DNA from: an uncultured virus (IMG/VR IMGVR_UViG_3300042545_002012)
Lineage: Duplodnaviria; Heunggongvirae; Uroviricota; Caudoviricetes
Direction: 5' to 3' (one strand)
Length of the DNA: 20,000 nt
Virus record (IMG/VR): IMGVR_UViG_3300042545_002012
Positions 1 to 20,000 of the stretch are shown here, in pieces. The notes under the pieces are model-generated. The model saw only the letters and a program-made list of their open reading frames with translations. It was not told the DNA's origin and made no database searches. A program made the translations under genes and the position numbers. How positions within the stretch are numbered: position 1 is the stretch's first letter; the number at the start of each line of letters is the position of its first letter.

Positions 1-86
1 TGGAAGATCGGTATAGGGTAGAAGCTTCTCGCGCAAAAGCTCAGAAGATGGGTGCTAGTTCTAGGATTTTGAGGTTATTTGAGTAA
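1..86 (+). CDS. 3' end of a hypothetical protein entering from the left (...EDRYRVEASRAKAQKMGASSRILRLFE*)
   Basis: Open frame from position 3 to TAA 84-86, co-oriented with downstream genes. Confidence 0.5.
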   Translation, partial: EDRYRVEASRAKAQKMGASSRILRLFE

Positions 87-103
87 ATTTACAGGGTAAA
101 ACA

Positions 104-295
104 ATGTATAGATTTTTAACTAACTTTCGATGGATTCGCAAATTAGCAGGAAAGAACTGGAAGCTTTTAGAATCTTTTTTGGCTAATCAAAAGCCTACTT
201 GGTATAACTGGGATTTAGTGCAAACAAATCCTTTGATGATGAGAATGATTGACACTGGATTGATTACTATTTTGGAAAGCGAGAGTTACGAATGA
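104..295 (+). CDS. Hypothetical phage protein, 63 aa
   Basis: Purine-rich CAGGGTAAA leader before the ATG; ATGA overlap with dcd. Confidence 0.6.
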   Translation: MYRFLTNFRWIRKLAGKNWKLLESFLANQKPTWYNWDLVQTNPLMMRMIDTGLITILESESYE

Positions 296-834
296 CGCTA
301 GTTGACCACGAAATCGAAAAGCTTTGCGAAGAAAAAGGCGTTATCGTGCCATTTGACAAAGCAATGCTTAACCCACAATCACTTGATGTGCGGATAGGCT
401 ACACGCTGAAAACTGAGAATAACTGGCTTAAGCGATGTCTAACAGGTCAAGAGTTTACTACTCATGATTTGACCAAATACTCAGAATCAAACCCGTTTTT
501 GGTATCGCCACTAAGTTTTATTCTGACTTGTACTTACGAGACTTTCAATATACCGAGTAATTACTCAGCAGAGTTTAGGCTTAAGTCAAGTAGAGGGCGA
601 TCAGGATGGGGGCACGTTTTGGCAGTATGGATTGATGGTGGGTTTAATAATTCAAAGCTGACCTTAGAGTTGCTAAATCACCGTATTTGGGCTTGGCAAC
701 CTATTTATCCACTTATGCGAATTGGTCAAATTGTTTTTGCTGAGACGGCTTATCCTAGGCATGATTACTCAGAAACAGGGCGGTATAACAACGATTTGGA
801 TACGCAACCAGCAAAACCAGAGAAGAGAATATAA
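292..834 (+). CDS. dcd: dCTP deaminase (trimeric dUTPase/dCTP deaminase superfamily)
   Basis: Motifs L.D.EI, NPQSLDVRIG, KSSRGRSG (RSS.AR-like), IDGGF...LTLELLN, RIGQIVF and C-terminal Y...GRYN. Confidence 0.9.
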   Translation: MTLVDHEIEKLCEEKGVIVPFDKAMLNPQSLDVRIGYTLKTENNWLKRCLTGQEFTTHDLTKYSESNPFLVSPLSFILTCTYETFNIPSNYSAEFRLKSSRGRSGWGHVLAVWIDGGFNNSKLTLELLNHRIWAWQPIYPLMRIGQIVFAETAYPRHDYSETGRYNNDLDTQPAKPEKRI

Positions 835-838
835 AAAG

Positions 839-1069
839 ATGATCGTCAAGATTGAAGACATCCAAGCATGGCTAGCGCAAAAAGCTCTTTGGGATAGCCA
901 GAACATTGAAAGCATTGAGTTCACGCTAAACGGCGAACCATATAAACCGCAAATGTTTTGGACTGATGCCGACGGTAATCCAACTGACCCGATCGCCGCA
1001 GATAATTTTAAATTTATGGGCTGTTGCACCCATAGCATTTTTGAGATGATTGTTGGGGATTTGAAATAA
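839..1069 (+). CDS. Hypothetical protein; start moved from 722 to ATG 839
   Basis: ATG 4 nt after the dcd stop; TAATG overlap with the next gene. Confidence 0.6.
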   Translation: MIVKIEDIQAWLAQKALWDSQNIESIEFTLNGEPYKPQMFWTDADGNPTDPIAADNFKFMGCCTHSIFEMIVGDLK

Positions 1070-1311
1070 TGAGTTGGACGTATCGAATCTCAAAGCAAAC
1101 CCTTGAAAATGGCGATGAGTTGTTTGCTATCCGCGAGTTTTACCCAAATAGTAAGGGCGAATTAACCAGTTGGAGCCACGAAGAAGTAACACCTGTTGGC
1201 ACAACACTGGAAGATCTAAAAGGCGAGTTAGCACTGATAATGCAGTGCTTGGACAAGGAAGTAATTGATATTGGTGGTGAAGACAATGAAAAAATGGTAC
1301 GCGATGTTTGA
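1069..1311 (+). CDS. Small acidic hypothetical phage protein (MSWTYRI...FAIREFY...G...W)
   Basis: Coupled start/stop; W.YR...a.E.Y..G...W pattern resembles common small phage proteins. Confidence 0.65.
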   Translation: MSWTYRISKQTLENGDELFAIREFYPNSKGELTSWSHEEVTPVGTTLEDLKGELALIMQCLDKEVIDIGGEDNEKMVRDV

Positions 1312-2029
1312 GGATCGAGGCTCAAACTGCATTGCTTATGGCGGATTTGACACTGAAGACGAAGCGAAAGCTATGTTTGGTGGAAGGGTTAGCTATGCAA
1401 TGCTTATCCCAGACGATAGATTGGTTGTTTATCCAGATTATCGCACCGCAAAGTCCTGTATAGGAATAGGACTTTGCGGTGCACATGGCACGGGCAAAAC
1501 CACACTAGCGAACGCCTTATCGCAAAAGCTAGGGATTCCATATATCCCTATTGATGCGAGTAGTGTGTTTTTGGAGTATGGTTTCCACCCGTCCGACAAA
1601 TTGGATATCCGCACTAGGTTGTTTTTGCAACAAAAGATTTTGGCTAAAGCTGAAGACATCTGGTTTGAAGTTGACGAACCTAGCTTTATCTGCGATCGCA
1701 CACCGTTGGACATGGCTGCTTACTTGCTTACTGATGTTGGCAATGGTGAGTTAGATAAGCATACACAGTCTGAGGTTATGGACTATTTGCAAAATTGCTC
1801 TAATGTTACGGCTCGGTATTTTGACAAAATTGTATTAATTCCTCCCGCAATCCCTTTTGTCGAGCGTGAGTACAAAGCAGCGATTAATCAACCGTTAATA
1901 CTCAAGTTGCATACTCAGCTTTTGGGGATACTCAATTATTTGGATTTGCCTTATAAGGAGTTGCCAAAAGACTGCATGGAGTTGGGCGATCGCGTTGCTT
2001 TTGTTAAAGATTATCTCAATGAATCATGA
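1286..2029 (+). CDS. P-loop NTPase of the AAA_28/NadR-Ttd14 (nucleotide kinase-like) family
   Basis: Walker A GAHGTGKTT and the FICDRTPLD motif typical of these kinases; probable start ATG 1286 after GGTGG. Confidence 0.8.
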   Translation: MKKWYAMFEDRGSNCIAYGGFDTEDEAKAMFGGRVSYAMLIPDDRLVVYPDYRTAKSCIGIGLCGAHGTGKTTLANALSQKLGIPYIPIDASSVFLEYGFHPSDKLDIRTRLFLQQKILAKAEDIWFEVDEPSFICDRTPLDMAAYLLTDVGNGELDKHTQSEVMDYLQNCSNVTARYFDKIVLIPPAIPFVEREYKAAINQPLILKLHTQLLGILNYLDLPYKELPKDCMELGDRVAFVKDYLNES

Positions 2030-2373
2030 TGCTCTTAGAAATTGAACGAGCCAAGCTCATCGGCTTTTTCGATGCCCATCGCGGCTCTTACTCCTTGCGC
2101 TACATTGAAATATGCACTCAAATCAATACGAGCGCATTGCGCTTACTTCTTAACCAAGGCGCGATCGCATACGGTAACAGGCGATTGCATATTGAGTGCG
2201 TTGAGGGTAATTATCGCGCTATCCCTAAGCTACGTAAGGCGACACCAAAGGAGATGCGGGCGCGTGAGTTAAGTAGACTGCGTAATAAAGCTTTTGATCA
2301 TGCTAGGGCGCGTGGTGTGTCTGTCGGCAAAGCTAAGTTGGCGGCTTGGAATGCTGTTTGTGATCTAGAATAA
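2026..2373 (+). CDS. Basic hypothetical protein, possibly DNA-binding
   Basis: ATGA overlap with the kinase; Arg/Lys-rich C-terminus; no CxxC motifs. Confidence 0.6.
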   Translation: MMLLEIERAKLIGFFDAHRGSYSLRYIEICTQINTSALRLLLNQGAIAYGNRRLHIECVEGNYRAIPKLRKATPKEMRARELSRLRNKAFDHARARGVSVGKAKLAAWNAVCDLE

Positions 2374-2401
2374 AAACACCGTAGATGTACGAGAAATATT
2401 T

Positions 2402-2932
2402 ATGTATGGAATAGAAACTGAGGACAAGACTACAGCTTTAGCCAGTGCGCTTAGTTATTGGGTTTTTCGCTGTAGAGACAAGAGTAAAAGTCCTGCCATG
2501 GGCTTAAAAACATGGGAATATTTTCAAAGCAGTATCCAAAATGCTGCTATTCCCTCTCGCAATATCGACGACTACATTGAGAATTTAGCCAAGAAGCTAA
2601 TTGTTGCACACCTCAACCCAAAAGAATGGACTCGCATAATCGCGCCAAAACAAGTGGTTTTACGGGCTACTGTGAATGACGATGGCAGTATGGGAGACAT
2701 TCAACAGAAAGACTGCGATCAAAATATTGATCTTTGGTGGTTGGGATGGAACGACATTTTAGCCAAATTGAAATATACGCACGGGATAAGCGATCGCCAT
2801 ATTCTGAATATGTGCAAATCCAAACCTCACGTGATTACCACTTTTTGTCGCGTTCGCTTTGAAAGCGATCGCGCTTTGAATATTCCAGAAGAAACAGAAA
2901 ATACTCTAGATGTAGAGGCTAATAATGCTTAA
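2402..2932 (+). CDS. cas11: Probable type IV-B small subunit (Cas11-like)
   Basis: 176-aa, apparently helical protein (TWEYFQSSIQNAA...SRNIDDYIENLAKKL) directly upstream of and overlapping csf2, the position where IV-B loci carry Cas11. The call rests largely on context. Confidence 0.6.
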   Translation: MYGIETEDKTTALASALSYWVFRCRDKSKSPAMGLKTWEYFQSSIQNAAIPSRNIDDYIENLAKKLIVAHLNPKEWTRIIAPKQVVLRATVNDDGSMGDIQQKDCDQNIDLWWLGWNDILAKLKYTHGISDRHILNMCKSKPHVITTFCRVRFESDRALNIPEETENTLDVEANNA

Positions 2933-4130
2933 TTACAACCCACACGATCGCCATAATATCAAGCTACACCTGCAAATCACATTGCTACAGCCCTTGTCTC
3001 ATATCAGTGAGTCCGTAGGCAATCAAACCAATTTACGAACGATGAAAGTGACAGATTTAGAGGGAAATCCCTCTGAGGTGTTTTGTCTTTCTGGTAACTC
3101 GCTACGCAATCGTATTTTGAGACGCTGTGGTATTGATTCGTTCCTCTCTCAGATTGGTGTGCAAGTATCGCCAACGATGCATCACGCTCTATTTTGTGGC
3201 GGCGCGATTGATGGTGGCACGGGTAATGACTTAGATTTGGATAAAAAGATTAGACAGTTTTTGCCATGCCTCTCAGTGTTAGGAACTGCCAAACCTAAAG
3301 GATTGTTTGGTGTATCCGATGCTCAAATGGTGCACGGTCGGATCGCTGTTGGTGATGCTTATTTGGCTTGTGTAGAAAGTGCTGAATATATTTATCGACA
3401 GTTTCCTCCTGCGCTACCCATTGACGTAATTTCAGCGCTAGAGCAGATTATTGATGGTAAAGACTTACAGCATAGTCAACGAGTGAATCAATGGCTAGGA
3501 ATTGATACCAAGGTTTCTCAATACGATCTAAAGGCATTGTTTGCTGAATGGATGCCGTTCTTGGGAGAAAGGCTTCGATATTATTCCGATTGGCTTACCT
3601 ATAGCCAAAAGACAAGGCGCGATTCACTTCACGATCCTAACTTTGCAAAACATTTGATCGGCGCTACTCCAGAACCTCAAAAGATGATTTCTCAAGGCGA
3701 TCTATTTGGTATAGTTTCGGAGCCTGAAACCAAGAAAGGTAAAAGCGAAAAAGCAAAGCCCGAAAAAGAGAAAAGCCAACAGATGATTATGGGTAATTGG
3801 CTACTCCAAACAGGTGCTACTTTATACTCTTATTGGAGCGCAAACGTCACCAGAATCGAAGAAGGATTTATTGCAGATGCTTTACTCAAGTTTGCAGAAT
3901 CGCCATACTTGGGCGGTCAATTAGGAACGGGTTGCGGACTTTGCTCTATGCAGTTTTGGTTTGAGGCTGCGGAGGGCGATCGCGGTGAGTTTATGACGAT
4001 TACTCCTCATGCTCAAAAGCTAAGCGATCGCGCTACTGAATCTCATGCAAGGTATAAAGAATACCTCGAAGATTACAAGGGCTTTCTAGCTGATTCTAAG
4101 AGCGATATTAGGAGTTTATTGAATGGATAA
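2925..4130 (+). CDS. csf2: Type IV CRISPR backbone subunit Csf2 (Cas7-family RAMP)
   Basis: ITLLQPLSH first RAMP strand, SGNSLRNRILRR, HALFCGG, PCLSVLG, GRIAVGDAYLAC and the Gly-rich loop LGGQLGTGCG. Confidence 0.88.
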   Translation: MLNYNPHDRHNIKLHLQITLLQPLSHISESVGNQTNLRTMKVTDLEGNPSEVFCLSGNSLRNRILRRCGIDSFLSQIGVQVSPTMHHALFCGGAIDGGTGNDLDLDKKIRQFLPCLSVLGTAKPKGLFGVSDAQMVHGRIAVGDAYLACVESAEYIYRQFPPALPIDVISALEQIIDGKDLQHSQRVNQWLGIDTKVSQYDLKALFAEWMPFLGERLRYYSDWLTYSQKTRRDSLHDPNFAKHLIGATPEPQKMISQGDLFGIVSEPETKKGKSEKAKPEKEKSQQMIMGNWLLQTGATLYSYWSANVTRIEEGFIADALLKFAESPYLGGQLGTGCGLCSMQFWFEAAEGDRGEFMTITPHAQKLSDRATESHARYKEYLEDYKGFLADSKSDIRSLLNG

Positions 4131-4809
4131 CCTCCAAATAATTGCACACATGGCAACGCCGCTAGTCGCCTATGATGATTGGAGTCCTAGCTTCGATGCC
4201 CTGATTGAGTATCAATTGTTAGATCAATTAGGGTTAATCACGCCTAATCCAACGGCTGCGGATGCTGAAAAGAATCTGCCCTTGATTTTTGATGAAATGC
4301 CGATCGCTCGGAAGACGCTCAAAGGCGAGTGGTATTGGGCCGTGAGTTCACCACACTACATCGAAAATCATCAACAAACTCAGCGTTACCGTAAGCGATG
4401 GGACAAGCAAGAACTACACCTTGATTGGGGTAAAAAGAAAGCTAAGGTTGATAGTTCGCAAGGGCATTTTAAAGCCTATGACTTGCCAAGGTATGATCGC
4501 GAAATGCAGACTATACACTGGTTTGCGATTGGCAATGCTGACAAGATTAGCGAACTAATTCTAAATGTTACGAACCTTGGCAAGAAGCGATCGCAAGGTT
4601 GCGGACAGGTACACAAATGGGAAGTACTTCCTTTTGAACATGATTGGCATTTGTGGAGAGGTGATAGTTTAGCCCGACCAATGCCAATTAATATGATTGA
4701 ACAGCCTCAAGCTATCAATATGATGAACTGGGGGTGGCGAACACCGTATTTTCTGCAATCCAATAGAACTATATGCTATATGCCAACGGATAATGTATGG
4801 AGAGAATAG
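4123..4809 (+). CDS. csf3: Type IV CRISPR subunit Csf3 (Cas5-family RAMP)
   Basis: LQIIAHMATP start, FDALI, W.WAVS, G.FKAY..P, W.AIG and G-loop LGKKRSQGCGQV..W.V followed by RPMP; lies directly after csf2. Confidence 0.85.
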   Translation: MDNLQIIAHMATPLVAYDDWSPSFDALIEYQLLDQLGLITPNPTAADAEKNLPLIFDEMPIARKTLKGEWYWAVSSPHYIENHQQTQRYRKRWDKQELHLDWGKKKAKVDSSQGHFKAYDLPRYDREMQTIHWFAIGNADKISELILNVTNLGKKRSQGCGQVHKWEVLPFEHDWHLWRGDSLARPMPINMIEQPQAINMMNWGWRTPYFLQSNRTICYMPTDNVWRE

Positions 4810-5465
4810 AACGCGATGCATTCTTAGCTCATGCAACACTGCCAACATTTAAGCGCAAAGTTGAGAAAGCTAAAGAGATTATTCGAGAGGCTTTAGCGAT
4901 CGCTCCTTCTTATGTTGCGGTGTCATGGGGTAAAGATTCAGTTGTAATGCTTCATTTGGTGCAGTCGATTTGTCCTGATATTTTGGCTATTTCTTTTGGA
5001 CATCATGAAAGAGAAATGATTAGTAATTATGCTGAAACAGAATCAAAATATCAGGACAAATTTGGGCTAAACATTCAAACTATTTTGATGCAAGGCGATC
5101 ATGTCCCTAACAAAGTTAAGTCACAAAAATTATGGATTGATTATCCTGTCGCTTTTGTTGGATTGCGGATAGAAGAAAGCGCAAAACGTAAAGCAACCTT
5201 GCTAAAAAATGGCGCTATCTATCAATACAAAAAAGGAGATTACAGAGCTTGCCCTGTTTTTAATTGGAGTGAAAACGATATTTGGGCTTATACGCTTTCC
5301 CATGAATTACCATACCTAAAAGCCTATGATTTAGGCGCAAAACGAACTACAGATCATGTCAGCAAAAATACTAACAATCAATATCAAGCTGCAAGATTAG
5401 AAGAGTTTCGAGCGATCGCCCCAGAATATTTTGAATACCTAAAAGGATTGTTGTATGCAAATTAA
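4797..5465 (+). CDS. cysH: CysH-like/PAPS-reductase-family protein (adenine nucleotide alpha-hydrolase fold), the type IV-B accessory gene
   Basis: PP-loop SWGKDS, GLRIEES..R and P.FNWSENDIWAY...HELPY...YD; lacks the canonical Cys motifs and ECG tail of true PAPS/APS reductases. Confidence 0.85.
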   Translation: MERIERDAFLAHATLPTFKRKVEKAKEIIREALAIAPSYVAVSWGKDSVVMLHLVQSICPDILAISFGHHEREMISNYAETESKYQDKFGLNIQTILMQGDHVPNKVKSQKLWIDYPVAFVGLRIEESAKRKATLLKNGAIYQYKKGDYRACPVFNWSENDIWAYTLSHELPYLKAYDLGAKRTTDHVSKNTNNQYQAARLEEFRAIAPEYFEYLKGLLYAN

Positions 5466-5814
5466 AAATTATTTAGATGCTGATTACTGGTATCAGATGT
5501 ATGGCAGTCAAGCTGTCGGATTGCCACTGGTAAAAAAAGATAACTTTGCTGCTGATATGTTGAATTTTGCACCTAATGAAAAAACTTCTCTTCATACCCA
5601 TGAGGGTGATCATATTTTGTTTGGAGTAGAGGGGTCTGGATGGATTGATTGCGGCGATGAAACACAACCAATCATCAAAGGAACTTGCTATTTTGTTGAA
5701 GGTTCGCAACCTCATAGGGTAAGGGCTGGAAATGACGGGCTTTTTCTTTTATCTATTGCAAACAAGCATCAACCTGTAGATAGTGAAAAAAGATTGGTGA
5801 TTATCAATGCCTAA
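5455..5814 (+). CDS. Cupin-domain protein (Cupin_2-like)
   Basis: Metal motif 1 LHTHEGDHILFGVEGSG and motif 2 GTCYFVEGSQPHRV. Confidence 0.85.
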   Translation: MQIKNYLDADYWYQMYGSQAVGLPLVKKDNFAADMLNFAPNEKTSLHTHEGDHILFGVEGSGWIDCGDETQPIIKGTCYFVEGSQPHRVRAGNDGLFLLSIANKHQPVDSEKRLVIINA

Positions 5815-6394
5815 CTGCAATTTTACAGAATTTTTATTCAGTATTGAAGGCTCTTTAATCCCTAGAAACTACCATTACTGCCTCTATTCTGCTTTAACGG
5901 GATTAGCTCCTAAGTTCAAAGATAACCCTGAGTGGGCGATCGGTAGAATCAGTAACACAAATATTTTTGACGATCGCACATTACGTTTAACTCAAAGCAC
6001 TATAAAGCTACGTTGCTCCAAAGATTTAATTACAGAGCTAACGATGCTTTTTGATTGTCAAATCCATTTAGGCAAAGAGTTGATTAAACTCAAGCTGGTT
6101 AATGGCACAGAGCTAAAATCTCAAGAGAATCTAGCGGCTTGGGTATCAATTAAAACCGACAACAATCGTGAACCCGATCTTACTAGGTTTGCGGTGTCGC
6201 TAGGCAAGCAACTAGCAAAGTTTGATATTGATACACTGCCAACAATAGGGCGCAAGGAGCAGCTAATTATTAAACAACAGCCGTGTGCTGTATACCCTGT
6301 AATGTTTTCAGATTTGCATCCTAACGAGTCTTTGACATTACAAGAGAAAGGGTTGGGAGGTCGCAAACACCTAGGATGCGGGTTTTTTGAATAA
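5807..6394 (+). CDS. cas6: Cas6 endoribonuclease, resembling the I-MYXAN/Cmx6 type
   Basis: N-terminal F.IEG..IP.NYHY.LYSAL and C-terminal SL.LQ.KGLGGRKHLGCGFF Cas6 G-loop. Confidence 0.88.
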   Translation: MPNCNFTEFLFSIEGSLIPRNYHYCLYSALTGLAPKFKDNPEWAIGRISNTNIFDDRTLRLTQSTIKLRCSKDLITELTMLFDCQIHLGKELIKLKLVNGTELKSQENLAAWVSIKTDNNREPDLTRFAVSLGKQLAKFDIDTLPTIGRKEQLIIKQQPCAVYPVMFSDLHPNESLTLQEKGLGGRKHLGCGFFE

Positions 6395-6412
6395 ACTAAC
6401 TTCACATCCCCC

Positions 6413-6440
6413 AGCCGTTGCATTCGCGACGGCTTTTTTT
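6413..6440 (+). terminator. Intrinsic terminator closing the cas operon
   Basis: AGCCGTTGC-ATTC-GCGACGGCT 9-bp stem (one G-U pair) followed by a T run, 18 nt after the cas6 stop. Confidence 0.85.
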
Positions 6441-6459
6441 GTGCGGATAAAATTAATTT

Positions 6460-6498
6460 GGTTTTACTATTGACAAAACCTATAGGTCGATCAATAAT
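6460..6498 (+). promoter_or_regulatory. Sigma70-type promoter with overlapping palindromic operator candidates
   Basis: TTGACA (6470-6475), 17 nt, AATAAT (6493-6498); inverted repeat GGTTTT-N9-AAAACC (6460-6480); perfect palindrome ACCTATAGGT (6478-6487); AAGGA RBS before ATG 6530. Confidence 0.7.
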
Positions 6499-6529
6499 AG
6501 ATCATTGAGTTAAACAAAGGAACAAAGCA

Positions 6530-7207
6530 ATGCTACTAGGTAATCTTGATCTTAAATGCGGCGAAGACTACGAAGGGACTGTATCAACAGATATTTTTGT
6601 TGATGAGGATAGCCTGGAGATCTCCAGCATTCCCTACACTATCAACGAAGAAGGGGTAGATCAACTCCTTACTTTGTTAGAGGAGTACGGGATTGAGCCC
6701 GTCGAAGCGTTTGAAGATTGGCAAGAAAGCTGTATGGAATTGTCCTTTCATGTAGCTCCACTTCTTTCGGGAGTTGACGCTACACAGGGTCAACTCTTGG
6801 AGAAAGCAATCTCCACAACTGTTAAATGCTGGAAAGACGAGTTCGGAAACAACAAGCTAGATCCCGCCTCGTCTGACTGGGTTGACGAGACATCCATTGA
6901 GGGGATAGAGGAAACCCCTCTGATCAGGGAGCGCTTTAATATTGAAGTGCTTCTAAAAATAGGCACAGATAATGCCTTGTCAGCTTATTATTGGGAGTTT
7001 TTAAAGGAAAGGGTTACTATCCAAGAAGTGCGGATCGCTGATCGCTATCCATCGGATGGCAATATCCCATTGACAGTTCATTTTATGTCTGATGGATCTG
7101 CTATCGTTTTGAATCCTCTAACAGGGGATGAATTTTATCCAACCGTCGAAAGTTTTGATAAAGCTTACGCTGAATTTGATTACGATTGGAATCAAGTAGA
7201 TGCCTAG
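6530..7207 (+). CDS. Highly acidic hypothetical protein, 225 aa
   Basis: Own promoter and RBS; about 48 D/E versus about 13 K/R by manual count. Confidence 0.8.
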   Translation: MLLGNLDLKCGEDYEGTVSTDIFVDEDSLEISSIPYTINEEGVDQLLTLLEEYGIEPVEAFEDWQESCMELSFHVAPLLSGVDATQGQLLEKAISTTVKCWKDEFGNNKLDPASSDWVDETSIEGIEETPLIRERFNIEVLLKIGTDNALSAYYWEFLKERVTIQEVRIADRYPSDGNIPLTVHFMSDGSAIVLNPLTGDEFYPTVESFDKAYAEFDYDWNQVDA

Positions 7208-7508
7208 AGGCGGCAACCATGGAGGCGGTAGACCTAAGAAGCCGCCCGAAATAAAGGCTAAAACATATTCCTACTGTTTTAGCCCAATCTTAGGAGATGC
7301 GATCGCCGCCCTTGGTGACAACGCATCGCAGTCAATCCAAGCAATTGTGCTTAAGTATTTTGGGATTACTCCCTTGCAATGGGAGATATACACAACTTGG
7401 ATCGAATGCGATCGCAAGGTTGTCGCAACAGCCGAAAAGTTAGGGTGCGATCCTGAGAACATCAGGCAAGTCGTTGCCAAGGTTGAACGGAAATTAACAA
7501 AAACATAG
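7200..7508 (+). CDS. Small DNA-binding protein (GGGRPK hook plus C-terminal HTH)
   Basis: MPRGGNHGGGRPKK N-terminus; HTH-like KVVATAEKLGCDPENIRQVVAKV. Confidence 0.7.
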   Translation: MPRGGNHGGGRPKKPPEIKAKTYSYCFSPILGDAIAALGDNASQSIQAIVLKYFGITPLQWEIYTTWIECDRKVVATAEKLGCDPENIRQVVAKVERKLTKT

Positions 7509-7515
7509 TTTTGGG

Positions 7516-7539
7516 AGCTGCTTAGATAGCAGCTTTTTT
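7516..7539 (+). terminator. Intrinsic terminator
   Basis: AGCTGCT-TAGAT-AGCAGCT perfect 7-bp stem followed by TTTTT. Confidence 0.85.
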
Positions 7540-7549
7540 GTGTCGCCAC

Positions 7550-7592
7550 GCATAGAGAAATATCTATGCTTTGCGGGGTTGGGATTATGGAT
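7550..7592. repeat. Copy 1 of dispersed dyad element CATAGA-N6-TCTATGCTTTGCGGG...ATGGAT
   Basis: GCATAGA-gaaata-TCTATGC inverted repeat; 15-nt TCTATGCTTTGCGGG identical to 12858-12872. Confidence 0.75.
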
Positions 7593-7652
7593 TTGATGTT
7601 ATTTAATTGTTTAATTACTGTATACTTAGATTATTGATTTACAGGTAAACGG

Positions 7653-7922
7653 ATGACATTAGAGCTAAGACCAGAGTTAAAGTCAGAGAGAAAAACTTAC
7701 ACATTAAGGATTAATCCTGAGCTAAAGAAGCGTGTAGATTTTTGGGCTGTAGAGCGTGGTTGCCGCCCTTGCGATGTGATTGACGATCTAATTGCTAATG
7801 GCTTGCTAGATCCCGCGATCGCAAAAAATGAACCGCCAGCAGAAAAACTGCAATCAATAGAGGATTTGCGTAAAGCATTAGGTAATGGTGAGATGGCAAA
7901 AGCTAAGGAGCATGTGGCATGA
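7653..7922 (+). CDS. Ribbon-helix-helix (Arc/CopG-like) regulator
   Basis: RKTYTLRINPELKKRVDFWAVERG beta-alpha-alpha pattern; TATACT -10-like hexamer at 7621-7626 upstream. Confidence 0.7.
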   Translation: MTLELRPELKSERKTYTLRINPELKKRVDFWAVERGCRPCDVIDDLIANGLLDPAIAKNEPPAEKLQSIEDLRKALGNGEMAKAKEHVA

Positions 7923-8131
7923 ATTACAGTTTTATTGGCGGCGATCGCAGTGGATGGGTTCGTATTTTTGATAAGAGCAAAAAGTCAAAACCAAGCGTTA
8001 AAATTTCTGGCGCTGATTTGATTGATTTTCTCGAAGGTCATCGCAAAGCCGATCATCATGGCGCGATGCAACGCAATCTCGAAAAGTTCTACAAAGCGAC
8101 GATCGCTAAGTCTGATGAGGTGGCGGCGTGA
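7919..8131 (+). CDS. Hypothetical protein
   Basis: ATGA overlap with GGAG RBS. Confidence 0.6.
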   Translation: MNYSFIGGDRSGWVRIFDKSKKSKPSVKISGADLIDFLEGHRKADHHGAMQRNLEKFYKATIAKSDEVAA

Positions 8132-8343
8132 GTAGTTGTCTTAGATGCAAGTATCTACAAACCAAAGATGAAGTAGATTTGCTGTATCGCATCGGTAAAA
8201 CCTCTCTGTCATGCAGTAATGGTGATGCTGTTTTCGCAGGATACAAAGAATGGGAACGACTAGATCCCAAGCTCGTGAAAGATTATCCTAAAACCTGTGG
8301 ACAGTTTGAAAAGGCGATCGCTAATCAGGAGTGTGTGGCGTGA
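8128..8343 (+). CDS. Small Cys-rich hypothetical protein (CxxC...C...C)
   Basis: GTGA overlap with GAGGTGG RBS. Confidence 0.6.
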   Translation: MSSCLRCKYLQTKDEVDLLYRIGKTSLSCSNGDAVFAGYKEWERLDPKLVKDYPKTCGQFEKAIANQECVA

Positions 8344-8552
8344 GTGAAACTTTTGGCGACGCTTACCGCAAATTAAACGAAATCAAAAAGCAATTGGCTT
8401 CAAAAGGATTTACAAAGTTCAAAGGGATCGGCGGTTGGTATCCTATATCAACTCTTGACCAGCCCGAAAGAGATGCTAGCTACCAGATTACTAGCGATCG
8501 CTTAATCATCACAAGAGCTAACGGTTTAATTTTGGAATTTGAGGTCAAATAA
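8340..8552 (+). CDS. Hypothetical protein; probable start GTG 8340
   Basis: GTGA overlap with AGGAG RBS. Confidence 0.55.
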   Translation: MSETFGDAYRKLNEIKKQLASKGFTKFKGIGGWYPISTLDQPERDASYQITSDRLIITRANGLILEFEVK

Positions 8553-8554
8553 TT

Positions 8555-9127
8555 ATGAATGAAAGACTACGTTTGTCGATAACTTTCAATCATCCACCTT
8601 ATCCCAATAAACCTGTATCTTTGCCAATAAAAACGCTTGAAGAAACAATCAAGGAAGTACTTGCAGAGAGAGATAAAAAGATAGCGTTAGGTATCATACC
8701 TAATGAAGAAATTGATGTTATCGGATCGTGTGAATATAAATTCAAGGTGTTATCTCGCAGCAACTTTAAACCGTGCGATTTTCACGCTGATTTTATTAAG
8801 GCGATTGATTATTTTAAATTTCCTAAAATTTATCTTGATTCTGTCAACAGTTTTAATGCTTTCCCAGAAAGTAGAGGGATCTATTTTTGCACTAGAAATT
8901 CTGAGGTTTGGTACGTTGGCAAAGCCAATAACTTTCGATCTAGATGGCGAAATCATCACAAGCTTGAAGCATTAAAAACGATTAAAGATGTTGTGATTTA
9001 TTTCCAAGAAATTGACAAATTTTCTAGCGAAGAAATTCATAAAGCTGAGCAAGAGTATATTGAAATGCTCCAGCCAGTTTTTAACAACACATCAAACCCT
9101 GAAAAGTATTTAAGGATTGCATTATGA
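8555..9127 (+). CDS. GIY-YIG nuclease domain protein
   Basis: GIYF...WYVGKANNFRSRWRNHH...EQEYI...QPVFN, containing the GIY, YVG, Arg, His, Glu and Asn signatures. Confidence 0.85.
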   Translation: MNERLRLSITFNHPPYPNKPVSLPIKTLEETIKEVLAERDKKIALGIIPNEEIDVIGSCEYKFKVLSRSNFKPCDFHADFIKAIDYFKFPKIYLDSVNSFNAFPESRGIYFCTRNSEVWYVGKANNFRSRWRNHHKLEALKTIKDVVIYFQEIDKFSSEEIHKAEQEYIEMLQPVFNNTSNPEKYLRIAL

Positions 9128-9984
9128 GATTTTTTACGCATGAAATTGCATCACGCAATGACGATCGCATTTTTCAGCTAATCGATATTCACGGGTTAGG
9201 AGGTTACGGATTTTTTTGGGTAATTCTTGAGGAACTTTACGGTTCTGAAGAAAACGGATTTCAAATCGAAGCAACTGCGATTTGGATGAAACGCTTGGCG
9301 CGATCGCTAAATATTACTGACGATCGCACAATGATCCGATATTTTGACACGTTGGCAGATTTAGGGCTTATAGATAAGCAGCTTTGGCAAGAACATATTA
9401 TTTATAGCCAAGGCGTGATGAACCGATCCGATGCTTACATGCAGCGTAAAGCAAAAGAAGCAGAAAAGAAGCGCAGACAACGATCTCAGGCTAAAGAGTC
9501 CCAAGAGACAATAGAGTCTGTCCCTAGGGAGTCCCTAGGGACAGAAGATGTGTCCCTCAATGTCCCTCTTCCAGATCCATATTCATATTCAGATCCAAAT
9601 ACAAATTCAAATGTAGAGAAGAATATATATACGTCGATTCAAAAAATTTCTGATTCCGATTTTGATGTTTTCAAAGAAATTTGGAATAGAGATCGCCCGA
9701 AACATTGGGCAGAATGCCAAAGCCTGAATAAAGACCGAATTTCTAAACTTAAAAAGTTTACTCGTGAAAATGGCGATCGCAGTTTAGAGATTTTTCAGGA
9801 CGCTTTGAGCTATGCCAGATCGGATCATTGGTGTAACAAGCCGCAGACTAAACTCACGATCGATAATTTCTTGACCAACAATAAGCCTGTCAGTTGGGCA
9901 GAAAAAGCAGCGTCACGCGATTTTGTTGGTGTCTCAGTAGGAAATACACATGAAGACTGGTTAAATGCCTTAGAGGGGCTATAA
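9124..9984 (+). CDS. Phage replication initiator/replisome organizer (DUF4373/Lin1244-like N-terminal wHTH)
   Basis: FFTHEIASRNDDRI..L....G..GYG.FW.ILEELY N-terminus, charged helix, low-complexity linker carrying iterons, and a C-terminal F...WN...W...TIDNFL domain. Confidence 0.8.
   Translation: MRFFTHEIASRNDDRIFQLIDIHGLGGYGFFWVILEELYGSEENGFQIEATAIWMKRLARSLNITDDRTMIRYFDTLADLGLIDKQLWQEHIIYSQGVMNRSDAYMQRKAKEAEKKRRQRSQAKESQETIESVPRESLGTEDVSLNVPLPDPYSYSDPNTNSNVEKNIYTSIQKISDSDFDVFKEIWNRDRPKHWAECQSLNKDRISKLKKFTRENGDRSLEIFQDALSYARSDHWCNKPQTKLTIDNFLTNNKPVSWAEKAASRDFVGVSVGNTHEDWLNALEGL
9498..9630. other. Putative phage replication origin inside the initiator gene
   Basis: GTCCC repeats at 9498, 9520, 9531, 9552 and 9562; perfect inverted repeat TCTGTCCCTAGGGA-G-TCCCTAGGGACAGA (9517-9545); AT-rich tract downstream. 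Confidence 0.7.
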
Positions 9985-9988
9985 AACG

Positions 9989-10450
9989 ATGATTGACAAA
10001 ATTGTTTTTTCTGAAGAGCTAAAAGATCTTGCTGATTGGTTTTCTAAATCAATTTCTGACTCAATGAAAGCCCGTTTGTATTTGATTCTTAGTTCCGAGC
10101 TTTCAACTGAAGAATTTCAGCAGTCAATAATCTGGGCATACAAAAACTGTAAATTCTTCCCCGCCCCTATTGAATTAATTAATGCAGTCCTTGGCACTCT
10201 TGACGATCGCGCCTTGATTGACTGGGCAAATATTTCTAGAGATACCTCTTTACTTTCCCCTGTTGGACGTAAAGCGCTACAAGCGATCGGCGGCTCTAGT
10301 ACTGTTCGCTTTAGTGAAAAACCTGAATTTCTGAGAAAAGAATTTTTTACTGCATACAAAGCGTTTGCTGTAAAAGCCGCACCCGATGATTTACGATCAC
10401 GCCAAATTGAATCGCAAGAAGCTAAAACTTTAATGGGAGTAAATGATTAA
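9989..10450 (+). CDS. Initiator-associated protein (DUF6475/helicase-loader-inhibitor-like)
   Basis: KFFPAPIELI, ALQAIGG and FLRKEFFTAY motifs; lies directly after the initiator. Confidence 0.6.
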   Translation: MIDKIVFSEELKDLADWFSKSISDSMKARLYLILSSELSTEEFQQSIIWAYKNCKFFPAPIELINAVLGTLDDRALIDWANISRDTSLLSPVGRKALQAIGGSSTVRFSEKPEFLRKEFFTAYKAFAVKAAPDDLRSRQIESQEAKTLMGVND

Positions 10451-10452
10451 TT

Positions 10453-11016
10453 ATGAAATTACAAGCAGTCAAGATTGAGCGTGTAACCGATGGCGATCGC
10501 GAAATACAATTACCTTTCAAGTGCTTTGCTTGTCACGATGGCGGATTGGTTGGAGGTAAATTTTTAGCCGAGTTTGTGGAAGGTGAAAGCGATATACCTT
10601 TTATCTGCAATCGTGATGAATGTGAAGCGGGGAAACTTAGGCGATCTGCGTGGTCTGCAAATACTGATCGTGATTATCAGAATGCTTTTGATGTAAGGCT
10701 TGATCGCTACAATTGCAACGATATCCACAATTGGGAAAAAGATATTTTTCTTAAGGATATTATCAAACGGAATCAAAACAAGCCTGTAATCATTGAGTTC
10801 TCTGAGGCTGTAGAACGCCGCCAAACTATCATCGCAAGGATTAAAACCGTAGCTACTGCACTAGGTGGATTGCAAGAGAATTTTGATAAAGCTGTGAAGT
10901 TTTACAGCAATCAAGACTCAACTGACTATCCAAGTTGGGAAGCTCTTTCTAATGCAGCTCTTGAGGTTTTACTCAAGAAAGTGGAGCAGAAGCTGAGTGA
11001 AAGCGATGATTTCTAA
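10453..11016 (+). CDS. Hypothetical protein with a probable Zn-binding site (CFACHDGG...C....C..G)
   Basis: Four spaced cysteines; operonic spacing. Confidence 0.65.
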   Translation: MKLQAVKIERVTDGDREIQLPFKCFACHDGGLVGGKFLAEFVEGESDIPFICNRDECEAGKLRRSAWSANTDRDYQNAFDVRLDRYNCNDIHNWEKDIFLKDIIKRNQNKPVIIEFSEAVERRQTIIARIKTVATALGGLQENFDKAVKFYSNQDSTDYPSWEALSNAALEVLLKKVEQKLSESDDF

Positions 11017-11446
11017 CTTTCCGTTTGACTTTTCCAATTACATTACATCAGTAAAAACAGAATTGGAACTAATCGCCGCCTACATTGGCAAAGATGAAAC
11101 CCAAAAAATCCTAACAATAGCACTGCAAGAGATAGGCGAAATCTCTCCCCCTGTAGTGACTACAACTGCGATGATTAAAGACCCTTACGACTATATTTTG
11201 TTGGCTGGAAAGCTAGTAGAAAAGCGTAAAACCCTAGTAAATCAGCGCAAAGATTTAGATAACGAACTCAAAGAAAATCTAACTTTACTTGAAGCGAAAC
11301 TTGGTGAAATCCCAATAAGCGATCGCCTTGCTGCTTGGCTCTCTAAATACAAGTTGAGAACTGGCTCTGAGGTTGAGACTGTTTCCCAAATTGCTGATAT
11401 TACCACGATTAAAAAATTAATAACATCATTGAAATCTTTACTATGA
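10997..11446 (+). CDS. Hypothetical coiled-coil protein; start may be ATG 11006
   Basis: Long ORF in the operon; ATGA overlap with the next gene. Confidence 0.6.
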   Translation: MKAMISNFPFDFSNYITSVKTELELIAAYIGKDETQKILTIALQEIGEISPPVVTTTAMIKDPYDYILLAGKLVEKRKTLVNQRKDLDNELKENLTLLEAKLGEIPISDRLAAWLSKYKLRTGSEVETVSQIADITTIKKLITSLKSLL

Positions 11447-11676
11447 AAAAAGCATCTCGCGATTTACGCAAATTGAATAGACTGCATCGCAATCATTCTT
11501 GTCATAATTGCAAGTATTTTTGGGTTGAACATACTGAAGCTTGTTGGGTTATGGAAGAAACTCTTGAGATTTATTGTGATAACCCAACCACTCCACAATA
11601 CAAAGCCGAAGAAGAGCTTGATTGGGATTTGTTGGATTCCAACCCTTTGACTTGTGGCGGCTACGCTTCCAAATAA
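11443..11676 (+). CDS. Small Cys-rich hypothetical protein
   Basis: CHNC...C...C...C; ATGA overlap. Confidence 0.6.
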   Translation: MKKASRDLRKLNRLHRNHSCHNCKYFWVEHTEACWVMEETLEIYCDNPTTPQYKAEEELDWDLLDSNPLTCGGYASK

Positions 11677-11686
11677 TTATAAAACT

Positions 11687-12850
11687 ATGAAACCATCCCT
11701 ACCCATCTGCATCCCCTCTATCCCAGATCCCACAAACAGCCCCGTAATATGGCGACAAGTTGCGCCGATCCTAAGTGCGATCGCAGAACATGAGCAAAGG
11801 CGCAAGCTGAAAGATGATCGCGCTATTGCCACTAATGCGTTATTCGTAGCTCGGTATTTGGTGTATAAAAATCAATGGGCTAGCCTATGGCAGTCGCTAT
11901 TAGATCGCAACGTTTTGCATATTGGTGACGCGCCAAAACTACAACCGCCAAAAGCTAAGCCAGAACCAGAGTTAGAGACGATCGCATCTCCACCGCCAAA
12001 ACCAAAAAGCGATCGCCCAAAGACAAAGCCGCCCAAGAATGTTGCAAAGCCGAAAGCCAAAAAGCAACGTAAGCGGATTCGTAACCGCGAAAGATTAACA
12101 GATCGCAAATCACCAACGTACTTATATGTTTTTGCGTGTTTAAAGCCTTGTTTGAGTGGTTTGCTATCAATCCTAAATCTATACAGCTTTTTTGCCTACA
12201 GTGCCCCGTTATGCCCACGACAAAAACCACCGATCCGCGATCGCCCCGATGGTCAGCGGATCAAAGCTTTGCTTGCTTACAAGGCTAGCGGAGGTGAATA
12301 TGCAAGCCTAAAAGTGTATCTACCATCGCTCAAAAAACGGTATAGGATGCACCCTGATGTTCAGAAACTTTTATTAGATTGGAGTAATCCAAAACGCACA
12401 CGCACCCGCAAGAAAGTTGAATCAGACAAAGCCAAGGGAGTCGCTAAACGGATAATCTCGACTGAGCAGATTAACTCAGTGCTTACCGATAAATGGCAGG
12501 ATGCCGTAACAATTGCTTACAAGCTAAATGATCTGCTAGGCGAGAATATTGAGCTAAGAAAATTATCCAAACTTCTCTACAATCGCTCTGTAGCAGGGGA
12601 AATCCATCGCTACAATCGTGATCATCATGAGATTTCTTTCTTCTCACGGGTGCAAGCAACAGAATTTGAGAACGAATGGATGACGCTAGAGATGGCTTAT
12701 CAATTGGCTGTGTCGCGAGGTTGTCCATTTGCTAGGAATACCTTTAGGAAAACCCACAGATTCGATTACAGCGCTTACGGATTAGAGTTCCGTAAAGCCG
12801 CCCCTGACAACGAGTGCAGTCTGCTACGGTATCGCGATATCCAGCCATAG
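11687..12850 (+). CDS. Large basic hypothetical protein with Pro/Lys-rich linker and possible C-terminal wHTH-like DNA-binding domains
   Basis: Long ORF; probable start ATG 11687; last gene of the replication operon. Confidence 0.65.
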   Translation: MKPSLPICIPSIPDPTNSPVIWRQVAPILSAIAEHEQRRKLKDDRAIATNALFVARYLVYKNQWASLWQSLLDRNVLHIGDAPKLQPPKAKPEPELETIASPPPKPKSDRPKTKPPKNVAKPKAKKQRKRIRNRERLTDRKSPTYLYVFACLKPCLSGLLSILNLYSFFAYSAPLCPRQKPPIRDRPDGQRIKALLAYKASGGEYASLKVYLPSLKKRYRMHPDVQKLLLDWSNPKRTRTRKKVESDKAKGVAKRIISTEQINSVLTDKWQDAVTIAYKLNDLLGENIELRKLSKLLYNRSVAGEIHRYNRDHHEISFFSRVQATEFENEWMTLEMAYQLAVSRGCPFARNTFRKTHRFDYSAYGLEFRKAAPDNECSLLRYRDIQP

Positions 12851-12887
12851 ATTTTAGTCTATGCTTTGCGGGTTTATTGTGATGGAT
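12846..12887. repeat. Copy 2 of dispersed dyad element CATAGA-N6-TCTATGCTTTGCGGG...ATGGAT
   Basis: CATAGA-ttttag-TCTATG; same arms, same 6-nt spacer length and ATGGAT at the same +36 offset as copy 1. Confidence 0.75.
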
Positions 12888-12903
12888 AACTATGATTTTG
12901 AGC

Positions 12904-12932
12904 TAGTATATTTAGTATATTCGGTATATATT
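12904..12932 (+). promoter_or_regulatory. Tandem 9-bp repeats overlapping a -10-like element
   Basis: TAGTATATT-TAGTATATT-CGGTATATA(TT) in an AT-rich intergenic region. Confidence 0.45.
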
Positions 12933-13136
12933 GTTTATCAGTTAGATAACGGATCAAACATTATTAAAATTGAGGGTAAAGCATATGTAATCGGGTAGCA
13001 ATACCTATTCTCTTGCAAAGAATTATCACCTGTGGTCAAGGTTGCAAGGCGCGATCACACTCTCACTAAAGCTAACAAGCAAAATCACGCGATCAAGGGT
13101 AGGCGCGATCGCATTATTAAATTATTTGGAGAGGGT

Positions 13137-13352
13137 ATGAGTAATTTATTTTTCTATGAGTATGAACTGCAACCAAAAAACAGCCCAAAGAGCAGCAGCA
13201 TAATCGTAAGTGGGCTAGTCAATCCCCCGATTATGAATCCTGATGACGCGGAATACATACTACTAGCGATTAGGAGCGATATTGTCAACAGAAAAGGATG
13301 TTCGCTAGATGAGTTTAATCAAGGGCGTTTGATTAGTATTGTGAGGGTGTAA
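13137..13352 (+). CDS. Hypothetical protein; start moved from 13032 to ATG 13137
   Basis: GGAGAGGG RBS directly upstream; TAATG overlap with the next gene. Confidence 0.6.
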   Translation: MSNLFFYEYELQPKNSPKSSSIIVSGLVNPPIMNPDDAEYILLAIRSDIVNRKGCSLDEFNQGRLISIVRV

Positions 13353-13633
13353 TGATTGCAGAATATAAACCCTTAACCAAGTTTCGTGCGTCTCTAACCT
13401 CCCTATGCCGTGCTGTGCAAGCTGGTAAAAAGGAGGTAATCGTAACATTCCACCAGCAACCTGTTTTCAAGGTAGTGAAACTCAAAAATGATGAGATTGA
13501 GCCATCAATCCCAGAAAGAAGCTTTGTCCAAGTTGTTAGAAATCAATCTGATTTCTTAGATGCAATTGAACGGTACGATGCGGTTATTTTGACTGCGAGA
13601 AACAAACGATTAGTTAGGTGTGAAAAGATATGA
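13352..13633 (+). CDS. Phd/YefM-like DNA-binding protein with two tandem Phd-like units
   Basis: KFRASLTSLCRAVQAGKKEVIVTFHQQPVFKVV and a second unit QVVRNQSDFLDAIERYDAVILTARNKRLVRC. Confidence 0.65.
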   Translation: MIAEYKPLTKFRASLTSLCRAVQAGKKEVIVTFHQQPVFKVVKLKNDEIEPSIPERSFVQVVRNQSDFLDAIERYDAVILTARNKRLVRCEKI

Positions 13634-13848
13634 CCAAAAAACTAGTATGGGTTACGAATGTTTGGGCTAAGCCAGATCCTATCAGTATGGCTCAGATTGT
13701 AGGGAACCCAATTATTTATACAGTTGAGCAACAGATGGAGTGGCGATCGCAATTTATTCAAGGCGATCCGCAAGCCACTAAAACCGATTCTGTTGCATCT
13801 CTAAAAGCTATTGGAATGATTGGACTTTACAAGGAGGTGGAAGAATGA
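13630..13848 (+). CDS. Hypothetical protein
   Basis: ATGA overlaps at both ends. Confidence 0.6.
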   Translation: MTKKLVWVTNVWAKPDPISMAQIVGNPIIYTVEQQMEWRSQFIQGDPQATKTDSVASLKAIGMIGLYKEVEE

Positions 13849-14033
13849 ACGCACAAATCAGACAAGATGCGATCGCAGGAACAGAACAAGCCATCGATAA
13901 GCTTGTAGAGTCGGTACGCGATCGCATGGCAGTTCACGGTATTGGTAAAGCTGTAGTTGATCGCCAAATTAATCAGGACTTGGCGGCGTATCGGATGTTG
14001 AAAGATGAATGGAAGGAGTTGAAAGGATTATGA
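13845..14033 (+). CDS. Hypothetical protein
   Basis: Strong AAGGAGGT RBS; ATGA overlap. Confidence 0.65.
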   Translation: MNAQIRQDAIAGTEQAIDKLVESVRDRMAVHGIGKAVVDRQINQDLAAYRMLKDEWKELKGL

Positions 14034-14209
14034 CACAGTGTAAAAATAAGCACACAGGCGAAATTGCAGAGTATTTAAGATCTGAAAACGTCAAAATTTA
14101 TCCTAATTCTGTTCGCGTCCACATTCTTTTTATAGATGGCAAAGAAGAAAGATGGAATGATCATTTTTTTGATGCATGTTGGAAGTTTCTACCTGAACCA
14201 AAATCATGA
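14030..14209 (+). CDS. Hypothetical protein; probable start ATG 14030
   Basis: ATGA overlap with AAGGAG RBS. Confidence 0.6.
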   Translation: MTQCKNKHTGEIAEYLRSENVKIYPNSVRVHILFIDGKEERWNDHFFDACWKFLPEPKS

Positions 14210-14364
14210 ATAAAATAATCGACACAATCACCACCACCATGCAAACATCTCACGATTGCAGCCAGTGCGCTCTTCGCAACTCATGCGATCGCACTCCGTT
14301 ACAGAATGCATGGAGAGAATTGAATCAGCGTTGTAGTTTGTGGAAGGTGTGGAATCATGAGTAA
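14206..14364 (+). CDS. 52-aa Cys-rich protein absent from the ORF track (MNKIIDTITTTMQTSHDCSQCALRNSCDRTPLQNAWRELNQRCSLWKVWNHE)
   Basis: Manual translation; ATGA overlap upstream and 8-nt overlap with DUF5131; CxxC...C...C. Confidence 0.55.
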   Translation: MNKIIDTITTTMQTSHDCSQCALRNSCDRTPLQNAWRELNQRCSLWKVWNHE

Positions 14365-15112
14365 AATTGAATGGACTGATGTAACTGATAACCCAATCAC
14401 CGTCAAAGGCGGTGGTCATTGGTGTAGGAAAATCTCGGAAGGTTGCGCCAATTGCTATGCCGAAGCTATCAACACAGGTAATCGCTTTGACTTTGCCAGT
14501 GGATTAACCTATACGGGCAAAGCTCCAGAACTAGAGCTTAACTACGAAATGCTTGCTAAGTGGGCAAGGATGCGATCGCCTAAACGTCATTTTGTTTGCT
14601 CTATGACAGATTGGTGCGGTGATTGGATTCCTAGAGAGTGGCAATTAGAGATGATTCAAGCTATGGCTTTCTCTCACAATCAGACGTTTATGCTCTTGTC
14701 CAAACGTGCTGACACCCTTTTGCAAGTTGTAAATGATTGGTGTGCTAGATCTGGTTTTCCCTTTCTCCCTAGCAATATATGGTTAGGCGTTTCGGTTGAG
14801 AGCCAAGGCACGGCGTTGAAACGCCTTGATACGATCGCTGCAATTAAACAGCTTGGAGGCAATACTTTTGTCAGTTTTGAGCCACTACTAGAAGAGGTTT
14901 ATATCGGCGCTTATGCCCAATACATTGACCTCGCGATCGTCGGCGCTGAATCTGGTAAGGGCGCTAGACCGATGGATGAGGATTGGGTGCGATCGCTGCG
15001 GGATGAAGTCAAAGCTGCTAACAAGGCTTTCTTTTATAAACAAAGGGCAGTCAATGGTAAAAAGATTTCATTGCCTGAATTGGATGGGAAAGTATGGAGT
15101 GAATTGCCATGA
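14357..15112 (+). CDS. DUF5131 (phage Gp37/Gp68) family protein, radical-SAM-like
   Basis: MSKIEWTD.T.NP, CRKISEGCANCYA (Cx6CxxC), FVCSMTD, NIWLGVSVE, FVSFEPLL, IVGAESG..ARPM..WVRSLRD and FFYKQ. Confidence 0.92.
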   Translation: MSKIEWTDVTDNPITVKGGGHWCRKISEGCANCYAEAINTGNRFDFASGLTYTGKAPELELNYEMLAKWARMRSPKRHFVCSMTDWCGDWIPREWQLEMIQAMAFSHNQTFMLLSKRADTLLQVVNDWCARSGFPFLPSNIWLGVSVESQGTALKRLDTIAAIKQLGGNTFVSFEPLLEEVYIGAYAQYIDLAIVGAESGKGARPMDEDWVRSLRDEVKAANKAFFYKQRAVNGKKISLPELDGKVWSELP

Positions 15113-15282
15113 ATGACTTACCGCCCGAAAAAGAATTTACTCACATGATGTTTTGCCAACAAATCCAAAACATCGATCTAGAAGCAGCTAAGCAGCTACT
15201 CATTGAGCTACATCTGCTGTATTTGGGGCAGCAAGCATTGATGGTCAAGATTGCTAAAAATGAGTTTTTAGGAGGGTTGTAA
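15109..15282 (+). CDS. nblA: NblA phycobilisome-degradation adaptor homologue, 57 aa, absent from the ORF track
   Basis: Manual translation MNDLPPEKEFTHMMFCQQIQNIDLEAAKQLLIELHLLYLGQQALMVKIAKNEFLGGL fits the NblA pattern L..E.EF....F..Q.Q......AK..L..L; ATGA overlap upstream and TAATG overlap downstream. Confidence 0.8.
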   Translation: MNDLPPEKEFTHMMFCQQIQNIDLEAAKQLLIELHLLYLGQQALMVKIAKNEFLGGL

Positions 15283-15833
15283 TGATCGCAATACAAGAAA
15301 ACCTATTTACTCTAGATTGTGTTCTCACAAATGAGGATGAATCGAACGATGAGAATTATACGAGCTATTACGTTGTAGAACCATTTCGAGAATTAGTTAA
15401 AGGCTTCCATCTTGATCCATTTTCTTGCTTAAGAGCAAATCAAGTCATCCAAGCTCAAACCTTTTGGACTAAAGCTGATGACGCATTTAGCAAGGATTGG
15501 ACTCCTTATCTTAATAAATGGGTTAACCCTCCTTACTCCAAAGGCAACATTGAGAGGGCAGTAGAGATGGTTTTAACCTATGCACACATAGGTAATACCT
15601 TCCTGCTTACGAATAGTAATACTTCTAGCAATTGGTTTTTGGATGCTCAAAATTATTCTGCGTGTTACCTAACTTTTAACCATCGGCTTGAGTTCACAAA
15701 CCCTAAGAACGATGGCAAAAAGAAAAAATCTGGCAATGACACAAGCCAGACTTTATTCTATTTTGGTAAGTTCACAGCTAAAAAATTTAAGGCTTGCTGT
15801 GGGCATCTTGGCAATGTATCTGTAACTATATGA
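15282..15833 (+). CDS. Phage-type DNA N6-adenine methyltransferase
   Basis: DENYT, FHLDPFS, DAFSKDW, catalytic WVNPPYS, NTSSNWF and RLEF. Confidence 0.85.
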   Translation: MIAIQENLFTLDCVLTNEDESNDENYTSYYVVEPFRELVKGFHLDPFSCLRANQVIQAQTFWTKADDAFSKDWTPYLNKWVNPPYSKGNIERAVEMVLTYAHIGNTFLLTNSNTSSNWFLDAQNYSACYLTFNHRLEFTNPKNDGKKKKSGNDTSQTLFYFGKFTAKKFKACCGHLGNVSVTI

Positions 15834-16708
15834 AAACACCTATCAGCTATTACGGCGGTAAAGCCCGTATTGCCACCCAGATCATCCCTCACATCATGGC
15901 GATACCACACACCGTTTATGTTGAGCCTTTCTTTGGTGGCGGGGCTATACTCTATGCCAAAGGCAAAATAGATCGCGGTAATAGTGACTATTACCGCGAA
16001 GCAATTAATGACCTGAATAAGCAATTAATCACGTTCTGGCGCGTGGCAAGAGAGCAACCTAACGAATTAGCACGATGGATTGAACTCACGCCATACAGTC
16101 AAGAAGAGCATCGTGAGTCGCTGATTATTTATCGCAATCCATCTGAATACAGCGATCTAAAAGTTGCTTGGGCTACTTATATTCAATGCAATATGAGTTT
16201 CGCTAATAAGATAGGCGCAGGGTGGGCAACGAGTGTAATTAAACCAAACTTAGCAGCAACATGGGTAAATCGCGCCGCTAGGTTGCCAGAATGTTTTGAA
16301 CGATTAAAGGATGTGCATATTGGCTGTGAAGATGCTTTGAGATTCATTAAGCGTTGGGACTGCCCAAATGGTTTAGTATATGTTGATCCTCCATACCCAA
16401 ATGCCAATCAAGGGCATTACAGCGGATACACCCTAGACGATTATCAAGCTTTATGTGATGCTCTTGACGCTTGTGAATCTAGCTATGTACTGAGTAACTA
16501 TCATCAGGATATCGCGCCTAAGAGCGCTCAAAAATGCGTAGAGATAGAAGCAGTCATGAGTGCAGCTAATGGTCGCAATGGTCGCACTAAGCACAATATC
16601 AAACGTACCGAGAAATTATGGATATGCGATCGCTCGAAGAATATCCGCGCAGATTTACAGGCGATCGCTAAAATGCCAAGCAAACAAGTACAACTAAGCT
16701 TTATTTAA
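15830..16708 (+). CDS. dam: D12-class (Dam-like) DNA adenine methyltransferase; start ATG 15830
   Basis: ISYYGGKARIA, YVEPFFGGG, INDLN and catalytic VYVDPPY; ATGA overlap with the previous methyltransferase. Confidence 0.9.
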   Translation: MKTPISYYGGKARIATQIIPHIMAIPHTVYVEPFFGGGAILYAKGKIDRGNSDYYREAINDLNKQLITFWRVAREQPNELARWIELTPYSQEEHRESLIIYRNPSEYSDLKVAWATYIQCNMSFANKIGAGWATSVIKPNLAATWVNRAARLPECFERLKDVHIGCEDALRFIKRWDCPNGLVYVDPPYPNANQGHYSGYTLDDYQALCDALDACESSYVLSNYHQDIAPKSAQKCVEIEAVMSAANGRNGRTKHNIKRTEKLWICDRSKNIRADLQAIAKMPSKQVQLSFI

Positions 16709-16748
16709 TTGCGATCGCAATATCAAAAACCGATCGCAATATCAAAAA
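16708..16748. repeat. HIP1-centred palindrome and 18-bp tandem duplication at the convergence of the two arms
   Basis: ATTGCGATCGCAAT (16708-16721); CGATCGCAATATCAAAAA at 16712-16729 and 16731-16748. Confidence 0.8.
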
Positions 16749-17088
16749 TCTCGTCAACATTTAAGCCTAGATCAGTTGATAAGGAAATCACCAAAGGGTA
16801 GTTCTCTTTAATTATGGTTGCATACTCCCATTCGATTTGGGCAGTACGACCTAATGTGTCAATCGCTGTCTCGACAGTATCCAAAAGATTTAATTGATGC
16901 AACGCAAGCCTTAAACGCCTTGCATCAATCTCTCTGATGGTTTCAGGCTCAGGATCAACCGCTTGAGGTGTATTACCAGCAGCAAGCCATTCTTCGTATA
17001 ATTTCCAATCGCCATTAGGTGCATTGGGAATTACCGCGCCATCAGATAAGCGAACAATCACATTTGAATCTTTGGTTAACTTATACAT
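16723..17088 (-). CDS. Tail-fibre-associated/assembly-type phage protein
   Basis: VRLSDGAVIP...DW..Y.EWLAAGNTP and IDARRLRLAL...QIEWEYA motifs typical of genes following tail fibres. Confidence 0.7.
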   Translation of the reverse strand: MYKLTKDSNVIVRLSDGAVIPNAPNGDWKLYEEWLAAGNTPQAVDPEPETIREIDARRLRLALHQLNLLDTVETAIDTLGRTAQIEWEYATIIKENYPLVISLSTDLGLNVDEIFDIAIGF

Positions 17089-17095
17089 TTTGCAC

Positions 17096-17938
17096 CTATG
17101 GTATGTGTGCGCTAAAGGTCATTGCTTGAGTCGCTTGAGTAGTTTGAGAATGAGAAATACCAAAATTGTCCAAAAGTTGCACGGCATAACCCGACCCTCC
17201 ACCTGTTCGGACAGGAGTAGCAAACATCAGTGAAGGAAATGTATATGTTGAAACTTGAAATGCGGCAGCACCAACAAGCATGTTCGCAGATAGATAATAT
17301 CGCCTACATCTAAAAGACTCTTCTGAAAAGTTACCGCAATTAAAGGTTGTAGCAATACTACCTTCTTCTAATTGAGGACGGGCTATAACCCAAGTTCCAG
17401 ACGTTTGCGCCCCTACGCGAAGTCTTACCTCTAAACCTCTAGACGCTAAATCAGGCAAAGCAAAAGTTGCGCTATAGCGAGTAAGTGTGCTGCTTACGGT
17501 AAATGTACCGCTAGCAATCAGTGTTTGAGTTGGAGTGGCGATAGTACCGTGTACATTGTCGCTAGTAGTTGGGCGAAATACTTCCCAAATTACCGAAGTT
17601 AATAATGAATTAGAAATCTCGCAGCTAAAAGTTACGGTTTTGTTTTTTATTTGGTTCGTGTCTCGGCTTTCTAGTCTTTGAGCAAGATAAATTGCTGTGG
17701 TAGATGCCGCACCCGTAAAAGTAACACTCTGATCTGTAGCGCTAAAAGCATAGGCGGGAGTACCACCAGCCGCCGCCACTATCCATTCCGTTTCACCTAA
17801 GTATCCAAGAGATGCAGTTGGCAAAGCAGTACTATTGGCAAGAGTTCCCGATGCCGTGCCTTGAATTACTGCGAAGTTAGGGTTTTTAAGGTAGTTCGGA
17901 CTAAAGCTTTTAGAAGGATTTACAATATCACTAGCCAT
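17096..17938 (-). CDS. Tail fibre/receptor-binding protein with carbohydrate-binding-like domain
   Basis: NYLKNPNF.V.Q, QRLE, KTVTFS and PQLEEGSIATTF...E...RCRRYY; Thr/Ser/Ala-rich. Confidence 0.75.
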   Translation of the reverse strand: MASDIVNPSKSFSPNYLKNPNFAVIQGTASGTLANSTALPTASLGYLGETEWIVAAAGGTPAYAFSATDQSVTFTGAASTTAIYLAQRLESRDTNQIKNKTVTFSCEISNSLLTSVIWEVFRPTTSDNVHGTIATPTQTLIASGTFTVSSTLTRYSATFALPDLASRGLEVRLRVGAQTSGTWVIARPQLEEGSIATTFNCGNFSEESFRCRRYYLSANMLVGAAAFQVSTYTFPSLMFATPVRTGGGSGYAVQLLDNFGISHSQTTQATQAMTFSAHIP

Positions 17939-18366
17939 TATGTACCCTCCTCTATTCTCATAAATCCATTAGCACTTACCCAAATACCAGTAACAATACC
18001 AGTGTAATCATCAAAGTATTTGTAGCCTTGTGGTTCTAGTCGATACACTGATGAGGTAGATGCAGTACCACTCTTAGCTATGTAAGCTACTGAAGTGCTG
18101 TCGTTTCTGAATGATGCCCACTTACGATTAGTGTTGAGTGCTAGTAATGTTACTGATGATGTACTACTAGCGACCGAGGTAGTAGGAGCAGTTGTAGCTT
18201 TAGGGGCAGCACCACCAGAACCGCCACCGCTATTCGCTAAATAACTTTGCAATTTTAGTAGGTTTTGCAAAGGCAATTGATCGGCTGACACTTCCTCCAA
18301 ACTGCCTTGGAAGTTTGATTGGATATAAGCGTCTAGAACTGTCTGTAAATCAGTTTGTACTGTCAT
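17938..18366 (-). CDS. Virion structural protein, beta-rich C-terminal domain
   Basis: Gly linker followed by SVTLLALNTNRK...NDSTSVAYI; TAATG overlap. Confidence 0.65.
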   Translation of the reverse strand: MTVQTDLQTVLDAYIQSNFQGSLEEVSADQLPLQNLLKLQSYLANSGGGSGGAAPKATTAPTTSVASSTSSVTLLALNTNRKWASFRNDSTSVAYIAKSGTASTSSVYRLEPQGYKYFDDYTGIVTGIWVSANGFMRIEEGT

Positions 18367-18439
18367 TTTTATTAAAATAGGCTATTTCAGTATTCTCGAT
18401 CCTGCACCAGCACCGCCAGACATGACGGGCTTTTGTTGA

Positions 18440-18787
18440 TTAAGCGGGTGGATAGCGTAAGTCTCGACTTTGCAACAATGATATCTGATCTGGCTCCAAA
18501 ATCAAATTACCCGATAATTTCTCGACTCCAACATAGCCGCCAACAGGTAAAGGCATATTTTGAGCAGGAAAAAACAAGAATTTAGAATAGTCTGCGGGAT
18601 CTGCTTCAGGTGGGATTTCGGTGACAAATCCAATCTCAGGATGAGGTTCAGATGTGAGTTGATAAACTTCATAGCTAGTCTGTCCCGAGCTAGCAATGAG
18701 AGCTTGAATTTGATCAGTATTTGTGCCATCAAATTCAACGATGCTGGATAGTACTTGAGTAAGGATATATTGTTTAATTTCAGGCAT
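18440..18787 (-). CDS. Hypothetical protein in the virion module
   Basis: AGGAGA RBS on the minus strand; co-oriented with neighbours. Confidence 0.6.
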   Translation of the reverse strand: MPEIKQYILTQVLSSIVEFDGTNTDQIQALIASSGQTSYEVYQLTSEPHPEIGFVTEIPPEADPADYSKFLFFPAQNMPLPVGGYVGVEKLSGNLILEPDQISLLQSRDLRYPPA

Positions 18788-18799
18788 TTTGAGAATCTC

Positions 18800-19654
18800 C
18801 TATATAGTGAGTAAATCTTGATAATTAACCGTAGACCCTGCTAACGCGGTAATAGCGGAGTTTGAAATTTCACTCGCAAAACGAGCGATAACGTTACCAC
18901 TAGATGCGGGCAAAATATGCCCCTCTATGAAGGCAATGTTTCCAGTCGCTAAACTTGTCGCGTTTGAAGTGGCAGGAAAATCATAAGCAGAGCCATAGTT
19001 AAGACTCTGGGAAGTGGCTGTGATTGTGTAAAATGAAAGGTAATTTAATCGAGTAAAGCTAGGACCATTGATCGACCAGCGAGATCCAGTGGTAGTTACG
19101 GCGGCGGTGTAAGGGATAAAAAATTTAAACCATGTCACTACACCCGCCGTAACAGGGAAGCTTAACCCCGTCACGTCCTGCATCGTGTTAGCCGTCGCAT
19201 TGTTATTAATGACGTTATTGGCTAGCACAACCTGAGAAACATCACTAGATAATGGGTTGTTGCCATTAACTAAGCCATTTTTGATCGAGCCATTGTTTTG
19301 GTAGACCACCCATCCTTGTCCCTCGGTATAGGTCATTAATTCGCCTATCCCAAGCACACACTTAAATAGTGTCCCTAAAGTGCCATTGCGATTAAGCCTA
19401 ATAGTTACCGTTGCGTTGGCTGTGTCGGTATTAAATACGCTAAGAAAATCAACTATTCTCTGAGTGCTAGAAGCAGGGGAGCCAACTAAATCAACGGCTG
19501 TAGTACTATTAGTCGCAACCAAGCTAGGGGCGCTACCAGAATATGCACTAGTTGAAATATCCTTGTAAGTTGCGACACAATCAAGTTGATTAGTGGCAAT
19601 TGCGTCGCCTAAAATCACTTGTATTTTATCGGTAGTAGTAGATAGAATTAACAT
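18800..19654 (-). CDS. Virion structural/tail-associated protein
   Basis: Thr/Ser/Asn-rich beta composition with DVTGLSFPVTAG and GNVIARFASE. Confidence 0.7.
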   Translation of the reverse strand: MLILSTTTDKIQVILGDAIATNQLDCVATYKDISTSAYSGSAPSLVATNSTTAVDLVGSPASSTQRIVDFLSVFNTDTANATVTIRLNRNGTLGTLFKCVLGIGELMTYTEGQGWVVYQNNGSIKNGLVNGNNPLSSDVSQVVLANNVINNNATANTMQDVTGLSFPVTAGVVTWFKFFIPYTAAVTTTGSRWSINGPSFTRLNYLSFYTITATSQSLNYGSAYDFPATSNATSLATGNIAFIEGHILPASSGNVIARFASEISNSAITALAGSTVNYQDLLTI

Positions 19655-19935
19655 TAAAGCCTCAGCATAGCGATTGCCGTAGTTTGTGCAAAAGATAGGC
19701 CCGACGAGCCAGATCCGCCCGTATTAGTAACCCAAGTCATTACACCCGTGCCATCGGTTTGTAAAATCTGTCCCGAAGTTCCGTAATTTGGCGGTAAAGT
19801 AAAAGTTAAATTTGCGCCCTGACCCGTTGCTGGTAATTGCAAAATAGTTCGCCAGTCAGATCCGCTTTGACTAGCTCCAGCATTAAGCATGAAGCTAGTA
19901 TTAGTGATTCCCTTTAGATCAGGTATTAAGCTCAT
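19654..19935 (-). CDS. Short tail-fibre-repeat protein
   Basis: TFTLPPNYGTSGQILQTDGTGVMTWV matches the common phage fibre motif TLP..G..GQ.L.TDG.G.L.W. Confidence 0.7.
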   Translation of the reverse strand: MSLIPDLKGITNTSFMLNAGASQSGSDWRTILQLPATGQGANLTFTLPPNYGTSGQILQTDGTGVMTWVTNTGGSGSSGLSFAQTTAIAMLRL

Positions 19936-19939
19936 TTAA

Positions 19940-20000
19940 TTATGATGGCACAGAGTAATACACCAAGATTCTAGCAGCTCCAGCACTAGCGCCACCTGCT
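19940..20000 (-). CDS. 3' end of a virion gene entering from the right (...AGGASAGAARILVYYSVPS*)
   Basis: Open minus-strand frame to TAA at 19942-19940, 4 nt before the next ATG. Confidence 0.55.
   Translation of the reverse strand, partial: AGGASAGAARILVYYSVPS

Follow-up and report, generated by a model that had tools for sequence, protein, structure and literature searches.

A probable phage-borne type IV-B CRISPR effector operon with its own Cas6 and a cupin in a cyanophage

What could a tailed phage do with a CRISPR effector operon that encodes its own Cas6 and a cupin and has neither a repeat array nor an interference nuclease beside it? The question is raised by six genes in an uncultured virus of the Caudoviricetes (IMG/VR IMGVR_UViG_3300042545_002012), of which a stretch of 20,000 nucleotides, hereafter the window, was analyzed. 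The virus record originates from lake water. In the window, 33 HIP1 sites were observed compared to 0.23 expected, which upholds the cyanobacterial host suggested in an earlier note made from the DNA letters; the phage setting given there is upheld as well. We consider it highly likely that the operon is the effector module of a phage-borne subtype IV-B system in a tailed phage of approximately 75-80 kb infecting freshwater cyanobacteria. The operon consists of the following features:

2402..2932, + strand, cas11 (type IV small subunit), 176 aa
2925..4130, + strand, csf2 (type IV Cas7 backbone), 401 aa
4123..4809, + strand, csf3 (type IV Cas5), 228 aa
4797..5465, + strand, cysH-like gene (CasCysH type PP-loop protein), 222 aa
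5455..5814, + strand, cupin gene (single Cupin_2 barrel, four-His metal site), 119 aa
5807..6394, + strand, cas6 (Cas6/Cmx6 family), 195 aa
6413..6441, + strand, intrinsic terminator closing the operon (hairpin and T run)

According to the ORF list, successive genes overlap by 8, 8, 13, 11, and 8 nt, within the 8 to 13 nt originally described, and the terminator was found where it had been placed, with a hairpin at 6413-6434 (9 pairs, 6 of them G-C, then a T run) starting 18 nt past the cas6 stop codon. The hairpin was kept in eight of nine aligned sequences (the window and seven of eight relatives; L031 differs), the variation consisting of loop changes and a C-to-T change that preserves a G-U pair. 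A promoter-like site (TTGACA-17-AATAAT, 6470-6498) located 3' of the terminator would serve the next gene. Purifying selection acts on all six operon genes, with pairwise dN/dS of 0.07-0.28 relative to close relatives, and the six-gene order recurs in 4 of 23 related viral contigs (L004, L009, L011, and L021); the genes have not come together by chance. Parts of csf2 and cas6 are covered by contigs that stem from two RNA libraries of a single study, which is not proof of transcription, and the depth over the window was uneven.

The operon is surrounded by early, replication, and nucleotide-metabolism genes, namely, those for dCTP deaminase, an AAA kinase-like protein, a replication initiator, and methyltransferases. 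Among the scanned window ORFs, no Cas1/Cas2, DinG/RecD, HD, Cas10-HD, or other nuclease families were found except for an unrelated GIY-YIG, in keeping with the reported absence of cas1/cas2, DinG, and an interference nuclease nearby. The GIY-YIG ORF (8555-9127) is free-standing and has no relation to the operon.

The six gene identities assigned earlier, from the Cas11-like protein to Cas6, were all supported by profile or structure searches. When Csf2 and Csf3 were searched against Cas families, type IV Cas7 and Cas5 profiles were matched at full length (PADLOC Csf2_0_IV, E = 1.8e-42; Csf3_0_IV, E = 1.8e-46), together with a partial match of Csf2 to TIGR03115 (E = 1.4e-5) and a full-length match of Csf3 to TIGR03116 under the curated cut-off (E = 2.2e-17). 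In the PDB, the Csf2 profile matched only type IV Cas7 chains (11fs_C Cas7c, 2.2e-7; 7jhy_e Csf2, 2.8e-5; and 8rc2_A Csf2, 8e-5). Cas11 matched PADLOC typeIV_Cas11 with E = 1e-12, and its distant homolog located between csf1 and csf2 in L076 did so with E = 1.9e-38. The AF2 model of Cas11 (pLDDT 82) found no match by Foldseek alone; in an unbiased comparison with 48,161 chains, 7jhy_h from a type IV-B complex ranked first (Z 9.2; 115 aa superposed with rmsd 2.9), the runner-up having Z 4.8. A Cas11-like small subunit separates IV-B and IV-C from IV-A. The cas11-csf2-csf3 core was present in all 50 well-flanked viral loci. We are confident that Cas11, Csf2, and Csf3 constitute the Csf ribonucleoprotein backbone, with the CysH-like protein as its signature PP-loop, ATP-using partner and Csf1 very probably provided in trans.

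The lack of csf1 held for the window, where neither HMM search nor tblastn at E up to 10 detected the gene; the element itself is very probably not built without it. In close relatives G002 and G003, an intact csf1 is encoded tens of kb away from the operon, and G004 has one within its operon region; the phage in the window therefore very probably has csf1 outside of it. G002 and G003, two of the three csf1-bearing relatives, both carry the Cas6-bearing operon, and their csf1 genes are 97.7% identical. Local csf1 was found in 42 of the 50 well-flanked loci, and all eight loci without it have a Cmx6-type Cas6 at the operon end.

The CysH-like protein, whose gene occurs in 49 of the 50 loci, matched Pfam PAPS_reduct with 67 bits (cut-off 22.5), and its profile retrieved PAPS reductases from the PDB at about 1e-18. 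Residues S43, G45, K46, D47, and S48 of the SxGKDS loop are invariant in 29 homologs, and no Cys is; in true CysH, the catalytic Cys is described as lying within a C-terminal motif (PMC8175902). The cupin gene followed cysH directly in seven of seven cases. CysH proteins encoded ahead of a cupin or a Coq4-like gene formed one clade of 17 (SH-aLRT 100, quick tree), near-identical phages exchange cysH and the partner as a unit, and a search for CysH-cupin fusions found none. Two interchangeable partners occur, the cupin and a Coq4-like protein, each traveling with its own CysH variant.

Over its full length, Cas6 matched Pfam PF09559 (114.9 bits, cut-off 26.7) and TIGR02807 (104.3 bits, cut-off 98.85). 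In the PDB, its sequence retrieved 8fcj_B alone, a Cas6 from a type I-B CAST Cascade (E = 6e-10). No variation was seen in its C-terminal Gly-rich loop. Judged from its residues, catalysis by Cas6 of the window's clade is uncertain, because the DHGY motif of the family reads NYHY there, with Tyr in place of His and a His one position later; 8fcj_B has Asn at the position of the DHGY His. The window's Cas6 shares just about 30% identity with its closest cellular counterpart, and its specificity is not inferable. Cas6 had been regarded as an unusual extension; it is present, and it is common in the viral family, occurring in 24 of the 50 loci, while Cas6-bearing IV-B loci are already on record as rare exceptions, 12 in number, in the part of the literature considered (PMC7038947). 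As the remaining 26 loci lack Cas6, the core function can do without one encoded by the phage. In cells, 35 of the 301 genomes sampled from the cyanobacterial phylum had a Cmx6-type Cas6 scoring above the cut-off, versus 0 of 14 controls, and arrays lay within 10 kb of the cellular cas6 in six of eight regions fetched, so suitable host substrates exist.

The IV-B traits matched were Csf2, Csf3, Cas11, a cysH-like PP-loop gene without the catalytic Cys, and the absence of helicase, Cas10-HD, and adaptation genes among the window ORFs. Regarding two typical but non-defining traits, the lack of an array was matched in the window and the lack of Cas6 was not; in view of the 12 published Cas6-bearing loci, Cas6 is treated here as a variant trait and not as grounds for exclusion from IV-B. 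An undescribed IV-B variant had been proposed, and a variant with Cas6 and cupin it is, but not a new kind; phage-borne IV-B was already published for the Bathyarchaeia 'Fuxiviridae' (PMC10848311). These likewise carry an effector module and a CysH-like gene on a viral genome, with a proposed role in counter-defence or mobile-element conflicts; in contrast, csf1 remains within the fuxivirus locus, a mini-array of two repeats is present, the host is archaeal, and the portion of its description drawn upon mentions neither Cas6 nor a cupin (PMC10848311). The Csf complex of Mycobacterium sp. JS623 (7JHY; PMC7937560, PMC8175902) shares Cas11, Csf2, Csf3, and an adjacent cysH-like gene, and this actinobacterial plasmid system is likewise devoid of adaptation genes, a helicase, a nuclease, and a local array. 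It is plasmid-borne, whereas the operon in the window belongs to a virulent-looking cyanophage, lacks csf1 (in trans in relatives), and has its own Cas6 and cupin, and the proteins of the two are very distant (Csf2 profile versus 7jhy_e, E = 2.8e-5).

Two further systems are instructive. Type IV-C shares Cas11, Cas7, and Cas5, mostly lacks arrays and adaptation genes, and sometimes has Cas6 (PMC13676074), and the best PDB match of the Csf2 profile is named Cas7c (11fs_C); as described there, however, type IV-C has a Cas10-like HD large subunit, no CysH-like gene, and a chromosomal location, whereas the cyanophage family has Csf1 and CysH. The Cas6 of the cyanobacterial type I-B CAST Cascade (8FCJ) belongs to the same Cas6/Cmx6 family and is a mobile-element Cas6 able to use host-array guides. 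The CAST combines Cascade with a transposase, the two Cas6 proteins share just about 25-30% identity, and the window lacks transposition genes. Borrowing of guides has been reported both for array-poor type IV-C complexes, which take crRNAs from co-occurring systems (PMC13676074), and for type I-B, I-F, and V-K CASTs, which bind host crRNAs via Cas6 (PMC11656645).

The explanation that we tentatively prefer overall is a IV-B module with borrowed guides loaded by Cas6 and an output by CysH and its partner. We infer its mechanistic part, a nuclease-free Csf complex acting with Cas6-loaded hairpin RNAs and this output, a little more hesitantly. The phage Cmx6-type Cas6 would bind, and perhaps cut, repeat hairpins. 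As the phage itself can do without an array, the likeliest source of these hairpins would be host pre-crRNAs transcribed from class 1 arrays of the Cmx6 type. The RNAs would be passed to Csf3 and Csf2, arming the phage complex with borrowed guides. Without a nuclease or helicase, the loaded complex would bind complementary nucleic acid, probably that of competing mobile elements already matched by host spacers, and would also draw guides away from the host's own effectors. The retention of the target-side subunits Cas11 and Csf1 favors target binding over a bare sponge. The CysH-like enzyme and its cassette partner (the four-His cupin, or the Coq4-like protein in sister phages) would provide the output, an ATP- and metal-dependent reaction acting on the bound RNA, the target, or a small molecule. 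A natural IV-B variant with Cas6 and cupin could help to reveal the role of this poorly understood subtype.

One lead for a sulfur-linked output comes from the cupin, which matched Pfam Cupin_2 with 35.3 bits (cut-off 27.2) and has H47, H49, H53, and H87 invariant in 27 homologs. Its nearest solved structure is 9ug7, the sulfonamide synthase SbzM (profile E = 2.8e-27; Foldseek of the AF2 model with pLDDT 96.7, TM 0.83, rmsd 1.1, 31% identity), with several uncharacterized cupins scoring just somewhat below. SbzM, described as a cupin-type cysteine dioxygenase homolog that oxidizes cysteine (PMC10989515), has a mononuclear metal cupin barrel like that of the window's cupin; with 215 aa, of which residues 58-171 were matched, it exceeds the phage protein in length, it serves antibiotic biosynthesis, and at such a distance its substrate and reaction are not transferable to the phage protein. 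In a highly improbable elaboration, CysH and the SbzM/cysteine-dioxygenase-like cupin, replaced by the Coq4-like metal protein in sister phages, would form a two-enzyme sulfur-nucleotide output stage of the RNA-guided Csf complex, making or attaching an adenylated oxidized-sulfur product. The trigger would be the complex, loaded by Cas6 with host crRNAs, meeting its target, and the product would either be a signal or toxin, by the logic of type III cyclic oligoadenylate, or mark the nucleic acid to which the complex is bound. If true, this would supply type IV-B with its missing effector chemistry.

In the sole IV-B complex studied, that of Mycobacterium sp. JS623, the RNA bound was heterogeneous and non-CRISPR, and co-expressed crRNAs were not taken up (PMC8175902, PMC7937560), which speaks against borrowed guides and for a function independent of guides. 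The Csf filament would then form on heterogeneous or phage-specific non-CRISPR RNA, Cas6 would bind a hairpin in a transcript of phage or host as a subunit that nucleates assembly or has a structural part, and CysH with its partner would modify that RNA or a nucleotide, so as to regulate phage genes, protect RNA, or take over host metabolism. Such a role agrees with the early, replication, and nucleotide-metabolism genes around the operon, with the array-free window and complete G002, and with the displaced candidate catalytic His of Cas6. Against it, the surroundings of the operon yielded no conserved structured RNA, Rfam gave no match, and the only conserved hairpin is the ordinary terminator. 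That a search of the window detected neither a solitary repeat unit nor a conserved candidate hairpin besides this terminator weighs against the borrowed-guide reading. The retained Cas11 and Csf1 and the invariant RNA-binding loop of Cas6 fit a guide-and-target architecture, and we regard a guide-independent function and the purposes named as rather unlikely.

More doubtful still is a role mainly as an anti-CRISPR sponge, a hypothesis published for IV-B (PMC8175902), by which Cas6, Csf3, and Csf2 would absorb host pre-crRNA or crRNA and starve the host effectors, with target binding unneeded. The gain for the phage would be direct, its own Cas6 would compete with host Cas6 at the repeat, and the 35 cellular genomes with Cmx6-type systems fit this, but the CysH-like enzyme in 49 of the 50 loci, the conserved Cas11 and Csf1, and the partner cassettes would be left unexplained, and about half of the loci have no Cas6.

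The description of the element as array-less applies to the window, where no direct-repeat array was found, and to G002, which is complete (direct terminal repeats, CheckV 100%) and carries the Cas6-bearing operon with neither an array nor a Cas12f-like gene; G004 has neither of the two. The trait varies, as G003, sharing 93.7% identity with the window's whole operon over 4,375 nt, has a 5-repeat mini-array 31 kb from its operon. This mini-array belongs to a full-length Cas12u2/Cas12f-like gene (E = 1.9e-104), which it adjoins in the same direction. Its minus-strand RNA forms a G-U-containing hairpin ending in AUUGGAAG, similar to the 8-nt handles carried by Cas6-processed class 1 crRNAs. Arrays with Cas12-like genes also lie near the IV-B operons of L054 and L055, and the 2025 classification records a plasmid with IV-B beside a V-B3 variant and a mini-array (PMC12669027). 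Although these cases suggest that a phage-borne array elsewhere on the genome could make the operon a conventional crRNA-guided system for inter-phage conflict, we hold this to be improbable given the attachment of the G003 array to the Cas12f-like gene, the array-free G002 and G004, a repeat unlike those beside cellular Cmx6-type cas6 genes, spacers that matched, among the loci searched, just same-array copies in related records (L109, L115-L118; L054 and L055), and the seven repeats that G005 keeps despite its truncated csf2.

The operon consists of six co-oriented open reading frames (ORFs) on the plus strand of the window.

Operon and downstream elements in the window
2402-2932, plus strand, cas11
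2925-4130, plus strand, csf2
4123-4809, plus strand, csf3
4797-5465, plus strand, cysH-like gene for a PP-loop protein
5455-5814, plus strand, cupin gene
5807-6394, plus strand, cas6
6413-6434, terminator hairpin of nine pairs with a T run, starting 18 nt past the cas6 stop codon
6470-6498, strong promoter-like site of the next gene, beyond the terminator

Successive ORFs overlap by 8, 8, 13, 11, and 8 nt, and the ORF and hairpin coordinates confirm the layout described in the earlier note, namely six overlapping genes and a closing terminator at this distance from cas6. On the 3′ side of cas6, nothing but the terminator was found, apart from a 42-nt indel that five relatives have. The indel, located between the cas6 stop codon and the terminator, was observed in the viral loci L025, L028, L030, L032, and L039, is absent in the window, L027, and L036, and carries a GCGATCGC site flanked by a short inverted repeat. 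On the 5′ side, a 115-aa ORF (2026-2373), conserved but belonging to no known family, shares 4 nt with the upstream AAA-kinase-like gene and ends 28 nt upstream of cas11. Since no terminator or promoter-like site was found between this ORF and the operon, it may share a transcript with the six operon genes. Labels from its iterated HMM were left out owing to drift into Csf2 via a fused, truncated gene in L022/L023.

General curated libraries recognized only three of the genes well, as PAPS_reduct, Cupin_2, and Cas6 (PF09559/TIGR02807, here Cmx6-type), each above the cut-off. The predicted identities of cas11, csf2, and csf3 are settled by the CRISPR-specific profiles of PADLOC (typeIV_Cas11, E 1e-12; Csf2_0_IV, E 1.8e-42; Csf3_0_IV, E 1.8e-46). 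In the PDB, the matches of the Csf2 family profile were all type IV Cas7 chains (11fs_C, 7jhy_e, and 8rc2_A). For the Cas11 model (pLDDT 82), the type IV-B complex 7JHY supplied the best match among 48,161 representative chains, namely chain h (Z 9.2, 115 residues at rmsd 2.9 Å), with the runner-up at Z 4.8 in this Foldseek-independent search by VIA-align; Foldseek against the PDB gave no match at E up to 0.001 and missed 7JHY. The comparison of each gene with Cas families by HMM and structure, proposed in the earlier note, thus supported Cas11, Csf2, Csf3, and Cas6 through PADLOC, Pfam/TIGR, and the PDB. Among 29 homologs of the CysH-like protein, the SxGKDS PP-loop is invariant and no cysteine is, in agreement with the published description of CasCysH (PMC8175902). 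Four histidines are invariant in the cupin alignment. Cas6 keeps the invariant C-terminal glycine-rich loop of its family, which makes RNA binding likely, and its cleavage activity is uncertain because the family motif DHGY is replaced by NYHY in the clade of the window. Pairwise dN/dS against close relatives ranged from 0.07 to 0.28 for all six genes.

The Csf2 profile retrieved 80 viral loci, 78 of them with a csf2 ORF. Their neighboring genes were labeled with purpose-built HMMs, cluster representatives were checked against public libraries, and counts were made on 50 well-flanked loci.

Gene content of the 50 well-flanked viral loci
cas11, csf2, csf3: 50/50
cysH: 49/50
csf1: 42/50
Cmx6-type Cas6: 16/50
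Second Cas6 family (PF10040): 8/50
Coq4-like protein: 8/50
Cupin: 3/50

A Cas6 of any kind was found in 24 of these loci. Local csf1 was missing in eight, all of which end the operon with a Cmx6-type Cas6, and the window belongs to the same group. The window lacks the variable inserted ORFs that separate csf2 from csf3 in some relatives (125 aa in L025, 181 aa in L034, 186 aa in L035, 187 aa in L043, and several ORFs in L060); three inserts that were scanned had no Pfam match at E up to 0.01. One viral locus (L066:1699-8665) carries a first cas11-csf2-csf3-cysH set followed by additional copies of csf3, cysH, and csf1.

A search with Csf1 of a sister phage located intact csf1 in three related phage genomes, G002 (complete), G003, and G004.

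csf1 in related genomes
G002: 10,004-10,657, on the strand opposite to the operon and tens of kb away from it
G003: 66,300-66,953
G004: close to the operon

The G002 and G003 genes are 97.7% identical. The window itself gave no csf1 match even at E 10. It corresponds to approximately 55.6-76.6 kb of G002, so a csf1 would fall outside the window.

Array-like repeats were found neither anywhere in the 20-kb window nor in G002 or G004 by a k-mer scan. The claim of the earlier note that the module is array-less thus holds for the window and the complete G002, and is qualified by G003, 93.7% identical to the operon of the window over 4,375 nt, which has a five-repeat array, though one assigned to type V. 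Of the pairing of csf1 and an array elsewhere on the element, also raised there as pointing to a described subtype, csf1 is present in the relatives G002 and G003 and no conventional IV-B array was found. Together with csf1 of the relatives, the proteins form a complete IV-B set under selection, extended by Cas6, and a guide source is absent from at least one complete sister genome.

The G003 array (46,614-46,916) consists of five 37-nt repeats with spacers of 34-36 nt and one short spacer of 12 nt, and its RNA folds at -10.3 kcal/mol on the minus strand, with a G-U-containing hairpin, versus -3.0 on the plus strand. The array lies directly 3′ of a 581-aa gene with a full-length Cas12u2/Cas12f profile match (E 1.9e-104), its repeat is shared by four viral contigs, in two of which csf2 is truncated, and the repeats beside cellular Cmx6-type cas6 genes are quite unlike it. 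On these grounds, arrays of this type were assigned to a separate, mobile type V system that is not part of the IV-B module. The system is present in G003 and the related genome G005 and absent in G002 and G004. Solitary copies of the G003 repeat with up to nine substitutions were not found in the window, G002, or G004, and the phage-array spacers had no match in the viral loci examined except same-array copies in related records. Three 22-nt matches to cellular Cmx6-type repeats in G002 and G003, with five substitutions each, were rejected as being near chance by our own estimate.

In the sister phages, this compact system comprises a 558-581-aa Cas12u2/Cas12f-like gene and a co-directional mini-array of five to seven repeats (L115:2501-4530, equal to G003 46.6-48.6 kb, and L116, L117, and L118), with the G-U hairpin of the 37-nt repeat on the transcribed strand. 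In the G005 lineage (L022 and L023, ~9878-10357), csf2 is reduced to its last 119 residues, which are fused to the 115-aa ORF upstream, and csf3 is incomplete; the IV-B module is in decay there while the Cas12f array is retained. A second, independent instance of type V beside IV-B is L054:10179-13081 (also L055), where a gene for a 622-aa Cas12-like protein (Cas12u2 profile E 9e-58) and the adjoining 11-repeat array lie 0.9-3 kb downstream of csf1 in another IV-B operon. In L060 (11918-13078), an array of at least seven 37-nt repeats reaching the locus end adjoins a 233-aa minus-strand ORF without a Pfam match; both lie immediately downstream of a IV-B operon that has csf1 and a Coq4-like gene. 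A 2025 classification figure depicts a plasmid with IV-B adjoining a V-B3 variant and a mini-array (PMC12669027), and the repeated closeness of type V systems to IV-B operons is worth noting.

The cupin gene was directly 3′ of cysH and overlapped it in 7 of 7 cases, one of them in a locus that lies on the opposite strand. Among phages whose Csf2 proteins are 93-96% identical, some carry the cysH of the window (96-98% identical) with the cupin and others a cysH that is 55-61% identical, with a Coq4-like gene that is short in some loci; in L005/L028 the latter cysH has no partner. In slightly more distant phages, a 27% identical cysH is followed by csf1. In a quick maximum-likelihood tree, the 17 CysH proteins with a cupin or Coq4-like neighbor formed a single clade (SH-aLRT 100) and those followed by csf1 formed another. 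The Coq4-like protein, of up to 258 aa, occupies the slot of the cupin between cysH and cas6 (L047:8797-9573, L043:9138-9905, L031, and others), matches Pfam Coq4 in its C-terminal part (E 2.2e-6), and is shortened to 117 aa in L030.

The cupin family had 189 representatives at E up to 0.001 among 1.84 billion proteins. Its nearest solved relative is SbzM (profile E 2.8e-27; Foldseek TM 0.83, rmsd 1.1 Å, 31% identity), described as a cysteine dioxygenase homolog that oxidizes L-cysteine to 2-sulfamoylacetic aldehyde (PMC10989515). This likeness to a cysteine-oxidizing enzyme is a lead and not an assignment, and to our knowledge the first concrete chemical lead for a CysH partner. No CysH-cupin fusion was detected by Pfam in 22 long cupin homologs, three unannotated N-termini of such homologs aligned to the CysH profile with hhalign probabilities below 1%, and a cupin-CysH link in a CRISPR context was not found in the literature searched.

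We infer that Cas6 would supply hairpin-bearing RNA to the Csf complex, the obvious source being host pre-crRNA. Of 301 genomes sampled from the cyanobacterial phylum, 35 had a Cmx6-type Cas6, with arrays near the cellular gene in six of eight regions examined. Mobile elements are reported to use host crRNAs via Cas6 (PMC11656645), and the nearest solved relative of the window's Cas6 belongs to an element of this kind; array-poor type IV-C complexes are reported to recruit foreign crRNAs (PMC13676074). Against this reading stand the heterogeneous RNA bound by the sole IV-B complex studied (PMC7937560), the half of the viral loci that have no Cas6, and the fact that no RNA partner was found among arrays, repeat copies, and Rfam families. 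Once loaded, the complex would bind target nucleic acid. The retention of Cas11 and Csf1 favors such binding and argues against pure sponging, in which the complex would only soak up guides. The CysH enzyme and its metal-protein partner may give a chemical output, favored by the near-universal presence of CysH (49/50 loci) and by metal-protein partners that co-vary with it.

Phage-borne IV-B (PMC10848311), IV-B with Cas6 as 12 occasional loci (PMC7038947), and sponge and scavenging hypotheses for IV-B (PMC8175902) are in print. A literature search that left outside its range Al-Shayeb et al. 2022 (Cell), which may describe such phage loci, did not find cyanophage combined with type IV, the high Cas6 share among IV-B loci of viruses, operons in which cas6 takes the terminal place of csf1 and csf1 has moved in trans, or the association of cupin and Coq4-like cassettes with particular CysH variants. 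A 2026 paper still calls the function and complete architecture of subtype IV-B unclear (PMC13676074). The near-identical phage genomes are natural experiments that differ in the presence of Cas6, in the cupin or Coq4-like gene beside a matching CysH variant, in the position of csf1 (cis or trans), and in the presence of the separate Cas12f array. With a culturable host-phage pair, these contrasts could test which RNA the complex carries, whether Cas6 supplies it, and what the CysH enzyme does.

Around the operon, the genes are phage-typical and include those for dCTP deaminase, an AAA kinase-like protein, a GIY-YIG ORF, a replication initiator, DUF5131, two adenine methyltransferases, and a tail-fiber-like protein. 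The octamer GCGATCGC, the HIP1 signature of cyanobacteria, occurs 33 times in the window versus 0.23 expected. Compared with a mean of about one per 600 bp, a 1.9-kb stretch covering cupin, cas6, and the next gene (5420-7298) is free of HIP1, and G+C falls to 0.368 in 5001-6000; the segment 5420-7298 could have been acquired more recently than its surroundings. Close relatives are viral contigs of 70-80 kb, two with direct terminal repeats. Csf2 homologs occur in bins of Pseudanabaena and other cyanobacterial metagenome-assembled genomes (MAGs). A Csf2 profile search of genome contigs gave 19 loci; the closest (44% identical) were on short contigs from MAGs of Dolichospermum and Spirulinaceae, so neither a host genome nor a prophage for this phage was found, and megablast of the window against GenBank phages gave no match.

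Lake and freshwater metagenomes contain the stretch, with at least half of the sampled words in 18 runs; its 20 metagenome holders represent 14 studies, and one of these is possibly the source. In one study, contigs of two RNA libraries, from which transcript ends, strand, and level cannot be read, fall on part of csf2 (2852-3159) and part of cas6 (5980-6229), differing by one or two positions, and depth across the window was uneven in these libraries and flat in a DNA run, a weak hint that the operon is transcribed. No tRNA was found in the window, and neither the window nor three array-bearing loci gave a family at Rfam gathering thresholds. A 47-nt motif is present twice in the window (7546-7592 and 12841-12887), in copies 70% identical to each other. 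Each copy lies 3′ of a gene end, with CTTTGCGGG and ATGGAT coming after a 7-bp hairpin; the motif may serve the phage as a terminator or regulatory element.
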